Shown here: positions 1 to 64,000 of the stretch, piece by piece | How positions within the stretch are numbered: the first letter of the stretch is position 1 | Layout of the letters: every line of letters begins with the position of its first letter | Assembly (NCBI GenBank): GCA_041664605.1 | Contig: JBAYKO010000001.1 | Location: 83,586-147,585, forward strand | Length of the DNA stretch: 64,000 nucleotides | Direction of reading: 5' to 3' | Source of the DNA: Minisyncoccota bacterium | GTDB taxonomy: Bacteria; Patescibacteriota; Minisyncoccia; Phycocordibacterales; UBA9973 | The notes under the pieces: generated by a model | Seen by the model: only the letters and a program-made list of their open reading frames with translations | What the model was told of the DNA's origin: nothing | Database searches by the model: none | Program-made: the position numbers and the translations under genes

Positions 1-1041
1 CGCACTACTTTAAATGGAATAGCACAAGAATTTATTGATAGATCAATTGAAATTACAAAAAACGCAATAAAAAATTCCCCATTTAAAATGGAAGAAATTG
101 ATGAAATAATTTTAGTTGGAGGACAAACAAGAATGCCAGCTATTGTTGATGCAGTTAAAGAATTATTTGGAAAAGAACCAAATAGATCAATCAATCCAGA
201 CGAAGTGGTAGCACTCGGCGCTGCTGTTCAAGGTGGAGTTTTGAAAGGTGAAGTTAGAGATGTTTTACTTTTGGATGTTATTCCACTTTCTTTAGGCATC
301 GAAACTCTTGGGTCTGTTGCAACTAAATTAATTGAGAGAAATACAACCATTCCAGCCTCAAAATCTCAAGTTTTTTCAACCGCAGTAGATAATCAAACTT
401 CTGTTGAAATTCATATTGTGCAAGGAGAAAGGCCAATGGCAACTGACAATAAAAGTCTCGGCAGATTTATATTAGATGGAATTCCACCAGCACCACGCGG
501 AATGCCACAAGTGGAAGTTACTTTTGATGTTGATTCAAATGGAATTTTAAATGTTAAAGCTATGGATAAAGCTTCCGGCAAGGTTCAATCAATCCGCATT
601 GAAGCAAGTTCTGGTTTGACTGACGAAGATATAAAGAGAATGCAAAAAGATGCGGAAATAAATGCCGAAGAAGATAAAAAGAAAAAAGAAATTGCTGATG
701 TAAAAAATGGTGCTGAAGTTATGATTTATACTGCCGAAAAAGCGTTGAAAGACAATGCAGATAAAATAAGTGATGATATTACAAAGGGAGTTGAAGAAAA
801 AATTTCTAGTTTGAAAAATGTAAAAGACCTGCCTACCGGACAGGCAGGTGGAAGCGATTTAGAAGTTATAAAAAAAGCAACAGATGAACTTTCAATTGAA
901 ATGAGTAAAATTGGGGAAGAGATTATAAAACAACAAAAAGAAAATCCTGCACAAGCAAATCCTGCACAAGCAAATCCTGAACAAAAAACCGATGAGGGAA
1001 ATGTCCGTGATGCAGAAGTAGAAGAAGAAAAAAAAGAATAA
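1..1041 (+). CDS. dnaK: Chaperone DnaK (Hsp70), C-terminal portion; start lies upstream of window
   Basis: Frame-1 translation from nt 1 continues the ORF. Substrate-binding-domain motifs are present ([39 protein letters not shown]). The C-terminal tail is acidic with NPAQA repeats. Confidence 0.93.
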
Positions 1042-1048
1042 TTTTTAA

Positions 1049-1089
1049 AAGGTGCGACCTTAAAAGTTTTACACCCAAGGTCGTTCCTT
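1049..1089 (+). repeat. 41-nt hairpin element copy 1 (AAGGTGCGACC-N19-GGTCGTTCCTT), 8 nt after dnaK stop
   Basis: Identical 41-mer recurs at 3178-3218 and inverted at 24510-24550. Predicted 11-bp stem with one U-U mismatch and a 19-nt loop. Confidence 0.7.
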
Positions 1090-1104
1090 GGAAAAATTTA
1101 AAAA

Positions 1105-1136
1105 TAAAAAACCCGCTCAACCGAGCGGATTTTTTA
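1105..1136. terminator. Bidirectional rho-independent terminator (CCGCTCAACCGAGCGG + T-run)
   Basis: GC stem 1113-1128 flanked by A-run and T-run. Lies between convergent dnaK (+) and lipoprotein gene (-). Same stem family recurs at 1599-1614 and 24160-24175. Confidence 0.8.
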
Positions 1137-1151
1137 AAGAACATAAAAAAC

Positions 1152-1568
1152 TTATTTTTTTGTTTTTGTTGTGTCAGACAAATCTAATGTTGGTGAAAGT
1201 TGGTCAACAGAATAAATGAAATAATATCCATCCATCCATATACACCATCCATTAAATACCACTGAATCAGTTTCTGCTTTATCAGAAAGTTGGTCATAAA
1301 TACTTTGGGGTATCCAAAGCACTGTAGAAACACTATTCTGAAATTTATCAGCAACAGTTCCATAGATTCCAACACCCAATTTTGTATCATAATCTTTTGG
1401 GTTTTTTACTCCATTAAAAGAACAACGATAATTTGACTTGCTACTGGCTTTTTCTTTTGTTGAACCACCAGTACAACCAAAAAATATTACAATAACAATA
1501 GCCATAATAAAAGCTAATAAATATTTCATAAATATGTATTTAAAGAATTTCTGGGTAGAGTTTATCAT
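1152..1568 (-). CDS. Putative lipoprotein (signal peptide with FFGC lipobox); likely true start at internal MKYLL (about 1529)
   Basis: Hydrophobic N-terminus MKYLLAFIMAIVIVIFFGC followed by a Ser/Lys-rich mature region. Confidence 0.55.
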   Translation of the reverse strand: MINSTQKFFKYIFMKYLLAFIMAIVIVIFFGCTGGSTKEKASSKSNYRCSFNGVKNPKDYDTKLGVGIYGTVADKFQNSVSTVLWIPQSIYDQLSDKAETDSVVFNGWCIWMDGYYFIYSVDQLSPTLDLSDTTKTKK

Positions 1569-1592
1569 ATATAATAAGATATGTCAATAAGT

Positions 1593-1622
1593 AAAAATCC
1601 GCTCAACTGAGCGGATTTTTTA
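1593..1622. terminator. Rho-independent terminator (CCGCTCAACTGAGCGG) downstream of minus-strand ORF 1643-1951
   Basis: Stem 1599-1614 with flanking T/A runs. Confidence 0.7.
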
Positions 1623-1642
1623 AAGAGCGAATGAACCAAAGA

Positions 1643-1951
1643 TTAAAGTTCGAAAGATTTTACACTGTCCATATAAAAGGCTTCGTCAGTATTAGTGTCA
1701 ACAAGGTCACGAAGCCCTTTTTCTCCAAGTGATATTCCAACATTATATTCTACTGCTATAAAATTATCAATTACTCTTTCTTTTGTTCCAACAGTAACTT
1801 TTTTTATAACTTTTCCAGAAGACATCGCCTCAAATAGAGGTTTTAAATCTTCTCTTAAATTCAAATCTTGCCAAGGTTTCCTGCGTATTCTCATCCATTT
1901 GTTTTTTAAAGTTTCTGCGCACATTCTAGTATAATTAAATTTAAATGTCAA
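1643..1951 (-). CDS. Hypothetical protein (102 aa) between dnaK and dnaJ on opposite strand
   Basis: ORF only; no recognisable motif. Confidence 0.4.
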   Translation of the reverse strand: MTFKFNYTRMCAETLKNKWMRIRRKPWQDLNLREDLKPLFEAMSSGKVIKKVTVGTKERVIDNFIAVEYNVGISLGEKGLRDLVDTNTDEAFYMDSVKSFEL

Positions 1952-2090
1952 CTCAGCGCACTAAATACCAAGTGTGTGAGTATGGTTTTAGATATTCCAA
2001 AAAACCTTTAAAAATGATATATTGATGTTTATGTTCAGTCCGACCAAAATCGGACTGCTCATAAATTATATTCATTTCATTCATTAATTT

Positions 2091-3167
2091 ATGGCAAAAG
2101 ACTACTACAAATTATTAGAAATAGAAAAAGGCGCTAATAAAGAAGAAATTAAAAAGGCTTTTCATAAGTTGGCTCACAAGTATCACCCTGATAAAAAGGG
2201 TGGAAATGAGGCCAAATTTAAGGAAATTAACGAGGCTTATCAAATCCTTTCAGATGACAAAAAACGTGCCGAATATGACAGATTTGGGACAACTGGAGGG
2301 GCTTCAGGCTTTCAAGGTGGTGGTTTTGGTGGCTTTCAAGGAGGTTTTGACCAAGGTGGTTTTCAGGACTTTGATTTTGGTAATTTAAACGACATTTTTT
2401 CAGAATTCTTTACTGGTGGAATGGGTAGAGGTAGGGCACAAGAAAGACGAGGTAGGGATATTTCTACCGAACTTAATATTTCTTTCTATGATTCAATTTT
2501 TGGAATAGAGAGAAATATTTTATTAACTAAGGTTTCAAAATGTGAGACTTGCAAAGGAAGTGGAGCTAAAACAGGTACTGATTTAAAAAAATGTTCTACT
2601 TGCAACGGACAAGGAAAAATTCACGAGACAAAAAGATCTTTTCTTGGTTCTTTTTCAACTGTAAAAATTTGTGAAGAGTGTGGAGGTACAGGCACAGTAC
2701 CAGTTGAAAAATGTTCTGATTGTAAAGGCAGTGGAATTGTAAAAAAACAAGAAGATATAAAAATCACAATTCCGGCTGGAATGAGAGATGGAGAAATGAT
2801 TAGAATTACTGGTGAAGGTGAAGCTATTTCAAAAGGTGCATCTGGTGATCTTTATATAAAAATAAATGTTGCGCCACATCCAACTTTCAAAAGAGAAGGG
2901 TCAAATTTGATAATGGATTTAAATTTAAAATTATCTGACGCTTTACTTGGAACAGAATATAAAATAAATACTTTGGACGGCGATATAAAAGTAAGAATCC
3001 CTGAAGGAGTTGGAATTGGAGAAGTTTTGAGAGTTAAAGAAAAAGGAGTGCCTGTTTCAAAAAACAAAAGAGGGGATTTGTTTATTAGGCTTCATATAAA
3101 AATACCAAATAAACTTTCTAAAAAAGCAAAAGAATTAGTTGAAAAAATGAAAGAAGAAGGCATCTAG
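2091..3167 (+). CDS. dnaJ: Chaperone DnaJ
   Basis: J-domain with HPD (AHKYHPDKK), G/F-rich linker, four CxxCxGxG zinc-finger repeats, C-terminal substrate-binding domain. Confidence 0.95.
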   Translation: MAKDYYKLLEIEKGANKEEIKKAFHKLAHKYHPDKKGGNEAKFKEINEAYQILSDDKKRAEYDRFGTTGGASGFQGGGFGGFQGGFDQGGFQDFDFGNLNDIFSEFFTGGMGRGRAQERRGRDISTELNISFYDSIFGIERNILLTKVSKCETCKGSGAKTGTDLKKCSTCNGQGKIHETKRSFLGSFSTVKICEECGGTGTVPVEKCSDCKGSGIVKKQEDIKITIPAGMRDGEMIRITGEGEAISKGASGDLYIKINVAPHPTFKREGSNLIMDLNLKLSDALLGTEYKINTLDGDIKVRIPEGVGIGEVLRVKEKGVPVSKNKRGDLFIRLHIKIPNKLSKKAKELVEKMKEEGI

Positions 3168-3177
3168 GAATTTTTAA

Positions 3178-3218
3178 AAGGTGCGACCTTAAAAGTTTTA
3201 CACCCAAGGTCGTTCCTT
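3178..3218 (+). repeat. 41-nt hairpin element copy 2, 10 nt after dnaJ stop
   Basis: 41/41 identical to copy 1. Confidence 0.7.
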
Positions 3219-3261
3219 AGAAAAATTTCTTTAAAATTATCAAATTTGTTAAAATATGGAC

Positions 3262-3398
3262 ATGTGAATCCTGTAGTAGATTTTCAAATTATTACAGGGT
3301 AATGATGAGATTTTAGGAACAATAAGTCGTAAAAAATATTAATCATAATTTAAAGTTTTAAATTCGTTTTTTAAAACAATTTGAAAATTCACTACGGG
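3262..3398 (+). repeat. Divergent member (F) of the start-codon-abutting inverted-repeat element family, flush against tyrS ATG
   Basis: Distal end ATGTGAATCCTGTAGTAGATTTT and proximal end AAAATTCACTACGGG form an imperfect 15-nt inverted repeat. The tyrS ATG follows immediately (GGG-ATG, as in the core family). Confidence 0.5.
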
Positions 3399-4649
3399 AT
3401 GAAATTATTATCAGAAGAATTGCAAAAAAGAGGTTTTATTTATCAGTTTTCAGAGGAAAAATTAGAAGATATAACAGATAAAGAAAAAAGAACTCTGTAT
3501 GTGGGTATTGATCCTACTGCTGATTCTCTGCACGTTGGTCATCTTGTTGCACTTTTAATGTTGCGACATTTTCAAAGCTACGGACATAAAATTATTATTA
3601 TTGTTGGTGGTGCAACTGGAATGATTGGTGACCCATCAGGGAAAAGCAAAGAAAGAAATTTACTTGATAATAAAACTCTTAAGAAAAATGTAAAAGGAAT
3701 AAAAGCTCAAGTAAAGAGTATTCTTGGAAATTCAAATTTTACAATTACAAATAACAATGATTGGTTTAAAAAGATCAAGGTTTTAGATTTTCTTCGAGAT
3801 ACAGGAAAACACTTTACAATCAACGCTTTAATTAAGAGAGATTCTATTGAAAAAAGAATGACAGGGGATGAGGGGATTTCTTATACAGAATTTAGTTATG
3901 TGCTTTTGCAATCTTACGACTTCTTACATTTATTTAAAAAATATGGGTGCAATCTTCAGATTGGTGGATCTGATCAATGGGGGAATATTGTTTCGGGGAT
4001 AGATTTAATTAGAAAAGTTGAAGATAAAAAGGTTTATGGAATAACTTGTCCTTTAATAATTAATGAAGCCACGGGGGAGAAATTTGGAAAATCAGAAGGT
4101 GGAAATGTTTGGTTGTCGGCTGAGAGAACTTCGTCTTTTGCTTTCTTTCAATTCTGGCTAAACGTTGATGACAAGAGCGCAGTAAAATATCTAAAAATTT
4201 ATAGTCCGCTTTCTATCGAAAAAATAAATGGCATAGAAAATGATTTTATAAAAAATCCTGAAAATAGATTAGCTCAGAAATCTTTGGCTTATGAAATGAC
4301 TAAGCTTATTCATGGAGAACAATCAGCAATTGCTTCAAAAAAAGTCTCAGAAATATTATTTGAAAACAAGGAAATAGAAAATTTATCTCAAGAAGAAAAG
4401 AAACTTTTGACTTCTGAAATCAAAAGCGTTTCAGCTAAAATTGGAGATGGAATTAAAATTGCTGACGCTTTAGTTATGGCAGAACTTACTCAATCAAAAG
4501 GGGAAGCAGGGAGACTCTTGAAAGAAGGCGGAGTTTCTGTAAATAATGAAAAAGTAGACGAAGAATACATTATAACTTCCAAAGATTCAAAAAACGGAAT
4601 AATTTTGATAAAAAAAGGAAAGAAAAACTTTGCCTGTCTTTTGGTGTAA
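3399..4649 (+). CDS. tyrS: Tyrosyl-tRNA synthetase (class I), with C-terminal S4-like domain
   Basis: HIGH motif variant (SLHVGHL), KMSKS variant (KFGKSEG), GGSDQWGNI. The ORF-track start at 3381 is a TTG inside element F. The ATG at 3399 matches the start-codon placement of the other family copies. Confidence 0.9.
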   Translation: MKLLSEELQKRGFIYQFSEEKLEDITDKEKRTLYVGIDPTADSLHVGHLVALLMLRHFQSYGHKIIIIVGGATGMIGDPSGKSKERNLLDNKTLKKNVKGIKAQVKSILGNSNFTITNNNDWFKKIKVLDFLRDTGKHFTINALIKRDSIEKRMTGDEGISYTEFSYVLLQSYDFLHLFKKYGCNLQIGGSDQWGNIVSGIDLIRKVEDKKVYGITCPLIINEATGEKFGKSEGGNVWLSAERTSSFAFFQFWLNVDDKSAVKYLKIYSPLSIEKINGIENDFIKNPENRLAQKSLAYEMTKLIHGEQSAIASKKVSEILFENKEIENLSQEEKKLLTSEIKSVSAKIGDGIKIADALVMAELTQSKGEAGRLLKEGGVSVNNEKVDEEYIITSKDSKNGIILIKKGKKNFACLLV

Positions 4650-4660
4650 ATTAAATTAAT

Positions 4661-4698
4661 AACATCCTTACTCCGACCATGGTCGGAGTAAGGATGTT
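4661..4698. terminator. Perfect 18-bp palindromic hairpin after tyrS (probable terminator/RNA stabiliser)
   Basis: AACATCCTTACTCCGACC-AT-GGTCGGAGTAAGGATGTT. No strong T-run follows, so terminator function is uncertain. Confidence 0.5.
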
Positions 4699-4770
4699 AT
4701 TAATGTTGACAAAATATTAAATTATTGATATATTGGAAATTAGAAAAAAGTTTTTTTTAATATAGATTTT

Positions 4771-5103
4771 ATGGCAGAACTTAATTTACAGTTACCGAGA
4801 TGGTTTTACGATAAATGGATTTTGTTAAACAATAAAGATCCCTTGATCAAAGAATTAATAAATTTTGCTCTTATTTTTGAGCAAGATATGGTAATTAAAA
4901 CACAGAATCAAAAACCACTGGAAGCTTCAGAAAAATTGGAAATCGGTTTTTTGGAAAAATTGCGCAAATCTTATGTAGAATGGAAAGATTCTGCCTATGA
5001 AGTTTTTTTAGGACCAGATTCTTCAGAAATAGAGAAAGTAATTAAAAAATTTCGTGAACACTATAAAGAGTATGTTCTTTTTTTAGAAGCTGGTTCTCTT
5101 TGA
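4771..5103 (+). CDS. Hypothetical small protein (110 aa)
   Basis: C-terminal KKFREHYKEYVLFLE is paralogous to the C-terminus of ORF 5369-5551. Followed by a terminator. Confidence 0.5.
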   Translation: MAELNLQLPRWFYDKWILLNNKDPLIKELINFALIFEQDMVIKTQNQKPLEASEKLEIGFLEKLRKSYVEWKDSAYEVFLGPDSSEIEKVIKKFREHYKEYVLFLEAGSL

Positions 5104-5107
5104 TTTT

Positions 5108-5136
5108 AAAAAACCCCGCAATTGCGGGGTTTTTTA
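5108..5136 (+). terminator. Rho-independent terminator (CCCCGCAATTGCGGGG + T7)
   Basis: Stem 5114-5129. Same stem family recurs at 5573-5588, 8959-8974 and 20877-20896. Confidence 0.85.
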
Positions 5137-5368
5137 TTTTGTTTAGGTCTTATGTTTATTATTTAATGTGTTTAATTGACAAAACAAAGAGGTCTGATAA
5201 TCTTAAATTAGAAAAGTTTTTAAAAAATTATTATGAGTCAAATGAAGTTACCAGCTTTTTTGTCAATACAATTGTTGTCAAATTTGGATACATTTGCAAT
5301 ACATCTAAAAAATGTTGCAACTCAAATAGAAGAGGACAAACTTCTAAAAACTCCAAAACAAAAACCCC

Positions 5369-5551
5369 ATGGAGGCAACTAGAAACAACACTATGGGAAT
5401 GGTATTGTGTACCGCCATTAAGACTGAATGGTATGTGGCAGGAAAAATATTAGTTGAACTAAAAAACAACGATTTAAAACAAGCTAACAGACTGATAAAA
5501 AAATTTAGGAGTTATTATAAAGATTACCTTTCATTTTTGGAATCAGAATAA
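5369..5551 (+). CDS. Hypothetical small protein (60 aa), paralog of the C-terminal part of ORF 4771-5103
   Basis: KKFRSYYKDYLSFLE aligns with KKFREHYKEYVLFLE. Followed by a terminator of the same family. Confidence 0.4.
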   Translation: MEATRNNTMGMVLCTAIKTEWYVAGKILVELKNNDLKQANRLIKKFRSYYKDYLSFLESE

Positions 5552-5565
5552 TCTTTTTGTTCTTC

Positions 5566-5594
5566 TTAAAATCCCCGCAATCGCGGGGTTTTTA
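5566..5594. terminator. Bidirectional terminator (CCCCGCAATCGCGGGG) between small ORF (+) and cysS (-)
   Basis: Stem 5573-5588 with T/A runs on both sides. Confidence 0.8.
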
Positions 5595-6920
5595 AATTTT
5601 AGTAATTCTAGGTCCAGATGGAGTATCTTCTATATTGTAACCAGCAGTAGCACTAATTTGGCGAAATCTATCAGCTTCTTCCCAGTTTTTTTCTTTACGA
5701 ACTATTTCTCTTGCTTCTACTAATTTTAAAATATCTTCTGGAATTTCTAAAGTTTCTTTTTCCAACAATTTAAAACCAAAAATTTGATCAATTATTTCGA
5801 TTGTTTTATATTTTCCCTCAGCATTCTCATCTCGTAAAAGTTCCCATAGTGAAGCCAATGCTTTGGGGGTGTTTAAATCTGAATTCATAGCTTCTTTAAA
5901 TTTGTCTAAATATTTTTCATTTATTTTTCCATCATTTTTTAAATCTTTAGAAATATTTTTTAGTCTGTTGTAGGAGTTTTGAGCATCGTCTAATGAATTT
6001 TTTGAAAAATCTGTTGGTTTCCTGTAGTGTGCCGATGTAACAAAATATCTTATAATTTCACCAGAATAACTTAGAAGTATGTCTCTTATTGTTTTAAAGT
6101 TTCCAAGGCTTTTACTCATTTTTATTCCATCGACATTTACCATTCCATTGTGAATCCAGAAATTTGCCATTTTTGCACCCCAAGCAGATTCACTTTGGGC
6201 AATCTCATCTTCATGGTGGGGAAAGATCAAATCTTGTCCACCTCCGTGAATGTCAAAAGGAATTCCCAGAATACTTTCAGACATAGCAGAACATTCTATA
6301 TGCCAACCTGGTCTACCTTTGCCAAATGGGGTATCCCATTCTGGTTCATTTGGTTTTGAAAATTTCCAAAGTACAAAATCTTCCTTATTCTTTTTTTCTC
6401 TATTTTCTAGAACCCGCGCACCAGATTTTAAATTTTCAATTTTTTGGTGGGACAGTTTTCCATATTCTTTGTATTTTGAAATATCAAAGTAAATTCCATC
6501 GTCTTTTATTGTATAAGCGTATTCTTTTTCAATAAGTAAAGTTACAAGATTTATCATTTGTTTGATATATTCTGTAGCTTTTGGTTCTACATCAGGTTTT
6601 TCTACTCCAATTTTCTCATAATCTTCAATATGAGCTTTTGTATTTTTTTCTGTTAAATCTTTTGTAGTCTCATGTAATTCGCGTGCTTTATCAATTATTT
6701 TGTCGTCAATATCAGTAATATTTGAAGCAAACATTACATCATAGCCTAGAAATCTTAAATATTTTCTTAAAATATCAAAAGTAATTTTCTGTCTTGCATG
6801 GCCTAAGTGGGGGACATCGTTTACTGTTGGTCCACAAACATACATTCTAACAGCACCTTCTTTTATGGGTTTAAATTCTTCTTCTTTTTTTGTGAGAGTG
6901 TTATAGAGTTTTAGAGACAT
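5592..6920 (-). CDS. cysS: Cysteinyl-tRNA synthetase
   Basis: HIGH (PHLGHAR), KMSKS (KMSKSLGN), CGPTVND zinc-site region. Confidence 0.93.
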   Translation of the reverse strand: MSLKLYNTLTKKEEEFKPIKEGAVRMYVCGPTVNDVPHLGHARQKITFDILRKYLRFLGYDVMFASNITDIDDKIIDKARELHETTKDLTEKNTKAHIEDYEKIGVEKPDVEPKATEYIKQMINLVTLLIEKEYAYTIKDDGIYFDISKYKEYGKLSHQKIENLKSGARVLENREKKNKEDFVLWKFSKPNEPEWDTPFGKGRPGWHIECSAMSESILGIPFDIHGGGQDLIFPHHEDEIAQSESAWGAKMANFWIHNGMVNVDGIKMSKSLGNFKTIRDILLSYSGEIIRYFVTSAHYRKPTDFSKNSLDDAQNSYNRLKNISKDLKNDGKINEKYLDKFKEAMNSDLNTPKALASLWELLRDENAEGKYKTIEIIDQIFGFKLLEKETLEIPEDILKLVEAREIVRKEKNWEEADRFRQISATAGYNIEDTPSGPRITKI

Positions 6921-6937
6921 TTCAGTAAAAACTTATT

Positions 6938-7849
6938 TTATCTTAACCATTTTTTACTTTTGAAAATAAGCATTATTATCAGCACAGAAATTATCATTAT
7001 TGCTAGAATAATTTCAAAAGCATTCGGGTTTTGGGTAAAAGGTACACTAACATCCATTCCAAACACAAGAGGAATCAGAGAAATTGTAATTGGAATAAAG
7101 GTCAACATTGTAAGAGTTCTAATTATTCTGTTAGTCTTACTTGTTAGAAGGGAGTCGTTTGTGTCACGAAGATCATTTAGAATTTCTTTATGACTTTCTA
7201 CTGCGTTGTGAACTTTATTAAATTCTCCAATCATTATTACTAAATAATAAGAAAATTCTTCTCCAAAAAACCTCTTAGCGGTAGCCTCAAAAGATTTTAA
7301 TATTTCGAAGTGGAATCGTATAGCTTGTTTAAAATCAAGAAGTTTTCTATTTACATTAGAAATAGCTTGAACCATTTCTCTTTCTTTTTCTTCAAAAATT
7401 TTAACTTCTATTTCTCTTAATGAATTATTTATATCATCTAATTTATAAGACAAATGCCTGTAAAGATCTTTTATAATATGGAAAAATAAAAATCCAGCAT
7501 GACTTCCTATATTATCTTTATTTAACATAGAATTAATTTCGAATTTCTTTTCAAATTCATGTAGTGTATTTACAAATTCATAATGAACTGTAATTAAAAA
7601 ATCTTTTCCTATTATAAAATCAATTTCTTGATCACCCGAATCTTCTTTTGTGTGAGAGCAAGGAAAATGGAGAATGAGATAGATAAGATTATCATAAAGA
7701 TCAACCTTTGATCTTATTGTTTTATTTATAACTTCTTCTTCAATAATTTGTGGAATTTTAAACTCTCTGGATATTTCATCAATCTCGTCTTTTGTAGGAG
7801 ATTCAATATCTATCCATACCAACTTCTTGTACTTGTGTCTTGAAATCAT
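6938..7849 (-). CDS. corA: CorA/MIT-family divalent cation transporter (GMD variant of the GMN motif)
   Basis: Cytoplasmic N-domain plus two C-terminal TM helices with VFGMDVS. Confidence 0.7.
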   Translation of the reverse strand: MISRHKYKKLVWIDIESPTKDEIDEISREFKIPQIIEEEVINKTIRSKVDLYDNLIYLILHFPCSHTKEDSGDQEIDFIIGKDFLITVHYEFVNTLHEFEKKFEINSMLNKDNIGSHAGFLFFHIIKDLYRHLSYKLDDINNSLREIEVKIFEEKEREMVQAISNVNRKLLDFKQAIRFHFEILKSFEATAKRFFGEEFSYYLVIMIGEFNKVHNAVESHKEILNDLRDTNDSLLTSKTNRIIRTLTMLTFIPITISLIPLVFGMDVSVPFTQNPNAFEIILAIMIISVLIIMLIFKSKKWLR

Positions 7850-8028
7850 AAAAATTAGTTTCTAGTAACTAGTGTCTCCCACCTTTGGACGGGACAGGTA
7901 GTTTCTAGGGTTTTTTATTTGTAATATTATCCTTAATTATATCTTATTTTATTAGCTCAACCAAGGTAAAAAGTCTCTAATAAAGGGGGTATTGCATTTT
8001 TTGTAGTTTTCTGTAATATATAATCATT

Positions 8029-8346
8029 ATGGAATTTGCAGTTATAGAAACAGGTGGAAAACAATATAAAGTCTCCGTTGGGGATATTTTAAAAGTTGAG
8101 AAATTAACTGGTGATTTTAAGGTGGGTGACAAGGTTACTTTTGATAAGGTTTTGCTTACAAGTAATGGAAAGGATATAGAAGTTGGTGCTCCTTACTTAG
8201 AGAAAGTAAAAGTGGAAGCTATTTTTCAAAAAGAAGGAAGAGGTCAAAAGGTTTTAGTTGTAAAATACAAAGCAAAAAGCCGATATCTAAAAAGAAATGG
8301 TCACAGACAGACTTTTAATGAAGTAAAAATTTCATCAATAAAATAA
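8029..8346 (+). CDS. rplU: 50S ribosomal protein L21
   Basis: MEFAVIETGGKQYKV...KYKAKSRYLKRNGHRQ, typical L21. Confidence 0.92.
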   Translation: MEFAVIETGGKQYKVSVGDILKVEKLTGDFKVGDKVTFDKVLLTSNGKDIEVGAPYLEKVKVEAIFQKEGRGQKVLVVKYKAKSRYLKRNGHRQTFNEVKISSIK

Positions 8347-8375
8347 AAAACCACTCCAAAAGAGTGGTTTTTTAT
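8344..8375 (+). terminator. Rho-independent terminator after rplU (CCACTCCAAAAGAGTGG + T-run)
   Basis: Stem 8351-8367 followed by TTTTTTATT. Confidence 0.85.
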
Positions 8376-8437
8376 TACCTTGACACGCAAGTAATGTTTA
8401 TGTTAGTCTTAGGTTAGAAATTGATAAAATAAGTACC

Positions 8438-8938
8438 ATGAAAAAAGTTTGGAAATTCAGTAAATTTATAATTTTTATTATTGTTTTTGGTGGGAGTGTA
8501 GTCGGATGTTACTTTTGGGATTACCCATATTTTTCTTCGAAAAGAATAGAAAAGATCAATATCTCTTCTTTTAAAGGAAGAGTAGTAAAAGCAGACTCTA
8601 TCTCACCTGGAACCTTTAAATTGGATGTTCCATTCGAATCATCATTGAAATGGAAAGAAAATGCAATTCTCTCTTATGGGGCAAATGGTTTTAATGATGG
8701 ATCGATTCAGGTTTGGAAACCAGACCCCTTAACTTCTGGGGTGTTTTTATACTCATACTATTCATATGAGGCGCCGTGGAATTATACAGTTGATAAAATT
8801 TGTTATAATTCTGGTTCAAATAGTCGTGAGATTGTTTTTAAAATGGGTCCAAAATTATTCTGGATTACATTAATCATTTTTGGCCAAATATGTCTTATTG
8901 TAATAGTCTGCGGTATAACCGCGGCAATCCTTTGGTAA
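8438..8938 (+). CDS. Hypothetical membrane protein (N- and C-terminal TM segments)
   Basis: Hydrophobic ends. Followed by a terminator at 8959-8974. Confidence 0.55.
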   Translation: MKKVWKFSKFIIFIIVFGGSVVGCYFWDYPYFSSKRIEKINISSFKGRVVKADSISPGTFKLDVPFESSLKWKENAILSYGANGFNDGSIQVWKPDPLTSGVFLYSYYSYEAPWNYTVDKICYNSGSNSREIVFKMGPKLFWITLIIFGQICLIVIVCGITAAILW

Positions 8939-8952
8939 TAAAAATATGATTT

Positions 8953-8984
8953 CAAAAACCCCGCAATTGTGGGGTTTTGTTTTG
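8953..8984 (+). terminator. Rho-independent terminator (CCCCGCAATTGTGGGG)
   Basis: Stem 8959-8974 plus T-run. Confidence 0.8.
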
Positions 8985-9046
8985 TATTGACAGAATGTAA
9001 TTTCTTGTGCTAATCTTTAGTCAGAAATATTTTAAATGTTATTTAG

Positions 9047-9274
9047 ATGGATTCATTTTTGAAAATATTAAACAGTATTATATTTTATTTATTTGGGTTT
9101 GTTTCAGGAATGTTATTTATTGGTATTATGGTTGTTCTTTTAAAAGAAGACATCCCGCCAAAGGTTATTTTTGAAAATAAAGATTTTATTATTTTTGAAT
9201 ATCAAGGTGGATATATAAATCCAATTGAGAAAAATTACAGGGAATCATTCCAAAAAATCACCCCTCAGGGGTGA
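9047..9274 (+). CDS. Hypothetical small membrane protein (75 aa)
   Basis: N-terminal TM helix. Terminator-like hairpin TCACCCCTCAGGGGTGA at 9259-9276. Confidence 0.45.
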   Translation: MDSFLKILNSIIFYLFGFVSGMLFIGIMVVLLKEDIPPKVIFENKDFIIFEYQGGYINPIEKNYRESFQKITPQG

Positions 9275-9341
9275 TTTTTTATTGACAGTTTTTTAAAGCA
9301 TTTTTGAAATAATTTTTATTAAAATATGCTATACTCAAATT

Positions 9342-9842
9342 ATGCTATCGCGGAATTTGAGTATAGAAGACAAAATTTTAAAACTTTTATTTGAGCCAAA
9401 ATATCGATATAAGGGTATGTTTGTCAGTACACTCGGTTTACCAGCCGTTTTTAAAAACAAAAAACAATCTATTACTAATGCTATTTATCGACTAAAGAAA
9501 GAAAATTATATCTTAAAAGAAGATAAGTGTATTCGAATACTTCCTAGGGGGGTAAAATATATTGAGAATAAAAAAAGCCGGCTTTTAATTTTTAATTCAT
9601 TGTATAAAAAAGGAGCACCCAAGAACCTATTAATTATGTTTGATATTCCAGAGATCAAAAAAGCCGAAAGGGAATGGTTTCGTTTTCACTTACGGAAGTT
9701 CGATTATTATATGATTCAAAAAAGCGTTTGGATTGGTCCTTCACCTTTACCGAAAGATTTTTTAGATTATTTAAAAGAAATTAAACTTGAAGAATGTATA
9801 AAAACATTCAAACTAGCCAAATCATTTAATACTCAAACTTAG
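9342..9842 (+). CDS. PadR-like winged-helix N-domain fused to a Cas2-like (VapD/Cas2 fold) C-domain; hypothetical regulator/nuclease
   Basis: The N-terminal about 90 aa resembles PadR-type wHTH. The C-terminal LLIMFDIPE...REWFRFHLRKFDYYMIQKSVW matches the Cas2 beta1 (hhhYDI) and RxxhxKxLxxyGxRhQxSVF signature. Confidence 0.5.
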   Translation: MLSRNLSIEDKILKLLFEPKYRYKGMFVSTLGLPAVFKNKKQSITNAIYRLKKENYILKEDKCIRILPRGVKYIENKKSRLLIFNSLYKKGAPKNLLIMFDIPEIKKAEREWFRFHLRKFDYYMIQKSVWIGPSPLPKDFLDYLKEIKLEECIKTFKLAKSFNTQT

Positions 9843-9886
9843 CTACCGCAAAGTTTGAGTATTAAAATTAATAATGATTAATTTCA

Positions 9887-10501
9887 TTATTGACGATTTT
9901 TTAATGCATTTTTTATTGTATCACTATCAGAATATTCAAGTTCTGTGCCAGTAGAAAGTCCACGTCCTAAACTTGAAATTTTAAAAGAATATTTTTCTTG
10001 AAGTGGTGATAACATTTTTCTTATATAGATATCTGTATGTTCGCCGTGAGGATTTAAAGACATTGCAATTATTATTTCTTTTAATCCATTTTCTTTCAAA
10101 TCCTTCTCTACTCTTTGTAACAATTCTCTAATGCGAATTCTTTTCTCTGTATCTTTTTCTGTGATTGGAACAAGTCCTCCTAATATAAAATAATTTCCAC
10201 CATAAGTTCCACTTTTTTTCATACTTTCATAATCAGCGTCTTTTTCAATAACCATAAGTAGTGATTTGTCTGTATTTTTTCCAATACATATTTCACAAAA
10301 TTCTCTATCAGGATATTCGAAGTGCTTAAAACACATTTTACATTGAGAAGTTTGTTTTTTTAATTCAGAAATTAGATGCGTGAGTTCACTCACATAATCT
10401 TTATTTGAGGATAAAAGAAAATAAACAAAACGCTTGGCTTGCCTTTCGCCAATTCCGGGGAATTTTGCAAAATATTGAGATAGTTTATCGATTGGATTCA
10501 C
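9887..10501 (-). CDS. recR: Recombination protein RecR
   Basis: HhH (FPGIGERQAKRF), C4 zinc finger (CKMCF...CEIC), Toprim domain. The ORF-track start at 10522 is a TTG inside the repeat element. A GTG at 10499-10501 directly follows the element, as in the other copies. Confidence 0.85.
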   Translation of the reverse strand: MNPIDKLSQYFAKFPGIGERQAKRFVYFLLSSNKDYVSELTHLISELKKQTSQCKMCFKHFEYPDREFCEICIGKNTDKSLLMVIEKDADYESMKKSGTYGGNYFILGGLVPITEKDTEKRIRIRELLQRVEKDLKENGLKEIIIAMSLNPHGEHTDIYIRKMLSPLQEKYSFKISSLGRGLSTGTELEYSDSDTIKNALKNRQ

Positions 10502-10645
10502 CCCATTAGAAATAGGAAACAATCAAACGACTGTTTGTTTGATTGTTTCCATAGCTTATTAATTGTTTTGATAAATTTATCGATTTCATTTTTTATATAA
10601 TTTTTATTTTAATATCTTAACTGATAGATTTCTAACGGGACTCAT
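10502..10645 (-). repeat. Start-codon-abutting inverted-repeat element, copy D (dnaB-recR spacer)
   Basis: Distal end CATGAGTCCCGTTAGAAATCT (rc of 10625-10645). Proximal end CCTATTTCTAATGGG sits immediately before the recR GTG. Internal sequence is about 80% identical to copy E. Confidence 0.75.
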
Positions 10646-10710
10646 GGCTGATTTTGTAAAATTCATTCTAAAGTTCTATAGAACTTTAGAATGAATGAAT
10701 TTATTTTCTT

Positions 10711-12105
10711 CTAGAAGTCTTCTAAACTCATACTACTACTCCCATTCATTGCTGGATTGCTTACATTGGTATTTTTTTCAACTGAAAGGAAACTTGTAGT
10801 TTTTTCATCAAAATAAAGTTCAATTTTTCCAATAGGGCCGTTTCTGTGTTTTTCTACTAGAATTTCTGCGATATTTTGTCTGTCAGAATCTTCTTTAAAT
10901 CTATCCTCTCTGTGAATAAACATAACAACATCGGCATCTTGTTCAATAGATCCAGAATCTCTCAAATCAGAGAGTTTTGGGCGTCCTCCGCGGGTTTCTA
11001 TGGCACGGGAAAGCTGGGATAGGGCAAGAACAGGGACATCAAGTTCACGAGCAAGACCTTTTAGGGATCTTGAAATTTCAGTAATTTGGTTAACCATAGA
11101 ATCATAGTTTTTACTCGTATTCATAAGTTGTAGGTAATCAACGACAATTAATCCAAGCTTATGTTCTAGTTTAAGTTTTCTGGCAATCGAACGCATTCTT
11201 GTTATTGAGTTTGAAGGGAAGTCATCGATAAAAATTGGCGCCTTAGAAAGTCTATCTAAGGAATCTCTTAATTTTTGAAATTCATGATCAGTGGAAAGTC
11301 TTCCCGTTCTTAAATTCCATGCGTTAACATGAGCTTCGGCTGCGAGCATTCTGTCTACTAATTGCTGAGCACTCATTTCAAGAGAAAAAATTCCAACTGG
11401 AATATTATATTTTGTTGCAGCAATACGAGCAATGTCTAGAGCAAGAGTAGTTTTACCAACAGATGGTCTAGCAGCTAAAATTATTAAATCAGAATTTTGG
11501 AAACCGGAAAGGATATTATCAAGATCAGGGAAGCCAGTCGGAACTCCGCGAAGTTTTCCTTTTGACTCATGAAGCATTTCGAGACGCTCCCATGCTTCAG
11601 TTAAAGTTTCTTTTATATTTATAAATTTTTGACTTTTTGGAGATGAAATAACAGAAAATATTTTTTTCTCAGCTAAATCTAAAATCTCATCAATATCGTC
11701 TTCTCCTTCTTTAAAACCAAGTTCAGAAACATAATCAGCAGCCTCTATTAAACTTCTCATTATAAATTTTTTATAAACTGTATCAGCATAATATTTTATA
11801 TTTGTAGATGCAGGAACTGTATTTGTAAGTTCTGTTAAATATGAACTCCCACCGATTTGTTCAAGCTGTTTTTTTTCTTTTAATCTAGTCGAAACAGAAA
11901 GAAGATCAATCGGGTCTCCTTTAGCTGAAAGATCGAGCATAATTTTATAAATATTTTTATGTTTTTCCGCATAAAAAGAATCAGGGAAAATAATATCACT
12001 GATTTCATTTATTGATCCTGGTCGAAGCATAATAGAACCAAGAACGGCTTTTTCAGATTCAATACTTTGAGGAGGAATTCTTAGATTTGATTTTTGCTGA
12101 ACCAT
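10711..12105 (-). CDS. dnaB: Replicative DNA helicase DnaB
   Basis: N-terminal DnaB domain, Walker A (GKTTLALDIARIAA), RecA-like core. 464 aa. Confidence 0.93.
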   Translation of the reverse strand: MVQQKSNLRIPPQSIESEKAVLGSIMLRPGSINEISDIIFPDSFYAEKHKNIYKIMLDLSAKGDPIDLLSVSTRLKEKKQLEQIGGSSYLTELTNTVPASTNIKYYADTVYKKFIMRSLIEAADYVSELGFKEGEDDIDEILDLAEKKIFSVISSPKSQKFINIKETLTEAWERLEMLHESKGKLRGVPTGFPDLDNILSGFQNSDLIILAARPSVGKTTLALDIARIAATKYNIPVGIFSLEMSAQQLVDRMLAAEAHVNAWNLRTGRLSTDHEFQKLRDSLDRLSKAPIFIDDFPSNSITRMRSIARKLKLEHKLGLIVVDYLQLMNTSKNYDSMVNQITEISRSLKGLARELDVPVLALSQLSRAIETRGGRPKLSDLRDSGSIEQDADVVMFIHREDRFKEDSDRQNIAEILVEKHRNGPIGKIELYFDEKTTSFLSVEKNTNVSNPAMNGSSSMSLEDF

Positions 12106-12243
12106 GTCAAAAGTTTAACATAAAGAGAAGGGGAGTAAAATTCAAAATGCTCAAAAACCTGTGACTAAGATGGGGAAAGAAATATTGACAAAATAAAGTA
12201 GTCTGATATATTATAATCAGAAAGTAATTTAAATATTATTAGT

Positions 12244-12549
12244 ATGAATATAGCTGATATAGGTTTAGCTGATAAAAAATTAGAAGAATTTTTTATTGAT
12301 AGCGTTTTACCTCAAGGAATAAATGAAGGAGGAAAACCAAAATTTCCCAGGGCTGAAAAATTTATCTCTAATAAGTCTAAACAGGATATTCTTACTCTTG
12401 CCGGTCTGTTTTACGGACAATGGGGGTATAAAATTAAAAAAGGATCAATAGATTCAATCTTTTATATACATCAGGAAGAACAAAAAATTTCTTGCATCCT
12501 AATTAATCCTTATGCTGGTGGAAACATGATTGAAATTAGCTCATCTTGA
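12244..12549 (+). CDS. Hypothetical protein (101 aa)
   Basis: ORF only. Confidence 0.4.
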   Translation: MNIADIGLADKKLEEFFIDSVLPQGINEGGKPKFPRAEKFISNKSKQDILTLAGLFYGQWGYKIKKGSIDSIFYIHQEEQKISCILINPYAGGNMIEISSS

Positions 12550-12633
12550 TACCTTGGCTATACACATAGAAACCCTCGAGAAATCGGGGGTTTTAATTTT
12601 GGGAATTTAACTCAATTTTGGTATTATAAAAGG

Positions 12634-13638
12634 ATGGAAAACAAAGAAAAAATCGTTTTAACAGGGGATAGGCCAACAGGAAAGCTTCATTTGGGTCATT
12701 ATATTGGCGCCCTTATTCAAAGAGTTGAATTACAAAAGAAATATAAGCAATTTGTTATGGTGGCTGATGTTCAAGCCTTGACCGACAATGCTGATAACCC
12801 AGAAAAAGTTAGAACTAATACTTTTGAAGTTACATTAGACAATCTAGCTGTTGGAGTTGATCCATCAAAGACTACTTTTTTTATTCAATCTCAAATTCCC
12901 GAACTCGCAGAACTTACTGTTTATTTTCTAAATTTAGTAACACTAGCTCGATTAAAAAGAAATCCAACAGTTAAAGATGAAATGAAGCAGAAAGGTTTCG
13001 GTGAAGATGTGCCAGTTGGTTTTTTGTGTTATCCAATTAGCCAGGCATCGGACATTTTGTCTTTCAAAGGAAATTTAGTGCCGGTTGGAGAAGATCAAGT
13101 TCCTGTTATTGAGCAAACAAATGAAATTGCAGAAAAGTTTAATAGTTTTTATGGAGAAGTTTTTCAAAAAGCAGAACCTCTTTTAACAAAAACCTCCCGA
13201 CTTGTTGGCATAGATGGAAAAGGAAAGATGAGTAAATCATTAGACAATGCAATTTATCTAGCTGATTCATCTGAAGTGATTGAAGAAAAAGTTATGTCTA
13301 TGTACACAGACCCAGACCATATAAAAGTAGAAGACCCTGGTAAGATCGAAGGTAATGTTGTTTTCACTTACCTAGATGCATTTGATACAGATAAAAAGGG
13401 ATTGGAAGAGTTAAAAGAAAAATATCAGAAGGGTGGAGTAGGGGACGTTCTAATCAAAAAAAGATTAATTGGGGTACTGCTTGAAATTTTAAATCCGATT
13501 CGCGAAAAAAGAGAATATTTAGAAAAAGATCCAAAGTATGTAATGGATATTTTAGAAGAAGGAACAAAGAAAGCTAGGAAGGTTGTTCAAGATACGCTCA
13601 AGGAAGTAAAACAAGCAATGAAGTTAAATTATTTTTAA
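12634..13638 (+). CDS. trpS: Tryptophanyl-tRNA synthetase
   Basis: HIGH variant (KLHLGHY), KMSKS (KMSKSLDN). About 334 aa, class Ic. Confidence 0.92.
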   Translation: MENKEKIVLTGDRPTGKLHLGHYIGALIQRVELQKKYKQFVMVADVQALTDNADNPEKVRTNTFEVTLDNLAVGVDPSKTTFFIQSQIPELAELTVYFLNLVTLARLKRNPTVKDEMKQKGFGEDVPVGFLCYPISQASDILSFKGNLVPVGEDQVPVIEQTNEIAEKFNSFYGEVFQKAEPLLTKTSRLVGIDGKGKMSKSLDNAIYLADSSEVIEEKVMSMYTDPDHIKVEDPGKIEGNVVFTYLDAFDTDKKGLEELKEKYQKGGVGDVLIKKRLIGVLLEILNPIREKREYLEKDPKYVMDILEEGTKKARKVVQDTLKEVKQAMKLNYF

Positions 13639-13659
13639 TTTTTCTTTTTTAGTAAATCT

Positions 13660-14514
13660 ATGTCTATAAAAAATAAAATTATTTTTTTTGTAATATTTTT
13701 TGTCATTCTATTTGGATTGTATACTCCGAACATTTTTGCTCAAACAGAAAACACAACCCCGGTCAATATTGGGTTTGTCCCTGGTAATATTTGGTATTCA
13801 CAAGATCCTTTTATGGAGGGTGATTTAATTAAAATTTACACACTGGTTTTTAATAATGGTAAGAACTCTATTTCAGGCACAGTTGAATTCTATGATAAAA
13901 ATGTAATTTTAGGAGATAAAAAATTTACACTTAAAGCCGGAGAAATTTTGCCAATTTATGTTGACTGGAAGGTTACTGCGGGAGATCATACTATGTCCGC
14001 AAAAATAATTGATTCTAAGATGGTTGTAAATAATACAACTGAATCTATCGTTTTAAAATATAGTCAAACAGACGAAGATGAGAGATTTGTTCCAAAAATT
14101 ATTCCTGCGAGCGAAAAAATTACAGACCAAACTAATAAACAAATAGAAAAAGTTACAAATTTTGTTTCTGAAAATACCCCTGCGTCTATAAAAGAACCTG
14201 TTATTTCAACTACAAAAAGTATTGAAGCTTTTAGAACAGATACTGCAGAAAAATTAGCTACTCAAAAAGAATCAACCCAAAAAGAAATAGAAGCTGTCGA
14301 TGAAAAAAGAGCTGAACAGTTAAAGAGTAATGGACAAGTTGATACTAGTACCAAAATAGAAAAACCACTCAAATATATAAAACTTTTTTTAATTAGTTTG
14401 TTTGCGTTTATTTTTAAAACAAAAGTAATTTTTTATCTATTAGCTCTTACTATTATTTTTTTAATTTTCAGATTTATTTTTAAGAAAATTTTCAAAAAGA
14501 AAAATGGTAAATAA
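13660..14514 (+). CDS. Hypothetical secreted/membrane-anchored protein (signal peptide plus C-terminal TM)
   Basis: N-terminal hydrophobic signal, C-terminal TM. Confidence 0.5.
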   Translation: MSIKNKIIFFVIFFVILFGLYTPNIFAQTENTTPVNIGFVPGNIWYSQDPFMEGDLIKIYTLVFNNGKNSISGTVEFYDKNVILGDKKFTLKAGEILPIYVDWKVTAGDHTMSAKIIDSKMVVNNTTESIVLKYSQTDEDERFVPKIIPASEKITDQTNKQIEKVTNFVSENTPASIKEPVISTTKSIEAFRTDTAEKLATQKESTQKEIEAVDEKRAEQLKSNGQVDTSTKIEKPLKYIKLFLISLFAFIFKTKVIFYLLALTIIFLIFRFIFKKIFKKKNGK

Positions 14515-14785
14515 GAATAATACACTATTTAGGATTCTTGCTGTAATATTTTTATTCATAAGTGTGTTATTTTTTCCTATCTGGATGACAATCCCACTTG
14601 GGATTATTTTTCTTTTTGTTTTTAATAATTTTTATGAATTTATAATACTTTCTTTGTTTAATGACTTGCTATATGGTGTGGAAGAACCAAGATTTTTCAC
14701 TATAAAATTTGTAACATTTTTAATTTCTTTAATTTTGTTTTTTGTGGTAAAAATACTGAAAAAGAAGATAAAATTTTACAGATAA
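14504..14785 (+). CDS. Hypothetical small membrane protein (3 TM)
   Basis: Highly hydrophobic 93 aa. Confidence 0.45.
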   Translation: MVNKNNTLFRILAVIFLFISVLFFPIWMTIPLGIIFLFVFNNFYEFIILSLFNDLLYGVEEPRFFTIKFVTFLISLILFFVVKILKKKIKFYR

Positions 14786-14791
14786 AACATT

Positions 14792-14935
14792 ATGAGTCCC
14801 GCCCGAAATCAATCAGTTAATATATTTAAATAAAAATTAAAATTACAATGAAATCAATAAATTTTGGAAAACAATCAATAAATTACGGAAATGCCAAAAC
14901 AGCTACTTGTTTAGGCATTTCCTATTTCTAACGGG
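14792..14935 (+). repeat. Start-codon-abutting inverted-repeat element, copy E (upstream ORF-PBP2 spacer)
   Basis: Begins 6 nt after the upstream stop codon with ATGAGTCCCGCCCGAAAT (degenerate distal repeat). Ends CCTATTTCTAACGGG directly before the PBP2 ATG. Internal hairpin GGAAATGCC...GGCATTTCC. Confidence 0.75.
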
Positions 14936-16636
14936 ATGAGAATATTCAAGAAAAAAAGAAAAATCTTTGAGATTGCTCCAGATGAAATATTTTTAGATTC
15001 AAAAAATATACCCCAATTTAATACCCAACAGATGGAGGGTAAAATTGAAAAACCAATCTCTAAAAAAACAACTGCTTTCCTGTGGTTATTTTTTCTCATA
15101 GTTATAAGTATTTTTACTTGGAAAATTTCAGCACTTCAGCTTGTAAAAGGTGAGTATTATTTTAAAAAAAGCCAAGATAACAGTTTAAATAGAAAAATTA
15201 TCTTTGCTGATAGGGGAATAATTTATGACAGGAATAATGTAAGACTTGCATGGAATAGTGAAATAATGGGTGACACTGGAGATATTAGTGAGAAATTTTT
15301 ACTTAGATCATATATAAAATCTCCAGGGTTATCTCATGTACTAGGATATGTTAGCTACCCTAAAAAAGATAAATCGGGAAATTACTGGAGAGAAGTATTT
15401 ACTGGAAAAGATGGCGTTGAAAAAAAATACGACAATATTTTAAAAGGAGAAAATGGTGAAAAACTTTTAGAAAAAGATGCCCTTAATACTATTCAGTCTG
15501 AGAGCGTTGTTAATCCATCTAAAAATGGTGATAATGTTGTTTTAAGTATTGACTCAGGAGTTCAAACAAAACTTTTTGAAGCTATAAAAAGTCTAGCAGG
15601 ATCTTCTTCTTATGTTGGTGGAGGTGGGGTTTTAATGGACATAAATAATGGAGAAATTTTAGCTATTACGAGTTACCCAGAATATGATTCCGAAATTATG
15701 TCACTAGGCAGTGATTCAAATACAATTGGAGATTATCAAAAAAGTAGTAGAAAACCATTTTTAAACAGAGCTTTAAATGTCTATGCTCCTGGATCTATTG
15801 TAAAACCCTTTATTGCTATGGGGGCATTAAATGAGCAGGTCATTGATCCATTAAAAAAAATATTAAGCACTGGATCTATTTCAATTCCTAATCCATATTT
15901 TCCAGATAAGCCATCTATTTTTAAAGACTGGAAGGCTCATGGTTGGGTAGATATGCGTCGTGCACTTGCAGTATCTTCTGACGTTTATTTTTATGAAGTT
16001 GGAGGGGGATACAAAGATCAAAAAGGTTTAGGAATTGTAAACATAGATAAGTATATGAAAATGTTTATGGTGGGAGAAAAAACTGGAGTTGATTTATATG
16101 GAGAAAATGAAGGAGTAATACCAACCCCAGAATGGAAAGAATTGAATTTTAATGGTGACCCATGGAGGGTTGGAGATACTTATCATACCTCAATTGGGCA
16201 ATATGGATTTCAGGTTTCCCCAATTCAAATGGTGCGTGCTATTTCTGCTATAGCAAATGACGGCACCCTTGTTTCTCCTCATGTTGTTTTGGGAGATAAA
16301 AATTTTGAAAATAAAACTGAAAAAATTGAATTAAATACAAGTTATTTTGATATTGTAAAAGAGGGGATGAGAGGAGTCGTAATGCCAGGAGGAACAGCTA
16401 CAATGCTTGATGTTCCTTATGTTAAAGTGGCAGCTAAAACTGGTAGTGCCCAAGTTGGAATTTCAAAAAAAAATATGCACGCCTGGGTTATAGGATTTTT
16501 CCCTTATGAAAAACCAAGATATGCTTTTGCAGTTTTAATGGAAAGTGGGCCATCTCAAGGAGCATCGGGAGCTCAATATGTAATGAGACAAGTTCTTGAT
16601 TGGATGAGTATAAATGCTCCGGAATATTTCAAGTAA
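14936..16636 (+). CDS. Class B penicillin-binding protein (PBP2/FtsI-type transpeptidase)
   Basis: N-terminal TM and dimerisation domain. Transpeptidase motifs SxxK (GSIVKPF), SSD (SxN), KTGS (KTGSAQ). Confidence 0.88.
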   Translation: MRIFKKKRKIFEIAPDEIFLDSKNIPQFNTQQMEGKIEKPISKKTTAFLWLFFLIVISIFTWKISALQLVKGEYYFKKSQDNSLNRKIIFADRGIIYDRNNVRLAWNSEIMGDTGDISEKFLLRSYIKSPGLSHVLGYVSYPKKDKSGNYWREVFTGKDGVEKKYDNILKGENGEKLLEKDALNTIQSESVVNPSKNGDNVVLSIDSGVQTKLFEAIKSLAGSSSYVGGGGVLMDINNGEILAITSYPEYDSEIMSLGSDSNTIGDYQKSSRKPFLNRALNVYAPGSIVKPFIAMGALNEQVIDPLKKILSTGSISIPNPYFPDKPSIFKDWKAHGWVDMRRALAVSSDVYFYEVGGGYKDQKGLGIVNIDKYMKMFMVGEKTGVDLYGENEGVIPTPEWKELNFNGDPWRVGDTYHTSIGQYGFQVSPIQMVRAISAIANDGTLVSPHVVLGDKNFENKTEKIELNTSYFDIVKEGMRGVVMPGGTATMLDVPYVKVAAKTGSAQVGISKKNMHAWVIGFFPYEKPRYAFAVLMESGPSQGASGAQYVMRQVLDWMSINAPEYFK

Positions 16637-16675
16637 GTTCATAAAGTTATAAAGTTCGTAAAGTTTATAAAGTAA
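16637..16675. repeat. Short tandem TATAAAGTT-like repeats immediately after PBP stop
   Basis: GTTCATAAAGTTATAAAGTTCGTAAAGTTTATAAAGT. Similar arrays at 20245-20260 and 54066-54090. Confidence 0.6.
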
Positions 16676-16700
16676 AAAACCGCCGGTTGGCGGTTTTTAG
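16674..16700 (+). terminator. Rho-independent terminator (CCGCCGGTTGGCGG + T-run)
   Basis: Stem 16680-16693 followed by TTTTTAG. Confidence 0.8.
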
Positions 16701-16738
16701 AGTTAAAAAATTAACTTTAATTTTTGTCTAAGCAATTA

Positions 16739-17107
16739 TTAAACTGGTGACTGTGTAGCAAGAAAATCAGTAAAATCCTTTCTTATCGCATTATTTTTTA
16801 CAACCACCTTAATACCATATTTTAAAGCAAGAATTATTTCTTCTTTCATTCCATCACTGAGGATTCTCCCATAAAGCCATAATTCATCAACCATACCTCG
16901 TCTGAAATATTCAATAGCTACTTTTTTAGCTAGGTTTTTAGATATCTCATCTTTTCCCAAATATTGTCTCCAAACAAAACTTGGAAAAATTGGAATGATT
17001 TTTCCAGATAAATGTAGTTGTTTACATATCTGTATCACTTTTTTAATATTTGCTTCAATATCTCCCGATATTGTGTGAGCGATAAATACTGTTTTCATTT
17101 TTCCCAT
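16739..17107 (-). CDS. DUF4406/nucleoside 2-deoxyribosyltransferase-like protein (start probably at MGKMKT)
   Basis: MKTVFIAHTISGD...ELWLYG...GMKEE pattern of the Rossmann-like deoxyribosyltransferase fold. The ORF-track start at 17191 sits inside a neighbouring terminator hairpin. Confidence 0.5.
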   Translation of the reverse strand: MGKMKTVFIAHTISGDIEANIKKVIQICKQLHLSGKIIPIFPSFVWRQYLGKDEISKNLAKKVAIEYFRRGMVDELWLYGRILSDGMKEEIILALKYGIKVVVKNNAIRKDFTDFLATQSPV

Positions 17108-17177
17108 ATAAAAAACATTTAAACTATCTGCACAAATAATAACAAAAAATATTAATTTTGTCAAACAAAAACCGCTG

Positions 17178-17561
17178 TTAAGCGGTTTCATTTTGAATAA
17201 CTTTACGATAATCCTCTTTAGTGAAATCCCATTCCCATGAAATACCTTTTTTCTTCCATCTTCCTTTCAGATAAATTCGATAAAATCTGGTTGATGTAAA
17301 GATTACAAAGCCTGATCCTAAAATATAAGGCCAAACAATAGGTAAAATTTGAACAAAGAGAATTACACAAACCAAGGAACAAAATTGAAAAACAAAAACA
17401 ATAAAATTAAAAGGTTCATTGTCTTGTAAGCTCCTTTTTGCGTAAACAAAAGCGAAAAATAAAGAAACAATGCCCAAGATAACCAAAAGAACAAAAAGAG
17501 CATAGTCTTCAAAAGTTAAAAGATCAAAATTACAGATTTTCATATAATTAATATTTAACAA
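17178..17561 (-). CDS. Hypothetical membrane protein (2-3 TM plus cytoplasmic tail)
   Basis: Hydrophobic N-half, basic C-tail. Confidence 0.5.
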   Translation of the reverse strand: MLNINYMKICNFDLLTFEDYALFVLLVILGIVSLFFAFVYAKRSLQDNEPFNFIVFVFQFCSLVCVILFVQILPIVWPYILGSGFVIFTSTRFYRIYLKGRWKKKGISWEWDFTKEDYRKVIQNETA

Positions 17562-17659
17562 ACTTCTGAGGGGAGTTTAGCATATTTAATATAGTTTGTC
17601 AAGTAAAAAATAATCTCAAAATCCTTTTAAATCAGGCCTAAATTTTATATAATAATAAA

Positions 17660-19108
17660 ATGCAAAATAGAATTTATATCAAAGATTTAAAAAAGGAAAT
17701 AGAAAAAGAAGTAATTTTGGCTGGTTGGGTTGATGTTAGACGCGATCAAGGTAAAATGGTTTTCTTTGATATGCGAGATATGACAGGCAAAGTTCAGTGC
17801 GTGGCGTTGCCGAATCGCGAAGAAGTAATTGGGCAGGCCAAGGAAATTCGTCCTGAATGGGTTTTGAAAATTACTGGTTTAGTAAATAAGCGTCCAGATA
17901 AAAATGTTAATCCTGAAATTTTAAATGGTGATATTGAACTTGAAGTTACAAATATTGAAGTATTAAATAAGGCCGAAGCATCACAAGTTGATTTATCTAC
18001 TGACGGATTAGAAATTGGTGAAGAGCATAGATTGAAATATCGATATTTAGATTTACGCCGAGATCGTCTACAAAAAAATATTCGTAACAGACATAAGATT
18101 GCAAAATTTATTCGTGGTTATTTAGACAAAGAAGGTTTTATTGAAATTGAAACTCCAATACTCTCAAAATCTACTGCTGAGGGTGCGAGAGATTTCATTG
18201 TTCCATCTCGTCTTGATCAAGGAAAATTCTATGCGCTTCCACAGGCTCCACAACAATATAAACAACTTCTAATGGCTTCTGGAATGGAAAAATATTTTCA
18301 GTTTGCAAAATGTATGCGTGACGAAGATTTGCGTGGCGACAGACAGCCAGAATTTACTCAACTCGATTTAGAAATGAGCTTTGTTGACCGTGAAGATGTA
18401 ATGAGCTTGAATGAGAAACTTTTAATTGAAATTGTAAAAAATCTTTATCCTGAAAAAGAAATTCAAGAGATTCCATTTCCAAGAATTACATATAAAGATG
18501 CGATTGAAAAATATGGATCTGATAGACCAGATTTAAGAAAAGATCCCGACGGACAAGCTGACGGGACAGGTAAAAATAATAAAAATCTTTTGGCTTTTTG
18601 TTGGGTGATTGATTTTCCATTTTTTGAAAAAGCAAACAAAGATAATAATCCACAAGCAGAAGGGGAATGGACATTTACCCATAATCCGTTTTCTGCAGCT
18701 CAACCGCAATTTCATGATGATTTATTAAATAAGAAAAATATTCCGGAAATTCTTACTGACCAATATGATATTATAATGAATGGTAATGAATTAGGCGGTG
18801 GTTCAATTCGAAATCATAAACCCGAAGCTCTTTTGGCAGTTTATGACATCATGGGAGTAAAAAGAGAAGAAGTTGAAAAAAATCTTTTCTATATGTTAGA
18901 AGCATTCAGGTCAGGAACTCCACCACATGGCGGAATTGCATGGGGTTTTGATCGATTTGTAATGTTACTTGAAAATGAACCAAACATTCGCGAGGTGATG
19001 GCTTTCCCAAAAAATGGAGAAGGAAAAGACTTGATGATGGATTCACCAAATGAAATTTCTGAAAAAAATCTTAAGGAATTAGGAATTAAATTAGATATAA
19101 ATAAGTAG
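17660..19108 (+). CDS. aspS: Aspartyl-tRNA synthetase (class IIb), bacterial type lacking the GAD insertion domain
   Basis: OB anticodon-binding fold; motif 1/2/3 region (FRDEDLRGDRQPEFTQLDLEMSF; GGGSIRNH; GFDRFVMLL); LPQAPQQYKQLLM. YGSDRPDLR is followed by only about 25 aa before WVIDFPFFE, where the bacterial GAD domain normally sits. Confidence 0.85.
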   Translation: MQNRIYIKDLKKEIEKEVILAGWVDVRRDQGKMVFFDMRDMTGKVQCVALPNREEVIGQAKEIRPEWVLKITGLVNKRPDKNVNPEILNGDIELEVTNIEVLNKAEASQVDLSTDGLEIGEEHRLKYRYLDLRRDRLQKNIRNRHKIAKFIRGYLDKEGFIEIETPILSKSTAEGARDFIVPSRLDQGKFYALPQAPQQYKQLLMASGMEKYFQFAKCMRDEDLRGDRQPEFTQLDLEMSFVDREDVMSLNEKLLIEIVKNLYPEKEIQEIPFPRITYKDAIEKYGSDRPDLRKDPDGQADGTGKNNKNLLAFCWVIDFPFFEKANKDNNPQAEGEWTFTHNPFSAAQPQFHDDLLNKKNIPEILTDQYDIIMNGNELGGGSIRNHKPEALLAVYDIMGVKREEVEKNLFYMLEAFRSGTPPHGGIAWGFDRFVMLLENEPNIREVMAFPKNGEGKDLMMDSPNEISEKNLKELGIKLDINK

Positions 19109-19152
19109 AAAATTTGTAAAGTTAAAAGCCGGATTAATCCGGCTTTTATAAA

Positions 19153-19380
19153 TTAACTCACTTTTCCATCAATAAGAAATAAATTTGTTCCTCCAGGAGT
19201 TTTTACTTCTGTAAAACTATTGTCATTTTCCCACCAATGTAATTTATTGCAGACATTACAAGGAAATGCTGATACTATTTGTTCACGCCCTTTTACATTC
19301 CTACTTAATACTGCATGTTTTTTTACATCAATGTGTCCAATACATTTCTGATCAGTACACTTTTTACTTTTTTTTGCCAT
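19153..19380 (-). CDS. Hypothetical small zinc-ribbon protein (75 aa)
   Basis: CxxC...CxxC pairs (KKCTDQKC ... CNVCNK). Confidence 0.45.
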   Translation of the reverse strand: MAKKSKKCTDQKCIGHIDVKKHAVLSRNVKGREQIVSAFPCNVCNKLHWWENDNSFTEVKTPGGTNLFLIDGKVS

Positions 19381-19485
19381 TACTAAAATTATTTTTTAAT
19401 TACATTTCTATAAATAGCTTATCATATTATTTATTCTTTGTCAAACATGTAAATATCTGTAAAATATTATAAAATATATACATAA

Positions 19486-20244
19486 ATGGATAAGACAGAT
19501 AGTTATCAAATTAAAACACCTATTTTTGAGGGTCCGCTGGACCTGCTTTTAAATCTTATCGAAAACAGAAAGCTTTTTGTGAATGAAATATCTTTGTCTC
19601 AGGTAACAGATGATTATATTGAATACATTAAAAATTTTCCCAAAACCGATATGGCAGAAATTTCCGGTTTTATTATTGTGGCTGCAACTTTAATTTTAAT
19701 TAAATCAAAATCTCTTTTACCAAACGTTTCTTTGACTGATGACGAAGAAGTGCAAATTAGTAATCTTGAAGATAGATTAAAAATTTATAAAACGATAAAA
19801 GATTTAAGCGTAAATATTAAAAATAATTTTGGTAAAAATATTATTTTTAATAAGTCAGATAGAGAAATAATGGAGCCAGTTTTTATGCCCGATGAAAAAA
19901 TAACGATTGAAAATTTATCTGGTCTTATAAGAAGCGTAATAGATAATTTACCTAAAAAAGAAATTTTACAAAAAGTATCAGTTAAAAAAGTTATAAGTAT
20001 AGAAGAGATGATAAATAGCCTGACTGATAGAATACAATCAAATCTAAAAACAAGTTTTAAAGAATTATCAAAAAATAATAATGGGTCGCCGGAAATGGTT
20101 AAAGAAAACAAAATTTATGTTATTGTAAGTTTCCTAGCCATTCTTGAATTAGTGAGACAAGGAGTGGTGGCAGTAATGCAAGATAATAATTTTGATGATA
20201 TTCAGATCGAAAAAAGTGAAATATTAATAACTGAGAATTTATAA
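19486..20244 (+). CDS. scpA: Segregation and condensation protein A
   Basis: FEGPLDLLLNLIENRKL...ISLSQVTDDYIEYI, typical ScpA N-terminus. Confidence 0.85.
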   Translation: MDKTDSYQIKTPIFEGPLDLLLNLIENRKLFVNEISLSQVTDDYIEYIKNFPKTDMAEISGFIIVAATLILIKSKSLLPNVSLTDDEEVQISNLEDRLKIYKTIKDLSVNIKNNFGKNIIFNKSDREIMEPVFMPDEKITIENLSGLIRSVIDNLPKKEILQKVSVKKVISIEEMINSLTDRIQSNLKTSFKELSKNNNGSPEMVKENKIYVIVSFLAILELVRQGVVAVMQDNNFDDIQIEKSEILITENL

Positions 20245-20314
20245 GTTTATAAAGTAAAAATTATGAATAATATTTTGTCATTTTGCAAAATGACAAAATA
20301 TTAAATAAAAAACT

Positions 20315-20866
20315 ATGGATATAAGCAGTAAAATTGAAGCAATACTTTTTATCAAGGGTGAACCGGTTTCTTTCAAAAAACTGGCTGATCTTTTGGAAGT
20401 TAATATTTCAGAAATAAAAGAAAGTTTAGAAATTTTGGAAAAAAATTTAGAAAGTAGGGGATTACAACTCATTATTAAAGAAGATGAGGTAATGTTAGGA
20501 ACAAGAAAAGACTTAAGTTCTCTTTTGGAATTAATTAAAAAAGATGAATTAAATAGAGAATTAAGTAAAGCAAGTTTAGAGACTTTAACCATTATTCTTT
20601 ATAAAGAACATCCAACAAGAAGTGATATAGACTATATCAGGGGAGTTAATTCTAGTTTTATTTTAAGAAACCTATTAATCAGGGGTTTAATTGAAAGAGA
20701 AACTCACCCAACCGATCAAAGAAAGTTTATTTACAAACCAACCTTTGATTTACTTTCTTATCTTGGATTATCAAAAATAGACGAGCTTCCAAATTATCAA
20801 GATTTTCAAAATATTTTAACTAAAAGTGCTGAAGAAATAAGTGAATTAGAACAAGAAGAAATTTAA
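20315..20866 (+). CDS. scpB: Segregation and condensation protein B
   Basis: IEAILFIKGEPVSFKKLADLL tandem winged-helix pattern. Confidence 0.85.
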   Translation: MDISSKIEAILFIKGEPVSFKKLADLLEVNISEIKESLEILEKNLESRGLQLIIKEDEVMLGTRKDLSSLLELIKKDELNRELSKASLETLTIILYKEHPTRSDIDYIRGVNSSFILRNLLIRGLIERETHPTDQRKFIYKPTFDLLSYLGLSKIDELPNYQDFQNILTKSAEEISELEQEEI

Positions 20867-20871
20867 AATAA

Positions 20872-20902
20872 TAAAACCCCGCAATTTCTCGCGGGGTTTT
20901 TT
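20872..20902. terminator. Bidirectional terminator (CCCCGCAATTTCTCGCGGGG + T-run)
   Basis: Stem 20877-20896 between scpB (+) and ORF 20904-21182 (-). Confidence 0.8.
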
Positions 20903-20903
20903 C

Positions 20904-21182
20904 TTACCCAATGGTAAATTCAATAGAACGAGGATCAATAAAAGGTGTTTCAATTTTAACTGTCACACCTAATCCTTCAAAAATACTTGTAAGACACCTT
21001 ACTACATAATCAATGTCCCGATGATCATGTTCAAACAAAATATCACATCCATTTCCAAATTCTTTTATTTGAAATTTTGAAATTAAGATAAAACATTTTG
21101 CGAAAGCGTCTTCAATAATTTTTTGAAGTGATTCCTGTTCTCCATTAATAATGGGTCGATAAAAATGAACTTCTACTTTCAT
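20904..21182 (-). CDS. Hypothetical protein (92 aa)
   Basis: ORF only. Confidence 0.45.
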   Translation of the reverse strand: MKVEVHFYRPIINGEQESLQKIIEDAFAKCFILISKFQIKEFGNGCDILFEHDHRDIDYVVRCLTSIFEGLGVTVKIETPFIDPRSIEFTIG

Positions 21183-21527
21183 ACTCTACTGTTTTGGTTT
21201 TACGCAAGTAGCAGAGTCAAGGGTATAATCCGTTCTTCTTTCGTGGGGTTGGATTACTTAACCCTTGGGATATCAAAAGCACATCTAGCCGTGTGTGGAC
21301 CTCTCAATATCTCGGTCGTGTCATCTTGTACTGTTATTTCTCTTTATTCAGATCATAAGATCCAGCTGTACACCAAATAGGTTTTCCCGTAAGCCATGAA
21401 TAAATGTGTAATGGGCTAGCAAAACGCGATCTAACAATTCAGATTAAAGTATAGCATGTTCAATATACTTTGTCAAATAATTAAAATATATTACGAAAAT
21501 TGCTTGACCCATACACAGTGTGTTGGG

Positions 21528-21555
21528 TTGACAAAATATTTCAATTTGCTATCAT
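21528..21555 (+). promoter_or_regulatory. Sigma70-like promoter (TTGACA-16-TATCAT)
   Basis: Near-consensus -35/-10 with 16-nt spacer, upstream of small ORF and tRNA-His. Shares the TTTGCTAT spacer/-10 junction with the promoter at 56098-56125. Confidence 0.45.
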
Positions 21556-21749
21556 ATACTCACAAATGAATTATATATTTGCAAAACATCATAGCGTAAA
21601 TCATCTCCCATAAGGGGTATTTTACGTTTTTGTTTTAAATAAACTCTTAAAGTAAATACCTCTTTCCGGAGGTTTTTTAATTTCTTTAGGAGTTTTTTTA
21701 TTTGTATTTAGTAATAAATAATTATTTAAATTAAGGAAAGGAGGTAAAA

Positions 21750-21815
21750 GTGAAATTCCCAAAGATTAATTGTTCATTTGGTGGATCTCTGGGTGGTGCA
21801 GGTGTGCATATCTAG
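21750..21815 (+). CDS. Small ORF (21 aa, MKFPKINCSFGGSLGGAGVHI) with strong SD, GTG start
   Basis: AAGGAAAGGAGGT followed by 5 nt then GTG. Followed by a 14-bp perfect hairpin and then tRNA-His. Confidence 0.3.
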   Translation: MKFPKINCSFGGSLGGAGVHI

Positions 21816-21825
21816 AGAAAAAAAT

Positions 21826-21864
21826 GAGAGAAATTTAACGGGCAAGACCTGTTAAATTTCTCTC
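21826..21864 (+). other. 14-bp perfect stem-loop (GAGAGAAATTTAAC...GTTAAATTTCTCTC) between small ORF and tRNA-His
   Basis: Perfect inverted repeat. No T-run follows, so it may be a processing/stability element rather than a terminator. Confidence 0.5.
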
Positions 21865-21871
21865 AACTTAT

Positions 21872-21948
21872 GGTCTTGGTAGCTCAATTAGAAGAGCGCT
21901 CCGTTGTGGTCGGAGTGGTTGAGGGTGCAAGTCCCTTCCAGGACCCCA
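21872..21948 (+). tRNA. tRNA-His (GUG) with genome-encoded G-1 and 3' CCA
   Basis: Manual cloverleaf: G-1:C73 pair, acceptor GTCTTGG/CCAGGAC, D-stem GCTC/GAGC, anticodon loop TTGTGGT, T-stem GAGGG/CCCTT, CCA encoded. Confidence 0.8.
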
Positions 21949-22163
21949 TACTTAGTGATTAGGTCACTAAGTAAAATTTAATAATTAATCTTCTGGCTAA
22001 TAGCTAGTCACTAGGAACTAGAAGCTAACTTATGAGTTATAAAAAGAAAAAAAGGAAAAAGAATATTATTAATCAACTCAATTACCGTTTTGGGTTGATT
22101 AAAATTGTTCTTTTAAAAATGTATAAAAGATTTTTCCAGAAAACACTTAAAAAAGGAGGGAAT

Positions 22164-22955
22164 ATGCAATTACAACAAACAAGATCAATTATGCAAAAGC
22201 TTCGCGAAAGAGCTAGAATTATTCGCCCCAACAATCTTCGGATTAATGATTGGGTAGATGAATACATTAATGAATGTATTTTAAATGGTAAACCGGTCGA
22301 AATTTTAGTTCAATGTTGTACAGCTCTTGGGCTTGAAAAGAGAAAGCAACAACAAGGAGGAAAATTTATTCCATTAAAAGCAGAGATTAAACTTATTAAA
22401 GAAGAAATACCTAGCGCTATTGATCTTTTTCTTTCCAATAATGTAGAGGTAAGTATATTCTTCACTTTTAATAGATCATATGTAACACAACGGCGTCTTT
22501 CAAATGAAACTTTTGAAGAATATATGACTATGATTAAAAATATTGATATGGATAAGCAAACTTCTTCAAGAATAGTTTTTTTAGATTGGGAAGAAGATGT
22601 TCTTGGGGAACTTCCTAAGCCAAACATTAATGTTCTTACTAATTTTGATCAAATTGTTTCAAAAGAAGCTATTTCAATTGAATTAAATAATTTTATTCAA
22701 ATCTTAAGTAGATATCCTGACAAACAAGTTTCAATTGATGAATTACGTAATGAAGCAAAATTTAGAATTTCTTGTGAGGCAGAGGAAGGGAGATTTTTAA
22801 CAAGCAAAGAATCACCATTTTCTAATGGAGAATTTATTTTGATTCCATTTGAGCTTCCAGAGAGATATGTTTTCTTTAAAATTTTGGCTCCTGATTTTCA
22901 AAAAAGAATTGTGCCAATTTTAAAGCCATATCCATGGCGGATGAACATTGAATAA
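22164..22955 (+). CDS. Hypothetical protein (263 aa from ATG with strong SD AAGGAGGG)
   Basis: ORF with strong RBS. The longer ORF from 22032 is less likely. No recognisable motif. Confidence 0.5.
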   Translation: MQLQQTRSIMQKLRERARIIRPNNLRINDWVDEYINECILNGKPVEILVQCCTALGLEKRKQQQGGKFIPLKAEIKLIKEEIPSAIDLFLSNNVEVSIFFTFNRSYVTQRRLSNETFEEYMTMIKNIDMDKQTSSRIVFLDWEEDVLGELPKPNINVLTNFDQIVSKEAISIELNNFIQILSRYPDKQVSIDELRNEAKFRISCEAEEGRFLTSKESPFSNGEFILIPFELPERYVFFKILAPDFQKRIVPILKPYPWRMNIE

Positions 22956-23054
22956 TTCAAAATTCGACAAAATGAAACAGCGGTTATTTAACCGCTGTTT
23001 TTTGTCTTAGACTAATGCAAATAATGATTTTTTATACTATAATAGACAAATAAT

Positions 23055-24113
23055 ATGACCATAAATATGGTAAAAGTCTTTTTTCCAGCCATAGCTTGCT
23101 TTATAATCGGAATATCAATAACTCCGCTTTTAACTCATTTTTTTTATAAATATAAGATGTGGAAAAAGGCTTCTAGAAGTGCTGAAAATTCCGAAGAAAT
23201 GTCTGTAAACTTTAAAAAGATTCATAATGAAAAAGAGGAGTTGAGAACACCTAGAGTTGGAGGAATAATAATCTGGCTTAGTATTTTAATTACTATTCTT
23301 TTGATATTTCTAGTTTCAAAAATTTTTCCAACTGGGGCTACCCAAAAACTGAATTTTCTAAGTAGAAATCAAACTCTCTTACCTTTGTTTACTTTAATTT
23401 TTGCATCTTTAATTGGATTAGTGGATGATCTTTTTCAAATTTACGGCAAGGGTAAGTATGCTCGCGATCCAATTTTTTACAGAAGAATCAAAATTGCGCT
23501 TATTGTTGGAATTGGATTAGTTGTTGGTCTTTGGTTTTTTTATAAATTAGGAATGAATTCAATTGCAATTCCATTTGCTCACGAACTTTATATTGGGTGG
23601 TTATTTATTCCATTTTTTATTTTAGTAATGCTCGCATTTTTTTCTAGTAGTGTCATTGATGGGATTGATGGATTATCTGGTGGAGTTTTGGCTCCCGTTT
23701 TTGTTGCCTTGGGAACAATTGCTTTTATGCATTTGCAAATAGACATAGCTGTGCTTTGTTCTGTTATAACAGCCGGAATTTTGGCATTTCTATGGTTTAA
23801 TATTCCACCAGCCCGATTTTATATGGGAGAAACTGGTATGATTGGTTTGACTGTGACAATTACAGTTATTGCATTTTTAACTGATACAGTTTTAATTTTA
23901 CCCTTGATTGCGTTACCACTTGTTCTAACATCTCTTTCTGTAATTATTCAAATGATTTCTAAAAAATATTTTCATAAAAAAGTTTTTAGAATTGCTCCAC
24001 TTCATCATCATTTTGAAGCCCTTGGCTGGCCCTCATATAAAGTAACAATGCGTTTTTGGATTATATCTACCTTCTGTGCACTCTTTGGTGTGGTTATTGC
24101 ATTGATAAGCTAA
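23055..24113 (+). CDS. mraY: Phospho-N-acetylmuramoyl-pentapeptide transferase MraY
   Basis: Ten TM helices, GLVDDLFQIYG, GIDGLSGG, HHHFE motifs. Confidence 0.9.
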   Translation: MTINMVKVFFPAIACFIIGISITPLLTHFFYKYKMWKKASRSAENSEEMSVNFKKIHNEKEELRTPRVGGIIIWLSILITILLIFLVSKIFPTGATQKLNFLSRNQTLLPLFTLIFASLIGLVDDLFQIYGKGKYARDPIFYRRIKIALIVGIGLVVGLWFFYKLGMNSIAIPFAHELYIGWLFIPFFILVMLAFFSSSVIDGIDGLSGGVLAPVFVALGTIAFMHLQIDIAVLCSVITAGILAFLWFNIPPARFYMGETGMIGLTVTITVIAFLTDTVLILPLIALPLVLTSLSVIIQMISKKYFHKKVFRIAPLHHHFEALGWPSYKVTMRFWIISTFCALFGVVIALIS

Positions 24114-24151
24114 GATAAAGAAATAAAGTATTATGAATTAAGTATGAGAAA

Positions 24152-24183
24152 TAAAAAAACCCGCTCGACTGAGCGGATTTTTG
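24152..24183. terminator. Bidirectional terminator (CCGCTCGACTGAGCGG)
   Basis: Stem 24160-24175 between mraY (+) and ORF 24185-24388 (-). Confidence 0.8.
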
Positions 24184-24184
24184 T

Positions 24185-24388
24185 TTACGAATGTAATTTT
24201 CTGCTTCTCAAATATTCACAAAGGAAATAAATAAATGATAAAAAACAATAAATTGCAATTGCAAGGAAAAAGAGACCTGTGTATTTAAACTCTCCTTTAT
24301 AATCATGAGATATGATTACATACATTAATAAAACAAAAGAAACAAAATCTGAAATTGTACCTAAAATAAGTATTATTTTATTAAACAT
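24185..24388 (-). CDS. Hypothetical small membrane protein (67 aa, 2 TM)
   Basis: Hydrophobic. Confidence 0.45.
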   Translation of the reverse strand: MFNKIILILGTISDFVSFVLLMYVIISHDYKGEFKYTGLFFLAIAIYCFLSFIYFLCEYLRSRKLHS

Positions 24389-24509
24389 ATATATAAGAAC
24401 TTAATTTAATTTTCTATTGTAGAGTCTATCACATATATAATATTTTGTCAACAACTTTAAAAATAAAAATATCCTTTCAAATAAAGCGATTTTTGGTATA
24501 ATTTTTTAC

Positions 24510-24550
24510 AAGGAACGATCTTGAGTGTAAAACTTTTAAGGTCGCACCTT
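24510..24550 (-). repeat. 41-nt hairpin element copy 3 (inverted orientation), 22 nt upstream of ftsW ATG
   Basis: Reverse complement matches copies 1/2 at 38/41 positions (CACTCAAGATCG vs CACCCAAGGTCG). Confidence 0.65.
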
Positions 24551-24572
24551 TCAAAAAATTTTACAAATTGAA

Positions 24573-25667
24573 ATGACAAAAAAAATAGATAAAGTTTTTT
24601 TCTTTACAGTAATTACCCTTGTTATTTTAGGGGTATTTATTTTTATATCTGCATCTCTTGGAGTGCTTGCAAAAAACCAAACAAAATTTTATTCAATATT
24701 ATTTAGTCAATTGGTATTAGGGCTTTGCGGGGGAACATTAGCATTAATTTTATTTTCTAAAATTGATTATAAATTTTGGAGAAAATATTCTTTTTATATT
24801 TTTTTAGTATCAATTGCTTTTACTTTACTTGTCTTTGTTCCTGGTATTGGTTTTAGTCACGGTGGAGCAAAAAGATGGATATCGCTTGGTTTTACAACTT
24901 TTCAACCTGTAGAATTTTTAAAGATAGGTTTTATTATGTATTTTGCGGCTTGGCTTTCTTGGGTTAAAAATAAAGTTCAGGATTTTAAGTTTAGTATTTT
25001 ACCAACAACAATTTTACTCGGTGTTGTTGCTTTAGTTTTATTAAAACAACCAGACACAAAAAGTGTTATTTTACTTGTTTTAGTTTCTTGTGGAATGCTT
25101 TTAATTTCTGGAGCAAAAATCAGATATTTAATTTTAACTTTTATTATAGCTGTAATGGCACTAGGGGGATTAATATTATTTAGGCCATATTTAGCGGAAA
25201 GAATGAAAACTTTTGTTGATCCTAGTAGGGATCCGTCCGGTTCTTCTTATCAACTCCAACAATCTTTGATTGCTGTCGGTTCAGGTGGGATGTTTGGTAG
25301 AGGTTTTGGACAAAGTATCCAAAAGTACAGTTATCTCCCAGAACCTCAAGGTGACTCAATTTTCGCTGTTATAGGGGAAGAATTTGGCTTTGTTGGTTCA
25401 GTTTTATTTATTATATTACTACTAGTTTTTGCCTTACGAGGTTTAAAAATAGCTAATAAGTCTCCTGACACCTTCAGTAGACTTTTTGTTGCTGGAATTG
25501 TTATACTTATAACAGCTCAGTCTTTTATTCACATAGCCTGTGCAATTGGAGTTTTTCCTTTAACTGGTTTACCTTTAGTTTTTGTTAGCCAAGGAGGAAC
25601 ATCACTTTTATTATCTCTCGCTGCAATAGGAATTATTTTAAATATTTCTAAATTTCAAAAGAGATAA
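24573..25667 (+). CDS. ftsW: SEDS-family peptidoglycan glycosyltransferase FtsW/RodA
   Basis: 10 TM helices; GAKRWISLGFTTFQPVEFLKIGF; GDSIFAVIGEEFGF. Confidence 0.88.
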   Translation: MTKKIDKVFFFTVITLVILGVFIFISASLGVLAKNQTKFYSILFSQLVLGLCGGTLALILFSKIDYKFWRKYSFYIFLVSIAFTLLVFVPGIGFSHGGAKRWISLGFTTFQPVEFLKIGFIMYFAAWLSWVKNKVQDFKFSILPTTILLGVVALVLLKQPDTKSVILLVLVSCGMLLISGAKIRYLILTFIIAVMALGGLILFRPYLAERMKTFVDPSRDPSGSSYQLQQSLIAVGSGGMFGRGFGQSIQKYSYLPEPQGDSIFAVIGEEFGFVGSVLFIILLLVFALRGLKIANKSPDTFSRLFVAGIVILITAQSFIHIACAIGVFPLTGLPLVFVSQGGTSLLLSLAAIGIILNISKFQKR

Positions 25668-25720
25668 ATAGGGGACTGACATTAATAATTTTTTAAAAAT
25701 AACCCTTCTATTAGCAGGGT

Positions 25721-26857
25721 ATGAAATATATGAAAATTCTTTTTACAGGAGGTGGAACGGGAGGGCATTTTTATCCGATTATTGCGGTTGCAGAAAAAGT
25801 AAATAAAATTTTAGACAAAGAAAAAATTATAAATTCTAAACTTTATTTTATGTCTGATTCTCCTTATGACAAGAAGGCTTTATTTGAAAATGGAATAATT
25901 TTTGAAAAAATTTATGCTGGTAAAATGAGAACTTATTTTTCTGTGAAAAATTTTTTTGATTTATTTAAAATTTTTTTTGGAATAATAGGGTCAATTTTTA
26001 AAGTTTATTCAATATACCCCGATGTTATATTTGCAAAAGGTGGGTATGCAAGTTTTCCTGTTTTAGTCGCTGCTAGAATTTTTAAAATTCCAGTAATTAT
26101 TCATGAATCAGATTCTGCTCCAGGAAGAGTAAATGTTTGGGCTTCAAAATTTGCTGAGAAAATAGCGATATCTTATGAGGAAGCTATAAAATATTTTCCT
26201 GTTGATAAAACAGCTTTTACAGGTCAACCAGTTAGAAAAGAAATTGAAAGACCAGTAAAAGAAGGGGCTTATGAATATTTAAAATTGGAAGAAAATATTC
26301 CTGTAATTCTTGTTTTAGGAGGATCTCAAGGAGCGGAAAGAATAAACAATACAATAACAGATACTCTTTCGGATTTAATTTCCAAATATCAGATTATTCA
26401 TCAAGTTGGAGAAAAAAACCTTCCTATTGTAAAAGAATTATCTGAAGGAATTTTAAACAATAGTGACTATAAAGATAGGTACAAACCATTCGGTTTTTTA
26501 AATGATTTAGCTATAAAAATGTCAGCCGGAGTTTCTGATCTAGTTATTTCAAGAGCGGGTTCTACTATTTTTGAGATTGCTTCATGGGGAATTCCATCGA
26601 TTATAATCCCAATAACAAATTCAAATGGAGATCACCAGAGAAAAAATGCTTTTAATTATGCAAGAGCTGGTGCTTGTGTGGTTATAGAAGAATCAAATCT
26701 TACACCATCAGTTTTGGTTGCTGAGATAGAAAAATTAATAAATGATAAAGAAAAAATAGCAAAAATGAAAAGTGCAGCTTCAAATTTTTACAAGGCAGAC
26801 GCTGCTGATAAAATAGCTCTAGAAATCGTTAAAATAGCTATAAAACATGAAAAGTAA
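25721..26857 (+). CDS. murG: UDP-GlcNAc:lipid I GlcNAc transferase MurG
   Basis: FTGGGTGGHFYP N-terminal signature, GT-B fold. ATG at 25730 (MKILFTGGG) may be the true start. Confidence 0.88.
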   Translation: MKYMKILFTGGGTGGHFYPIIAVAEKVNKILDKEKIINSKLYFMSDSPYDKKALFENGIIFEKIYAGKMRTYFSVKNFFDLFKIFFGIIGSIFKVYSIYPDVIFAKGGYASFPVLVAARIFKIPVIIHESDSAPGRVNVWASKFAEKIAISYEEAIKYFPVDKTAFTGQPVRKEIERPVKEGAYEYLKLEENIPVILVLGGSQGAERINNTITDTLSDLISKYQIIHQVGEKNLPIVKELSEGILNNSDYKDRYKPFGFLNDLAIKMSAGVSDLVISRAGSTIFEIASWGIPSIIIPITNSNGDHQRKNAFNYARAGACVVIEESNLTPSVLVAEIEKLINDKEKIAKMKSAASNFYKADAADKIALEIVKIAIKHEK

Positions 26858-28154
26858 AATTTTAAATATAAAATTACCTAAAAAAGAAAAACGGCAAATT
26901 TTTCTTTTAGTGGTTTTTGTTTTTATGCTATTGTTTTCTCCTAAAATTTTTGCTAAAACAGCAGATGAACTTCGTGATCAAATTCAACAAAAAAACGATG
27001 AGATTGTAAAATTGGAAAAAGAAATTGAAGAATATAGAAAACAACTGACAAGTCTTGGTACCCAAACAGGATCTTTAAAAAAATCTATAAAAGAACTTGA
27101 TTTAACAAAAAAGAAATTAATGGCTGATATAAAAGTAACTGAAAATAAGATAACTTCTGCTAATTTAGATATAAAAAAATTAGAGATGCAAATAGATGAA
27201 AAAGAAGAAAAAATAGGAGATAATAAAAAAGCTATTGCTGAAAGTCTAAGAAAAATAAACGAATTTGATTCCCAAAGTATTATAGAGCAACTTTTATCTA
27301 ATGAAAAAATTTCTGATACATGGAATGATATAGACAATATGAATAGTTTACAAAAAGAGATTAGTTTTGTTATTAATGATTTGAATCAATTAAAGCAAGG
27401 GCTTCAAGAAAATAAAACTGACACAGAAAGAGTTAGAAAAAGTTTAGTAGGCCTAAAAATTGATTTATCAGATGAGAAAAAAATTGTAGAACAAAATACT
27501 AAACAAAAAAATCAGTTATTAACTGAAACTAAAAATAAAGAATCAAATTATCAAAAACTTCTTAAGCAAAAACTTGTTCTGCAGGAAGCTTTTGAGAAAG
27601 AACTTCAAAATTATGAAGCTCAATTGAAATTCGTTTTAGATCCAAGTAAACTACCTAAAACAGGAATTGGTATTTTAAGTTGGCCTCTTGATAAAATTAT
27701 AATTACCCAGAGATTTGGAAATACAGCTGCAGCAAAAAGACTTTATGCTTCTGGGTGGCATAATGGAATGGACTTCGGAATACCAGTGGGGACTCCAGTA
27801 AAATCTATGGCTGATGGAATTATTTTAGGAACAGGGGATACAGATGTTACCTGCAAAGGAGCATCTTTTGGTAAGTGGGTTTTAATCAAATATAATAATG
27901 GGTTAGCTTCAACTTATGGCCACCTATCGATGATAAAGGTTTCTTCTGGAGAAAAGGTTACAAGAGGACAAGTTGTTGGTTATAGTGGAAATACAGGATA
28001 CTCAACAGGCCCACATCTTCATGTTTCTGTTTATGCAGGGGAGGCTGTAACTGTAAAAACTATGCCAAGTAAAACTTGTGGTGGGAGAATTTACACTATG
28101 CCAATTTCTGCTATTAATGCTTATCTTGATCCTGCTTTGTATTTACTAAAATAA
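26847..28154 (+). CDS. Coiled-coil M23-family metalloendopeptidase (EnvC-like)
   Basis: Signal/TM, long coiled coil, C-terminal M23 domain with HxxxD (GWHNGMDF) and HxH (GPHLHVSVY). Confidence 0.85.
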   Translation: MKSKILNIKLPKKEKRQIFLLVVFVFMLLFSPKIFAKTADELRDQIQQKNDEIVKLEKEIEEYRKQLTSLGTQTGSLKKSIKELDLTKKKLMADIKVTENKITSANLDIKKLEMQIDEKEEKIGDNKKAIAESLRKINEFDSQSIIEQLLSNEKISDTWNDIDNMNSLQKEISFVINDLNQLKQGLQENKTDTERVRKSLVGLKIDLSDEKKIVEQNTKQKNQLLTETKNKESNYQKLLKQKLVLQEAFEKELQNYEAQLKFVLDPSKLPKTGIGILSWPLDKIIITQRFGNTAAAKRLYASGWHNGMDFGIPVGTPVKSMADGIILGTGDTDVTCKGASFGKWVLIKYNNGLASTYGHLSMIKVSSGEKVTRGQVVGYSGNTGYSTGPHLHVSVYAGEAVTVKTMPSKTCGGRIYTMPISAINAYLDPALYLLK

Positions 28155-28231
28155 TATTTTATATAATGACACACAATAAAGTATTGTGTCAATACTTAAA
28201 ACAGGATTTAAAAATTATATAATTAATAAAC

Positions 28232-28537
28232 ATGCAATATATAAAAAAACAATCAGGATTTTTAAAACTTATTATACTTATTATTATCGCAGTTTTTATC
28301 TTAAGTTTTTTAAATGTGGACGTTCAATCAAAAATAGAATCACCTCAAATCAAAAATGATCTTGTTTATATAAAAGAAAATTCAATTATTGTTTGGGATA
28401 AATATTTATCTGAGCCATTATCGTATTTATGGAATAGTGTTTTTATAACAACTCTAGTAAATTCTTTTGTCGACGGAATAAAAAAACTTAAAAATGGAGA
28501 GCCAGTTGATTTCCAGCTTATGGCTCCGCAAGTTTAA
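28232..28537 (+). CDS. Hypothetical membrane-anchored protein (101 aa)
   Basis: N-terminal TM. Confidence 0.45.
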   Translation: MQYIKKQSGFLKLIILIIIAVFILSFLNVDVQSKIESPQIKNDLVYIKENSIIVWDKYLSEPLSYLWNSVFITTLVNSFVDGIKKLKNGEPVDFQLMAPQV

Positions 28538-28546
28538 TTAAAAAAA

Positions 28547-28828
28547 ATGAAAAAAATAATTCCTCTACTATTAATAATATGTTTCCTTTTTGGTGGCTTA
28601 AATTTGACCCAGGCTGCAACTAAAAATTCAAAGAGTACTAAAAGTACTAAGACCACGGTTATTAAAAAACAAAGTAAACAAAGTTCATCTGTTAGCAAAA
28701 AAAAGATTACAAAAAAAGTTGTAAAGAAAACTATTAAGAAAAAGGTTACGAAAAAGAAAAAGAAAGAAAAATTAGTTTTACATCCACCTAAAATTGATCC
28801 GAAAAACCCACCTGGAGGACTTGATTGA
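28547..28828 (+). CDS. Hypothetical secreted lysine-rich protein (93 aa)
   Basis: Signal peptide then K/T/S-rich low-complexity sequence. Confidence 0.45.
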   Translation: MKKIIPLLLIICFLFGGLNLTQAATKNSKSTKSTKTTVIKKQSKQSSSVSKKKITKKVVKKTIKKKVTKKKKKEKLVLHPPKIDPKNPPGGLD

Positions 28829-29238
28829 ATTAGGATTTTAAAGTTAGGGCTCAAAAGGTAGAGGATAGATGCATATGTATCAATTGAAAATGAACAGAAG
28901 GCTATTTTAAGCCTCTGATAACCCGTTCTTGGTTAAAAACATAGTATTTTATATAAATATGTTTAAGATTAATGTTTTTATTAAAATAAGTATGTACCAA
29001 AAGATATATTGTGCGACACTATATTAATTTTCAAATATAGTGTTTTTTTAATCCTCCCCCATGAATATGAATCAAAAATCAAATAATAGGAATTTTATAT
29101 AGATATTACAATTATTGTAAATATATTCTTATTTAAACATGAGAAGATACACCGTAAACAAAAAAGAGAATTTTAATGCGGAGAATAACAAATAACTATC
29201 TATTGACTAACTATCTATTGACATCAGTCCCCTATTTG

Positions 29239-30129
29239 TTATCTATTTTGCACACATTGATTAAATAACTCAACTTGTTTATTATACTCTACTATATTAG
29301 ATTTTATTTCAATAATTAACATATTATATTCTTCAACAAGCGCGTTATATTCTTTTGCTTTTTCTTGATATTTTGATCCATTGATATATGTAAAGATATA
29401 ATTTTTATCTAAATCTTCTTTCATTATTTTTAATGTATTATACATATCATCAGATTTGTTCTGACTACTCTCAATAATTGATTTTAAATCCTCATTTATT
29501 TGAGGACAAGAAGACAGCGGTAATCCAAAGTGTTGCACAATTATCCAAACTTCTTTATCTTTAAAAATTCCCTTTTTAGAATACACACCTATTTCAGAAT
29601 ATTTTTCATTTAAAATATTTGCTCTATGCCCAGCACTATTCATCCACGCTTCTATTACTCCAACTTCGTTTCCAAAATCTCCTAATGCAAGATTTTCTCC
29701 TATGGTTATATAATCATAACCATTTTCTTTTGCTAGGTCTCCCACTCCTTTGTTGTCTGGAGAAATATGTTCGAAGTATTGTTTTTTAAACATATCCTCA
29801 GTTTTTTCTTTAGCCGATTGGTCTAAGTCAATATTCTCTATAAGCATTGGTAAGTTACCATTCTTAACTCTTTCCGCATTAGTTAGTTTAATTATATTTG
29901 AGATGTTTATTTCACTATTTGTATCTTCATTCGGTTTTGAATATTTTTCTAATATTTTAAGTGGTCCTGGAGTATTAACCTTTTCAGAATAATTTAAAAC
30001 TTCATTCTCTTTCTTTGGAGCACTAGAATCGTGCTTAATAAAAGTATCCTGAAATATTATTACCAATAATACAACAACAATAATAATTGCTGTTTTAAAA
30101 AAACTTTTCAGATGTTCCCGTCTATTCAT
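29239..30129 (-). CDS. Membrane-anchored CAP/SCP/PR-1-like domain protein
   Basis: N-terminal TM. C-terminal GENLALGDF...AWMNSAGHRANILNEKYSEIGVY matches the CAP-domain signature. Confidence 0.6.
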   Translation of the reverse strand: MNRREHLKSFFKTAIIIVVVLLVIIFQDTFIKHDSSAPKKENEVLNYSEKVNTPGPLKILEKYSKPNEDTNSEINISNIIKLTNAERVKNGNLPMLIENIDLDQSAKEKTEDMFKKQYFEHISPDNKGVGDLAKENGYDYITIGENLALGDFGNEVGVIEAWMNSAGHRANILNEKYSEIGVYSKKGIFKDKEVWIIVQHFGLPLSSCPQINEDLKSIIESSQNKSDDMYNTLKIMKEDLDKNYIFTYINGSKYQEKAKEYNALVEEYNMLIIEIKSNIVEYNKQVELFNQCVQNR

Positions 30130-30377
30130 ATATATGATGATAAAACATTAGAATAAAAAATCAACCTAAATTTTATACCCAAAAATCAAAAAACCACATT
30201 TGCATGTGATTTTTTGAATGAGGCCAAAAAATTCTATCAATTTTTTAAGGATTGAATGGAATTCCCTTGCGGTACGACCTTCAAACTTTTTAACCTCGTA
30301 TAACATTCTATATAAAACAAATTATTACGCAAGTATACCTGTGGATAACTTTTAGACAATCTTTTGCTTATAAAAAA

Positions 30378-30404
30378 TAAAAACCCTGTTTCCAGGGTTT
30401 TTTA
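30378..30404. terminator. Rho-independent terminator (CCCTGTTTCCAGGG + T-run)
   Basis: Stem 30384-30397. On the minus strand it follows the stop of small ORF 30420-30566. Confidence 0.7.
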
Positions 30405-30419
30405 ATAGTTTTAAGTAAA

Positions 30420-30566
30420 CTATTTATCAAGAATATATTCTATAACAACAGAATCAGTTTTTAAATCAAATACTATTCTTCTATTATTATTTTTTAAGAT
30501 AGGACAATTAGCAAATGTTACACCTAGATCTTCCCACCCTTTTTCTATTAGTTCTAAATATCTCAT
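30420..30566 (-). CDS. Unlisted small ORF (48 aa, MRYLELIEKGWEDLGVTFANCPILKNNNRRIVFDLKTDSVVIEYILDK)
   Basis: Manual translation. ATG start, TAG stop immediately followed by a terminator hairpin. Below the 60-aa cutoff of the ORF track. Confidence 0.3.
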   Translation of the reverse strand: MRYLELIEKGWEDLGVTFANCPILKNNNRRIVFDLKTDSVVIEYILDK

Positions 30567-30653
30567 CTAATATAGAATTATAAAAACTTCTTCTCCTATA
30601 ATAGATAATATTTATTATTATGTCAAACGTGCGAACTTGTCTTAGAATTCATA

Positions 30654-31061
30654 TTAATTACAACTTGTTGATCTGGTATATCCTAGTTTTTGAGCCTCCT
30701 CTTCTGATCCAAAATATATCTTATTTTTTGAACTTAATTGTTTGGCTTGTGAACAAGAGGTTGGGTAGTATTTATTCCCCCTACTTGAAGCTACAAACGG
30801 TTTATTACTTGTATTTTGGCCATTTAAAGTGCTTTCTAGAGCTATATTTTGCGTTTTAAGACCCATTCCCTCTTCTTTTGTAGTATTTATTAAATTAGCC
30901 TGATTTTCCCAATTTTGAGTAGAATCTTTAATTTTTGAAAGCCTCCCTAGTCCAAAAGAGCTAAAGGCCACTAAAATTATAATAAAAATAGTATATAAAT
31001 TACGTCCTTTTTCAGTGTCTGAAAAGACCTTGATTTTTTCATATAAATCTTTTATACTCAT
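30654..31061 (-). CDS. Membrane-anchored protein with C-terminal Ada-like zinc-ribbon (sunset-type) domain
   Basis: N-terminal TM. C-terminal YYPTSCSQAKQLSSKNKIYFGSEEEAQKLGYTRSTSC fits CxxC...FxSxEEAxxxGY..C. Confidence 0.5.
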   Translation of the reverse strand: MSIKDLYEKIKVFSDTEKGRNLYTIFIIILVAFSSFGLGRLSKIKDSTQNWENQANLINTTKEEGMGLKTQNIALESTLNGQNTSNKPFVASSRGNKYYPTSCSQAKQLSSKNKIYFGSEEEAQKLGYTRSTSCN

Positions 31062-31127
31062 ATGTATATTAATTATATTGCATTTCTTTTAAAAAGCTAA
31101 TTTAGGCTTTTTAAAATTTAATTTATT

Positions 31128-31400
31128 ATGGCACATACGAAAGCTGGAGGATCAGCAAAAAACTTAAAAGACTCAAATCCTAAATACCTCGGAACAAAAT
31201 TATACGATGGCCAAAAAGCAAAAGCTGGCTCAGTTATTATAAGACAAAGAGGTACAAAAATTTTAGCTGGAACAAATGTTGGGACTGGTAAAGACCATAC
31301 ACTTTTTGCATTAAAGGAGGGAAAAGTAAAATTTGGTTCAAAAAGAAAAAAAGGTTTTAATGGAAAAACAACTATTAAGAAGGTAGCTAATATTATCTAA
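31128..31400 (+). CDS. rpmA: 50S ribosomal protein L27
   Basis: [24 protein letters not shown]...[16 protein letters not shown]. Confidence 0.93.
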
Positions 31401-31409
31401 TCTTTAATA

Positions 31410-31445
31410 AAATAAACCCCCGATCTAGATCGGGGGTTTATTTTA
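31410..31445. terminator. Bidirectional terminator (CCCCCGATCTAGATCGGGGG) between rpmA (+) and rplI (-)
   Basis: 20-nt palindromic GC stem 31417-31436 with A/T runs on both sides. Confidence 0.85.
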
Positions 31446-31889
31446 TTCTTCTCTTTCTATAATTAATTTAAAAGATGATTTTTTATTTTTTATATCAATC
31501 TGGATTTCGTATTCCCCAAGTTCCTTTATTGGTTTGTTTAAAACAAGAGCTTCTTCTGAAATTGTTATATTGTGAAGTTTTTGCATTTGAGAAATAATTT
31601 CTTTTTTGTTTACACCCGAGAATAAGCTTCCTGATTCACTTGCTCTTTCTTTTATTATTACAACTTTTCCTTTAATTTCGTCTAGATTTTTTATAAGAAG
31701 ATCATCTTGAATTTGTCTTTCTATTTGAACATTCTTTTTCATTTTTTCTATTTCCTTTGCAACTTCCGTGGTTGCAATTTTTGCTAATTTCTTGGGTATT
31801 AGAAAATTCATTGCAAATCCATCATTTACATCTTTGATATCATATTTATTTCCTATTCTAGGAACATTACTAAGTAATACAACTTTCAT
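31443..31889 (-). CDS. rplI: 50S ribosomal protein L9
   Basis: MKVVLLSNVPRIGNKYDIKDVNDGFAMNFLIP N-domain, long helix, C-domain. Confidence 0.9.
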   Translation of the reverse strand: MKVVLLSNVPRIGNKYDIKDVNDGFAMNFLIPKKLAKIATTEVAKEIEKMKKNVQIERQIQDDLLIKNLDEIKGKVVIIKERASESGSLFSGVNKKEIISQMQKLHNITISEEALVLNKPIKELGEYEIQIDIKNKKSSFKLIIEREE

Positions 31890-32015
31890 CCCATTAGAAG
31901 TAGATCGCGATCAATTCACGCATCTGGTTAATTAGGTTATTAATATTTATTATATTTGATTTCATAATTATTGTTTATTGTTTAAATTGCGATCGCGACT
32001 TCTAACGGGATTCAT
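31890..32015 (-). repeat. Start-codon-abutting inverted-repeat element, copy C (ctpA-rplI intercistronic spacer)
   Basis: Distal ATGAATCCCGTTAGAAGTCGCGATCGC and proximal GATCGCGATCTACTTCTAATGGG give an extended inverted repeat of about 25 nt including GATCGCGATC palindromes. It abuts the rplI ATG and begins 10 nt after the ctpA stop. Confidence 0.75.
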
Positions 32016-32024
32016 ATTAAAAAT

Positions 32025-33233
32025 TTATTTTAATAATTCAATGGCTTTATCAAATTGAGGATCTTTACCTTTTTCTGCGTCCTCTATTTTAAAAGGTACA
32101 CTAAAATCTGGGGTAAGTCCATTTTCTGAAATTGATATTCCGTTTGGAGTAAGCCATTTAGCAATAGTTATTTTCAGTGAAGTATCTGGAGTTACTTTTA
32201 TTAATTCTTGAACAGAACCTTTTCCAAAAGTCTTATCCCCCACCAACCTAGCTATTTTATGTTCTTGTAATGCACCTGCTAAAATTTCAGAGGCTGATGC
32301 AGATCCCCCATCTACAAGTATAATCATTTGTAAGTTTTCATTAAAAATATCATACCCCTTACTTCTATAAATTTCTTGTTCTTGTCTATTACCAAAATCT
32401 TCAATCACTACGGTTTTCCCCTCAGGTAAAAACCAACTAGCCATATCGATTGAAGCTTCTAAATATCCACCGGGGTTACCTCTTAAATCTAAAATTAATT
32501 TTGATGTTTTAGTTTCAGTAAATTTTAATAATGCTTGTCTAAATAATTCTGGAGAATTTGCAGAAAAATTATAAAGTCTTATCACAAAAATATCATCCTT
32601 TTGTTCTATATCTATTGTGGGAATATTTATTTTCTCCCTAGTTAGAGTTATTTCTTTTGGTTCCTTAAGACCAATTCTATATATTGTTAATTTGACCTTA
32701 GTTCCCACTTCCCCTCTTATTGTTTTTATTGCTTCGTCTATAGAAAAATCAGCAGTTGATTTATCGTCTATTTTTATTATTTTATCTCCAGTTTTAATTC
32801 CCGCTTTATACGCAGGAGTATCTTTAAGTGGCGCAATTACAGTTAAAATTTTATCTTTCATTCCAATTTCTATTCCAACTCCGCCAAATTCCCCGCTTAT
32901 TGTTTCTTCAAAAGCTTTATTTTCTTCGGGTGTAAAAAATGTTGTGTAAGGATCATTTAATGATGAAGTAAGACCTGATGTTGCTCCCCAGACTCTATCT
33001 TGATCAGATATATCTTTTGCCCAAGGAGATTTCTCGTTTATAAGATTCCAGACTTTCCAAAATGGTTCAAAATCCGCTTCAGATTTAAACGGTGTTTCTT
33101 TATTTAAAATATTTGTAATTTTTTGAACAGATGGCCTATTATTAAAACCTAAATAAACACCGAAAAAAAATATTCCGGCCACAATTAGCACTATTAATAT
33201 TATAGAAATTATATTTTTTTTATTTCTTACCAT
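32025..33233 (-). CDS. Carboxyl-terminal processing protease (S41, CtpA-like) with PDZ domain
   Basis: N-terminal TM, PDZ domain, catalytic LILDLRGNPGGYL, S41 Ser/Lys dyad region. Confidence 0.85.
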   Translation of the reverse strand: MVRNKKNIISIILIVLIVAGIFFFGVYLGFNNRPSVQKITNILNKETPFKSEADFEPFWKVWNLINEKSPWAKDISDQDRVWGATSGLTSSLNDPYTTFFTPEENKAFEETISGEFGGVGIEIGMKDKILTVIAPLKDTPAYKAGIKTGDKIIKIDDKSTADFSIDEAIKTIRGEVGTKVKLTIYRIGLKEPKEITLTREKINIPTIDIEQKDDIFVIRLYNFSANSPELFRQALLKFTETKTSKLILDLRGNPGGYLEASIDMASWFLPEGKTVVIEDFGNRQEQEIYRSKGYDIFNENLQMIILVDGGSASASEILAGALQEHKIARLVGDKTFGKGSVQELIKVTPDTSLKITIAKWLTPNGISISENGLTPDFSVPFKIEDAEKGKDPQFDKAIELLK

Positions 33234-33264
33234 ATCTTAGTTAAAAAATTACCTATTATAAAAA

Positions 33265-34476
33265 CTATTGAGAATCTAATGCTCCAATCGTATATGTATT
33301 TCCTGGATCCCAAATCATGAACGAATTAAGACCTGAATCATAAATTGCCTTTTTTTCGAGCCGTATCATTTCTGGTGTATAAGTTGCTCCCAAATTAAAA
33401 TCTTGTATCCAGGGTCTCATCTTTAGAGGGTTCTCTCCCATAACTTTTGCTCTTTCAACAGCTTTGTCCATTGCAAATTTAATTATTTCATAAGGTTTAC
33501 TTGCTGGATTTTTATAACCATTCCACCCTCTGGGATAGTGTGACGGATAAACCATAGGTGACACATAATCAAAATACGGAAGTGTATTTTCTAAAACTTG
33601 TCCAATATTTAAATCATCTTGGCTAGTTGCCACCAATCCAAAAACATCAGCGGACATTGGAATACCTGTATCTTTTAATTTTTCTCTTAAATATGAAAAG
33701 AAGTTTTTCATTACTTCTGACTTTGATAACCCATTACTTACCGGAAAATAAATATTTTGCATATCCCCGTCTGTTGGAAATCTTATATAGTCAAAATTTA
33801 TCTCGTCAAAACCAACAGCATATGCCTCCTTTGCAATAGCTACAGTATAATCCCACATATCTTCTGACCCGGCATCAATCCAACTTATTCCTTTTCTATC
33901 TTTCCATACCAAAGTTTTATCTGTTTTTTTCTTTACAGCTAAATCTGGTCTTTTTTTAATAAAATATGGATCTTGAAAGACAGCAATTCTCCCTATTACA
34001 TAAATATTTTTTTGGTGAAGTTCTGAAATAAATTCCCAAATATTTTTTATTCTATCTTTTGAAGATCCAATTTCTTTTAAATAGGGATCAGTGACATTAA
34101 AAGATATCATACCGGTGTAATCTTTTATGTCGATAACAAGAGAGTTTATTTCTGTCTCGTCTGCTATTTTTATTAATTTATTTCTAAAAGTTCTATCACT
34201 TGCAACCCAACTACTCATATATATAGCTTTTACTGCTTCTGGAGTTTTAATATGGGTCATTGGTGGTTTTTCATCTATTACAACTTCGTCTATCTTTACC
34301 TCCTGTTCATCAATTGTCTGACTTACATCTTTTACTTCATAATTTACTGGATATAATTTTGATAAATTTAAAAAGATAAATACTCCAAAAATTAATATAA
34401 AAAACCCCGAAATTAAAATATATTTCAAGGTCATATGTTTTCTAATTTTTGGTTGACTGTTATTCTTTGGTGTCAT
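33265..34476 (-). CDS. Membrane-anchored putative glycoside hydrolase (DUF4015/GHL-type TIM-barrel family)
   Basis: N-terminal TM. AVKAIYMSSW...INSLVIDIKDYTG...GFDEINFDYIRFP pattern typical of the DUF4015 family. Confidence 0.55.
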   Translation of the reverse strand: MTPKNNSQPKIRKHMTLKYILISGFFILIFGVFIFLNLSKLYPVNYEVKDVSQTIDEQEVKIDEVVIDEKPPMTHIKTPEAVKAIYMSSWVASDRTFRNKLIKIADETEINSLVIDIKDYTGMISFNVTDPYLKEIGSSKDRIKNIWEFISELHQKNIYVIGRIAVFQDPYFIKKRPDLAVKKKTDKTLVWKDRKGISWIDAGSEDMWDYTVAIAKEAYAVGFDEINFDYIRFPTDGDMQNIYFPVSNGLSKSEVMKNFFSYLREKLKDTGIPMSADVFGLVATSQDDLNIGQVLENTLPYFDYVSPMVYPSHYPRGWNGYKNPASKPYEIIKFAMDKAVERAKVMGENPLKMRPWIQDFNLGATYTPEMIRLEKKAIYDSGLNSFMIWDPGNTYTIGALDSQ

Positions 34477-34756
34477 TTAAATTATTTTGATATATCCCCT
34501 CTACTGCTTTCTTTTTTATTTCATGTCTATTGTCTGTAAAAGTGTTATACTTTTCTTCTTTTTTGGGCATTAAAGTTAATTTTTCTTTATGAATAAGGTA
34601 AGCTAGATACATTAAAGAAATCCCCGTTATCATTAAGAAAAATTTTTTCCAAGAGGTTGTAAGGCCTAAAAATGGTAGGATTAAAATCCAAAAGCCGAGT
34701 ATTAGAATAATTTTTTGTTTTGACATGCGTAGATTATAACAATAAATTAATATCAA
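34460..34756 (-). CDS. Hypothetical small membrane protein (98 aa, 2 TM)
   Basis: Hydrophobic N-half. Confidence 0.45.
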   Translation of the reverse strand: MILIYCYNLRMSKQKIILILGFWILILPFLGLTTSWKKFFLMITGISLMYLAYLIHKEKLTLMPKKEEKYNTFTDNRHEIKKKAVEGIYQNNLNDTKE

Positions 34757-35099
34757 AGCAAAAAGTTAATTGATTAAAGATTTATATTATTTAAGAAATT
34801 TAAAAACCCCTCAAATGAGGGGTTTTTGTTTTTGCCGGTTCTTGAGCCACTGGCTTATTGGGCTCTTCTGACGCGGCTGCCGGGTTTTTTAAATCAAAGA
34901 TGCATTTTTTGTCATTGTCGCTCGTTTCATAATGTAGCATTTTTTTGTTAAACAATCCGTGAATGAACTTATTTATTAATGTGTATATCTTAGCATATTG
35001 AAAATATTTGTCAAGCATTTTTATAATAAATATCTATTTTTAAAAAATCCTTATAAAATAATGATTTTTTACTATTCCCTATCACTTAAAAACTATAAC

Positions 35100-35660
35100 T
35101 TAGTAATAATATCCTCCCTTTACTTTAAATTTCTTTTTATCAAAAGTTACTACCATATACCAGTTCCAGGATACGGTCTTATCATCTTTTCCCACGAAAT
35201 CAAACCATATTCTTGGAAATATTTCTTTATTAATCCACCTTTCTGGTTCTTCTGACGCAGGATCGACAATAATTATATTTTTATCAGTTACATTTACAAC
35301 AACACTATAATGATCATCATTTTCATCAAACCAACCAATAATAACCGGTAATTTTTCTTCACGAATAAAATATTCCAATTCTTCTATTGATCCGTTTTCT
35401 TTTACATAAACAAAGCCACCAATTTCTTTTATGGCCTGGATCATTCCTTCATGCTCTGTCCCCTCACCTCTTCCCATTCCTGAAATACTACAAGCAACAT
35501 TAGCTAACTGTTCTTCTGTGTGATTTTTACCAAAATATGAAAGTAAAATTTTTAAAGAGGCTGGACCACAAAGTCCCATTGATTGTTGAAAAGGTTCCAC
35601 TTTAATTTTCTGCTCATCTCTGTTTACTGTATTTAATTTTTTCTTTTTCTTCCACATCAT
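35100..35660 (-). CDS. Papain-like cysteine peptidase, C39-like (Peptidase_C39_2-type) domain protein
   Basis: Catalytic Cys in GLCGPASLKILLSYFG and His in DDHYSVVVNV, with Asp/Asn downstream. Confidence 0.6.
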   Translation of the reverse strand: MMWKKKKKLNTVNRDEQKIKVEPFQQSMGLCGPASLKILLSYFGKNHTEEQLANVACSISGMGRGEGTEHEGMIQAIKEIGGFVYVKENGSIEELEYFIREEKLPVIIGWFDENDDHYSVVVNVTDKNIIIVDPASEEPERWINKEIFPRIWFDFVGKDDKTVSWNWYMVVTFDKKKFKVKGGYYY

Positions 35661-35763
35661 CCCATTAGAAATAGTTTATTTAAAACAAACTATATTTTTA
35701 CTCTGATAATTTAATCGCCTTTATTTTTAAAATTTTATTCCGCTAATTTCTAACGGGACAAGT
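35661..35763 (-). repeat. Start-codon-abutting inverted-repeat element, copy B (upstream of C39-like peptidase)
   Basis: Distal CTTGTCCCGTTAGAAATTAG (lacks the ATG). Proximal hairpin ATAGTTT...AAACTAT followed by TTTCTAATGGG then ATGATG. Confidence 0.7.
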
Positions 35764-35838
35764 AAATTTATTTTTTATAATCCCAGCACTAAAATTTTAA
35801 TTGTTCTAATAATTTTTTATTCTTATTCATCTATATAT

Positions 35839-36534
35839 CTACTTTTTATCTCTACTCAGATTATTTAAAAATTTAGTACGGGATAAATATTTTTTAATTA
35901 TTTGATCACCCCTCAAGTTTACCCAAGAATATTTCGCGTCTCCAGGATAAGCCCCGCCATGTTCTCTTCTTGTCTGTCTTTCTTTAGCCGAAGCAAAATC
36001 ATGCGCTGAATCATAAATCATCCCCTTTTTCATTAAATCTCTTTCATGTTGTTCATGAACTAATGTAAAAAATTTATCTTTCTCTCCTAAGCAGTTGTCC
36101 AACCAAATCTCATTTTGGGGAATATATTTATAAACATAATGATGGCCACCCATAACAAATTGTGGGTCTATATATTGTCTAATAATTGAACCTTCAACAT
36201 AACAAACTTTTAAACCTTCTATATTTTTTGTTCTTATATAAAAATTTGGTATTAGTCCTTTTTTACATAAAACTTTTTTTAAAAATTTACGGACATCTTT
36301 TACATTTTTACAACTCTTGGGAACTTTAGTATTTTTTAGTTTTATGAAAAAATCTAATTCTTCTTTAAAACAATAATCAAACCAAAATTTATTTTGAGGA
36401 ATATAAAATTTTGGATCATAAAAATCAGCTGGAGAATTTGTATATTCGTAAAAAACAGAAAAATCGTCATCTAGTGTTTGACGAATTAAAGCCCCATCCA
36501 CAAAGACTATATTTTCAATAGGTTTTTTCTGCAT
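35839..36534 (-). CDS. Hypothetical protein with internal tandem duplication (two about 60-aa repeats, YIPQNxxWxDxC motif)
   Basis: VFVDGALIRQTLD...FYIPQNKFWFDYC and CYVEGSIIRQYID...KYIPQNEIWLDNC align. His-rich HEQHERD segment. Confidence 0.5.
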   Translation of the reverse strand: MQKKPIENIVFVDGALIRQTLDDDFSVFYEYTNSPADFYDPKFYIPQNKFWFDYCFKEELDFFIKLKNTKVPKSCKNVKDVRKFLKKVLCKKGLIPNFYIRTKNIEGLKVCYVEGSIIRQYIDPQFVMGGHHYVYKYIPQNEIWLDNCLGEKDKFFTLVHEQHERDLMKKGMIYDSAHDFASAKERQTRREHGGAYPGDAKYSWVNLRGDQIIKKYLSRTKFLNNLSRDKK

Positions 36535-36573
36535 TAGCTCATTTTACCACAAAATAAGCCTGTAAACAACCCC

Positions 36574-46402: not shown

Positions 46403-47458
46403 TTAAACCATATCTTTGTTCACACTTGAAACATTTAAACCTGCTACATTGTTCATTAACCATATCAATTCTTCTTTGCTAAGAGTTTGCAGAAGTTGTT
46501 GTATCGCATAATTCCCTATAATCACTTCATCTTCAATCATTTTCCAAAAAGTTTCTTCAGTAAAATCTTCTGTTGAAGCATCATATATCCCATGTTCCTT
46601 AAGTAAATATTTTAATTCATTCATTCTTGCTTGAATTTCAGTTGGGTCATTCAAATATTCACTGCCACTATTAGCCATTTCGTTAAAAATAAATACGGTA
46701 AATGATTTTAGATTTTCACCAGACTGGTCCGCATCATGAGAAAATTCATGTGTTGAAACTGAATTAGTACCATAATTTAAGAAATCTGCTCTTATTTTTG
46801 TAGTATCACCATCAATATCATAAGAACCTAAAACTGTTCCACCTTCTAATAAACTTATGTCTTCTATACTGTCGACTACATAAATTTTCCCATTACTTAA
46901 TGAGTAAAGACGATAGTTAATTTCTTTTTCAATATCTTCTATTTCACTTATTGGAATATTAGAAGTATCTGGATCTGGTAATAATTCTGCTAACCTTTCT
47001 GTATCATCAGGGTTTGTTTCAATTCTTAAAGTATCATCGTCTTTATAATCTTTATTTTCACTTGGTTTTGAATTAGCTAAATAATTATTATAAATTTCTG
47101 GGTAATTATGACTTCTTAAATATTCTTTTGTAAGTCTTTCTTTAAACTTTGGAGATTGAATATAATCTTTAAACCACGATCTTTGTTCTTCAATCATTTT
47201 TTCAATATTTTCTTTTTTTGAACTATCAATATTTACTTGCCATTCTATTTTATGTTTATCTTCTAAAACACCACTTTTATTAAATCGCTGATTGTCATTA
47301 TCTTGTGCATGAGCTTGCCCAAAACCAATCATTGTAGACACAATAATAATCTTTAAAATTTTTTTTATCTGTTCCGGTGATCCCTCTAATATTTTTTTAA
47401 ATATATAACTTTTGTTTTGGGCTTTTTCTATTTTGTTAAAGTTGTTTAAATTTTTCAT
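46403..47458 (-). CDS. Secreted hypothetical protein with HExxH (HEFSH) zinc-metallopeptidase-like motif
   Basis: Signal peptide (MIGFGQAHA), STHEFSHDAD motif, acidic repeats. Confidence 0.45.
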   Translation of the reverse strand: MKNLNNFNKIEKAQNKSYIFKKILEGSPEQIKKILKIIIVSTMIGFGQAHAQDNDNQRFNKSGVLEDKHKIEWQVNIDSSKKENIEKMIEEQRSWFKDYIQSPKFKERLTKEYLRSHNYPEIYNNYLANSKPSENKDYKDDDTLRIETNPDDTERLAELLPDPDTSNIPISEIEDIEKEINYRLYSLSNGKIYVVDSIEDISLLEGGTVLGSYDIDGDTTKIRADFLNYGTNSVSTHEFSHDADQSGENLKSFTVFIFNEMANSGSEYLNDPTEIQARMNELKYLLKEHGIYDASTEDFTEETFWKMIEDEVIIGNYAIQQLLQTLSKEELIWLMNNVAGLNVSSVNKDMV

Positions 47459-47462
47459 ATTT

Positions 47463-47795
47463 TTACTCCCAGAAAATTAAGACTAAAGAAAATACTCCTA
47501 GTATCATTCCAATTATTTGAATTTTATTTGTCGTCTCACTGTAAAAATAAAGACCAATAATCAAAGCTAAGATAGCGGAAGCGATGGAAAAAATAATCGC
47601 TCCACGGGCAAGACCTGAGCCAGTTTTAATACTCCAAAGCCAAAAAATATTAGCAATAATATAGCCTGAAATTGCCAAGACCCAAAAATACCAATGACCT
47701 TTAAGTGAATACTCTTTAGCTAAAATATCAGCAATACTTTCAAATATTATTAAAAAAATTAAAGGAATTATCCAAAACATTTTATTTGATTCCAT
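47463..47795 (-). CDS. SMR/DMT-superfamily 4-TM small membrane transporter
   Basis: Four TM helices with conserved TM1 glutamate (IFESIADILAKEYS), EmrE-like. 110 aa. Confidence 0.55.
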   Translation of the reverse strand: MESNKMFWIIPLIFLIIFESIADILAKEYSLKGHWYFWVLAISGYIIANIFWLWSIKTGSGLARGAIIFSIASAILALIIGLYFYSETTNKIQIIGMILGVFSLVLIFWE

Positions 47796-48645
47796 TAAAC
47801 AATTTTAATCTGGCTTCGACAACTTTTTCTATCTCTTCAACTGATTTTTTTTCTAATTTATATGGCGCAATTTCTTCAGGGTTCTCTTTTAGTGATTCTT
47901 CAAGTCCTTTTCTAAAAGCCACTCTTATTTCTGTGTTGATATGGATTATTGAAATTCCGGCCTCAATTGCTTTTATAAAATCTTCATCTGTTATTCCAGA
48001 TCCACCATGTAAAACAAGTGGTACTCCACACTCAACCCTGATTTGTTTTATTCTTTCAATATTCAAGCTCGGATTTGGCATATCTTTAAACATTCCATGA
48101 ATATTACCCACTGACGGGGAAAACAAATCCACACCAGTTTCTTCCACATATTTTTTTGCATCTTCGGGTGTAGTAAAAGTCTCAGGAGAAATACCTTCTG
48201 GAATTTTATCTAACATTTTTGATGAAGTCCCAATATAACCAAGTTCTCCTTCAACTAATATGTTTGGGTTGATACTTTTTGCATACAGAACACATTGTTT
48301 TGTAATTTTGATATTTTCTTCAATTGGTAATTTTGCTCCATCAAAAATAACTGCATCATAACCAGCATCGATTACTGCTTTTACAGATTCAAAACTATAG
48401 TGATGGTCGGCATTTAAAAATATTGGATAATTATCTTTCTCCCGAATTTCTTTAATTAAAGCTACTGCTTCATTTTTTCCAAAAAATTCTTCCTCTCCTT
48501 CTGAAAGTCCAATAATCACTGGTAAATTTAATTTTTTCGCCACTTGATAGATTCCATGCAAGGCTTCTAAGTTTGAAATATTAAAATGTCCAATGGCTTT
48601 ATGGTTTTTATCAGCTTCCAATATATACTCTTTTAAAGTTTTCAT
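47782..48645 (-). CDS. fba: Class II fructose-bisphosphate aldolase
   Basis: GHFN, LNADHH, LVLHGGSG zinc/phosphate-binding motifs. Confidence 0.85.
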   Translation of the reverse strand: MKTLKEYILEADKNHKAIGHFNISNLEALHGIYQVAKKLNLPVIIGLSEGEEEFFGKNEAVALIKEIREKDNYPIFLNADHHYSFESVKAVIDAGYDAVIFDGAKLPIEENIKITKQCVLYAKSINPNILVEGELGYIGTSSKMLDKIPEGISPETFTTPEDAKKYVEETGVDLFSPSVGNIHGMFKDMPNPSLNIERIKQIRVECGVPLVLHGGSGITDEDFIKAIEAGISIIHINTEIRVAFRKGLEESLKENPEEIAPYKLEKKSVEEIEKVVEARLKLFNGIK

Positions 48646-48698
48646 ACATCTAATTATAACATATTGAAGTTCTTTAATTTATTTAAATATGATAAAAT

Positions 48699-49742
48699 AT
48701 GGGCATGTTTAATAAAAAACCTAAGAAAATAGATTTTTTAGCTGTTGGTGATATGACCACAGATGCCTTTATAAGATTAAAAGATGCTGAAGCTTTAATG
48801 AATAATGGCACACTAGAACTTTGTGTTCGCTTTGGAGACAAGGTTCCTTATGAATCAGTGGAAGTTGTCAGAGCTGTTGGAAATAGTGCTAATGCTGCAG
48901 TTTCGGCTGCTAAATTTGGACTCACATCAGCTTTATTTGTAAACATTGGAGATGATGAAAACGGGAGAGAATGCGTTGATGTTCTAAAAAAATCAAATGT
49001 TTTAACAAATTATATAAAAATAAATAAAGGCCTACCAACAAATTATCATTATGTTCTTTGGTATGGTGCTGATAGAACGATTTTAGTAAAACATACAGAA
49101 TATGATTATAAATTTCCACAAGACCTTGAAGAACCGAGTTGGATTTATTTAAGTTCTCTTGCAGAAAATACAGAAAAATTTCATTTAGAAATTGCTGAAT
49201 ATCTCAAAAAACATCCTGATGTAAAATTATCTTTTCAGCCAGGAACTTTCCAAATGAAACTAGGGACAGATAAATTAAAAGACCTTTATAAACTTTCTGA
49301 ATTATTTTTTTGTAACACAGATGAAGCTAGAAGAATTTTAAATATTGGAAACTCCCTAAACACTTCAGAAAAAGTGTCGGGCAAGGAAGATATTTTAGAA
49401 TTATTAAAAAAAATGCACGAGCTTGGACCAAGAATTGTTTTTATAACAGATGGACCAAAAGGAGCTTACGCGTATAACGGCGCAGATGCTTTATTTATTC
49501 CTTGTTACCCTGATATAAAGCCTCCTTTAAACAGAACTGGTGCTGGAGACGCTTTTGCTTCAACTATTACATCAATGCTTGCACTGGGAAAAACTTTACC
49601 TGAAGCACTAATGATGGGACCAGTTAACTCAATGCATGTTGTTCAATATGTTGGTGCCCAAAAAGGTTTACTTACTATCAAAGAAATAGAAGAGTATCTT
49701 AAAAATGCACCCGAAGATTATAAAGTTAAAAAAATTAATTAA
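48699..49742 (+). CDS. PfkB-family carbohydrate kinase (ribokinase-like)
   Basis: GD-motif N-terminus (AVGDMTTDAF), GG region (GNSANAAV), C-terminal TGAGDAFAS anion hole. Confidence 0.8.
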   Translation: MGMFNKKPKKIDFLAVGDMTTDAFIRLKDAEALMNNGTLELCVRFGDKVPYESVEVVRAVGNSANAAVSAAKFGLTSALFVNIGDDENGRECVDVLKKSNVLTNYIKINKGLPTNYHYVLWYGADRTILVKHTEYDYKFPQDLEEPSWIYLSSLAENTEKFHLEIAEYLKKHPDVKLSFQPGTFQMKLGTDKLKDLYKLSELFFCNTDEARRILNIGNSLNTSEKVSGKEDILELLKKMHELGPRIVFITDGPKGAYAYNGADALFIPCYPDIKPPLNRTGAGDAFASTITSMLALGKTLPEALMMGPVNSMHVVQYVGAQKGLLTIKEIEEYLKNAPEDYKVKKIN

Positions 49743-49766
49743 TCACGAAAAAGAGATTACTCTCTC

Positions 49767-50330
49767 GTGATAGAAAATATGTTTTTAAAAAGTAATAAAA
49801 AAATAGAAAGAATCATTACAGAAAAAAGAAACAAGGGTGAAGATATGACTGAAGAAAAAAAGACCCATGATTTAATTAAAAAAGAATCAGTAGAACTCCC
49901 TGATTATATTTTTGATGAGATATATGAAAGAATATTAATAAAAATAGACAATCTTGGAACAAAAGTAGAGGCATTGAAAACAGAATTTAAAGAAAATGAA
50001 AAAATTTATGATGAGTTAGAAAAACAAAAAGATTACATTAGTAATAAAATAGATGCTATTGAAGAACAATATCATGAAAAATTTATAGCTATGCCAGAAC
50101 TTAAGGGAGATTTTAAAGATATAGAAATATTAATTGGAAATTTAGGAGAATTAACTCTAAAACTAGAAGAATTAACAAACACAATTTCACTCATAAAAAC
50201 TAACCAGTTAAAAATTGAAGAAAAATTAGACTACTTTGAAACCGCATTTAACGATCTCAAAAAATCAATAATTGGTGAAGATAAAGAAGGAAAGGAGATG
50301 GTTGAATTCCCTAATGCTAAACTTAATTAA
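49767..50330 (+). CDS. Hypothetical coiled-coil protein (187 aa)
   Basis: E/K-rich heptad pattern. Confidence 0.45.
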   Translation: MIENMFLKSNKKIERIITEKRNKGEDMTEEKKTHDLIKKESVELPDYIFDEIYERILIKIDNLGTKVEALKTEFKENEKIYDELEKQKDYISNKIDAIEEQYHEKFIAMPELKGDFKDIEILIGNLGELTLKLEELTNTISLIKTNQLKIEEKLDYFETAFNDLKKSIIGEDKEGKEMVEFPNAKLN

Positions 50331-50332
50331 TT

Positions 50333-51319
50333 TTATTTCCCTAAAAATTTTTTAATAGTTTCTGTTATAGATTCTGAATCTAATCCGTAATGTTTGTATA
50401 ATTCTTCTGGATTTCCAGATTGCCCAAATTCATCTTTAATCCCAATAAATCTTATTGGGATTGGAAAATTTTCTGCCAAAACTTCAGCCACAGCACTCCC
50501 TAATCCCCCAGCAATTTGATGATCTTCAATAGTGACAACAGCATTAGTTTTTTTAGCTAATTCAATTATTTTTTCTCTATCGATTGGTTTTATTGTATGC
50601 AAATTCAAAACGATACTTCCAATCCCCTCTTCTTCTAATTTTTTTGCAGAAATTAAAGCATTATAAATTATTGGTCCACAACTTATTATTAAAACTTGTG
50701 GATTCTCTGATTCAAATAAAATATTTGCTTTACCTATTTCAAAGGGAGAATCTTCTGTGGTGATTAGTGGACTTTTTTCACGAATCAATCTTAGATATTG
50801 TGGCCCATCAGTCTTTACCATAGCTATTGTTGCCTTCTTAGCTTCAATTGAATCACACGGAACAACTATCTGCATTCGGGGAAGAACTCTCATTAAAGCA
50901 ATATCTTCTAATGCTTGATGTGATCCTCCATCGGGACCAACAGAAAGTCCAGCATGAGATCCTATTATTTTTACATTTGTATTGTTATAACAAATATTTG
51001 TTCTAATTTGTTCCCAATTTCTTCCCGGTGAAAAAATCGCATACGATGTCGCAAATGGAATTTTACCAACCGAAGCCATCCCTGAAGCTACACTTACTAA
51101 ATTTTGTTCAGCTATTCCAACTTCAAAAAATCTTTCTGGAAACTTTTCTACAAATTTATCTATTTTTACTGATTCTCTTAAATCCGCAGTTAAGACAACT
51201 ACATTTTTATTTTTTTCTCCCGCCTCTAAAAGTCCATCGCCAAAACCATTGCGAATTAATTCTTTTTCGACATCTTTATCAAATAATTTTTTATTTAGTT
51301 TTTGATTTTTATTTAACAT
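50333..51319 (-). CDS. Transketolase, C-terminal subunit (pyrimidine-binding plus C-terminal domain)
   Basis: Split-transketolase subunit B: GIAEQNLVSVASGMA, HAGLSVGPDGGSHQ. Confidence 0.88.
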   Translation of the reverse strand: MLNKNQKLNKKLFDKDVEKELIRNGFGDGLLEAGEKNKNVVVLTADLRESVKIDKFVEKFPERFFEVGIAEQNLVSVASGMASVGKIPFATSYAIFSPGRNWEQIRTNICYNNTNVKIIGSHAGLSVGPDGGSHQALEDIALMRVLPRMQIVVPCDSIEAKKATIAMVKTDGPQYLRLIREKSPLITTEDSPFEIGKANILFESENPQVLIISCGPIIYNALISAKKLEEEGIGSIVLNLHTIKPIDREKIIELAKKTNAVVTIEDHQIAGGLGSAVAEVLAENFPIPIRFIGIKDEFGQSGNPEELYKHYGLDSESITETIKKFLGK

Positions 51320-51342
51320 TATACTTTATGACTTTACAAACT

Positions 51343-52203
51343 TTATGAACTTGATAATTCATTCAGTGCTTTTTCACCCGTTTCTTTATCAATAGTTTTT
51401 CCATGCCATTTATAATCATTTTCAAATTCTTTTACACCTTTTCCAGGAATCGTATGCGCAATAACAATTGAAGCCTTGCCAGAATTTTGAGCTTTTTCTA
51501 TTCCATTAAATATTTCTTCAAAATTATTTCCATCAATTTCTAAAACATTTAAATTAAATGCTTCCAATTTTTCTTTTAATGGTTCAAGAGGTAAAATATC
51601 TTCCGTATTTCCGTCAAGTTGAATTTTATTTCTATCAATAATAATTATTAAATTTTCTAATTTACCCGCCTGCTCCCGACCATTTGGGAGGGCGGGCAGG
51701 TTTTTTCCTGCCAAAAGAAGTGCCTCCCATGTTTGCCCTTCATCAAATTCCCCATCACTCATCAAGCAATAAACTTTATTTTTTTTATCATCTAATCTAA
51801 GTCCGAGAGCCATACCAACAGCCTGAGAAAGCCCTTCTCCAAGTGGTCCCGATGAAGTCTCAACAAGTGGTAAGAAATCACGATGTGGATGCCCTTGAAG
51901 ACGAGAATTCAGCTTTCTTAAGGTCATTAACTCTTCTAATGGAAAATACCCGGAGTGAGCCATTGTAGCGTATAAAACAGGACAAATATGACCATTTGAA
52001 AGCACTAACCTGTCCCTTTTTTCTGAAAGCGGGTTTTTAGGATCATGTTTTAAAATTCCAAAATAAAGAGCTGTAAAAATATCAGCCATTCCAAGTGCTC
52101 CACCTGGGTGCCCAGAACCTACTTCCACAAGCATTTCTATAATAGATTTTCTTATGCTATTTGCTTTGATTTCCAAATCTTTTATTTTTTCTTGAGACAA
52201 CAT
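51343..52203 (-). CDS. Transketolase, N-terminal subunit (TPP-binding)
   Basis: GSGHPGGALGMADI, GDGEFDEGQTWEA TPP/Mg-binding motifs. Confidence 0.88.
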   Translation of the reverse strand: MLSQEKIKDLEIKANSIRKSIIEMLVEVGSGHPGGALGMADIFTALYFGILKHDPKNPLSEKRDRLVLSNGHICPVLYATMAHSGYFPLEELMTLRKLNSRLQGHPHRDFLPLVETSSGPLGEGLSQAVGMALGLRLDDKKNKVYCLMSDGEFDEGQTWEALLLAGKNLPALPNGREQAGKLENLIIIIDRNKIQLDGNTEDILPLEPLKEKLEAFNLNVLEIDGNNFEEIFNGIEKAQNSGKASIVIAHTIPGKGVKEFENDYKWHGKTIDKETGEKALNELSSS

Positions 52204-52242
52204 AATTAAGCTAAGTATACCAAAATAAAACTACAAAAACTA

Positions 52243-52274
52243 CAAAAACCCCCGACCTAGGTCGGGGGTTTTAA
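52243..52274. terminator. Bidirectional terminator (CCCCCGACCTAGGTCGGGGG)
   Basis: Palindromic GC stem 52249-52268 with A/T runs. Confidence 0.8.
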
Positions 52275-52282
52275 AAACATAA

Positions 52283-52597
52283 TCAGAAGATTATTTTTAT
52301 TTTTTTAATAACAGTTCCATTATCAAAAACGAAATTGTTGTATTTTAAAATATCTTCTTTCCTAAGTGTCCTTGCAGAACTTTTGGGGAAATAAACATTA
52401 GTGGATTCAGGATCAAAAACCCAATTTCCAACCCAGTAATTTTTTGTTTTTCCTGTGATTTCAACAATATTGGGTTTTTTCCTACTCACATCAACGGGAT
52501 TTTTCAAAATATTTATTATTGATGCCTTTGTAGCCATCATGTATCGAGGTTTGATTTGAACAATTTTTTCCTCTTCTACAATTTCTCCTTCTGTCAT
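52283..52597 (-). CDS. Hypothetical protein (104 aa)
   Basis: ORF only. Confidence 0.45.
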   Translation of the reverse strand: MTEGEIVEEEKIVQIKPRYMMATKASIINILKNPVDVSRKKPNIVEITGKTKNYWVGNWVFDPESTNVYFPKSSARTLRKEDILKYNNFVFDNGTVIKKIKIIF

Positions 52598-52663
52598 GGA
52601 TTATTTGAATAAAAACTTTTATCTAAATAATGTTATACCTCATTTAAAATAAAAATCAAGTAG

Positions 52664-53350
52664 TTACATATTTTTTAACTCTTCTATTGTCTCCTCAATA
52701 TCCAAACTCTTAAAAATCGCTGAACCCACGACAAGTCTATCTGCGCCAGCATTTTTTAAATCTTCTGCATTTTCTAAATTTACTCCCCCATCTACACTTA
52801 TTGTAAGTTCAGGATATTCTTTTCTTAAATCAGAAATTTTTTCAAGAACTTTATTATCAAAAGATTTACCCTGAAAACCTACTTCTTCTATTGCCATACA
52901 TTGCACAAAATCAACATTGGGAATTATTTTTTTAATAGATTCAATTTGAACATCTAAATTTATAGAAATTCCTATTTCCACACTTTCCCTAACATAGATA
53001 TCAATATTTTTTACAAGCTCATTAAATTCTTCAAAATCATCATCTTTTGTAATATGAAATATTATTCTACTCGCACCCAACTTAAGAAAAAATTCTAAAT
53101 CCTTTATTGCATCTTTTATCATTAAATGAAACTCATAACTTATATCTTCCCAATAAGGCATTCCGTCTTTTTCATTTAAAATCGAGTTTAAACTAGTTTC
53201 ATCTTTTTCTTGAAATGGCCATGTGACATTATCGCAAAGATTTCCATTCATAAGATCAAGTTGTACATAAGGCACAAAAGAAACCACCCGAGAGACTTTC
53301 TCTTTTATTTCGTTAAAATTTTTTGGAATAATTGCAGGAATGACTTGCAT
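52664..53350 (-). CDS. rpe: Ribulose-phosphate 3-epimerase-like TIM-barrel protein
   Basis: VQLDLMNG, HLMI, VDGGV motifs of the Rpe family. Adjacent to rpiB. Confidence 0.65.
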   Translation of the reverse strand: MQVIPAIIPKNFNEIKEKVSRVVSFVPYVQLDLMNGNLCDNVTWPFQEKDETSLNSILNEKDGMPYWEDISYEFHLMIKDAIKDLEFFLKLGASRIIFHITKDDDFEEFNELVKNIDIYVRESVEIGISINLDVQIESIKKIIPNVDFVQCMAIEEVGFQGKSFDNKVLEKISDLRKEYPELTISVDGGVNLENAEDLKNAGADRLVVGSAIFKSLDIEETIEELKNM

Positions 53351-53375
53351 AGGTTTATAGGTTATAGGTTGTAGG

Positions 53376-53819
53376 TTATAGTGAATCTATCTTGTCGATT
53401 CTTCTTAAATGCCGTGCATCTCCAGAAAACTTAGTCTCAAGAAATTTTTTCACAGATTGTATTGCCTCATCTTCATCCATAAATCTTACCCCCAGTGAAA
53501 GAATATTCGCGTCGTTGTGTTCTCTTCCTAATTTAATTATATCCATATTTTTTCCATAATATTCTATGGCCCTAACTCCCTCTACTCTATTTGCATCCAT
53601 TGCTTCCCCTTCTCCTGATCCACCCATAATAATTCCAAAACTTCCCTTATCTTCAGCCACCGCTTTTGCAACAGGAGTTATAAAATCAGGATAATCATCA
53701 TTTGGATTAAACTCATATGCACCCTTATCTTCAACTTGATAACCAAGCTCTTTTAAAAAAGGAATTAATTTTTCCTTTAATTCAAACCCAGCATGATCTG
53801 TTCCGATGTATACTTTCAT
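53376..53819 (-). CDS. rpiB: Ribose-5-phosphate isomerase B (RpiB/LacAB family)
   Basis: MKVYIGTDHAGFELK...GIIMGGSGEGEAMDANR. Confidence 0.88.
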   Translation of the reverse strand: MKVYIGTDHAGFELKEKLIPFLKELGYQVEDKGAYEFNPNDDYPDFITPVAKAVAEDKGSFGIIMGGSGEGEAMDANRVEGVRAIEYYGKNMDIIKLGREHNDANILSLGVRFMDEDEAIQSVKKFLETKFSGDARHLRRIDKIDSL

Positions 53820-53820
53820 A

Positions 53821-54060
53821 TTAATTTTTTAATCCTTTATATCTTAAACAATCTTTAAATAATCTTTCTTGATTATCTAGCCATGCCTGGCTATTAATAA
53901 ACTCTTGATTATGAGAAAAATTATATAAAAATGTTTCATTATTACAATTCTTCCTTATATGTGCAGGTCTTAATTGAAACCAGTAAAAACCCCCACCCAA
54001 AATAATAATAATTAAAATAATAAACCTCCAATTATTTAATTCTTTTAAAACTTTTTTCAT
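53821..54060 (-). CDS. Hypothetical small membrane protein (79 aa)
   Basis: One TM helix. Preceded by TAACTTTATAACTTT repeats. Confidence 0.4.
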   Translation of the reverse strand: MKKVLKELNNWRFIILIIIILGGGFYWFQLRPAHIRKNCNNETFLYNFSHNQEFINSQAWLDNQERLFKDCLRYKGLKN

Positions 54061-54158
54061 ATTATTTATAACTTTATAACTTTATAACTTTCTACCTTAT
54101 CATCTTCCCTACTTTAATTACATGATCAACTAATGTATAAGCCTGCCCGCACACTTGT

Positions 54159-55193
54159 TTAATTAATAAATTTCCCCGCCCTTACCACATGATCAACTAG
54201 TGTGTGAGTATACCCCATTTCGTTATCATACCAAGCTAAAACTTTTACTAAATTTCCACCAACTACTCTTGTTAATCCCAAATCAGCAATGGAACCATGT
54301 GGGTTTCCTAAAATATCACTTGAAACGAGTTCTTCTTCGGTCACATCAAAAATACCTTGCCAACGAGGATCGCTTGCTGCCTTTTTTAAAATCTCATTCA
54401 CTTCTTCTTTGGTAGTATTTCTTTTTGAAATAAAAGTAACATCAACAATAGATCCAGAAACAATCGGCACCCTAATTGAAATTCCATCAAAAAGACCTTC
54501 TAGTTGCGGAATAGCTTTGGTTATTGATATCGCTGCTCCTGTTGAAGTGGGAACAATATTATGTCCAGCTGATCTTCCTTCTCTCCAATTGTTTTTATTT
54601 GGTGCATCTACTGTTGGCTGATTGATAGTGTTTGCATGAGTTGTATTTAATAATGCTTTTTCAATACCTAATGCTTCATCTAAAATAGCAATGAGTGGAC
54701 TCCCAGCATTTGTTGTACAAGAAGCATTTGAAGTAATAATACATCTTTCTAATTCTTTTTCATTAATTCCCATTAAAACTGTAGCCCCAGGAATATCACT
54801 GGAAGGTTCATCTTTCATCGGACCAGTAACAACAACTTTTTTAGCTCCACAATCTAAATGAAATTTTGATTTTTCGAAAGAAGTGAAAAGTCCTGTGCTT
54901 TCAACCACTACATCGATATTTAAATCTTTCCACGGTAATTTTGTAGTGTCTTTTTCTGATAAAAATTTTATAGTTTTTCCTTCAATAATTAAATCTGTCC
55001 CAACTACTTCAATTTTTTTATCCCATTTTCCATAAACAGTATCGTGATGAAGTAAGTAAGCCATATTTGATATGTCACCCAAATCATTTGCTGCCACTAT
55101 TTCAATCTCGGGACGCTCCCAGGCGATTTTCAAAAAAGCTCTCCCAACTCTTCCAAAACCATTTATTGCTACACGTGTTGTTTTATTTGCCAT
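54159..55193 (-). CDS. gap: Glyceraldehyde-3-phosphate dehydrogenase (type I)
   Basis: NGFGRVGR NAD-binding, catalytic ASCTTN. Confidence 0.93.
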   Translation of the reverse strand: MANKTTRVAINGFGRVGRAFLKIAWERPEIEIVAANDLGDISNMAYLLHHDTVYGKWDKKIEVVGTDLIIEGKTIKFLSEKDTTKLPWKDLNIDVVVESTGLFTSFEKSKFHLDCGAKKVVVTGPMKDEPSSDIPGATVLMGINEKELERCIITSNASCTTNAGSPLIAILDEALGIEKALLNTTHANTINQPTVDAPNKNNWREGRSAGHNIVPTSTGAAISITKAIPQLEGLFDGISIRVPIVSGSIVDVTFISKRNTTKEEVNEILKKAASDPRWQGIFDVTEEELVSSDILGNPHGSIADLGLTRVVGGNLVKVLAWYDNEMGYTHTLVDHVVRAGKFIN

Positions 55194-55305
55194 AATTTCT
55201 TGTCCTGCGAAGCCTTGGCGAAGCAGGATGATTAATTTTTTACTTTTCAGCCATAGGCTGATCCGCCTTGGGCGGAATAACTTTTAACTTACTTGTATTA
55301 TATCA

Positions 55306-55382
55306 CCCTGTAGTGAATTTTGGAAAAATACAAAGTATAAAATCTGATTAAAATCAGATTATTTCCAAAATCTACTACGGGG
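55306..55382 (-). repeat. Divergent short member (G) of the inverted-repeat element family (F-type ends), 110 nt upstream of gap
   Basis: CCCTGTAGTGAATTTTGG ... CCAAAATCTACTACGGGG inverted repeat, similar to copy F ends. Internal palindrome AATCTGATT/AATCAGATT. Does not abut a start codon. Confidence 0.45.
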
Positions 55383-55394
55383 TACTAAATTTAA

Positions 55395-55423
55395 ATAAAA
55401 AAAACCCCGCCGTAGCGGGGTTT
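55395..55423. terminator. Bidirectional terminator (CCCCGCCGTAGCGGGG)
   Basis: Stem 55404-55419 with A7 upstream and T-run downstream. Confidence 0.7.
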
Positions 55424-55649
55424 AGGGTGCAATAGCTCTTTTATTTTTTTACCGCATCAGCGTATAGGTCTGGGATAATAGCCCGAGAGTGCCTTGATAA
55501 ATCAAGATCTCCACCATTTCCATGGCCTACCGGTGAATCTACAGGGGTCAATCGTAACTGACTTGCTTTCGTGTTGTTTTTTAAAAAATTTTAACTACTG
55601 CAAAATTACTATATCAAATCAATAATATAAGTCAAGCCTTAAAATTAAA

Positions 55650-55680
55650 TAAAAAAAGCCCCGGCTGCTGCCGGGGCTGT
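55650..55680 (-). terminator. Rho-independent terminator on minus strand (AGCCCCGGCTGCTGCCGGGGCT + A/T run)
   Basis: Stem 55658-55678. On the minus strand it is followed by TTTTTTTATTT. Confidence 0.7.
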
Positions 55681-56095
55681 AATATCCAAAGACCCACTCT
55701 TTAGATACTTTCCAGTTTACTAGGAAAAATTGCTGGTGACTTTATGGGTTTGGTCCAAAGTCAATACTCCATCAATAAATCCTAACTGTGTTTCGAAAAT
55801 TGTCTTCGAGGTTTAAACGCAAAACTTGCTACTTTTTCGCCTAGGTGCCGGCATTATTTACTCTTTGAAAGCTTAACTAATGGTTTGGGGGCACCTTCTT
55901 TCCGCCTATGCTTAATTGTACCTTTATACGTACGTTTCAGCTGATCTGCCTTGCCGAGGGGCGATATATCGCGTACCTGTGGCGTTGTATGGCGGGGCTT
56001 TTTATAAAACACCCGGGGGTTCCCGATGGAGATAAAACTCCGCTGCAATGGGGCTACCCGGTGACTAATAACCTTTGAAGAACAATTTTGTAACT
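55681..56095 (-). ncRNA. Candidate structured ncRNA (GC-rich about 400-nt gene-free block; family unassigned, strand uncertain)
   Basis: About 45% GC versus about 30% background. No credible ORF. Bracketed by a promoter-like TTGACA-16-TATACT (minus) at 56098-56125 and a minus-strand terminator at 55658-55678. Many local helices. Contains a GGAAAG/GGUGCC...GGCACC pairing that could be P4-like, but no full consensus match. Confidence 0.35.
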
Positions 56096-56097
56096 AA

Positions 56098-56125
56098 AGT
56101 ATAGCAAATCTATTAGATTTGTCAA
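56098..56125 (-). promoter_or_regulatory. Sigma70-like promoter on minus strand (TTGACA-16-TATACT)
   Basis: The reverse complement of 56098-56125 reads TTGACAAATCTAATAGATTTGCTATACT. Confidence 0.4.
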
Positions 56126-56180
56126 GTACTATTTAAATATTTAAAATACCCTTATTTTTCAAGCTATTTTTGAAATAAAT

Positions 56181-56214
56181 AAAACCCCAGTTGCGACCTA
56201 ACTGGGGTTTTATA
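56181..56214. terminator. Bidirectional terminator hairpin (CCCCAGTTGCGACCTAACTGGGG)
   Basis: Stem 56185-56207 with A/T runs on both sides. Confidence 0.65.
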
Positions 56215-56328
56215 ACGTTCTTTGAAATAGTGTACTCGTGGAGTAAACCTTCAAGGATGGATAAGAACGATTGGGCCGCTTGTTTAATAGGATAGCATAT
56301 TCAATTTTATTGTCAACTATTATTCATT

Positions 56329-56380
56329 AAGTGACACAATTTCTGCAGGTGCAGAAATTGTGTCACTTCGTGTTTTTTGC
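56329..56380 (+). terminator. 19-bp perfect hairpin plus T6 (plus-strand terminator geometry) immediately 3' of gatB stop
   Basis: AAGTGACACAATTTCTGCAG-GTG-CTGCAGAAATTGTGTCACTT then CGTGTTTTTTG. Confidence 0.6.
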
Positions 56381-56384
56381 TTAA

Positions 56385-57818
56385 CTATTTAAGTAATTCT
56401 TTTATTATTTCAATTACCACCTTGGGATTTGCGCTTCCTTTTGTTTCTTTAATCACCTGCCCAACTAAAGACATAATCGCATTTTCTTTGCCACTTTTAT
56501 AATCAGCTACAACTTTTTCATTTGCATCTAGAATTTTTTGCGCAATTATTTTTAATTCCCCTTCATCATTTTTCTGAAGTAAATTATTTTCTTTGGCATA
56601 TTCGCGAATATTTTTCCCGACTTCAAAATTCTTTCCCATTAAAATAATATCTTTCGCAGAACGAGAGTTTAATTCACTTTTTGAAACCATCAAAACTACC
56701 TCGGCTAATAATTCTGGACTTATAAACTCCCCCACTATTTTTCCTGAGCCAACAAGGTCGTTTGAAATAAAATTTGAAGTAATCCTTATTAATTCTTTAT
56801 CTTGTTTAAAATGTTTTAAAACCGCTTCAAAATATTTCCCTAATTCTTGATTATTCACATAACTCTCAATATCTTCATCTTTAATTTCAAAATCTTTTTT
56901 ATATCTATCTCTCTTCTGCCATGGAAGTTCTGGAAGAGAGTTCTTGATTTCATCTAAATCAAAAGCTTCATGAAGTTTTAATTTTGGTAAATCTGGATCA
57001 GGAAAATATCGATAGTCATGACTAGATTCTTTTTTACGCTGTGAAAATGTTTCTTGTTTATTTTCATCCCAACCACGAGTTTCTTGGACTATTTCACTTC
57101 CCTTTCCGTTTTCTAAAAGCGCAGTCATTCTTTCTATTTCAAATTTTATAGCTCTCTCAACAGTTCTAAATGAGTTTAAGTTTTTTACCTCAACTTTTGT
57201 TCCAAATTTTTCTGTATCACTCACTGAAATATTCGCTTCCACCCTCATTTCACCTTTTTCCATATTTGCTTCTGATACTCCTAAATATTTTAAAAGTAAT
57301 TGAAGTTCGCGTGCAAACTTACTTGCATCTTCTGCTGAATGAATTACTGGTTCTGTTACAAGCTCCATTAATGGCACCCCGGCACGATTAAAATCAATTA
57401 AAGAATAATCTCCTCTATCATGTTTTGAAGTAGCAGTGTCCTCTTCTAAATGCACTCGAGTAATATCTATTCCGTTTAATTTTCCACCTGAAACTATCGG
57501 GTATTTATATTGAGAAATCTGATAACCTTTTGGAATGTCTGGATAAAAATAATTTTTCCTATCAAATTCAGTAAAATCTGCAATATTCCCATCCACTGCC
57601 AAACCAACCTTAATCACATGTTCTACTGCCTTTTTGTTTATAACAGGAAGAGTTCCTGGCTGAGCTGTACAGACAGGACAAATATTTACATTTGGATTTA
57701 TTTCGTCAGGATCATTTTTAGAATCACAAAACATTTTTGTGTTAGTCTTTAGTTCCGCATGAATTTCTAATCCTATTGTGGGTTTATATTCACTCATAAT
57801 ATCTAAGTATTTTACCAA
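56385..57818 (-). CDS. gatB: Asp/Glu-tRNA amidotransferase subunit B
   Basis: PTIGLEIHAELKT N-terminus, GatB catalytic core, C-terminal YqeY-like domain. Confidence 0.92.
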   Translation of the reverse strand: MVKYLDIMSEYKPTIGLEIHAELKTNTKMFCDSKNDPDEINPNVNICPVCTAQPGTLPVINKKAVEHVIKVGLAVDGNIADFTEFDRKNYFYPDIPKGYQISQYKYPIVSGGKLNGIDITRVHLEEDTATSKHDRGDYSLIDFNRAGVPLMELVTEPVIHSAEDASKFARELQLLLKYLGVSEANMEKGEMRVEANISVSDTEKFGTKVEVKNLNSFRTVERAIKFEIERMTALLENGKGSEIVQETRGWDENKQETFSQRKKESSHDYRYFPDPDLPKLKLHEAFDLDEIKNSLPELPWQKRDRYKKDFEIKDEDIESYVNNQELGKYFEAVLKHFKQDKELIRITSNFISNDLVGSGKIVGEFISPELLAEVVLMVSKSELNSRSAKDIILMGKNFEVGKNIREYAKENNLLQKNDEGELKIIAQKILDANEKVVADYKSGKENAIMSLVGQVIKETKGSANPKVVIEIIKELLK

Positions 57819-57898
57819 AAATTTTAATTAAACTAAACCATTGACAATGTTTTTTATAATGATAATCTAAGAACAGAAAAGAACATTAACTGATTAAT

Positions 57899-58441
57899 AT
57901 GAAAATAAAACCAACAAATGTCCCTGGTTTAAAAGATTATTATAGTGAATTTGTAAGAGTTGCACACTTACAACAGGAAGCAGACACTATTATTTTGGTG
58001 ACCGCTAGGCGAATGGCGCAAAAAATCATTGCTAATTTCCCAACACACGAAGAGTTAGTTTTAAAACTCTTAGAACTCCCTGTAACATTGACTACAGGAA
58101 TCGACTTAATTGATTGGGTGGATGAAAAAATAACATTACTAGATGTAATTTTTTTAACAGCTATCAAACAATCACAAGAAAAGGGTTCAGAAGGACCAAT
58201 ACGTGCTCACTTTCTTTCAGTTTCGAAAGAATCTCTTATTTCTGAGTGTAAGTTTCATAATTACTATAGTATTAACAAGGGAGACAATTTTAAGGAAATG
58301 GAAGAAACTTGTGTAAAAATAGGGCAACACACGAATTCTTTCATTTTTCTTATGCCATCAAAAAGTAATCAACTGACTGAATATCAATTTGTGTTTCATT
58401 GCGACTTTTCCAAAAAATTTCCTACGTTTCCCTCTGTTTGA
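57899..58441 (+). CDS. Hypothetical protein (180 aa)
   Basis: ORF only. Confidence 0.45.
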   Translation: MKIKPTNVPGLKDYYSEFVRVAHLQQEADTIILVTARRMAQKIIANFPTHEELVLKLLELPVTLTTGIDLIDWVDEKITLLDVIFLTAIKQSQEKGSEGPIRAHFLSVSKESLISECKFHNYYSINKGDNFKEMEETCVKIGQHTNSFIFLMPSKSNQLTEYQFVFHCDFSKKFPTFPSV

Positions 58442-58465
58442 TGCCTGAAATTTCATATTTTAAAA

Positions 58466-58494
58466 AACCACCCAATTGGGTGGTTTTTTATTTA
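58466..58494 (+). terminator. Rho-independent terminator (CCACCCAATTGGGTGG + T-run)
   Basis: Stem 58468-58483. Same family at 59099-59114. Confidence 0.8.
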
Positions 58495-58553
58495 CTTGAC
58501 AGTTATATCTTAAAATAGTATCCTATCAACAGACATTTAGTAAAGACAAAAAA

Positions 58554-59081
58554 ATGAAAAAGTTCTTATTATTTTTGAGTTTTATTTTATTAAGCACAGT
58601 AACAGTAAAAAGTCAGATCAGACTAGATTCATTTATAGTCGATACCCCTATCACAGATTTGAAGGATATTGAAAAATATTTTCCAGGTGATTTTGGGGAT
58701 GAATTATCTTCTTGCTGTCTTAAATATGATACCGGAGGAAGAACCATAATCATTAAGTTGGTAAAATTGCGTGGCAGTAATGTCACAGGAATTTTAAAAC
58801 AAATTGACAGTCTTGGTTTTAAACCTGTTCCAACTCCATATCTTCTTGGATTGGGAATGAAATATTCATATTCAAAAATGTTTTGTGATTCTAAAAATCA
58901 TTTAGGGTGGCCAGATATTATTTCTCTGGACACCAATAATATTTGTTTCAGCAAAACTATGAGTGAAAATAGTTTTATCTATTTAACGGGTCATAGTGGG
59001 CCAGGAATTACAATTGGCAAGGTGAGATTTAGCATTATATTCCACCCAAAAGAATGGTCTTTTGCCGTGATGAAAAAATAA
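58554..59081 (+). CDS. Hypothetical secreted protein (175 aa, signal peptide)
   Basis: MKKFLLFLSFILLSTVTVKSQ signal. Confidence 0.5.
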   Translation: MKKFLLFLSFILLSTVTVKSQIRLDSFIVDTPITDLKDIEKYFPGDFGDELSSCCLKYDTGGRTIIIKLVKLRGSNVTGILKQIDSLGFKPVPTPYLLGLGMKYSYSKMFCDSKNHLGWPDIISLDTNNICFSKTMSENSFIYLTGHSGPGITIGKVRFSIIFHPKEWSFAVMKK

Positions 59082-59092
59082 AAAGTTCTTTT

Positions 59093-59120
59093 AAAAAACC
59101 ACCCGATCGGGTGGTTTTTA
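59093..59120. terminator. Bidirectional terminator (CCACCCGATCGGGTGG)
   Basis: Stem 59099-59114. Confidence 0.8.
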
Positions 59121-60119
59121 TTTTTCTTCTAAAATTTTTACAAGGCTATCTGAAAATTGTTTTATAGAATTATCGTCGTATAGAGTAATTGTAAATACTT
59201 TCTTTTTGGATTTTTCTCCACCCGAGGCGGATCCGCCTAAAGCGGAAAATTTCTTTATATTTGCTTTTATTGTCTTTTCATCAACCAAATCAGTTTTTGT
59301 CAGTAAAATTATTTCTTCTTTTTCTACAAGATCCTCCCCGTATTTTTCTAACTCTTTTCTAATTTGTTTATAGATTGCAACCATATCCTCTTTTTCAAAA
59401 GAAATTAGATGAATTAACATTTTTGTTCTTTTTATGTGTTTTAAAAATTTTGTTCCAAGTCCTTTTCCTTCGGATGCTCCTTCAATAAGTCCTGGAATAT
59501 CAGCAATTACAAAACCATAAAAACTCCCTAAATTTGGATCAAGTGTTGTAAATTGATAACTTCCAATTTTTGCCTTCGCATTGGTTAAAGAATTAAGTAA
59601 ACTTGATTTTCCAGCATTAGGAAGCCCGATCAAACCAATATCAGCGAAAAGTTGGAGTTCTATAAAAAATTCAGCATCATCCCCAGGTTTCCCAAATGTG
59701 CACTCTTTTGGTGTTGTATTAGTAGAACTTTTAAAATGCTCATTCCCTAGTCCACCATTTCCACCCTCGAGAAGTAGTTCTCTTTGTCCTTCTTTGACTA
59801 AAGAAATTACTTTATCAGTTTTTAAATTCGTTACTATTGATCCAATTGGAAGTTCTATAATACAGTCCTCTCCATTTGCTCCGTGAATATTATTACTTCC
59901 CCCATCTTCTCCTCTTTCGGCTATAAATTCTTTCTGGTTTTTATACTTAGCAAGAATATAAACATCTCTTATTGCTTCTACATAAACGTTCCCACCTCTA
60001 CCTGCATTTCCACCACCTGGACCCATTAAAGGCTTTCCCTTCTCATGGCGCCATCTAACAACGCCGTTTCCACCGTCGCCTGCCTTTGCATATATTTTAA
60101 TTTCATCTGTAAAAGCCAT
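59118..60119 (-). CDS. obg: GTPase Obg
   Basis: Obg fold (GGNGGRGGNVY glycine-rich N-domain), G1 GLPNAGKSSLL, G3 DIPG, G4 TKTD. Confidence 0.92.
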   Translation of the reverse strand: MAFTDEIKIYAKAGDGGNGVVRWRHEKGKPLMGPGGGNAGRGGNVYVEAIRDVYILAKYKNQKEFIAERGEDGGSNNIHGANGEDCIIELPIGSIVTNLKTDKVISLVKEGQRELLLEGGNGGLGNEHFKSSTNTTPKECTFGKPGDDAEFFIELQLFADIGLIGLPNAGKSSLLNSLTNAKAKIGSYQFTTLDPNLGSFYGFVIADIPGLIEGASEGKGLGTKFLKHIKRTKMLIHLISFEKEDMVAIYKQIRKELEKYGEDLVEKEEIILLTKTDLVDEKTIKANIKKFSALGGSASGGEKSKKKVFTITLYDDNSIKQFSDSLVKILEEK

Positions 60120-60122
60120 TGT

Positions 60123-61043
60123 CTATGATTCTAGCGCAATTTGAGCTAATTTGATAGCCCCTTCTTTAGAATTAGCTGTTGCAATAAAAAGATTTTTATG
60201 ACAAAAAAGTGCATCAGGAACACCTGAAACTTGTGCCAATTCTTCACCTGTTAAACCGCCCCAGCTTTTTGGTAAATCTTTTCTATTTACAAAAGAATTA
60301 GAATCGTCTCTTATTGTAAGAATTTGCCATTTATTATCTGCATCTTTTGGAAAAACAACAAAAAGTGGTTCTTTGTGTTTACTTAAAACAGGGTCTCTTG
60401 GATAACCTTTGTCTAAAACTATTATTCTTTTGTCTTCTGTATTTTTATAAATTTCTTCAACAAATTTTTCACCTTCAAAATTATCTTTAGTTTTAGAAAT
60501 TTCTCTTTGTATCAAAATTTTTGCAACTTCTACAATTTTTAAAAAAGTTCCGTCTTGAATATTTCTATCTTCTTTCCAACTTGGCAAAAAAGCATCTATT
60601 AAATTCCCTAGATCGTAAGAATGTACATCTTTTTTTATATCTTCTGAAAGTTTTATTCCACTATCGAATGCGTCAATTGATTGGACTAATTTTTTATCTA
60701 ATTCATCTGAAATTTCCTTTGAACCACAAACTCTTTCCCCAAATTTTTTCCAAACTAAACCAAATGAGGCAAAAGGTATTCCATTTTGTCTTTCCCCCGC
60801 TCCTTCTATTTGGTGATGATCAAATAAATTTTTATCAGGATTATTAATCCAACCCACATCAACTAAAAATATATCTTGATTATTAAATCCACTCTTTATT
60901 GCCGTTTCATCTCTTGTTCTCAAAATATCAAATTCTTTACCTTCTTGTTCAAAAAAAATAGATAGAGTTGCACAGGTAAAAATTTCATCCGCATGAAATG
61001 ATCCATTATGTGTAATTATTTTAATTTTATTTTTAATTTCCAT
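60123..61043 (-). CDS. MYG1/UPF0160-family metal-dependent hydrolase
   Basis: ITHNGSFHADEIF N-terminal signature of MYG1-like proteins. Confidence 0.75.
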   Translation of the reverse strand: MEIKNKIKIITHNGSFHADEIFTCATLSIFFEQEGKEFDILRTRDETAIKSGFNNQDIFLVDVGWINNPDKNLFDHHQIEGAGERQNGIPFASFGLVWKKFGERVCGSKEISDELDKKLVQSIDAFDSGIKLSEDIKKDVHSYDLGNLIDAFLPSWKEDRNIQDGTFLKIVEVAKILIQREISKTKDNFEGEKFVEEIYKNTEDKRIIVLDKGYPRDPVLSKHKEPLFVVFPKDADNKWQILTIRDDSNSFVNRKDLPKSWGGLTGEELAQVSGVPDALFCHKNLFIATANSKEGAIKLAQIALES

Positions 61044-61102
61044 ATTTGTTTTAATCTATTCGCATATTCGTGCGAATTAGCCGTTGTAAATTTTAATGAT
61101 TT

Positions 61103-61741
61103 TTATTTTTCTATTTCTTTTTGGCCATTTCCATTTCCATTTCCATTTTTAAGTCCTCTAAAAAATTCAACAAAGACGGTGGCAATTTTTTCAAATGACA
61201 TAAAGGCAAAAATAAGCAATAAAATTATTAATAAGAATTTATTAACATTTTTACTTATAGAAAGCGCAACTGCACTAAAAAAATAACCTAAACCAAAAAT
61301 GTACGACATCCAAATTATTGTTGAAAAAAGCTCTGCTTTAAAATAAGTTTTAAAATTTATTTTTGAAAAACCCGCAAATACCAAAGTAACATGATTTATT
61401 CCAACAATAAATTTTGAGAAAAATATTGACCAAAACGGTTTTTCCACAAGTCTCGGGAAAAAGAAGATTATTCTTTTTTGTAAATAAATCAAAAACTTAC
61501 TATTGGGAAATTTCCTTCCAAGTAAATCACCTATGTAGTAACCCAACATTGTCTTTACCATTGCCCCTAAAAAAGCGACAAGTAAAACAGGAAATGCTTG
61601 AAAGACTCCCAAATGAGACATCACCCCGAAACTTATAATAACAACCTCTCCCTCAATAATAACCCCTAAAAAGAGAACAATATATGCCCAAGCGGCATGA
61701 AGTTCAAAGAAATGTCTAAAAAATAAAATTGTATTATGCAT
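61103..61741 (-). CDS. DedA/TVP38-family membrane protein
   Basis: Multi-TM with VIIEGEVVIISFG motif. C-terminal (NG)4 repeat. Confidence 0.55.
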   Translation of the reverse strand: MHNTILFFRHFFELHAAWAYIVLFLGVIIEGEVVIISFGVMSHLGVFQAFPVLLVAFLGAMVKTMLGYYIGDLLGRKFPNSKFLIYLQKRIIFFFPRLVEKPFWSIFFSKFIVGINHVTLVFAGFSKINFKTYFKAELFSTIIWMSYIFGLGYFFSAVALSISKNVNKFLLIILLLIFAFMSFEKIATVFVEFFRGLKNGNGNGNGQKEIEK

Positions 61742-61744
61742 ATT

Positions 61745-62080
61745 TTATCCGACAATTCTTTTTAAAATCCAGTTAAATATTGAAATTAACAATGCTCCAA
61801 AGAAAGCTGACGCAAAACCATTAATAGTAAACCCTGGAATTACGTAAGCTAAAAAATAAAATATTAACCCATTTAAAACTAGAGAAAACAATCCTAGGGT
61901 TAAAATATTTATCGGTAAAGTTAAAATTTTAATTATTGGTTTAATTATAAGATCTATAAACATCAAACATGCCCCAATCACAAAAATTATATAAAAAGGA
62001 TTTATCCCGATTCCATGAATAATAAAAGGTAAAATAAAAATAGCCAAAGATAGCAAAAGCCAATGTAGAACGATTTTCAT
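61745..62080 (-). CDS. DUF360 (4-TMS phage-holin-IV-like) membrane protein
   Basis: Four TM helices with PFIIHGIGINPFY...IPGFTINGFASAFFGALLISIFNW pattern. Confidence 0.6.
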   Translation of the reverse strand: MKIVLHWLLLSLAIFILPFIIHGIGINPFYIIFVIGACLMFIDLIIKPIIKILTLPINILTLGLFSLVLNGLIFYFLAYVIPGFTINGFASAFFGALLISIFNWILKRIVG

Positions 62081-62102
62081 AATTTTTTATTATTTATAAA
62101 TT

Positions 62103-62555
62103 TTAATTTAATAAAGCATCGACAATTTCTTTAATAATTTGCCCATCTGCCTTCCCTTTTAAATCTTTCATAACCCCCGCCATTAACATCCCGGCTTTAC
62201 TTTTATCTGTAATACCAAGCTCTTCTTTTTTGGCTTTTATAATTTTTTCAACTTCATCACGATTCATCATTTCTGGTAAATATTTTTCAAGATATGGAAG
62301 TTCATCTCTCTCTTTCTCTGCCAAATCTTCACGGTTCCCTTTTGTGAATTGTTCTATTGAATCTTTTCTTTGTTTTACTAATCTTGAAATAACGGGAATC
62401 GCTTCTTCATCAGAAAGCTCCTCGCTTGGCTTTCTTTTTTTGGCTACGAGCTCGTTTGTAAATGATGATAAGATATTTCTTAAAACCTCTAATCGCAAAG
62501 ATTCCTTTTTTATCATTGCATCTTTTATTTCGTCTCTTATTTGTTGGTGTAACAT
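62103..62555 (-). CDS. GatB/YqeY-domain protein
   Basis: IRDEIKDAMIKKESLRLEVLRNIL...YLPEMMNRDEVEKII, YqeY family. Confidence 0.8.
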   Translation of the reverse strand: MLHQQIRDEIKDAMIKKESLRLEVLRNILSSFTNELVAKKRKPSEELSDEEAIPVISRLVKQRKDSIEQFTKGNREDLAEKERDELPYLEKYLPEMMNRDEVEKIIKAKKEELGITDKSKAGMLMAGVMKDLKGKADGQIIKEIVDALLN

Positions 62556-62608
62556 AATTTTATTATAGCATGAATTATTTATTTATAATTTTTCCCTTTT
62601 TATAAAAG

Positions 62609-62629
62609 TGCGAAAGTCTTGCTTTCGCA
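62609..62629 (+). repeat. REP hairpin 1 (TGCGAAAG-TCTTG-CTTTCGCA) flanking RAYT gene
   Basis: 8-bp stem, 5-nt loop. Inverted copy at 63344-63364. Direct copy inside the CDS at 63027-63047. Confidence 0.7.
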
Positions 62630-62635
62630 AAACCA

Positions 62636-63319
62636 TTATTCTTTAGTATTTAACCAATCTAATATTTCTTTATTAAAATCTTTCATATCAAAAAAATATT
62701 TTGGAAAATTTTTTAAATCAATGATTTTATTTTCTTGTCTATTGTAATTTTGAAAATCAACATAACTACTCCATTTGTATTTATTTAAAAATTCTAATGA
62801 TTTTTTTACATCCCTGATTCCTTCTTCTTTCCATTTTAAGTCAATAAGTTTTATTGGATTCAAATGAATATATGAAAAAAGATATTTTGCTTGATTGTCC
62901 TTTTCTATGTGAACAGACTTATACTTTCCTTCAAAAAGTCCACCATTACGTTCATATTTGGCATTAAAATATTTTGAGTAAGCAGTTAAAACTTTTTGCA
63001 TAAACATAGCAATAGCACTCGAATTCTGCGAAAGTCTTGCTTTCGCATTTGGTGTAAGATATATATGAAAATGATTTGGCATTAAAACCCAAGCACCAAT
63101 AAAAACTATTGATTCTCCTTTATCAAAATCCCATGCATTAATTTTTGCTCTTACAATTTGTTCTCTGAAATCAATTCTTTCTTTAGAATTACAAATGTAT
63201 AAAAGTTTTAAAAAACGATCACGATCTTCGTTATCTAAAAAAATTTCTTGTTTGCTATTTCCCCTATTGTAAATATGATAATACTCCCCATCTATAAGTG
63301 GAATTTTGCGTATAGACAT
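62636..63319 (-). mobile_element. IS200/IS605-like Y1 (HUH) transposase of the REP-associated (RAYT) type
   Basis: YHIYNRGN N-terminus, HUH motif (HFHIY), catalytic Tyr region (YIHLNPIK). 227 aa, longer than IS200 TnpA. Flanked by inverted REP hairpins. Confidence 0.75.
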
Positions 63320-63343
63320 ATGAATATTATATAAAAACCAGTT

Positions 63344-63364
63344 TGCGAAAGCAAGACTTTCGCA
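63344..63364 (-). repeat. REP hairpin 2 (inverted copy: TGCGAAAG-CAAGA-CTTTCGCA)
   Basis: Reverse complement of REP 1, 24 nt upstream of the RAYT start. Confidence 0.7.
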
Positions 63365-63403
63365 AACTCTTAGTTTTTAATCAAGATGTGATAAAATAGA
63401 AAA

Positions 63404-64000
63404 ATGTATAAATTAATTTTTTTTGATACAGAAACAACAGGAAATACAGATAAAGATTTCTTGTGCCAATTGGCTTATAAATTAGAAAATGAGTCTTTTA
63501 ATGAATTGTATAAACCTCTTATTAAGATTCCACCTGAAGCTTCAGCTGTGCACCATATTACAAATAAAATGATTACTGAAAAAAATGCCTTTAAAGAAAG
63601 CCTAGATTTTGAAAAAATAAAAAATCTTTTTGAAAGCGATGATTCTATCGCAATAGCTCATAATGCCCCGTTTGATTTGATGATGTTTAAAAAAGAAGGA
63701 ATTGAACCAAAGAAATTTATTTGTACATTACGACTTGCAAGATATTTAGATCCCGAAGGAAAAATTGAAAAGTATAATTTACAATATTTACGATACTTAC
63801 TTGATCTTGATGTGGAAGCTCAAGCTCATGATGCAATGGGTGATGTTTTAGTACTAGAAAAACTTTTTGAAAGACTGAAGAAAAAGTTTCTAGAAAATGA
63901 GAGTATGGACAAAGATGAAGCGCTGGATAAAATGATAGAAATTTCTTCTCACCCATCGTTACTTAAATTTATAAATTTCGGCAAACATAATGGAAAAGAG
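63404..64000 (+). CDS. DEDDh 3'-5' exonuclease (DnaQ/epsilon-like), N-terminal part; continues beyond window
   Basis: Manual translation of an ORF with no stop before the window end: Exo I FFDTETTG, Exo II HNAPFDLMM, Exo III AHDAMGDV (DEDDh). Confidence 0.7.
   Translation, partial: MYKLIFFDTETTGNTDKDFLCQLAYKLENESFNELYKPLIKIPPEASAVHHITNKMITEKNAFKESLDFEKIKNLFESDDSIAIAHNAPFDLMMFKKEGIEPKKFICTLRLARYLDPEGKIEKYNLQYLRYLLDLDVEAQAHDAMGDVLVLEKLFERLKKKFLENESMDKDEALDKMIEISSHPSLLKFINFGKHNGKE

Follow-up and report, generated by a model that had tools for sequence, protein, structure and literature searches.

The leader ORF and the long-range helix that lie in front of the penicillin-binding protein 2 (PBP2) gene are very probably the trace of a small transposon without coding capacity, one that lands on the start codons of genes and restores them. 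The window, meaning the whole stretch of 64,000 nucleotides that was analysed, holds five copies of this element in its 64 kb (named A to E), and all five adjoin a start codon in one shared orientation. At PBP2 the insertion point lies between the A and the TGAG of the original start (A|TGAG): the old ATG is kept at the left flank of the element, and a new start codon is assembled at the right flank from the last base of the element (here A; A or G in the family) and the duplicated TG. On this anatomy, the leader ORF is what results when the old start codon is read on into the element as far as the first stop that happens to occur, and the long-range helix is the pairing of the inverted repeats within the RNA. 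Initiation at the old start probably continues, be it as the 5' terminus of a leaderless mRNA or, in copy E, 6 nt past the stop of the preceding ORF. Ribosomes that begin there would briefly open the helix, and translation of the real gene would begin at the rebuilt start without a Shine-Dalgarno sequence, as for all genes of this organism. The element may well persist because the gene stays intact when a copy that ends in a purine enters ATGRR.

At the PBP2 start, copy E occupies positions 14797–14936 of the forward strand, including the outermost inverted-repeat pair T14797/A14936. Its gene-proximal right arm (ATTTCTAACGGG, 14924–14935, forward strand) stands directly 5' of the PBP2 ATG at 14936, and its gene-distal left arm (14798–14809, forward strand) is degenerate, reading CCCGCCCGAAAT versus the consensus CCCGTTAGAAAT. 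The 4-bp target-site duplication TGAG can be read from the sequence at the left side (14793–14796) and returns at the right (14937–14940), both on the forward strand. A14792 and the left TGAG are the relic of the original PBP2 start codon, and the terminal A14936, which is the first base of the PBP2 start, gives together with the right TGAG the rebuilt ATG AG... From the relic start a 13-codon ORF (14792–14833, forward strand) runs into the element, reading ATG AGT CCC GCC CGA AAT CAA TCA GTT AAT ATA TTT AAA TAA, with the peptide MSPARNQSVNIFK followed by the stop. This confirms the short ORF that the preliminary description had placed at the distal ATG of copy E, and the peptides of copies A, C and D also read exactly as given there. 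Just inside the right arm, folding places a subterminal hairpin (GGAAATGCC...GGCATTTCC, 14887–14922, forward strand). The PBP2 gene with the rebuilt start (14936–16636, forward strand) encodes 566 aa with PBP_dimer and Transpeptidase domains. Upstream of copy E, a 93-aa ORF (14504–14785, forward strand) has no Pfam match and is assigned to the MreD position by position only; its stop lies 6 nt 5' of the relic ATG, as in orthologues without the element.

The other four window copies are all on the reverse strand. Copy D (10501–10640; 10502–10639 without the outer pair) lies in front of recR, of which the GTG start is at 10501–10499, and has the duplication TGAG/TGAA with one mismatch and an outer pair T.G. 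Copy C (31889–32010; 31890–32009) precedes the gene of ribosomal protein L9 with the duplication TGAA/TGAA, and copy A (42316–42436; 42317–42435) precedes a peptide chain release factor gene with perfect arms and the duplication TGAG/TGAG. In copy A, a -10-like box, TAAAAT, ends 6 nt 5' of the relic ATG. Copy B (35660–35758; 35661–35757), in front of a peptidase C39-like gene, has the left flank ACTTGT and neither a duplication nor a distal ATG. The window copies are AT-rich and 97–138 nt long, and the genes 3' of them (PBP2, RecR, L9, C39 peptidase and release factor) have no functional theme. A two-armed search pattern finds copies A (on both strands), B, C and D, in which the arms are intact, and misses copy E because of its degenerate distal arm; the same pattern gave no match in 100 dinucleotide shuffles. 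A candidate sixth copy at 20884 turned out to be an ordinary terminator.

In a scan of species-representative genomes, 127 further copies were found in 120 loci, nearly all of them in Patescibacteria; MAGs of Saccharibacteria are among the carriers. The scanned copies measure about 92–139 nt, with a search pattern that admits 95–140 nt. The element consists of Y-CCCGTTAGAART, a variable AT-rich interior and AYTTCTAAYGGG-R, with terminal inverted repeats of 13 bp, and it has no ORF of its own, only short ones that occur by chance. The outer pair is complementary (C..G or T..A) in 124 of the 127 related copies, and arm position 11 is A-T in 37, G-C in 32 and non-Watson-Crick in two. A perfect 4-bp duplication flanks 84 of the 127 copies; a few cases have 3 or 5 bp, and no other length fits. 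The duplications start with T and mostly end with A, as in TGAA, TGGA, TTGA and TAAA. A model with a 6-bp duplication was rejected, since the repeat does not extend to a sixth base and ATG becomes GTG at elements with a C..G outer pair. A flank search returned ten copies with the flank RCTTGT, copy B among them, which have no distal ATG and do not fit the duplication model. Nested, tandem and minimal versions of 27–31 nt exist, forms of 27–77 nt lie beside scanned copies, and single 8-kb loci hold up to three copies. Being short and non-coding, with inverted repeats, a duplication of fixed length and multiple dispersed copies, the family has the features of a MITE. The identity of the 13-bp ends across very distant lineages is unusual for a MITE and speaks against the transposon reading.

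Homologous sites without the element were found at the level of orthologues. In relatives with a 60–61% identical PBP2, the ORF in the MreD position and PBP2 are separated by 5–8 nt with no element, and in one relative only 3 nt lie between the S41 peptidase gene and L9, the junction that is occupied by copy C. Strain-level empty sites were also sought: the exact reconstructed sites of copies A and C gave no match in metagenome contigs, and all contigs encoding an identical PBP2 also carry copy E, so that no polymorphism was found at strain level. Since no such empty site was found, mobility is inferred from the anatomy and the orthologues and not from polymorphism.

The orthologous sites without the element also bear on the idea that the copies are not mobile at all and belong to a family of structured non-coding RNAs or riboswitch-like leaders common to unrelated genes. 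The conserved ends across lineages would agree with this, as would a covarying subterminal hairpin, which has the same shape and a different stem sequence in 12 of the 23 copies with the right-end motif (window copies A, D and E included), and the fold of copy E, which is significantly better than that of shuffled sequences (z-score -3.14; none of 200 shuffles folds as well). However, the flanking 4-bp repeats copy the second codon of each individual gene and, as target-site duplications, contradict an RNA family, and the copies at non-start positions, the nested copies and the 27-nt minimal forms do not suit it either, nor do the genes 3' of the copies, which share no functional theme. Rfam matched only two tRNAs over the whole window at the gathering threshold, and at a permissive threshold the best hit for copies E and A was an unrelated lncRNA model (E = 0.066). 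An RNA family of this kind is thus extremely improbable.

An ORF starts exactly at the element end in at least 66 copies and at +2 in five more, as compared to a random-position expectation of about 8% per orientation in a looser test that accepts any start within -1..+9. Of 58 duplications of the TGRR type, 54 follow directly on an A, and 51 of those 54 are at real ORF starts. The other placeable copies lie mostly in non-start, intergenic-like positions (37 of 48). The orientation relative to the gene is strongly biased, 23:2 in a motif-based test, which was used because the interiors are too diverse for an orientation by blastn similarity. A neutral selfish element would not by itself account for the exact placement on start codons and the 23:2 bias, which speaks against the main reading. 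Translational bypassing was rejected, because take-off and landing codons generally differ in the third base.

A more specific proposal, which is possible but for which we lean slightly to the negative side, is that the transposon homes to start codons. Its integration machinery would recognise ATGRR, often also the +1 of a leaderless promoter, the terminal purine would have evolved to rebuild ATG or GTG, and the gene-facing end would permit Shine-Dalgarno-independent initiation. If so, start-codon homing would be a safe-haven strategy that allowed one family to spread through streamlined genomes over the entire Patescibacteria radiation, and a leaderless gene would thereby have acquired a structured leader preceded by a leaderless mini-ORF. 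The translation context is in keeping with leaderless starts, as a -10 box ends 6–8 nt 5' of the relic ATG at 24 of 54 sites and a motif resembling Shine-Dalgarno occurs at two of the 54. Many of the targeted genes are leaderless and have no Shine-Dalgarno sequence. The organism appears to use leaderless initiation widely. The window genes have no Shine-Dalgarno motifs, in line with the spacer free of such a motif that had been described before.

All five window copies fold with a terminal helix of 13–22 bp that closes the whole element. The helix of 12 bp that had been postulated between distal and proximal repeat is complete in copies A, B, C and D; in copy E, with the arm CCCGCCCGAAAT, only nine of the 12 arm positions pair, as 6 bp, a 3-nt internal loop and 5 bp. 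It had also been located immediately 5' of the main AUG, and the arm is indeed paired up to the start, but a 13th pair (T14797 with A14936) extends the helix into the start codon, at its first base. Minimum free energy and centroid structures pair positions -13..+1 of the main start. In thermodynamic models the region -13..+3 is mostly paired, with a mean probability of being unpaired of 0.03–0.38, so that the predicted masking of the main initiation region is borne out at the level of modelling. When the first 30 nt are held single-stranded, the same region opens to 0.39–0.48 in these models; copy E shows the smallest predicted gain in accessibility, from 0.38 to 0.43.

From this arrangement, the preliminary description had suggested that translation of the main gene would be coupled to the upstream ORF. 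In its full form this means an evolved cis-regulatory leader, in which upstream ORF and helix are selected and translation of the ORF melts the helix and licenses the main AUG. The helix that covers -13..+1 with the first base of the start codon paired, and the modelled rise in accessibility when the distal 30 nt are held open, are what such a device would need. Moreover, the relic ATG is kept in 54 of 71 start-associated copies, many relic ATGs are at leaderless promoters and should therefore be translated, and the orientation bias shows that polarity matters. However, upstream ORF and helix both result automatically from a transposon insertion, the one from the duplication and the other from the inverted repeats. 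The class of copies that includes B has no upstream ORF, and copy E, with the weakest helix, has the smallest predicted effect.

The comparative data do not point to any conservation of the upstream ORF beyond its origin. Mismatches between the two duplicates are evenly spread over the four positions (12, 16, 12 and 13), and the T and G of the relic ATG are thus neither protected nor purged in comparison with the next two bases; the A of the relic ATG is just outside the duplication. The ORF has 6–41 codons and no frame preference (length modulo 3 of 18/30/23, p = 0.2), no enrichment was seen for its frame relative to the TAA in the right arm 4 nt 5' of the start, and it is missing in the RCTTGT class. 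Selection on an RNA-specific fold is not apparent either. The sense RNA is the more stable one in 41 elements versus 35 for the antisense RNA (p = 0.08), and at the two variable arm positions of the scanned loci, G.U and A.C pairs number five and three, with one further C.A at the outer pair and three G.U added by the window; neither asymmetry is significant. The anatomy of the coupling was described correctly and the modelled accessibility does rise, but comparative signs of selection on ORF or fold are lacking. Melting of the helix by ribosomes on the upstream ORF is plausible as a side effect of insertion rather than a demonstrated device, with its weakest effect predicted in copy E, and a selected regulatory leader is quite improbable.

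The strong orientation bias (23:2) could alternatively mean that the element has been domesticated as an expression module. Its gene-facing end would then supply a promoter, a 5' stabilising hairpin or an attenuator, and the main mRNA would start inside the element without the distal arm. One subfamily with a conserved TATATAA box about 17 nt 5' of the rebuilt GTG is in favour of this, as are copies A, D and E with an AATAA(A/T)-like box followed by a hairpin 13 nt 5' of the start; in A and D, the hairpin together with TATTTCT scores as terminator-like. Yet a consensus promoter scan found no outward promoter beyond chance in E, D and A, the conserved 13-nt end has no -10 box, the interiors are too diverse for one common module, and a terminator-like hairpin directly 5' of an essential gene would be harmful rather than useful. 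Such a module is therefore unlikely, albeit not negligibly so.

The terminal helix of 13–22 bp in every window copy might also be a site of RNA processing, at which RNase III cuts and frees a leaderless mRNA with its 5' end at or near the rebuilt AUG. The apparently wide use of leaderless initiation by the organism would suit this, and RNase III cleavage of Correia (nemis) hairpins in Neisseria is a precedent. The helices are, however, often interrupted, as in copy E, and in several cases they fall short of the usual length of an RNase III substrate; processing of this type is highly improbable.

An autonomous partner or a transposase with the same ends was sought for the transposon in the window and in related loci of about 0.8 Mb in total, without success; end pairs 0.5–3.5 kb apart were absent from the window and the 120 loci, and solo ends were chance matches and the 27–77 nt forms. 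Viral contigs gave no match, and a Pfam scan of the 30 window proteins revealed no transposase or integrase. The cognate autonomous element is also missing for several accepted bacterial MITEs. Searches of the literature by sequence, for MITE together with Patescibacteria or CPR, for start-codon insertion and for leaderless together with CPR found no description of the element.

We know of no bacterial mobile element for which insertion on a start codon, with the codon restored by the element's own terminal base, has been reported, and if the preference for start codons is mechanistic, this would be a new kind of target choice. Essential genes such as those for PBP2, the release factor and L9 tolerate about 100–140 nt of structured RNA between the original and the working start, and the elements may therefore serve as natural probes of leaderless, Shine-Dalgarno-less initiation in CPR bacteria. 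There are also consequences for annotation: ORF callers either choose the relic start or predict proteins whose N-termini reach into the element, and assemblies break at the element repeats. The conserved 13-mer is a simple marker by which such starts could be found and corrected across thousands of Patescibacteria genomes.

Some known systems share single features with the family and were rejected. Integron attC sites carry RYYYAAC 5' and GTTRRRY 3' and belong to cassettes that are accompanied by an integrase. The motifs GTTAGAA and TTCTAAC are present in the element, but in reverse order with GTTAGAA 5', and the flanks are housekeeping genes without an integrase. IS200/IS605-derived palindromes and REP/RAYT elements make no target duplication and insert 3' of a fixed tetra- or pentanucleotide or carry a GTAG/CGTC head; they are ruled out by the 4-bp duplication, the true inverted repeats and the absence of GTAG/CGTC heads. 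DDE transposons of the piggyBac/IS1380 type belong to the closest known systems; in common are ends of the form CCC...GGG and a 4-bp duplication. The piggyBac end, which we take to be CCCTAGAAAGATA inserting at TTAA, resembles the element end CCCGTTAGAAAT, and is regarded as a lead only. Unlike in these transposons, an extra Y/R pair is found outside CCC/GGG, TTAA was never seen as a duplication among the scanned copies, and the surroundings of the elements yielded no transposase of any type.

With respect to translation, ermC-type attenuation and MS2-type long-range coupling similarly use a short upstream ORF over one strand of a helix of which the other strand masks the initiation region. 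Those systems have a conserved leader peptide or stalling site and a Shine-Dalgarno sequence in the masked strand, whereas the present ORF is a by-product of duplication, is variable, is missing in some copies and comes without a Shine-Dalgarno sequence. With respect to target choice, Ty3 at Pol III start sites and Tn7 at attTn7 likewise occupy a precise and gene-sparing position, which here is +2..+5 of the start codon and in many cases coincides with the point where transcription of a leaderless gene begins. The difference to Ty3 and Tn7 is that the present pattern could result from a preference for ATGRR together with purifying selection, and not from recognition of the start machinery.

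A close parallel is given by the Correia (nemis) elements of Neisseria, which are non-coding, about 100–150 bp long, form a long hairpin in mRNA and have known effects on expression and processing. In common are the terminal inverted repeats, a short target duplication and the many copies beside genes with which they are co-transcribed. There is no sequence similarity, and Correia elements have 26-bp repeats, duplicate TA and are confined to one genus, whereas the present family occurs in many Patescibacteria lineages with identical 13-bp ends. We know of no Correia element that sits on or rebuilds a start codon. Rickettsia palindromic elements are likewise small palindromic mobile elements of reduced genomes that are tolerated because gene function is preserved; they insert in frame inside the coding region and are translated, whereas the element described here stays outside the protein and rebuilds the start.

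The region around copy E of the element, 14792–14938, reads ATGAGT-CCCGCCCGAAAT ... ATTTCTAACGGG-ATG. Its first ATG opens a short ORF (14792–14833) with the peptide MSPARNQSVNIFK followed by a stop, and its last ATG, at 14936, is the start of the gene for penicillin-binding protein 2 (PBP2, 566 aa). The four other copies lie on the minus strand, namely copy D at 10502–10639, copy C at 31890–32009, copy B at 35661–35757 and copy A at 42317–42435. A pattern of two complementary 12-nt arms matched these four, which have intact arms (copy A on both strands), and matched none of 100 shuffles, while copy E escapes it with a degenerate distal arm, the one far from the gene. The preliminary description had proposed a leader ORF and a long-range 12-bp helix between the arms that would occlude the main start until translation of the short ORF melts it. 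The observation as such, consisting of short ORFs, complementary ends and a helix, was confirmed: translations of the other window copies agree with the peptides proposed, copy B being without a distal ATG, and in folding a terminal helix encloses the entire element in all five copies (z-score of copy E, -3.14). The extent of the helix had to be corrected, as copy E pairs at only 9 of the 12 positions because of its degenerate distal arm. The helix does reach the main start, and since the base outside each arm is also paired in every window copy (T14797 with A14936 in copy E), it extends one base into the main start codon.

A two-arm scan of one genome per species across Bacteria and Archaea gave at least 120 loci (L numbers), and 127 copies were recovered among the matches listed. 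Almost all of the matches listed are Patescibacteria MAGs, labelled Saccharibacteria, Paceibacterota, Kazan, Nomura-, Kaiser-, Nealson-, Moran-, Kerfeld-, Falkow-, Doudna-, Komeili-, Yanofskybacteria and others, and a few are labelled Omnitrophota, Planctomycetota, Nitrospirae or Deltaproteobacteria. Eight loci in MAGs with non-Patescibacteria labels (L004, L034, L072, L076, L091, L100, L104 and L119; Deltaproteobacteria, Planctomycetia, Thermodesulfobacteriota, Sedimentisphaerales, Nitrospirae and Omnitrophota) may mean either that the host range is truly wider or that contigs of Patescibacteria were mis-binned.

Directly outside the arms, 64 of the 127 copies listed have C..G, 60 have T..A and just 3 have bases that are not complementary, so the inverted repeat is 13 bp long. 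The next four bases are alike on both sides in 84 of these 127 copies, most commonly TGAA (39), TGGA (10), TATG (7), TTGA (6), TGAG (6) and TAAA (5), and none of the other duplication lengths tried on them fits. Being short and non-coding, and having both terminal inverted repeats and a target-site duplication of constant length, the element has the build of a MITE. Minimal versions of 27–31 nt with two arms, a loop and nothing else, nested and tandem insertions, and a search of Rfam that returned no matching family agree with mobility. Minimal, clustered, nested or tandem forms, with tandem copies only 4 nt apart, were seen at L091 (6500–7110), L043 (6010–6095), L107 (1340–1450), L110 (about 6230–6260), L073 and L020. 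At L052, two 128-nt copies (544–671 and 1248–1375) are 100% identical, lie 704 bp apart and have similar right flanks (GTAAACCTTTTGA), which may stem from a recent duplication or represent a composite arrangement.

In 66 of the 127 copies listed, an ORF of 80 codons or more begins exactly at the element end, and in 5 others it begins two bases further on (duplication TATG). These strict criteria missed several further start-associated copies; with any start within -1..+9 allowed, 76 of the 127 qualify, compared with about 8% of random positions per orientation. The rebuilt start codon consists of the last base of the element, A or G, and the TG of the duplication, so that T..A elements yield ATG and C..G elements GTG. 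Of the 58 copies listed with TGRR-type duplications, 54 have an A in front of the duplication, and 51 of these 54 are real gene starts; the insertion target is thus A followed by TGRR, in the first codon. The left copy of the duplication keeps the original ATG of the gene, which is the distal ATG described earlier. ATGAGT flanks copy A on either side, and the left and right flanks are ATGAAT and ATGAAA in copy C and ATGAGT and ATGAGA in copy E. The best explanation, and a very probable one, is that a MITE inserted at the PBP2 start codon, duplicating and rebuilding it. In six copies (L007, L033, L082, L104, L111 and L118), the duplication TTGA lies within a -35-box-like GTTGAC(A), and the hexamer is restored to the right of the element, much as the start codon is at other sites.

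Sites without the element were found in relatives. The closest PBP2 proteins are 60–61% identical, and there the ORF in the mreD position stops 5–8 nt before the PBP2 ATG; in the window it stops 6 nt before the relic ATG, the original start codon. At the site corresponding to copy C, the S41 peptidase gene of one relative stops 3 nt before the L9 ATG without an element. Strain-level polymorphism was not seen, as every contig with an identical PBP2 carries copy E, and the exact reconstructed empty sites of copies A and C were absent from metagenome contigs. ORF calling places the release factor start inside copy A at 42409 (-) (355 aa versus 324 aa) and starts RecR at a TTG seven codons early, at 10522 (-) inside copy D, and the Logan contig L126 begins inside copy E, 26 nt upstream of the PBP2 gene. 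The repeats may therefore distort start annotation and break assemblies.

The reading as a device in which the short ORF opens the helix was right in anatomy, and computed accessibilities bear out the masking of the main start region, with a mean unpaired probability at -13..+3 of 0.03–0.38. With the first 30 nt held single-stranded, mimicking a ribosome on the short ORF, it rose to 0.39–0.48, copy E showing the smallest change (0.38 to 0.43). The comparative data do not support an evolved device, since no selection was apparent in retention of the relic ATG (54 of 71 copies), mismatches per duplication position (12, 16, 12 and 13), short ORF length (6–41 codons), element length modulo 3 (18/30/23, p = 0.2), G.U versus A.C at the two variable arm positions (5 versus 3 in the loci) or greater stability of the sense versus the antisense RNA (41 versus 35, p = 0.08). 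In about one short ORF in three, the stop falls close to the right arm, roughly at its TAA, which is 4 nt before the main start; this share is about the chance level. As the relic ATG is also wholly absent in ten copies from different genomes, opening of the helix by the short ORF is likely a physical consequence and not the reason why the structure exists.

Shine-Dalgarno motifs are almost wholly missing from the genes of the window, many of which carry a TATAAT-like box just before the ATG. The organism (Paceibacterota, 30% GC) seems to depend mostly on initiation that is leaderless or independent of Shine-Dalgarno sequences. The box, where present, ends 6–9 nt before the ATG; example starts are 9342, 17660, 28232, 44832 (-), 48645 (-), 62555 (-) and 63319 (-). 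Of 54 insertion sites, 24 have a TANNNT box ending 6–8 nt ahead of the relic ATG, and only 2 have a Shine-Dalgarno-like motif. Both point to many targets being leaderless genes, whose first transcribed base would be the A of the ATG. After insertion, the transcript of such a gene would start with the relic AUG, a short chance ORF would be read from it, and the real start would sit at the foot of the hairpin. Copy E is operon-internal, as is probably copy C, and the way in which the PBP2 gene is expressed after the insertion is only inferred.

A plain selfish element does not explain the orientation, the conserved ends and a separate class with RCTTGT. Where a TCCT-type motif lies just inside one arm, it points towards the gene in 23 copies and away from it in 2 (p = 2e-5). 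In 12 of the 23, window copies A, D and E among them, the motif forms the end of a small hairpin (GGAAnnn...nnnTTCC), whose stem differs in sequence between copies with compensating changes. With TATTTCT, the hairpin scores terminator-like in copies A and D; these sites lie in front of the release factor gene at 42330–42347 (-) and recR at 10515–10550 (-). Even very distant lineages have identical 13-bp ends, and the interiors are highly divergent, few copies exceeding 85% identity. Taken with duplications that are for the most part perfect, this suggests numerous diverged source elements having only the ends in common. The ten copies of the RCTTGT class, from different genomes (window 35758–35763 (-); L015, L025, L050, L068, L106, L107, L110, L114 and L120), carry RCTTGT directly before CCCG in the left flank, with no duplication and no relic ATG. 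The variant TTCTAATGGG occurs in five of the ten. At the RNA level, UUGU and the main AUGA could base-pair, two of the pairs being G.U. The window also contains another repeat, unrelated to the element and about 60–90 nt long (84–90% identical, core GGTGCGACCTTAAAAGTTTTACACCCAAGGTCGTTCC, internal hairpin), at 1011–1109 (+), 3140–3228 (+) and 24490–24562 (-); it follows the dnaK and dnaJ genes and precedes ftsW.

No transposase for the element was found among window proteins, scanned loci and viral contigs. With its CCC...GGG ends and its 4-bp T...A-type duplication, the element is reminiscent of piggyBac and IS1380 elements, a resemblance that we take to be a lead only. An attC site was rejected, as the order of the core motifs does not fit and a cassette context is absent, and so was a REP or IS200/IS605 derivative, as the element has a duplication and true inverted repeats. 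Full-text searching of the literature did not find a description of the element. The Correia/nemis MITEs of Neisseria are co-transcribed, hairpin-forming repeats adjoining genes. The element resembles them in its mode of working and has a gene-sparing logic in common with the Rickettsia palindromic elements, but it shows no sequence similarity to either, has a much wider host range than both, and differs from them in that it sits on the start codon and rebuilds it.

Follow-up and report, generated by a model that had tools for sequence, protein, structure and literature searches.

In the 64,000-nucleotide stretch of Minisyncoccota bacterium DNA analyzed here (the window), the 126 bases at 31890-32015, between ctpA and rplI, are inserted DNA. 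The flanking repeats and the gene order of relatives show that the insert, Copy C, entered at the TGAA of rplI positions +2 to +5, within a ctpA-rplI spacer that formerly measured about 9 nt, and that its terminal A together with the duplicated TG re-creates the rplI ATG, the old ATGAA being left at the distal end. Copy C is best read as an ORF-less derivative of elements in which arms of the same family flank a GIY-YIG nuclease gene. When the results are considered jointly, it is probable that Copy C is a non-autonomous insert of a nuclease-mobilised start-codon family and that it is translated in relay within the mRNA.

Insertion of Copy C into the rplI start codon

The features of the region are listed from ctpA to rplI.

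32025..33233, minus strand: ctpA, with its stop codon TAA at 32027-32025
31889..32010, minus strand: Copy C, 122 bp from terminal inverted repeat to terminal inverted repeat
32011..32014, minus strand: target-site duplication, distal copy, TGAA (plus strand TTCA); with 32015 it forms the former start ATGAA
31968..32015, minus strand: mini-ORF of 15 codons, MNPVRSRDRNLNNKQ and TAA stop, opening at the duplicated start; its stop lies 2 nt before the next ATG
31998..32010, minus strand: distal (L) arm, T + CCCGTTAGAAGT
31990..31997, minus strand: extended stem, distal half, CGCGATCG
31894..31965, minus strand: uORF of 23 codons, MKSNIININNLINQMRELIAIYF and stop, from a conserved internal ATG to the arm TAA, 4 nt before the rplI ATG
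31906..31913, minus strand: extended stem, proximal half, TGATCGCG, part of GATCGCGATC
31902..31905, minus strand: 4-nt bulge ATCT, on the proximal side only (TCCT in G+C-rich relatives)
31889..31901, minus strand: proximal (R) arm, ACTTCTAATGGG + A, including the TAA at 31896..31894
31885..31888, minus strand: target-site duplication, proximal copy, TGAA (plus strand TTCA), which is bases 2-5 of rplI
31443..31889, minus strand: rplI, with its start at 31889

On the minus strand, the ctpA TAA is followed by 9 nt, ATGAAT, CCCGTTAGAAGT, CGCGATCGC and an A-rich interior; the proximal half then reads GATCGCG, ATCT, ACTTCTAATGGG and the rplI start ATGAAA. The spacing between ctpA and rplI amounts to 135 nt in the window. 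A sequence-only reading of this DNA had proposed that an element occupies the whole gap, and the sequence and ORF coordinates bear this out. It had further placed the proximal end in contact with the rplI ATG and the distal end about 10 nt from the ctpA stop: the proximal arm ACTTCTAATGGG (31901..31890) does directly adjoin the start, and the distal end, ATGAATCCCGTTAGAAGT (32015..31998), was measured to lie 9 nt past the stop. Its coordinates and strings for 31890-32015, including the distal end, are correct. Absent from it were the target-site duplication and the other evidence of insertion, the contribution of the terminal A to the ATG, the recognition of the distal ATGAAT as a duplicated rplI start, the strict orientation, the uORF that ends in the arm, and the link to arm-flanked GIY-YIG nuclease genes.

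The same reading had described extended ends that form a terminal inverted repeat of about 25 nt. The extension is real, but the repeat is not continuous over that length. Instead, the terminal inverted repeats (YCCCGTTAGAART) span 13 bp and are followed, after a 4-nt bulge, by an extension of 8 bp, CGCGATCG. In terms of pairing, 13 bp that include the A of the ATG are followed by the one-sided bulge (AUCU, on the proximal strand) and then by 8 bp (CGCGAUCG/UGAUCGCG). The A at 31889 is at once the last base of Copy C and the first base of the rplI ATG. An exact GATCGCGATC is present only at 31903-31912, and the distal module reads GCGATCGCGAC. A check for the module on further copies gave a divided result: a CGCGATCG-type module is absent from all four other copies in the window, but it is a subfamily signature in other metagenomes.

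The TGAA that flanks Copy C is a perfect 4-bp direct repeat, and the site without the insert can be read from relatives. In three Paceibacterota loci (L123, L125 and L129), the order ctpA, rplI and convergent rpmA (ribosomal protein L27) is retained, with ctpA-rplI gaps of 10, 13 and 12 nt, respectively. These short gaps identify Copy C as an insertion at rplI +2 to +5. Furthermore, deletion of 31889-32010 and one TGAA from the window yields TAAatttttaatATGAAAGTT, with a 9-nt gap that is collinear with the three relatives. At best, the L9 homologues found share about 62% identity with the L9 protein of the window. An exact search of the JGI metagenomes for an empty ctpA-rplI allele returned no matches; the window L9 protein is 100% identical to P0001, which assigns the window to a Candidatus Paceibacterota (Patescibacteria) MAG, and the element is present in both of the listed contigs that encode the identical protein. 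In a third lineage (L126-L128, approximately 2476-2575), ctpA and rplI are separated by a different filler of about 100 nt, which contains an AGGAG box and is unrelated to the arm family.

The arm family and its start-codon sites

With at most one mismatch allowed, the arm motif CCCRTTAGAAGT has 10 matches in the window, where shuffles predict 0.5, and nhmmer, run with an HMM of the copies, detects five full copies and no more. The four besides Copy C are as follows.

10501..10640, minus strand: copy 1, dnaB to recR; rebuilt start GTG; uORF at 10589..10506
14797..14936, plus strand: copy 2, hypothetical gene to the gene for penicillin-binding protein 2 (PBP2); distal arm degenerate; uORF at 14848..14931
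35660..35758, minus strand: copy 4, ACTTGT subfamily; no visible duplication and no relay ORF
42316..42436, minus strand: copy 5, rpmE to prfA; duplication TGAG; internal ATG at 42409 in frame with prfA

Beyond the window, a scan of one genome per species located both arms in at least 120 loci. The hosts are nearly all Patescibacteria of many classes, and their G+C contents range from 28% to 61%; other labels, such as Deltaproteobacteria/Thermodesulfobacteriota, Planctomycetota, Omnitrophota and Nitrospirae, apply to a minority. No element was found when viral contigs were scanned. The base outside each 12-nt arm is complementary to its counterpart in 128 of 131 elements (C/G in 70, T/A in 58), and the family repeat is therefore 13 bp long. 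The family ends can be written as the 13-bp terminal inverted repeats Y-CCCGTTAGAART ... AYTTCTAAYGGG-R, with a 4-bp target duplication; arm variants include AGAAGT, AGAAAT and AGAGAT. The flanking repeat is perfect at all four positions in 88 of the 131 elements, where it is TGAA/TTCA (43), TGGA/TCCA (9), TATG/CATA (7), TGAG/CTCA (7), TAAA (6) or TTGA/TCAA (5), among others; a few elements have a 3-bp duplication, TGA.

The position of these insertions is highly specific. In 75 of the 131 elements, the start codon of an ORF of at least 70 aa exactly abuts the arm (offset 0; ATG 50, GTG 26). As the start directly follows the arm, it is composed of the terminal A or G of the element and the duplicated TG, and the pre-insertion target logo is A|T-G-(A 78%)-(A 84%), that is, A|TG[A>G][A>G]. 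All five window copies lie on start codons (P = 2.8e-4, even in the narrowest model, with TGAR-only targets and tolerance limited to intergenic and start sites), and all five run in the same direction as the gene they precede, with the proximal arm touching its start codon. On the other side, 36 of the 75 start-class elements have an upstream ORF in the same direction whose end lies no more than 15 nt from the distal arm. This upstream ORF often overlaps the start as an ATGA stop/start, which the duplication splits neatly, and the distal arm supplies it with a TAG stop in one frame.

Two further insertion classes were found: TATG sites, which place the start codon 2 nt away from the arm, and sites at the upstream edge of -35-like TTGAC boxes. 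To the latter belong L035, L090 (5050-5141), L116 and L197, in which a TTGA duplication preserves the box; L116 also has a TATAAT about 18 nt downstream of it. Tandem elements that share a single 4-bp duplication are seen in L020 (approximately 7780-7895), L095 (approximately 3889), L151 and L172 (approximately 5745-5900), one of the pair being a GIY-YIG element in L095 and in L172. Conversely, mini-elements of 43-48 nt that consist of the arms alone occur in L106 (4522-4564 and 7079-7124), a contig labelled Planctomycetaceae; the second has a CCCG duplication. The tandems and the arm-only versions together point to a strong site preference and to the arms as the essential part of the element. 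The stems that adjoin the arm covary. G-U wobbles in the arms, counted by eye, are distributed 7 to 2 toward the sense strand, a sample too small and too non-independent to carry weight, and BLAST of the element interiors for orientation gave too few matches to be of use.

Copy C itself resembles an element from another MAG (L034) over its full length. This element, that of L073 and the G+C-rich relatives have the 13-bp repeat, the 0/4-nt offset and the CGCGATC or CGCGGAC of Copy C. A metagenome scan with the L end alone (CCCGTTAGAARTCGCGATCGC), which is blind to genes, recovered 60 loci with 33 unique complete elements, and these precede 30 different gene starts. The R end lies on the start codon at offset 0 in 31 of the 33, the L end in none; position and orientation are thus essentially fixed in this subfamily. 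Another subfamily, to which the copy at 35660-35758 belongs (with L026, L075 and L118), always has ACTTGT in its distal flank, in four unrelated genomes, and always carries the T variant of the proximal arm (AATGGG); the duplication is absent from it.

Full-length relatives encode a GIY-YIG nuclease

Distant arm pairs with matching duplications were sought across all fetched loci (1.39 Mb), and the filter for target-site duplications exposed a GIY-YIG element. At L088:6219-6501, family arms and a TGAA duplication enclose an interior that is one ORF of 93 aa, which spans from the duplicated ATG to the TAA of the proximal arm. The protein (L088:6216-6494) matches Pfam PF01541, GIY-YIG, with E = 2e-17 and 63.6 bits against a cut-off of 22.6, and its closest solved relatives are the UPF0213 proteins of PDB entries 1ZG2 (E = 6e-6) and 1YWL (5e-3). 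As judged from this and the similar loci below, full-length family members that encode a nuclease exist, and in most of them the ORF starts at the start codon of the host gene.

These full-length elements measure 276-283 bp and consist almost entirely of one 86-93-aa GIY-YIG (UPF0213-type) nuclease ORF. They have the arms, duplications, site classes, orientation and part of the R end in common with the short elements. In most copies the nuclease ORF opens at the duplicated ATG of the host gene, and can therefore do without a separate start signal; its end is the arm TAA, 4 nt before the rebuilt start. The junctions in L191, L193, L196, L197, L136 and L140 likewise show family arms, site classes and duplications (TGAA, TGGA, TATG, TTGA). 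In L191, the stop of the upstream gene and the nuclease ATG overlap in the sequence ATGA, and a GTG 4 nt past the nuclease TAA serves as the new start of the downstream gene; L193 has the same layout with TGAG, and L196 has a TATG duplication. In L197, the TTGA duplication lies at a -35-like box and the nuclease starts at an internal ATG. A second GIY-YIG clade (L095, L136, L140) has AGAGAT arms, and its ORF starts at an internal ATG just inside the L arm. The 3' end of this clade, GGC GCT TCC TAT CTC TAA, is identical to the asymmetric motif TTCCTAY-TCTAACGGG at the R end of copies 1, 2 and 5.

The L088 nuclease has 956 homologue clusters, mostly from Patescibacteria, under the source names 'GIY-YIG nuclease family protein' and 'putative endonuclease'. 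Among the best 120 of these 956 clusters, PVR[SN] occurs within the first 30 residues in 75, the N-terminus is M-x-P-V-R in 53, as encoded by ATG-AAT plus the L arm, and the C-terminus is DF or GF in 87, as encoded by the R arm. GIY-YIG proteins have been listed among the genes for which a transfer from Patescibacteria to other bacteria is predicted, and such transfer fits the few hosts outside the Patescibacteria. No GIY-YIG gene is present in the 64-kb window, and, outside the arms and the TCCTA motif, the interiors of the window copies show no significant similarity to the GIY-YIG elements compared with them. More distant GIY-YIG genes, with arms that are not recognisable, were seen in L001 (4427-4645) and L055 (1953-2150); the former apparently lies between tRNA-like sequences.

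Reading frames inside the short elements

From ctpA to rplI, Copy C presents a chain of closely spaced frames: the ctpA TAA, 9 nt, the 15-codon ORF, 2 nt, the 23-codon uORF, 4 nt and the rplI ATG. The proximal arm, TTC TAA YGGG RTG A, treats its three frames differently, in that the first stops at the TAA, 4 nt before the start, the second stops at the TGA that overlaps the ATGA, and the third continues in frame into the gene. With the T variant of the arm, as at 31894-31889 (minus strand UAAUGGGAUGA), the uORF stop overlaps an AUG (UAAUG), and the two-codon frame that begins there ends at the UGA overlapping the rplI AUG, giving a zero-distance stop/start chain. An alignment of the subfamily shows that an internal ATATGAA is conserved about 75 nt upstream of the gene start and that the sense strand is A-rich (50% A, 27% T).

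A relay ORF was defined as an ATG-started frame that begins at least 70 nt upstream and is open as far as the arm. Of 32 subfamily members, 26 have such a frame (stopping at the TAA in 17 and fusing in frame in 9), against a mean of 12% and a maximum of 28% in 200 composition-matched shuffles and 25% in reverse-complemented interiors; as the members have a common ancestry, the counts depend in part on one another. When all 74 start-class elements are taken together, the values are 38% versus 16%; copy 4 and roughly half of the start-class elements lack the relay ORF. Related uORFs of 27 codons are found in copies 1 and 2, and in copy 5 an ATG lies in frame with prfA, 31 codons ahead of it.

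Five related metagenome contigs (L137, L148, L152, L177, L181) have the element at the start of the gene for ribosomal protein L4. Here a 24-codon frame from the internal ATG is open into the gene and may therefore be a real N-terminal extension; the L4 N-termini differ in length. Mechanical ORF calls at 41342-42409 (prfA) and 9887-10522 (recR) traverse the proximal arm and give '...PISNG-M/V' N-terminal extensions. Automatic annotation probably misplaces many starts in such genomes.

Transcription context and predicted RNA fold

No intrinsic terminator (a G+C-rich hairpin with a T run) is found at 31890-32024, within the ctpA-rplI gap, and Copy C was rejected as such a terminator on this ground. 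The nearest terminator-like site is a bidirectional 19-bp hairpin at 31406-31447, between convergent rpmA and rplI. Promoter-like matches in the ctpA-rplI region number 7 against a shuffle expectation of 10.0, that is, they are not in excess. A candidate promoter within Copy C, TAAACA-17-TATAAT at 31977..31949, was discarded, as its box is not conserved in the subfamily alignment and the region is not enriched; the TAYTTC of the arm was likewise discarded as a -10 box, its final T being missing. Given the lack of a terminator-like site, promoter matches at background level and gaps of 10-13 nt in relatives, co-transcription of ctpA, Copy C and rplI, which the sequence-only reading had taken as almost certain, is likely and is the most economical reading.

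The sense-strand RNA of Copy C is predicted to fold with -32.6 kcal/mol (z = -5.2), a value that none of 200 shuffles equals, into a helix of 22 pairs: the 13, the 8 and one between the flanking bases. At the Rfam gathering score, only two tRNAs match in the window and nothing matches Copy C; permissive Rfam scans added only sub-threshold matches to generic hairpins.

The window as a whole has 30% G+C, and only 3 of its 64 genes (ORFs of at least 100 aa) are preceded by a Shine-Dalgarno-like motif. Initiation may thus proceed without Shine-Dalgarno pairing, in part perhaps on leaderless mRNAs. TANNNT hexamers lie 5-9 nt before the ATG in 25 of the 64 genes against 17.8 expected. The idea that the elements target leaderless transcription start sites is weakened by this modest enrichment of -10-like hexamers and by the operon-internal position of rplI.

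Proposed mechanism and alternative explanations

The results can be assembled into the following model. A GIY-YIG nuclease, or a complex with the nuclease, would mobilise both full-length and miniature copies. The A|TGRR preference and the single orientation would arise from the needs of nuclease expression, because only sense insertions at a start codon would express the nuclease. The host would tolerate such insertions because they leave both neighbouring ORFs intact and place the host start 4 nt beyond a translated ORF. In the mRNA with ctpA and rplI, Copy C would fold into the 22-pair hairpin and mask the rplI AUG, and ribosomes on the 15- and 23-codon mini-ORFs would open the hairpin. These ribosomes would terminate 4 nt from the rplI AUG and then reinitiate, in a host that is almost without Shine-Dalgarno motifs.

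A bolder version of this model, which we advance only tentatively, is that the ~90-aa UPF0213-type GIY-YIG nuclease itself mobilises an unrecognised, ultra-compact (~280 bp) cut-and-paste class, of which the miniatures are now hairpin-plus-uORF leaders. First codons would be targeted in one orientation, the nuclease would use the host start codon and whatever brings about initiation there, and a rebuilt ATG or GTG would be returned 4 nt past the stop; across the Patescibacteria, the miniatures would then lead housekeeping genes, including ribosomal protein genes. We know of no GIY-YIG enzyme shown to catalyse cut-and-paste transposition with a 4-bp duplication, and the nuclease could instead be cargo or a homing helper.

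The latter possibility forms part of an alternative in which Copy C is an ordinary MITE moved by an unseen DDE transposase, for example one related to IS1380/piggyBac, and the GIY-YIG ORF is cargo or an aid to retention or homing, comparable to TnpB of IS200/IS605 elements. Inverted repeats with a fixed 4-bp duplication are the classical DDE signature; piggyBac has 4-bp duplications and repeats that start with CCC, IS1380 is its prokaryotic outgroup, and minimal copies of 43-48 nt with arms only do exist. However, about 1.39 Mb of loci contain no transposase-like ORF between arms, as judged by eye. Distant arm pairs, inspected in the same way, enclose only host genes (AspRS, acetate kinase, ParB, sugar transferases), and the sole arm-to-arm ORF found is the GIY-YIG gene, whose termini the arms encode. 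In addition, TTAA accounts for none of the 88 perfect duplications. We therefore consider this explanation unlikely.

The short frames and the hairpin bear on a second alternative, namely that Copy C, irrespective of its mobile origin, is a domesticated cis-regulatory leader whose hairpin and uORF are kept because they set the translation of rplI by coupling, attenuation or RNase III processing. Consistent with such a role, relay ORFs are strongly enriched, the hairpin has a z-score of -5.2, the arm-adjacent stems covary, and at the L4 gene start the five related contigs have kept the element, with its frame open into the gene. Yet the nearest relatives found lack the ctpA-rplI insertion, the peptide sequences are not conserved, the open frames may be leftovers of the nuclease ORF, and roughly half of the start-class elements do without a relay ORF. 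Such a function for Copy C thus seems quite improbable. Neither the transposase nor the leader explanation is mutually exclusive with the nuclease-mobilised insert favored here.

A REP/REPIN-type palindrome moved by a REP-associated tyrosine transposase (RAYT), or an integron attC site, would also be short, repeated, hairpin-forming and placed between co-directional genes, but both are scarcely credible, because REPIN/IS200-type insertion leaves no target duplication (here present in 88 of 131 elements) and the GTAG head is absent, because the 5' RYYYAAC and 3' GTTRRRY expected of attC appear in reversed order on both strands (GTTAGAA ... TTCTAAC) beside housekeeping genes, and because no Rfam family matches.

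Comparison with known systems

If the nuclease-mobilised reading is correct, the 'intergenic repeats' of streamlined Patescibacteria genomes would be insertions exactly on the start codons of essential genes, the affected starts including those of rplI, prfA, recR, the PBP2 gene, rplD and rpsE. The calling of gene starts would change accordingly, many GTG starts and 'ISNGM...' N-terminal extensions being artefacts of the elements. The family would represent a mobile element without expression signals of its own, which borrows and then returns the host start codon, and a natural system for Shine-Dalgarno-independent initiation and reinitiation. It would also give a concrete role to the minimal GIY-YIG proteins of the UPF0213 family, which is widespread and has solved structures but, to our knowledge, no known function. 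Should the nuclease prove to be the transposase, the elements would constitute a new class. A literature search by arm sequence and topic brought up no account of the arms, of the short elements or of an arm-flanked GIY-YIG element.

Copy C has the characteristics of a MITE. It is 122 bp long with ORFs of only 15 and 23 codons, its 13-bp repeats are common to 131 elements, and it has a 4-bp duplication, TGAA. Five copies are dispersed over 64 kb, and the empty ctpA-rplI site is seen in L123, L125 and L129. As candidate partners, the arm-to-arm GIY-YIG elements share repeats, duplications and sites with it, none of them lying in the window. With piggyBac and IS1380, for which a TTAA target (piggyBac), 4-5-bp duplications and CC(C) ends are described, the arm family has in common only the 4-bp duplication and the repeats that start with CCC; it differs by the lack of a TTAA preference, by an extra variable base before the CCC, and in that no DDE transposase was found among the ORFs inspected by eye between arm pairs.

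The candidate partner resembles a free-standing GIY-YIG homing gene to which inverted repeats, a duplication and many target sites have been added. The Seg genes are free-standing GIY-YIG homing endonuclease genes of T-even phages, which spread by 'intronless homing'. As in the elements described here, a small GIY-YIG nuclease gene is placed among essential genes in the same orientation and uses the expression signals of its neighbors. Unlike the Seg genes, the present elements encode the ~90-aa catalytic domain alone between 13-bp inverted repeats, with a 4-bp duplication; they occupy many unrelated gene starts per genome, use the host start codon in most copies and are accompanied by abundant ORF-less miniatures. 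In classical homing, the empty allele is cleaved and the gene spreads into that one site by homologous repair; the spread of these elements over many non-homologous gene starts, with duplications, speaks more for transposition. The UPF0213/YhbQ-type proteins 1ZG2 and 1YWL, annotated as hypothetical proteins, match the element nuclease in size and in their single domain; we know of no report of mobility for proteins of this type.

Among short repeats, the Correia elements of Neisseria can be likened to Copy C in their length of 100-150 bp, terminal inverted repeats, many copies, co-transcription and long RNA hairpins. They differ in that they duplicate TA, have unrelated repeats of 26 bp and are not known to be locked to start codons or to one orientation. 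The Rickettsia palindromic elements are tolerated in reading frames and can add residues, as may be compared with the in-frame 24-aa extensions in L137, L148 and L152, and with copy 5; they lie inside genes, however, and not on start codons, and no nuclease-encoding full-length form of them is known to us. Finally, the arrangement at the foot of the hairpin, in which a uORF ends 4 nt before the downstream start or overlaps it, is that of termination-reinitiation coupling. Here it is a mobile element that brings in the finished arrangement, which did not evolve as an operon feature.

Follow-up and report, generated by a model that had tools for sequence, protein, structure and literature searches.

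A start-codon-restoring palindromic element of Patescibacteria and its uORF-less subtype before a C39 peptidase gene

The stretch of DNA analysed here (the window, 64 kb in all) carries on its minus strand a gene for a C39-family cysteine peptidase, and directly before its start codon lies a palindromic element of 103 nt, copy B (Table 1). The sequence-only reading had placed this element at 35661-35763, and these are its exact limits. The same reading took it for the shortest copy, with the distal ATG missing; the minus-strand sequence and a comparison of the five window copies bear this out, as the other four are 125-144 nt long and copy B alone has no distal ATG. On the minus strand the region reads ...AAATTT ACTTGT CCCGTTAGAAAT TAGCGGAATAAAATTTTAAAAATAAAGGCGATTAAATTATCAGAGTAAAAAT ATAGTTTGTTTTAAATAAACTAT TTCTAATGGG ATGATGTGG, and its skeleton is ACTTGT-CCCGTTAGAAAT-(73 nt)-ATTTCTAATGGG-ATGATG. 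The arms pair at 12 of 12 positions, counting one G:T; the T of that wobble also generates an ATG, at 35665-35663. The hairpin ATAGTTT...AAACTAT followed by ATGATG, noticed earlier, is present as described. Within it, TAAACT ends 13 nt before the gene ATG and 7 nt before the arm-internal ATG; the ATG of dnaB, at 12105, is also preceded by TAAACT and 6 nt. The predicted stem of copy B has about 21 bp (-26.4 kcal/mol, z = -3.9; 1 of 200 shuffles was as good) and extends over AUGAUGUGG; in the predicted fold, UUGU of ACTTGT can pair with AUGA of the start region via G.U wobbles.

Table 1. Elements of the window and component parts of copy B with its neighbouring genes
Feature	Position	Strand	Remarks
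c1, class I, before recR (GTG start)	10502..10645	-	uORF1 10645-10604; uORF2 10589-10506
c2, class I, before a PBP2/FtsI-type gene	14792..14935	+	uORF1 14792-14833; uORF2 14848-14931
c3, class I, before rplI (L9)	31890..32015	-	uORF1 32015-31968; uORF2 31965-31894
c5, class I, before a class-I release factor gene	42317..42441	-	uORF1 42441-42394
231-aa gene upstream of the C39 gene, no Pfam match	35839..36534	-	synteny kept in element-less relatives
Copy B: ACTTGT, class II 5' signature	35758..35763	-	occupies the register of the class I duplicated ATGNN+Y
Copy B: distal arm CCCGTTAGAAAT	35746..35757	-	arm of the inverted repeat
Copy B: UAGCGG	35740..35745	-	read from the sequence; possible local pairing with distal-arm CCGUUA
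Copy B: local hairpin ATAGTTT-N9-AAACTAT	35671..35693	-	2-nt overlap with proximal arm
Copy B: TAAACT, -10-like hexamer (TANNNT)	35673..35678	-	candidate internal promoter
Copy B: proximal arm ATTTCTAATGGG	35661..35672	-	T at 35664 forms the G:T (G.U) wobble with the distal arm
Copy B: mini reading frame AUG GGA UGA	35657..35665	-	stop overlaps both in-frame gene starts (AUGAUG)
Start codon of the C39 gene	35658-35660	-	A at 35660 is the terminal purine of the inverted repeat
C39-family cysteine peptidase gene	35100..35660	-	Pfam PF03412, 7e-15

Copy B is one of five. With one mismatch allowed, the arm motif TTTCTAAYGGGA matches the window 9 times, against 1.36 expected, a count that none of 100 shuffles reached; the matches resolve into five elements, c1, c2, c3, B and c5. 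A profile search of the window found no sixth copy; an nhmmer candidate at 44877-44947 was rejected as a terminator hairpin only. All five adjoin a true gene start and lie in one orientation relative to the gene. Pfam profile coordinates back the downstream starts: residues 1-46 of L9 correspond to profile positions 1-46, and RecR begins at its HhH domain. The copies have diverged, with pairwise identity of at most about 75%. Upstream open reading frames (uORFs) come two in succession in c1, c2 and c3: the first has 13-15 codons and starts at the duplicated ATG, and the second has 23-27 codons (MKSIN...SYF) and ends 4 nt before the gene, in c1 at the TAA of the arm, 4 nt before the recR GTG. 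Copy c5 has a first uORF and an internal ATG, at 42409, in frame with the release factor gene. An ORF finder lengthens that gene (41342-42409, -) by 31 codons into c5; a 172-aa L9 call (P0123, locus L246) has a similar N-terminal extension, from a TTG. The distal arm of c2 is degenerate (CCCGCCCGAAAT, 14798-14809, +), which breaks the long stem; its uORF still encodes MSPARN, a change from AGA to CGA being synonymous.

Other features of the window were noted as well. An 89-nt repeat, 84% identical, directly follows the stops of dnaK and dnaJ (1011-1099 and 3140-3228, +); it is a long hairpin (GCGACCTT-N15-AAGGTCG inside AATTTTT.../...AAAAATT; z = -6.9 and -3.7) whose Rfam matches all fall below the gathering score; a role as heat-shock operator or as 3' stabiliser is conceivable. 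At about 28200-28900 gene orientation turns from plus to minus and the cumulative GC skew peaks, positive before and negative after; the place looks like a replication terminus. An ORF of 166 aa (9342-9842, +) matches the PaaX central/Cas2-like domain (2e-12), with no CRISPR array in view.

The family reaches far beyond this genome, which is one of Candidatus Paceibacterota, and nearly all its members lie at the very beginning of genes. An exact CTATTTCTAAYGGGRTG query over 185,579 species genomes gave at least 119 loci. Among the matches listed, all loci with a paired distal arm belong to Patescibacteria (CPR), with GC contents of 28-60% and hosts that include Saccharibacteria, Paceibacteria, Kaiser-, Nomura-, Zambryski- and Doudnabacteria; the few matches in non-CPR genomes have no distal arm. 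A scan of IMG/VR for phage carriage returned 11 matches, all lacking the distal arm and therefore chance matches, with no sign of carriage by phage. The element ends read YCCCGTTAGA...TCTAACGGGR, as terminal inverted repeats with arms of 12-13 bp, and the arm core CCCGTTAGA is near-invariant in 86 class I and 69 class II copies. Copies measure 27-200 nt and number 5 in the 64 kb here and 2-3 per 8-kb locus elsewhere; many of the family counts take in related copies and so do not represent independent events. The downstream genes are mutually unrelated, with 125 Pfam families among 109 proteins, and an explanation as a regulon was rejected on that ground. The family is apparently undescribed so far: Rfam gave no match for copy B at E <= 10 and none at gathering score in the window or in 13 other element-bearing loci, and a literature search (on the element sequence, and on MITEs, leaderless genes and palindromic elements of CPR) yielded nothing relevant.

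What happens at the insertion site can be read from 113 start-adjacent copies in many CPR genomes. The base pair just outside the arms is T:A in 93, C:G in 18 and mismatched in 2 (111/113 paired). A terminal A goes with an ATG start and a terminal G with a GTG start, so the palindrome ends on the very base that opens the start codon. The free positions of the distal ATGNN equal gene bases 4-5 in 83-84% of the 113 copies; permuted pairs match at means of 49% and 60%, with maxima of 58% and 71% in 1000 permutations. Class I makes a 4-bp target duplication, TGNN, which copies the gene's start codon upstream, and the element's own last purine (A or G) rebuilds the downstream ATG or GTG, as in ATGCG-T...A-TGCGC, ATGGA-T...A-TGGAT and ATGTA-T...A-TGTAC. 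Duplications outside start codons were also found (CGGA, TCAA, TTTA, CATG, CTTG).

Empty sites in relatives tell the same story at L9: the window has the stop TAA, 9 nt and ATGAA-T[element]A-TGAAAGT; a relative (locus L245) has TAA-N10-ATGAAAGT, unduplicated; and relatives show the S41-peptidase stop followed by 10-13 nt and ATGAAAGT or ATGCGAGT. At the C39 locus, the relatives (orthologues 81, 73 and 69% identical) retain the gene upstream and lack the element, with intergenic gaps of 62, -10 and 42 nt, respectively, against 178 nt in the window. The empty-site relatives stand at 60-81% protein identity; therefore, the comparison is between species, not strains. Copy B, where the hexamer is replaced, had led to the claim that ATGAGT belongs to the element. 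That claim fails, as the distal ATGNN copies gene bases in the 113 copies and the L9 empty site carries no duplicate; taken together, these show that the hexamer consists of an A, the 4-bp duplication and the element's first base. Copy B is no counter-example: it belongs to another subfamily, in which A-CTTG-T stands for A-TGNN-T in the same register.

This second subfamily, class II, is large, and copy B is a regular member of it. CTTG[TC]CCCG flanks recur among the genome loci, and the exact ACTTGTCCCGTTAGAAAT end is found in at least 119 metagenome contigs; about 105-110 of the matches listed are elements before an ATG. Assembly error at the distal end, named beforehand as what would refute the earlier observation, is excluded by the recurrence of this end in so many independent contigs. 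Further marks go with it. Arm position 4 forms a G:T wobble (TAATGGG) in 59/69 class II copies versus 5/86 of class I, and a TANNNT box, mostly TAAAAT, ends at -9 to -11 from the gene ATG in 50/62 versus 3/85; the TAAACT of copy B ends at -13, 2 nt further upstream than in most members. At the position of UAGCGG in copy B most class II copies have AACGGG or AAUGGG; judged from the letters, pairing of UAGCGG with CCGUUA could compete with the long-range stem. The recurrent end and these marks together make copy B a regular subfamily member, neither degenerate nor an assembly error. There is no enrichment of uORFs in class II (4/62 sense, 6/62 antisense), and in copy B the only candidate for a leader-peptide or uORF device is the two-codon AUG GGA UGA. 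The earlier view that the inverted repeat can stand without the start of the upstream ORF is supported by copy B and by the class II copies at large. One of these (L025:5096-5204), with no uORF, sits in a ribosomal protein operon and separates the rplP (L16) stop codon from the rpmC (L29) start.

No target duplication accompanies the class II end. None appeared in shifted registers or outside CTTGT, on a model of extended terminal inverted repeats, and copy B itself has no direct repeat (CTTG on the left, TGAT on the right). A few short copies have CTTG on both sides. The C39 empty sites contain no CTTG; therefore, the tetranucleotide arrived with the element and was not part of the target. 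IS91-type targeting of CTTG/GTTC was rejected for class II, with empty sites devoid of CTTG and class I flanks wrongly oriented. In 14/69 class II copies the end of a native -10 box lies 7 nt upstream of the A in ACTTGT, a spacing at which the old promoter would start its transcript at that A. For class II the predicted fold of the sense strand is the more stable one, by -3.2 kcal/mol (p = 3e-9); class I shows no such asymmetry (p = 0.38) and, as it folds equally well on both strands, its palindrome may act at the DNA level. Selection on the RNA is not provable from the class I test.

Shine-Dalgarno (SD) motifs are nearly absent from the window genome, and in most window genes the ATG follows a TATAAT-like box at 6-8 nt (for example at 12612-12636, 17638-17662 and 62555-62577). 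In relatives of higher GC content, TANNNT ends 7-10 nt before the distal ATG in 26/65 copies; in most of the remaining copies the stop codon of the preceding gene lies within a few bases, and there are essentially no SD motifs. These features indicate, as far as sequence can, that the window genome uses leaderless mRNAs, with coupled translation within operons. TATTTC of the class I arms was discounted as a promoter, its critical last position being C.

In class I, uORFs are far more frequent on the sense strand than on the antisense strand. Counting ATG-initiated frames of at least 10 codons in distinct class I copies, with the antisense strand, identical in arms and composition, as control, a uORF ends at the arm TAA (TTC-TAA-CGGG-ATG), 4 nt before the gene, in 63/112 copies sense versus 6/112 antisense. 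Counting all forms of coupling (a stop at the arm TAA, an ATGA overlap or read-through in frame) gives 87 sense versus 28 antisense of 112. Among copies with L mod 3 = 1, whose length puts the duplicated ATG in frame with the arm TAA, 79% have an open uORF frame, versus 0-9% for the other frames, and the sense/antisense contrast holds after stratification by interior GC. In many class I copies an in-frame ATG lies inside the element, 22-27 codons ahead of the arm TAA, and some of these ATGs lie 7 nt after an extended -10 box, as in TGGTACAAT-N7-ATG. The reading frame runs on through short copies (27-84 nt, each a multiple of 3 in length), which place ..PVRN...ISNG.. at protein N-termini. Mini-copies (27-48 nt) are embedded in frame in N-terminal coding sequence (L084:2953-3013; L069, minus strand, about 3573 in reverse coordinates; L067:2521-2553); a mnmA-like gene reading MNPIRN...ISNG-ARIFVGLSGGVDS is an example and resembles Rickettsia palindromic elements. 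The class I bulge and arm also form UCCU-AUUUCUAA, 16 nt before the gene start (e.g. L087:2200-2216), which resembles the 3' tail of Firmicutes 16S rRNA (CCUCCUUUCUAA).

The best way to bring these observations together, to which we give a probability of about 0.6, is to regard copy B as a lineage-specific insertion of a MITE-like, start-codon-restoring element, with class II as its uORF-less, promoter-bearing subtype. Terminal inverted repeats, small size, lack of a transposase gene, multiple copies and presence or absence at orthologous sites are all found, as in MITEs; the fixed-length target duplication of MITEs is found in class I and is lacking in copy B and class II. A Pfam survey of 50 window proteins revealed no transposase or recombinase. 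In 1.69 Mb of fetched loci there are no long pairs of terminal inverted repeats that would mark an autonomous partner; orphan arms 0.3-4 kb apart are unrelated pairs. The window copies are diverged and orthologous filled sites are conserved better than their own flanks, also across species, so the elements are old and probably kept by selection; with window copies as old as that, at most about 75% identical, any present-day mobility is putative.

In a leaderless setting, insertion at +2..+5 would keep a 5'-terminal AUG. Ribosomes would then load on that AUG in class I copies, translate the uORF or uORFs, melt the hairpin and re-initiate at the gene; we infer that ribosomes use this relay path. 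Only insertions on start codons would survive in class I. For copy B, transcripts from the old upstream promoter would fold, and the ~21-bp stem would bury AUGAUGUGG, giving an off or low state; its own TAAACT box could give rise to a near-leaderless mRNA with 1-6 nt ahead of the start codon, with initiation possibly by way of the overlapping start-stop AUG-GGA-UGA-UG. Copy B would then be a portable 5' end (leader and promoter) of the C39 peptidase gene, not a decayed copy. Some details sit less easily with this: measured against the usual spacing, the transcription start predicted for class II lies 2-4 nt too far from the gene ATG and, from the arm ATG, 1-3 nt too near; AT-rich DNA abounds in TANNNT; and the AUG-GGA-UGA layout depends on an A following the ATG, a base present in only 30/69 class II copies.

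A bolder perspective, tentative and on balance doubtful, supposes that the elements act across the phylum as a self-compensating portable 5' end, which specifically invades +2..+5 of leaderless genes and puts a large share of the core genes under common post-transcriptional control. The insertion machinery might, for example, target the open promoter complex, with the start codon rebuilt; a factor might bind or cut the invariant CCCGUUAGA/UCUAACGGG stem, or ribosomes might relay or shunt across it. Class I, with its uORF relay, and class II, with its own promoter and start-codon mask, would be two solutions to translation without SD sites.

Another perspective denies mobility: the element would be a vertically inherited cis-regulatory RNA leader, a hairpin responsive to a protein, a metabolite or temperature, the arms being the site of a conserved CPR factor or of RNase III and the local hairpin a switch. 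The arm core, invariant across 28 to 60% GC, the constant orientation relative to the gene and the conservation of orthologous copies above their flanks all accord with this, as do a second helix (helix 2) with compensatory pairs and a fixed 4-nt YYCT bulge, wobbles in helix 2 that favour the sense strand (about 30 versus 14 antisense, counts that are not independent), an internal CGGG, present in most class II copies, with which the distal arm could pair, and the better sense-strand folding of class II. That asymmetry, however, is largely due to one inherited G:T position, and class I has none; moreover, close relatives have empty sites at both loci tested (C39 and L9), the 4-bp direct repeat copies each gene's own bases, the downstream genes come from 125 unrelated families and Rfam has no match. 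An immobile leader is thus unlikely; it is a rival only in being not mobile, and a regulatory role gained after insertion is compatible with the preferred reading, the insertion of a start-codon-restoring element.

Transposition might instead proceed through single-stranded hairpins, as with REPIN/RAYT or IS200/IS605-PATE elements, with a Y1 HUH transposase and CTTG as flanking recognition tetranucleotide. The hairpin is long and near-perfect, with a fixed bulge, beyond what a transposase-binding terminal repeat needs; in class II one flank bears an unvarying tetranucleotide and the target is not duplicated; and hairpin doublets of 60-120 nt are typical of REPINs. Yet class I makes a clear 4-bp duplication, where HUH 'peel and paste', as known from IS608, makes none; the window holds no Y1 transposase gene; and the C39 empty sites have no CTTG to be recognized. 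We consider this route quite improbable.

That copy B is a decaying class I copy, its duplicated ATG mutated away, is very unlikely: other copies do show point-mutated distal starts (ATA, ACG, ATT), but ACTTGT and ATGNNT disagree at three or more positions, more than 100 independent loci carry ACTTGT unchanged, and with it go the G:T wobble, the -10-like box and a complete lack of uORFs. An inverton, a promoter switch whose repeats are invertase sites, would account for inverted repeats of 12-22 bp around some 70-100 bp of AT-rich DNA with -10-like boxes, and for many copies per genome with common repeats, as in the Mpi regulon of Bacteroides; it is scarcely credible, as every start-adjacent copy with recognisable interior markers, in independent assemblies, has one interior orientation, with the YYCT bulge and the TAA-terminated uORF always on the gene side, inversion leaves the start-codon direct repeat unexplained and no recombinase gene is found in the window. 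An assembly or sequencing artefact at the distal end of copy B, for which no supporting evidence was found, can be dismissed on the presence of the 18-mer end in at least 119 contigs from many unrelated metagenomes.

If a start-codon-restoring element is indeed at work, several percent of genes in minimal CPR genomes bear one inserted 5' end; in the window it is 5 of about 65 genes, among them those for RecR, a PBP, L9 and a release factor. A mobile element can then occupy a gene's most sensitive base without doing harm. Annotation of CPR genomes is affected, as gene callers extend or truncate element-bearing ORFs (the 42409 start and P0123 above), and there is a bearing on how translation starts in bacteria apparently without SD sites. 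The link between a family of MITEs or palindromic elements and leaderless translation is an unusual one, and for cultivable Saccharibacteria it leads to predictions: of transcription start sites, of ribosome footprints on uORFs and of a factor that binds the stem.

Among known systems, the Correia elements of Neisseria (CREE/NEMIS) come close. These are MITEs of 100-150 bp, multicopy, with a hairpin of terminal inverted repeats and a short duplication; they often lie just upstream of genes, are co-transcribed with them and can carry promoters. The start-codon element is like them in its 100-150 bp of non-coding sequence, terminal inverted repeats, short target duplication and many copies. It differs in duplicating TGNN rather than TA, in lying in a single orientation where Correia elements lie in either and at varied distance, in rebuilding the start with its own last base, in the relay uORFs of class I and in a host range that spans a superphylum rather than one genus. 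Rickettsia palindromic elements (RPEs) are likewise small palindromes tolerated in or at genes of reduced genomes, and the short start-codon elements are read in frame much as RPEs are translated; RPEs, however, occupy many coding positions, whereas the start-codon elements sit on the start codon and are mostly not translated into protein. REP sequences and REPINs, with their RAYT, share the hairpin of inverted doublets, about 100 nt long, highly repeated and non-coding; unlike the start-codon element, they lie mostly at 3' ends between convergent or co-directional genes, have a conserved GTAG and make no target duplication, where class I makes one and class II does not. Integron attC sites were also considered and rejected: boxes like GTTAGAA/TTCTAAC are present in the opposite order (GTTAGA first) to R''(RYYYAAC)...R'(GTTRRRY), and the element stands at the 5' ends of core genes, not at the 3' end of cassettes.

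Functional parallels can be drawn as well. Like mobile promoters, class II has a -10-like box at a fixed gene-proximal place before unrelated genes; unlike them, it has a hairpin that occludes the start codon and exact start-codon junctions, its promoter activity being putative. Termination-reinitiation or 70S scanning from uORFs, and uAUGs at the 5' terminus, resemble class I in the stop that lies 4 nt before the start or overlaps it (ATGA, UGAUG), in the lack of an SD site before the gene and in a first uORF at the predicted 5' end of the transcript. Where uORF coupling is known from single operons, the device here is carried by a repeated insertion and created by target duplication.

Follow-up and report, generated by a model that had tools for sequence, protein, structure and literature searches.

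A candidate orphan noncoding RNA unit in the gatB-gap spacer of a Minisyncoccota bacterium

Results

Features of the gatB-gap spacer

The genes gatB and gap of this Minisyncoccota bacterium lie on the minus strand of the 64-kb stretch of contig analyzed here (the window), separated by a spacer of 1191 nt (55194-56384). This is the longest ORF-free and intergenic interval of the window, the next one measuring 849 nt and the remainder 524 nt or less. The longest ORFs located wholly within it encode 64 residues on the minus strand and 56 on the plus strand, in agreement with an earlier note on this DNA that had described a 1.2-kb interval with no credible ORF. For both GAPDH and GatB, the nearest sequences come exclusively from MAGs of Paceibacteria (Patescibacteria/CPR, Nomurabacteria-like).

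The composition of the spacer is also distinctive, its GC fraction of 0.38 being the highest among the intergenic intervals of the window (0.20-0.35 for the others). Against a window average of 30.3%, the GC content rises to 43.2% at 55700-56090, 48.3% at 55800-56060 and 50% at 55839-55998, and this block is the only place in the 64 kb where 300-nt segments reach at least 45% GC. The value of about 45% given earlier for 55700-56090 is a fair one, although the 3' part of the block (55680-55792) has a GC content of only 35%. A block of 45% GC in a genome of 30% GC, whose genes show GC3 values of 0.15-0.20, points to either selection on the sequence or a recent acquisition.

Table 1. Features of the gatB-gap spacer and its flanks. 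Positions are those of the window; U2 nucleotides (U2 nt) are counted downward from window position 56092.
Feature	Position	Strand	Details
gap	54159-55193	minus	
71-aa ORF	55072-55287	plus	start inside gap, extends 94 nt into the spacer
gap's own promoter	55326-55297	minus	TTTCCA-18-TG-extended TATAAT; 3' of U3, inside the spacer
22-nt inverted repeat	55305-55326 with 55362-55383		operator-like; overlaps the gap promoter
U3	55395-55635	minus	predicted RNA of ~200 nt; promoter TTGACT-16-TATAGT (55635-55608); terminator 55423-55402; fold z = -3.50
U2 predicted transcript	55650-56091	minus	~435 nt; inferred start near 56089-56093, to the terminator U-tail
U2 intrinsic terminator	55657-55678	minus	U2 nt 415-436; 9-bp stem with 8 GC pairs, -19.9 kcal/mol, U7 tail; TTTTTTATTT
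U2 hairpin III (predicted)	55681-55709	minus	U2 nt 384-412; 12-bp stem; pair probability 0.98
U2 hairpin II (predicted)	55713-55788	minus	U2 nt 305-380; pair probabilities 0.93-0.98
U2 domain I closing helix, 3' strand (predicted)	55796-55813	minus	U2 nt 280-297
U2 GC-rich core	55839-55998	minus	50% GC; predicted multi-branch helices, including the AGGUGCC/GGCACCU hairpin
64-aa ORF	55854-56048	minus	TTG start, very basic; shadow, not a gene
U2 domain I closing helix, 5' strand (predicted)	56070-56089	minus	U2 nt 4-23
U2 promoter	56098-56125	minus	TTGACA-16-TG-extended TATACT; 11/12 consensus positions matched
U1	56172-56316	minus	predicted RNA of ~100 nt; promoter TTGACA-16-TATCCT (56316-56289); terminator 56213-56179; fold z = -4.61
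Hairpin	56329-56368		18-19 bp, directly after the gatB stop; -27.5 kcal/mol; T-run on the plus strand only
gatB	56385-57818	minus	

The spacer contains three tandem minus-strand units, U1, U2 and U3 (Table 1), each running from a near-consensus promoter to an intrinsic terminator and with no protein-coding signal. The minus-strand promoter previously read as pointing into the GC-rich block is indeed present and, moreover, is TG-extended. The window contains about eight instances of the same form, mostly in intergenic positions and several times immediately 5' of ORFs, and from this distribution TTGACA-16-TGnTATACT is taken as the normal promoter type of the organism and not as a chance AT-rich match. 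A stretch rich in AT lies upstream of the U2 promoter.

The terminator said to close the block at 55658-55678 was found as well (55678-55657). Two other hairpins had been described as bidirectional; both exist, but only the one at 56179-56213 is bidirectional, with weak T-tails, whereas that at 55402-55423 scores on the minus strand only. In total, eight terminator-like sites were counted in 1.8 kb, compared with 1.6 ± 1.4 in shuffled sequences. In the case of U3, a 10-bp stem joins the predicted 5' end to the bases immediately before the terminator. For U2, both ends of the putative RNA were placed from the promoter and terminator sequence alone. By consensus, this unit has the layout of an independent sRNA gene, namely a promoter and a co-oriented intrinsic terminator with no ORF between them.

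This organization could also correspond to a cis-acting spacer for gap, working as an insulator and leader system. In such a case, the terminators would block read-through from gatB, while the co-directional promoters and conditional terminators would tune the transcription of gap, which would have lost its operon promoter once the insertion split it from gatB. The orientation of all units, co-directional with gap, agrees with this possibility, as does the presence of gap's own promoter and of the operator-like repeat within the spacer. Also, a weak similarity is observed between U2 (CAAGGCAGAUCAGCUGAAACGUA) and the 5' leader of gap (CAAGGCGGAUCAGCCUAUGGCUGAAAAGUA). However, its score of 31 does not exceed chance, the shuffle maximum being 34 and unrelated genomic DNA also reaching 31, and the idea that U2 and the leader are paralogous was discarded. 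Moreover, a complete unit (U3) and the gap promoter stand between U2 and gap, no riboswitch or leader family is matched, and no plausible antiterminator geometry is found. The alternative pairing available to the terminator involves a half-terminator-like sequence inside U2 (UAUAAAAAGCCCCGCC, nt 87-102), which can form 11 bp with the 3' half of the real terminator, 330 nt away. A cis-acting role of the block in gap expression is, then, rather improbable.

Coding potential of the block

The 64-aa ORF contained in U2 had been suspected of being a shadow within an RNA gene, and its composition points in the same direction. The GC fractions at its three codon positions are 0.49, 0.43 and 0.49, compared with 0.41-0.48, 0.29-0.39 and 0.15-0.20 in native genes, and codon periodicity is absent from this ORF as well as from every frame of the block that was tested. 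The ORF has no match in Pfam or PHROG, and a word-based search of 5.8 billion proteins gave no candidate. A phmmer search with a 79-aa open frame against 1.84 billion representatives returned three matches, all of them repeat proteins (FG-GAP-like and LRR-like); these were rejected as artefacts whose scores are summed across 3-8 repeat units. Thus, no good protein homologue of ORF 55854-56048, the finding that according to the earlier note would have spoken against an RNA, was detected in the databases searched. Furthermore, a six-frame tblastn of the whole spacer against ~1 Mb of related loci, which would reveal a pseudogene, gave no similarity.

The idea of a small protein gene, in which this ORF would be translated, agrees with a frame that is open in the transcribed orientation. 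Nonetheless, open frames this long are to be expected where GC content is high, stop codons being AT-rich, and the GC3 of 0.49, the lack of periodicity and the outcome of the protein searches all argue against translation, making this the most improbable of the explanations considered. The lack of a ribosome-binding site before the ORF is uninformative in this regard, since only 3 of the 36 genes of the window have a Shine-Dalgarno-like 4-mer.

Comparison with known RNA families

The size of the block had been taken to fit RNase P RNA or tmRNA, and an Rfam scan across the interval had been proposed as a check; neither assignment holds. With Rfam 15 at the gathering score, only two tRNAs are detected in the window. 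At E<=10, the searches of 55150-56420 (1271 nt) and 55645-56100 (456 nt) gave only sub-threshold matches anchored on the terminator hairpins, which are regarded as noise. ARAGORN finds the same number of tRNAs in the window (two) and no tmRNA. RNase P RNA, tmRNA, SRP, 6S, GOLLD, ROOL, HEARO, OLE, raiA, riboswitches and group I/II introns were all set aside for want of an Rfam match. Of the two findings that the earlier note had jointly named as refuting its RNA reading (no Rfam hit and no transcript), the first is observed. Also, a search for rnpB and ssrA in the 9.3 kb past the end of the window revealed a tRNA only.

In the conserved core of RNase P RNA, the segments CR-I (GGAAAGUCC) and CR-V (ACAGAANNNGGCUUA) flank helix P4. 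CR-V is not found in U2 within 3 mismatches, and the best CR-I-like match (GGAAAGUAU, 2 mismatches) is located at U2 nt 380, within a local hairpin 3' of the closed domain. The AGGUGCC/GGCACCU pairing, which had been considered reminiscent of P4, forms the stem of a local hairpin in the predicted fold (U2 nt 197-203 with 244-250, pair probability 0.96) and not a long-range pseudoknot. As P2 and P4 candidates, this single sequence offers many short GU-containing pairings between the segment that follows the 5' closing strand and the one immediately preceding the 3' closing strand, none of them prominent or flanked by the motifs.

A highly diverged housekeeping RNA beyond the Rfam thresholds (RNase P RNA or, with less likelihood, tmRNA or a 6S-like RNA) would be compatible with the size of the block and with a predicted helix that closes a 5' domain of ~300 nt in the manner of P1. 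RNase P RNAs of CPR have been reported to escape detection: they were missed at Rfam cut-offs in 10 of 35 circular CPR genomes, RF00010 thresholds had to be lowered, in some cases to 5 bits, to recover them, and many do not have some of the helices (Lui et al. 2021, PMC8172020). Scores as low as 5 bits are not reported by searches at E<=10 such as those used here, and the negative result for RNase P has to be read with this in mind. However, no RNase P family appears at E<=10 even with the 456-nt target, CR-V is absent and the CR-I-like match is misplaced, the candidate pairings do not support a P2/P4 topology, and ~140 nt of additional hairpins follow the closing helix. For tmRNA, ARAGORN and Rfam are sufficient to exclude it. 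Moreover, the locus appears as a recent insertion missing from relatives, unlike what would be anticipated for an essential gene (see below). A diverged housekeeping RNA is, consequently, very unlikely, and annotation of this locus as rnpB or ssrA is to be avoided.

Predicted secondary structure of U2

The predicted fold of U2 comprises a 5' domain (domain I), two hairpins (II and III) and the terminator, most of its helices having pair probabilities above 0.9. Domain I would be a multi-branch structure of ~300 nt enclosed by a helix of 17 bp in three segments, with pair probabilities of 0.90-0.99, which was also recovered as an inverted repeat (I11). In both U2 and U3, the predicted closing helix begins exactly at the 5' end expected from the promoter. 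The arms of the U2 closing helix could be read as inverted repeats, too.

A comparison of folding energies with those of shuffled sequences shows that the stability of the whole unit is biased to the minus strand, with z = -3.98, a level reached by none of 100 shuffles, whereas the plus strand gives z = -2.08. For the GC-rich 300-nt core alone, the stability is marginal: the minus strand has z = -2.01, which 8 of 200 shuffles equal or better, and the plus strand -1.21. The 3' hairpins (55680-55792) reach z = -3.53. Most of the excess stability of U2 comes, then, from the 3' hairpins and the terminator, and the earlier description of the stretch as full of short helices is only partly above chance, and weakly so for the GC-rich core. 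GNRA and UNCG tetraloops are absent from the predicted hairpin loops of U2, unlike in ornate functional RNAs. Given that the core folds only marginally better than shuffled sequences and that no homologue is available for covariation, the term structured RNA is applied to U2 as a working hypothesis.

Homologue searches and origin of the spacer

The search for relatives of the spacer covered 80 GTDB loci around gap, together with the contigs of GAPDH relatives (83%, 77% and 75% identity) and GatB relatives (73-75%). Both nhmmer and blastn against 92 loci (~1 Mb) returned self-matches only, and a covariance model of the 160-nt core (R1) recovered only itself in 1.05 Mb. No relative was found with twelve degenerate 24-nt patterns tiling U1-U3 in JGI metagenomes and IMG/VR, nor with two IUPAC patterns in IMG/VR; the JGI scan did not return the source contig itself (Ga0376277_0000691 of JGI 3300037810, 168 kb), which indicates that this collection is incomplete. 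A distant-mode BLAST against phages and plasmids gave chance matches of ~30 nt only. The other copies that were found are 100% identical re-assemblies. Among them, an ENA copy (L081) is identical to the window throughout the spacer, and it probably derives from the same community, given that another gap locus (L085-L087), identical at the protein level, is common to both samples; for this reason, it is uninformative. Within the 64-kb window and ~9 kb of adjoining contig, no second copy of the spacer sequence exists that would reveal a MITE or another repeat, and a tandem array of the TIGR or CRISPR type was also sought and rejected.

The gatB-gap synteny is preserved in 16 of the 80 GTDB relatives, with spacers ranging from 36 nt to 2.7 kb whose contents are unrelated genes for small proteins, some of them IS200/RayT-like. 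In the nearest relatives by GatB (73-74% identity), 10-18 nt separate gatB from gap, and the distance is 10-40 nt overall among the relatives without an insertion; in the closest GAPDH relative (83% identity), rsmE is found upstream of gap. The comparison of these gene orders indicates that gatB followed by gap is the ancestral arrangement, and the short spacers or unrelated genes of the relatives identify the 1.2-kb spacer as a lineage-specific insertion into a variable site. Because close relatives do not have the spacer, an RNA encoded in it would not be an essential conserved one. At the neighboring obg-gatB junction, two ORFan genes have been gained relative to a related locus (L089).

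This history leaves room for an explanation in which the block is decaying acquired DNA, the remnant of small horizontal cassettes or mobile elements in the variable gatB-gap site. Its promoters and terminators would be left over from lost genes, any transcript would be a functionless by-product, and the high GC content would reflect recent arrival from a GC-richer donor. The behavior of the junction as a hot spot, with its range of spacer lengths and unrelated small genes, and the few nucleotides between gatB and gap in the closest GatB relatives are in line with this scenario. Donors of suitable composition exist as well, related Paceibacteria having GC contents of up to 45-50%. In addition, none of the searches yielded a relative of the block, the fold of its core is marginal, and the half-terminator-like sequence UAUAAAAAGCCCCGCC inside U2 looks like a relic. 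Nevertheless, neither the ~1 Mb from related loci nor the large protein databases contain any translated similarity, no codon periodicity is seen in the frames tested, and neither repeat copies in the window nor a tandem array are present. Moreover, three intact, near-consensus promoter/terminator pairs with start-aligned helices would be unexpected in decaying DNA under strong AT mutation pressure. Decaying acquired DNA is the main rival of the explanation favored below, though it is considered less likely than not.

Discussion

The explanation favored here, with a probability of about 0.45 and hence tentatively, is that U2 would be an independently transcribed, lineage-specific noncoding RNA gene, the largest of three tandem sRNA-like units. 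The spacer carrying these units is an insertion between gatB and gap, which were neighbors in the ancestor. According to this proposal, the housekeeping sigma factor would start transcription at ~56091 from the TTGACA-16-TGnTATACT promoter. The initial ~300 nt would then fold into the multi-branch domain, whose 17-bp closing helix would bury the 5' end, and the two stable hairpins would form 3' of it. Finally, the GC-rich intrinsic terminator would free the RNA near 55650, protecting U3 and gap downstream from read-through, and the freed RNA might work in trans, as a regulator or by binding protein. A search for targets with RNAduplex in 73 translation-start regions of the window gave no outlier, the method yielding unrealistic long-loop duplexes.

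Several lines of evidence point to a noncoding RNA gene. A GC level such as that of the block should not persist neutrally where GC3 is near 0.17. U2 has a promoter of the native type and a strong terminator in the right orientation, and terminator-like sites are enriched. There is neither a coding signal nor a protein homologue, and the fold stability is biased to the transcribed strand. The predicted closing helices of U2 and U3 are aligned with the expected transcription starts. Also, long GC-rich intergenic regions are a recognized enrichment class for structured noncoding RNAs, as exploited by the GC-IGR method (PMC6429828, PMC11109978).

On the other side, no homologue appeared in the searches and there is hence no support from conservation or covariation, the z-score of the core is marginal, GNRA/UNCG loops are missing, close relatives do not have the spacer, and no target stands out. 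The base rates of the GC-IGR survey also weigh against a noncoding RNA gene and in favor of decaying DNA: among 4714 regions, 427 were classified as 'unnamed', 607 as 'low-ranking' and 250 as mobile or repeat, compared with 55 high-ranking candidates and 10 sRNA candidates (PMC11109978), so that most such regions would be unnamed, low-ranking or mobile/repeat.

Taken together, U2 is a plausible candidate for an orphan sRNA-like noncoding unit. With respect to the unassigned structured RNA proposed in the earlier note, the noncoding character and the promoter and terminator boundaries stand, the guess at a known family does not, and the structure is kept at the level of a hypothesis. It is also conceivable, although with low probability, that U2, perhaps together with U1 and U3, represents the first member of a new Paceibacteria-specific class of stable structured RNAs. 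Such a class could act as an RNP scaffold or be a radically remodelled catalytic or housekeeping RNA whose relatives are too divergent for pattern searches.

In the literature, essentially nothing was found on small or structured RNAs in CPR/Patescibacteria. If validated, a 435-nt RNA with a strong promoter of its own would provide a useful first example from the streamlined genomes of CPR. At present, it is an orphan known from one genome and located where insertions vary among relatives, which leaves current views unchanged and opens no long-standing question. The main practical value is negative, namely to keep rnpB and ssrA labels off this locus.

Among the known systems, RNase P RNA (RF00010 type A, RF00011 type B and the CPR forms in PMC8172020) resembles U2 in its size class, in being GC-rich within an AT-rich genome, in a long helix joining the 5' end to a distal segment, as P1 does, and in having a stand-alone promoter and terminator. 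However, U2 differs from it in giving no model signal at E<=10, in the misplaced or absent CR-I and CR-V, in the unsupported P2 and P4, in the ~140 nt of hairpins 3' of the closing helix and in being a recent insertion missing in relatives. The resemblance to tmRNA (SsrA) is limited to a size of ~350-430 nt and the stand-alone layout of a stable RNA. In this case, neither a tRNA-like domain, nor a T-loop, nor a tag reading frame is detected in U2 by ARAGORN and Rfam.

Among large trans-acting regulatory RNAs, RNAIII of Staphylococcus (514 nt) is encoded between a promoter and an intrinsic terminator. Like it, U2 is predicted to be a lineage-restricted, independent unit of several hundred nucleotides that has several hairpins and ends in an intrinsic terminator. 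Nonetheless, the two share no homology, U2 contains no embedded peptide gene, and it is known here from its sequence alone. On the other hand, the 5'-3' closing stems predicted for U3 and for domain I of U2 recall the RNA polymerase-binding RNAs of the 6S/Ms1 type, a class in which poor sequence conservation is typical. The predicted folds of these units are, however, branched or with a one-sided loop, instead of a rod with a two-sided bubble, and no 6S signal is obtained with Rfam.

Finally, U2 shares with the 'unnamed' or low-ranking GC-IGR candidates (Stav 2019, PMC6429828; Narunsky 2024, PMC11109978) its length, a GC content well above background, the absence of an ORF and a number of representatives insufficient for a consensus. 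Unlike them, it has a clean promoter-terminator pair and a predicted closing helix aligned with the transcription start, which lends some added support to a discrete RNA.

Insertions and possible recombination around gatB

Between obg and gatB, the window carries two ORFans (180 and 175 aa), for which Pfam and PHROG returned no match. In the relative represented by contig L089, obg and gatB are adjacent, and gatB in the window therefore has lineage-specific insertions on both sides.

At the 3' end of the gene, contigs of the ENA assembly ERZ27249449 were compared with the window (positions 1-2315 of L081 against the window from 56551 onward). One contig, L094, breaks off within gatB near window position 56523, and in L081 the last 55 gatB codons are fused in frame to the N-terminus of a GTPase, a junction preceded by an XerC-like integrase. 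Either the 3' end of gatB has been rearranged in a strain, or the assembly is chimeric at this point. Also, a weak match to an IS200-like Y1 transposase (E=6e-4, under the Pfam cut-off) is present in the window, and the gatB-gap spacers of two relatives (L019 and L005) contain ORFs that resemble RayT/IS200 genes by eye, in keeping with a recombination-prone site.

Putative regulatory elements in the gatB-gap spacer

A 22-nt inverted repeat, its arms being 86% complementary, overlaps the -35 element of the predicted gap promoter and encloses a second palindrome formed by an 11-nt tandem unit. This repeat resembles an operator through which a transcription factor would control gap. Moreover, a promoter-like site (TTGTCA-17-TAAAAT) faces a hairpin of 18-19 bp that is followed by a T-run on the plus strand only; a transcript of ~220 nt, antisense to the predicted minus-strand small RNA unit U1, is possible.

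Features of the window discussed in this section
Feature	Position	Strand	Details
ORFan, 92 aa	20904-21182
Intergenic region	21183-22031		849 nt
Strong promoters, divergent pair	21476; 21528	minus; plus	inside 21183-22031
Unit of ~110 nt	ends at terminator 21658-21673	plus	inside 21183-22031
21-aa ORF	21750		downstream of terminator 21658-21673; strong GGAGG ribosome-binding site
RRM-domain RNA-binding protein, 94 aa	40268-40552	minus	PF00076, E=2e-21
Intergenic region	40553-40818		266 nt
Inverted repeat	55305-55383
Second palindrome	55338-55359
Promoter-like site	56119-56147	plus
Possible antisense transcript	56119-56376	plus
Hairpin	56329-56368
Two ORFans	57899-59081	plus
Y1 transposase match	62636-63319	minus

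Other intergenic regions and translation initiation

The second longest intergenic region of the window (GC 0.35) has no match in Rfam. Within it, a leader of ~260 nt, with a fold z-score of only -1.08, precedes the 92-aa ORFan on the minus strand, and the 21-aa ORF is followed by a hairpin and then by tRNA-His.

A Shine-Dalgarno-like 4-mer was found at -18 to -5 in only 3 of the 36 long ORFs of the whole window, counted from longest-ORF starts, part of which are perhaps wrong. In this genome, translation may for the most part start without Shine-Dalgarno pairing.

Finally, the RRM protein gene adjoins a GC-richer intergenic region, and a similar gene is present in L089. The RRM protein of the window would be a candidate partner of small RNAs in this lineage.

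Follow-up and report, generated by a model that had tools for sequence, protein, structure and literature searches.

A RAYT-like gene of Patescibacteria with matching hairpins upstream of, within and downstream of its reading frame

RAYTs are the textbook example of a domesticated transposase with an unexplained host function, and they have been studied almost solely in Proteobacteria, in the company of hundreds of REPs. The locus considered here, taken from a Patescibacteria (CPR) contig of which a stretch of 64,000 nucleotides (hereafter the window) was analysed, raises the question of what a gene of this type, bracketed by inverted hairpins, amounts to in such a genome: a REP-type system, an insertion sequence, a gene lying between ordinary terminators or operators, or an enzyme with hairpins of its own. 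An earlier note on this DNA had opted for the first answer, i.e., a RAYT-type transposase between REP hairpins.

The encoded protein

The gene lies on the minus strand, and the features on which its assignment depends are the following.

62636..63319 (stop codon included), minus strand: gene of the 227-aa RAYT-like Y1 HUH protein, an ATG-start ORF
63065..63076, minus strand: codons of NHFH, the HUH motif (residues 82–85, within NHFHIY, residues 82–87), from the ORF translation
62855..62872, minus strand: codons of YIHLNP (residues 150–155), the class 2 tyrosine motif, from the ORF translation

The translation, which near its start reads ...GEYYHIYNRGNSKQ, does carry the two regions announced in the earlier note for a 227-aa HUH/Tyr protein, namely NHFHIY and, at residues 146–155, YLFSYIHLNP. 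The catalytic tyrosine is presumed from the sequence to be Y150, with Y146 as the alternative. H83, H85, Y150 and P155 are invariant in both of our alignments (A1 and A2). In A1, N82 and F84 are invariant too, F84 there only, and in A2, N82, I151, H152 and N154 come close to invariance. By the published definition (PMC6006769), Y-x3-NP characterizes class 2 (RAYT/TnpAREP) and Y-x3-Q characterizes IS200; the tyrosine motif YIHLNP fits the former and not the latter.

The profile comparison proposed in the earlier note favours RAYT as to the choice of model and falls short as to strength. The sole NCBIfam match of the protein is NF047646 REP_Tyr_transpos (E 1.4e-11), without any match to an IS200 model, and its score of 44.5 bits is below the curated cut-off of 80; similarly, Pfam PF01797 (Y1_Tnp) reaches 20.3 bits (E 6.4e-4), below its gathering cut-off of 23, and a precomputed match to PF01797 is present in several homologues at 64–69% identity. 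A sequence-profile search of the PDB returned no Y1 structure, 4ER8 included, at E <= 1. Built on 20 close homologues, the AlphaFold model is of low quality (pLDDT 58) and was used only for the order of secondary structures and for a fold match that is weak for that very reason. The predicted order, β1-αA-β2-β3(HUH)-loop-αC-β4-αD(Tyr), is the one expected for a Y1 HUH protein, and the top Foldseek match is 4ER8 (TnpAREP bound to REP), followed by the TnpA of ISDra2 and IS608 (TM 0.28–0.48), IS200 TnpA also being among the top matches of this low-confidence model. Beyond the catalytic region, the protein ends in a tail of about 70 residues with a WSSY motif, and the position of the W-motif is occupied by FE.

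Altogether, the choice made in the earlier note of RAYT over IS200 holds, given the Y-x3-NP motif, REP_Tyr_transpos as the sole NCBIfam match, 4ER8 as the best fold match and the lack of TnpB, and the analysis supports a Y1 HUH enzyme of the RAYT/TnpAREP type, not an IS200 TnpA. The family is very large (18,725 clusters at 50% identity for E <= 0.001) and unusually conserved in the genome-reduced Patescibacteria; we found no description of this CPR RAYT-like family in the literature.

Three hairpins and their conservation

Three sites of the locus, to which no strand is assigned, share a hairpin.

63340..63368 (core 21-mer 63344–63364): upstream hairpin U, with a 12-bp stem reading AGTTTGCGAAAG-TCTTG-CTTTCGCAAACT on the gene strand
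63027..63047: internal hairpin I, an exact copy of the 21-mer, in frame, encoding residues 91–97 (AKARLSQ)
62609..62629: downstream hairpin D, an exact copy of the 21-mer, starting 6 nt past the stop codon

As the earlier note had it, the flanking copies are exact reverse complements, with TGCGAAAGTCTTGCTTTCGCA at 62609–62629 and its inverse at 63344–63364; what had been overlooked is the intragenic copy, the feature that most sets the locus apart. This internal copy is oriented like the downstream one, and the number of matches of the 21-mer expected by chance is 0.00 (100 shuffles). Each copy folds into an 8-bp stem with a 5-nt loop, the stem of the upstream copy reaching 12 bp, and folding as DNA yields −13 kcal/mol for U (z −6.5), −8.6 kcal/mol for I (z −4.6) and −8.3 kcal/mol for D (z −3.9). 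Hairpin U ends 24 nt upstream of the ATG and is followed on the gene strand by GGTTTTT. Hairpin I codes for the loop between strand β3 (HUH) and helix αC, most of its segment falling within residues 92–100, a low-pLDDT loop of the AlphaFold model. In the alignment this segment is missing in relatives at 33–49% identity, and therefore corresponds to an insertion of about 8 residues.

The arrangement was followed in 80 related Patescibacteria loci, 69 of which are non-redundant and complete; these loci are phylogenetically related, hence the counts are not independent events. A GC hairpin is present at all three sites in 62 of the 69 loci, with U centred a median 35 nt upstream of the ATG, I about 282 nt from the ORF start, a place shared by most relatives, and D centred a median 13.5 nt past the stop, often overlapping the stop codon. 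The hairpin differs between genomes and matches within a locus, as seen from 31 distinct internal arm types and from the identity of the 9-nt arms (8.17/9 within a locus vs. 4.86/9 between loci), and its type follows the protein tree, which was built with the loop masked. Moreover, at pairs ±6, ±7 and ±9, the stems use three to four Watson-Crick pair types with 87–98% pairing at all three sites. The near lack of G.T pairs speaks for a structure in DNA and not in RNA. Loop orientation is biased at U (CCTTG 31 vs. CAAGG 4) and not at I (11:25) or D (13:18). Finally, one clade (L084, L085 and L095) has a trio of its own, of which the internal copy sits at codon 52 instead, and 4 of the 9 more distant relatives sampled (L086, L088, L090 and L091) have no matching trio.

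REPs, mobile ends or terminators

The GT[AG]G guide needed by characterised RAYTs was searched at the hairpin foot (0–2 nt 5′) and occurs at 0/186 sites on the top strand and at 2/186 on the bottom strand, nor was any conserved flank position found beside the hairpins of these 186 sites. With the guide missing, recognition must therefore differ, if there is any. Within the window, there is no further copy of the hairpin with up to 3 mismatches, and none in the 10 kb past its right end, which amounts to 3 copies in 74 kb of the source contig, a number still compatible with up to a few tens elsewhere. The non-redundant flanks of the relatives (261 kb) contain 10 extra copies, none of them farther than 1.2 kb from the gene. 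These hairpins do not qualify as canonical REPs, since they have no GT[AG]G foot and no dispersed population was found in the sequence covered. The REP/BIME label of the earlier note is accordingly not supported, nor, within these data, is its expectation of many dispersed copies. Of the two observations that it had named as contrary to its reading, a hairpin present only at this locus is what we see in the data reached, and an IS200-like score or a TnpB remnant is not. The exact 21-mer was also met once in a collection of genome contigs, inside another ORF and without a RAYT nearby (L001); this match was set aside as unrelated, such a number being close to the chance expectation.

At face value, the succession of a hairpin, a Y1 gene and a hairpin, together with the size of the unit, resembles IS200, and the locus might be an autonomous IS200-like insertion sequence of about 756 bp, with U and D as the left and right ends of a single-strand peel-and-paste element and I as a scar or an alternative end. 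The fold match to IS608 and ISDra2 TnpA, nearly as good as that to TnpAREP, points the same way, as do the occasional extra hairpin copies close to the gene in relatives and a short contig (L093, 664 bp, without reference) in which the gene is truncated exactly at the internal hairpin, which may be a real I–D deletion. We nevertheless consider such an element very unlikely. The motif is Y-x3-NP instead of Y-x3-Q, no IS200 NCBIfam model matches, TnpB is not found beside the gene, which is flanked by an RNase_T-type exonuclease and YqeY, no second copy of the RAYT-like gene occurs in the window, and the hairpin is found nowhere else in the 74 kb. Furthermore, the homologous proteins are 60–80% identical across the 80 loci, not near-identical copies, and fall into five recurrent syntenic contexts, with differing hairpins inside one context; the hairpin sequence thus changes inside clades whose synteny is kept. 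No relatives were found in viral contigs, and plasmids and phages gave matches at 25–31% identity only, without any close relative. Finally, the relative loop orientation of the flanking copies varies between loci, unlike that of strand-specific LE/RE ends, for which reason a strand-specific LE/RE model was rejected. On the available sequence, the gene looks like a single-copy, vertically inherited gene that is not mobile.

Another fragment, L092, with a break at residue ~91, had been considered as a sign of rearrangement and was discarded as an artefact because it is an inverted chimeric contig (571 bp) joined at a 6-nt palindrome.

Another possibility is that the hairpins serve as intrinsic terminators of the ordinary bidirectional kind, or as structures of the mRNA, that they are unrelated to the enzyme, and that local duplication and ongoing gene conversion among neighbouring palindromes made them alike. 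In some orientation, each of the three sites is marked as terminator-like, U on both strands, and D has a terminator-like look, being followed on the gene strand by CTTTTAT. In relatives, the flanking copies typically lie within A-run/T-run extensions, like the other terminators of the genome, and the half-hairpin duplications that we observed suggest replication slippage at palindromes. Yet every other terminator hairpin in the window has a sequence of its own, no other gene reusing one, and this hairpin is the only one repeated. Searches of the window with Rfam and for tRNAs yielded nothing relevant. The internal copy lacks a sense-strand T-run, it occupies a coding loop in which termination would do harm, and its stem was kept Watson-Crick through three to four pair types across 60–80% protein identity. 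Besides, a trio also arose in a second clade, there with its internal copy at another codon, and the association is specific to a family of hairpin-binding enzymes with documented flanking and intragenic cognate hairpins. We thus regard mere termination as an unlikely origin of the trio.

The upstream hairpin and the proposed reading

Two promoter-like elements precede the start codon, the second of which lies inside hairpin U.

63326..63331, minus strand: TATAAT −10 box, 6 nt upstream of the ATG, read from the sequence and conserved in position
63349..63354, minus strand: TTGCTT, a candidate weak −35 located 17 nt upstream of TATAAT, with 3/6 matches to TTGACA

An exact TATAAT occurs 4–8 nt upstream of the ATG in 44/68 related loci vs. 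7/65 other ORFs of the window. TTGCTT sits within the loop and the 3′ arm of hairpin U, and among these 68 loci, 24 of the 63 relatives with a −10-like box show TTGnnn at a spacing of 16–18 nt. The sigma-70 promoter scan did not call the proposed promoter, because a −35 with three of six positions is below its threshold; the conserved position of TATAAT is the one basis of the promoter claim. Since hairpin U abuts a conserved TATAAT 6 nt from the ATG, the mRNA may be leaderless and U may be placed like an operator. Leaderless starts and missing SD sequences are in any case common in the source genome. A role of the hairpins at the RNA level, shared by the three copies, was rejected because U would be outside the inferred leaderless transcript and the stems show no G.U/G.T enrichment.

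This position also invites the idea that the sites are 21-bp duplex palindromic operators for a dimeric DNA-binding protein (either the C-terminal tail of the protein itself or an unlinked regulator) and not single-stranded DNA hairpins for the HUH domain. They are near-perfect palindromes with a fixed centre, their symmetric half-sites co-vary without G.T bias, U lies in operator position beside the −10 box, and HTH-like C-terminal domains are documented in subclass 2.1 relatives (PMC6006769). In the present protein, however, no HTH or other DNA-binding domain was detected in residues 160–227 (E up to 1), the frequent flipping of the asymmetric loop and the half-hairpin duplications are typical of hairpins that truly extrude, and all characterised Y1 enzymes read single-stranded DNA hairpins, which makes duplex operators quite unlikely in our opinion.

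The reading that we consider probable is that of a RAYT-like class 2 TnpA-Y1 gene of Paceibacterota (Patescibacteria/CPR), vertically inherited and single-copy, with a private set of three cognate hairpins at its own locus. It builds on the observed anatomy of the locus, the clade-wide conservation and the covariation of the trio, its co-divergence with the protein, the synteny and the lack of dispersal in the sequence at hand, from which we infer that the protein may bind the hairpins, that the upstream copy may act as an operator and that the copies may be homogenised by one of two routes. Briefly, the enzyme would recognise the hairpin in single-stranded or extruded DNA. Binding at U, which would overlap the gene's own promoter and carry or abut the −35 region of a leaderless promoter, would feed back on transcription, the flanking copies would insulate the gene, with D doubling as its terminator, and the intragenic copy, in frame in a presumably disordered surface loop (β3–αC), would be a third site for the same protein. 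Either the enzyme, by cutting and rejoining the DNA, or local gene conversion would keep the three copies identical, the set co-diverging with the protein.

A bolder proposal, which we find unlikely, is that the intragenic hairpin has been selected as a cis-element instead of being tolerated as a passenger, and that the protein is a domesticated HUH enzyme of a large CPR clade with only the three hairpins of its own locus as genomic substrates. The locus would then form a self-contained module sensing single-strandedness (during replication or transcription), with autoregulation as its outcome or a switching of the gene via hairpin-to-hairpin strand transfer, for example by I–D deletion or U–I inversion, as L093 might hint. 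Identity among the three sites would be maintained by the enzyme, and the intragenic copy at codon 52 of the sister clade, having arisen independently, would be the product of convergent selection favouring a site within the gene.

In the sequence covered, the putative cognate hairpins are confined to their own locus, with one copy in the coding sequence and one over the presumed promoter. If the proposed reading is true, it separates the relationship between enzyme and hairpin from the proliferation of REPs, and it provides a minimal system (one gene and three 21-nt sites) for the cell role of RAYTs and the co-evolution of target and enzyme.

Comparison with known systems

With IS200 (IS200/IS605 family, subclass 1.1), the locus shares a unit of about 0.7 kb, a Y1 gene bounded by hairpins and a common fold, and in both the upstream hairpin could block read-through. 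In contrast, the Y-x3-Q motif, the length of about 152 aa, the multiple copies, the mobility and the frequent association with tnpB of IS200 are not seen here.

The resemblance to the REPtrons of TnpAREP/RAYT (E. coli TnpAREP, 4ER8; groups 2 and 3 of Bertels; subclasses 2.2 and 2.5 of Quentin) extends to a single-copy, vertically inherited gene with a Y-x3-NP motif, flanked by inverted hairpins that co-evolve with the protein (PMC6006769, PMC5581495). The differences are that no GT[AG]G guide and no dispersed REP/REPIN population were detected here, and that the present protein has a WSSY tail of about 70 residues, an intragenic hairpin copy and HMM scores below the family cut-offs.

When compared by motifs only, the best match is subclass 2.1 (TIRYT, group 1 of Bertels), which is also of low copy number and for which NH[YF]H, W[EQ] or FQ, Y[IV]HLNP, a length of about 238 aa and a C-terminal SS correspond to NHFH, FE, YIHLNP, 227 aa and WSSY in our protein. 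The FE of the latter is close to the FQ of subclass 2.1. No REP-like hairpins are reported for that subclass, some members of which have TIRs with GGGG[AT][CG]A[CG] (PMC6006769), whereas three perfect hairpins are present here, the TIR motif was not seen in the flanks within the window, and the HTH-like C-terminal domain of subclass 2.1 relatives was not detected.

Finally, REPs in frame within tnpAREP, with others flanking the gene, are already known from subclass 2.4 (group 4 of Bertels; Cyanobacteria and Bacteroidetes) (Quentin et al. 2018, PMC6006769), and because of this precedent we class the locus as a variant of a published type, i.e., a RAYT-like gene whose private trio of hairpins is self-embedded. 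Both carry an in-frame hairpin inside the gene along with flanking copies, and NHFH fits the NH[IFV]H of subclass 2.4. Yet FE and YIHLNP stand here in place of WQ and YIxNNP, the C-terminal tail has no equivalent there, and the host belongs to another phylum, the CPR. The REPs of subclass 2.4 are long or double-footed, with GT[AG]G, and dispersed in the genome, features not found here in the sequence covered, and their insertions vary in length, whereas the present locus has one short hairpin at a fixed position, kept across a large clade. The published in-frame oddity of tnpAREP is thereby extended from a variable insertion in subclass 2.4 to a positionally fixed, covarying and clade-wide element.

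The gene and three copies of one hairpin

An earlier note, made from the sequence alone, had described a transposase gene of the RAYT type bracketed by inverted 21-nt hairpins. Both the ORF, with its HUH and Tyr regions, and the two exact flanking copies are indeed present, but the description was incomplete, since a third exact copy inside the gene had been overlooked:

62609-62629: downstream hairpin (D), the 21-mer TGCGAAAGTCTTGCTTTCGCA, 6 nt past the stop codon on the gene strand
62636..63319, minus strand: RAYT-like ORF (ORF reading), 227 aa, beginning MSIRKIPLIDGEYYHIYNRGNSKQ; HUH motif region NHFHIY at residues 82-87, Tyr motif region YLFSYIHLNP at residues 146-155
63027-63047: internal hairpin (I), within the ORF (pattern search)
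63326-63331: TATAAT (-10 box), 6 nt before the ATG
63344-63364: upstream hairpin (U), exact reverse complement of TGCGAAAGTCTTGCTTTCGCA, 24 nt 5' of the ATG

Hairpin I keeps the reading frame and codes for residues 91-97 (A-K-A-R-L-S-Q), a few codons past the HUH motif. Beyond these three, the pattern search (up to 3 mismatches) found no further copy in the 64-kb window, where 0.00 matches are expected by chance. Each copy folds as an 8-bp stem with a 5-nt loop, the stem of U extending to 12 bp, with DNA folding energies of -13 (U), -8.6 (I) and -8.3 (D) kcal/mol and z-scores of -6.5, -4.6 and -3.9, respectively.

The protein is RAYT-type, as the note had held: it carries Y-x3-NP, the class-2 (TnpAREP/RAYT) signature, whereas IS200 TnpA has Y-x3-Q (PMC6006769). 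In the HMM comparison proposed there, its sole NCBIfam match was REP_Tyr_transpos (E 1.4e-11; 44.5 bits, below the cut-off of 80), and no IS200 model of NCBIfam matched. Pfam Y1_Tnp scored 20.3 bits, below its gathering score of 23, and a profile search of PDB sequences found no Y1 structure. AlphaFold, run on 20 close homologues, gave a poor model (pLDDT 58), which still shows the expected order b1-aA-b2-b3(HUH)-loop-aC-b4-aD(Tyr), with the hairpin-encoded stretch (residues 92-100) as a low-confidence loop. Its best Foldseek match was 4ER8 (TnpAREP bound to a REP hairpin), ahead of the ISDra2, IS608 and IS200 transposases, all with low TM-scores.

The protein is identical to hypothetical protein WDK96_00845 of a Candidatus Paceibacterota MAG. 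At least 7,909 proteins match at E <= 0.001 (8,000 candidates scored), the best 120 of which, apart from the identical P0001, share 62-81% identity with the query and bear names including Paceibacterota, Nomurabacteria, Parcubacteria and Patescibacteria. Searching 1.84 billion cluster representatives with a profile gave 18,725 matches at E <= 0.001, 6,174 at <= 1e-10 and 381 at <= 1e-30. No relative was found in the viral contigs searched, and plasmid and phage collections gave only matches of 25-31% identity.

The hairpin trio among relatives

Relatives sharing 60-80% identity were taken from 80 metagenomic loci (numbered with an L). In nearly all of these, a perfect GC-rich hairpin lies about 30 nt past the HUH codons, and its sequence is repeated 5' of the ATG and 3' of the stop codon. 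A GC hairpin occupies all three sites in 62/69 non-redundant complete loci, with centres at median distances of 35 nt upstream of the ATG, 282 nt into the ORF and 13.5 nt past the stop. The 9-nt arms agree at 8.17/9 positions within a locus versus 4.86/9 between loci, 31 distinct internal arms being found among the non-redundant complete loci. Stem pairs ±6, ±7 and ±9 use three or four Watson-Crick pair types, and at every one of the three sites 87-98% of sequences are paired; G.T pairs are almost absent from the stems. In a neighbour-joining protein tree with the loop masked, loci with one hairpin type cluster together, so that protein and hairpin set co-diverge; in a few loci (L003, L004, L012-15, L017, L078), one copy lags by 1-2 nt or one arm. 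L078 and L080 also carry a second, inverted intragenic copy at nt 493 of the ORF, about 220 nt past the usual internal site. In many relatives (L019, L022, L043, L056, L069), the stop codon (TAG or TAA) lies within the 5' arm of the downstream hairpin, and the internal copy is read in a different frame.

The intragenic hairpin is an insertion that arose more than once: relatives of 33-49% identity lack about 8 residues exactly at the hairpin-encoded peptide. DNA was read for nine of these distant relatives. In L094, the hairpin occupies the same place (codon 89). L084, L085 and L095 each possess a matching set of their own, whose internal copy is at codon 52, within the variable region preceding strand b2, and whose 3' copy falls in the final codons of the ORF. 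In L096, only the two ends carry matching palindromes, and the other four (L086, L088, L090, L091) show no matching hairpin set. Upstream of the L085 gene, by 85 and 133 nt, are two decayed hairpins (1699-1767) of the TGCGGAAG type used by the window's relatives, while its present trio is of the TCCGCAAGG type; the decayed pair may be relics of an earlier hairpin generation. The trio-less gene of L090 is followed, about 600 nt downstream, by a group II intron reverse transcriptase (RVT_1 plus GIIM; 4309-5613).

Many relatives have tandem partial copies (one arm and part of the loop) beside their flanking hairpins, e.g., acggaagcctt-aaaa-acggaagcctt-aaaa-acggaagccttgcttccg, at L063 3926-4000 (upstream of the gene), L012 ~2833-2885, and in L002, L020, L025, L038, L041, L055, L061 and L074; L012 has one hairpin lying within a copy of itself. 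Such structures could have come from slippage, or they could be scars of strand transfer at the loop. The ORF of L093, a contig of only 664 bp (1-664), ceases to be RAYT-like right after the internal hairpin; a unique terminator and a convergent ORF come next. A deletion from the internal to the downstream hairpin could account for this arrangement. L092 is a 571-bp contig (1-571) whose sequence past the HUH codons runs in the opposite orientation, the junction being a 6-nt palindrome (CTGAAT/ATTCAG); we judged it an assembly or amplification chimera rather than biology.

REP population or mobile element

The earlier note had further read the hairpins as REP/BIME sequences, and this part does not stand. 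The hairpin count that it proposed, made within 74 kb of the 168-kb source contig, gave only the three copies at the locus. The non-redundant flanks of relatives (261 kb) contain 10 extra copies, none farther than 1.2 kb from the gene. Canonical REPs are defined by a GT[AG]G tetranucleotide, on which characterised TnpAREP enzymes depend (PMC6006769, PMC8266576). It occurs at the hairpin foot in 0/186 sites on the top strand and 2/186 on the other, and no conserved flank position was found around these sites. The exact 21-mer occurs once in another uncultured bacterial genome (L001 3572-3592, CAISUD010000061.1), within an unrelated 473-aa ORF, where it encodes CESKTFA just past a signal-peptide-like segment; no RAYT-like gene was found in the 8 kb examined, and one match in 596 Gb is about the chance expectation.

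An IS200-like mobile element was also considered, the note having named a better IS200 score with an adjacent TnpB remnant as its mark. No TnpB lies next to the gene, which is present once in the window. Neighbouring genes of relatives fall into five recurrent syntenic contexts, and the window order (RNase_T exonuclease <- gene -> YqeY) is common to L003, L027, L043 and L072, which yet carry different hairpins. Over the sequence read, the hairpins do not form a REP population, and the gene is very probably not an IS.

Possible regulation and comparison with known systems

In 44/68 related loci, as against 7/65 other window ORFs, the ATG is preceded at 4-8 nt by an exact TATAAT. This points to a leaderless mRNA and would place U outside the transcript. 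An SD-like 4-mer precedes only 2/65 window ORFs (>= 100 aa); the host genome seems to use little SD-led initiation and to have a sizeable leaderless fraction. U ends 8-10 nt upstream of the -10 box. In the window, the hexamer TTGCTT, formed by the loop and 3' arm of U, is a candidate -35 with 3/6 consensus positions matched, 17 nt upstream of TATAAT; a promoter scan of the window did not call this promoter, and TTGnnn at 16-18 nt spacing occurs in 24/63 relatives possessing a -10-like box.

Terminators unrelated to the enzyme were considered, as U, I and D are all terminator-like in some orientation, and relatives' flanking copies are usually set in A/T-run extensions, the stop codon often lying inside the downstream copy. 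The window's other strong hairpins (1593-59119; e.g., 1593-1620, 5107-5136, 9252-9280, 52245-52272) are for the most part intrinsic terminators of the bidirectional kind, built as A-run, GC stem, 4-nt loop and T-run, and no two share a stem sequence. Two unusually long perfect palindromes (4655-4704 and 56329-56368; 23-bp and 18-bp stems, 4-nt loops) are unrelated to the RAYT hairpin. Double-stranded palindromic operators were considered as well. Loop orientation (CCTTG : CAAGG) is strongly biased at U (31:4) and unbiased at I (11:25) and D (13:18). No transcript is common to the three copies, and their stems have no wobble bias, so the simplest reading is one common reader acting on DNA.

The most likely explanation, in which we have moderate confidence, is a RAYT-like enzyme that has been domesticated and keeps its cognate hairpins as a private trio. 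U would be an operator-like and insulating element over the gene's own promoter, D would double as terminator, and I would be a third site that a disordered loop of the protein tolerates. Enzyme-mediated strand transfer or local conversion would keep the copies identical; hairpin binding, cleavage, autoregulation and the homogenising mechanism are what we infer.

Flanking inverted cognate hairpins and protein-hairpin co-evolution are features of classic REPtrons (PMC2817692, PMC6006769). For subclass 2.4, REPs lying in frame within tnpAREP are on record (Quentin et al. 2018). REPtron-like loci in species without REP families have also been mentioned (PMC3733652), and the phenomenon is therefore not categorically new; we found no literature on the CPR RAYT-like family. 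By its motifs (NHFH, FE, YIHLNP, WSSY tail) and 227 aa, the protein is closest to subclass 2.1 (Bertels group 1/TIRYT), which is described as lacking REP-like hairpins (PMC6006769), whereas this 2.1-like protein has hairpins after all. Also new are the CPR host clade, a hairpin with neither GTAG foot nor detectable dispersal, a strict-position, three-site, covarying layout kept across a large clade, a second, independent position for the internal site, and an upstream copy that overlaps the proposed promoter.
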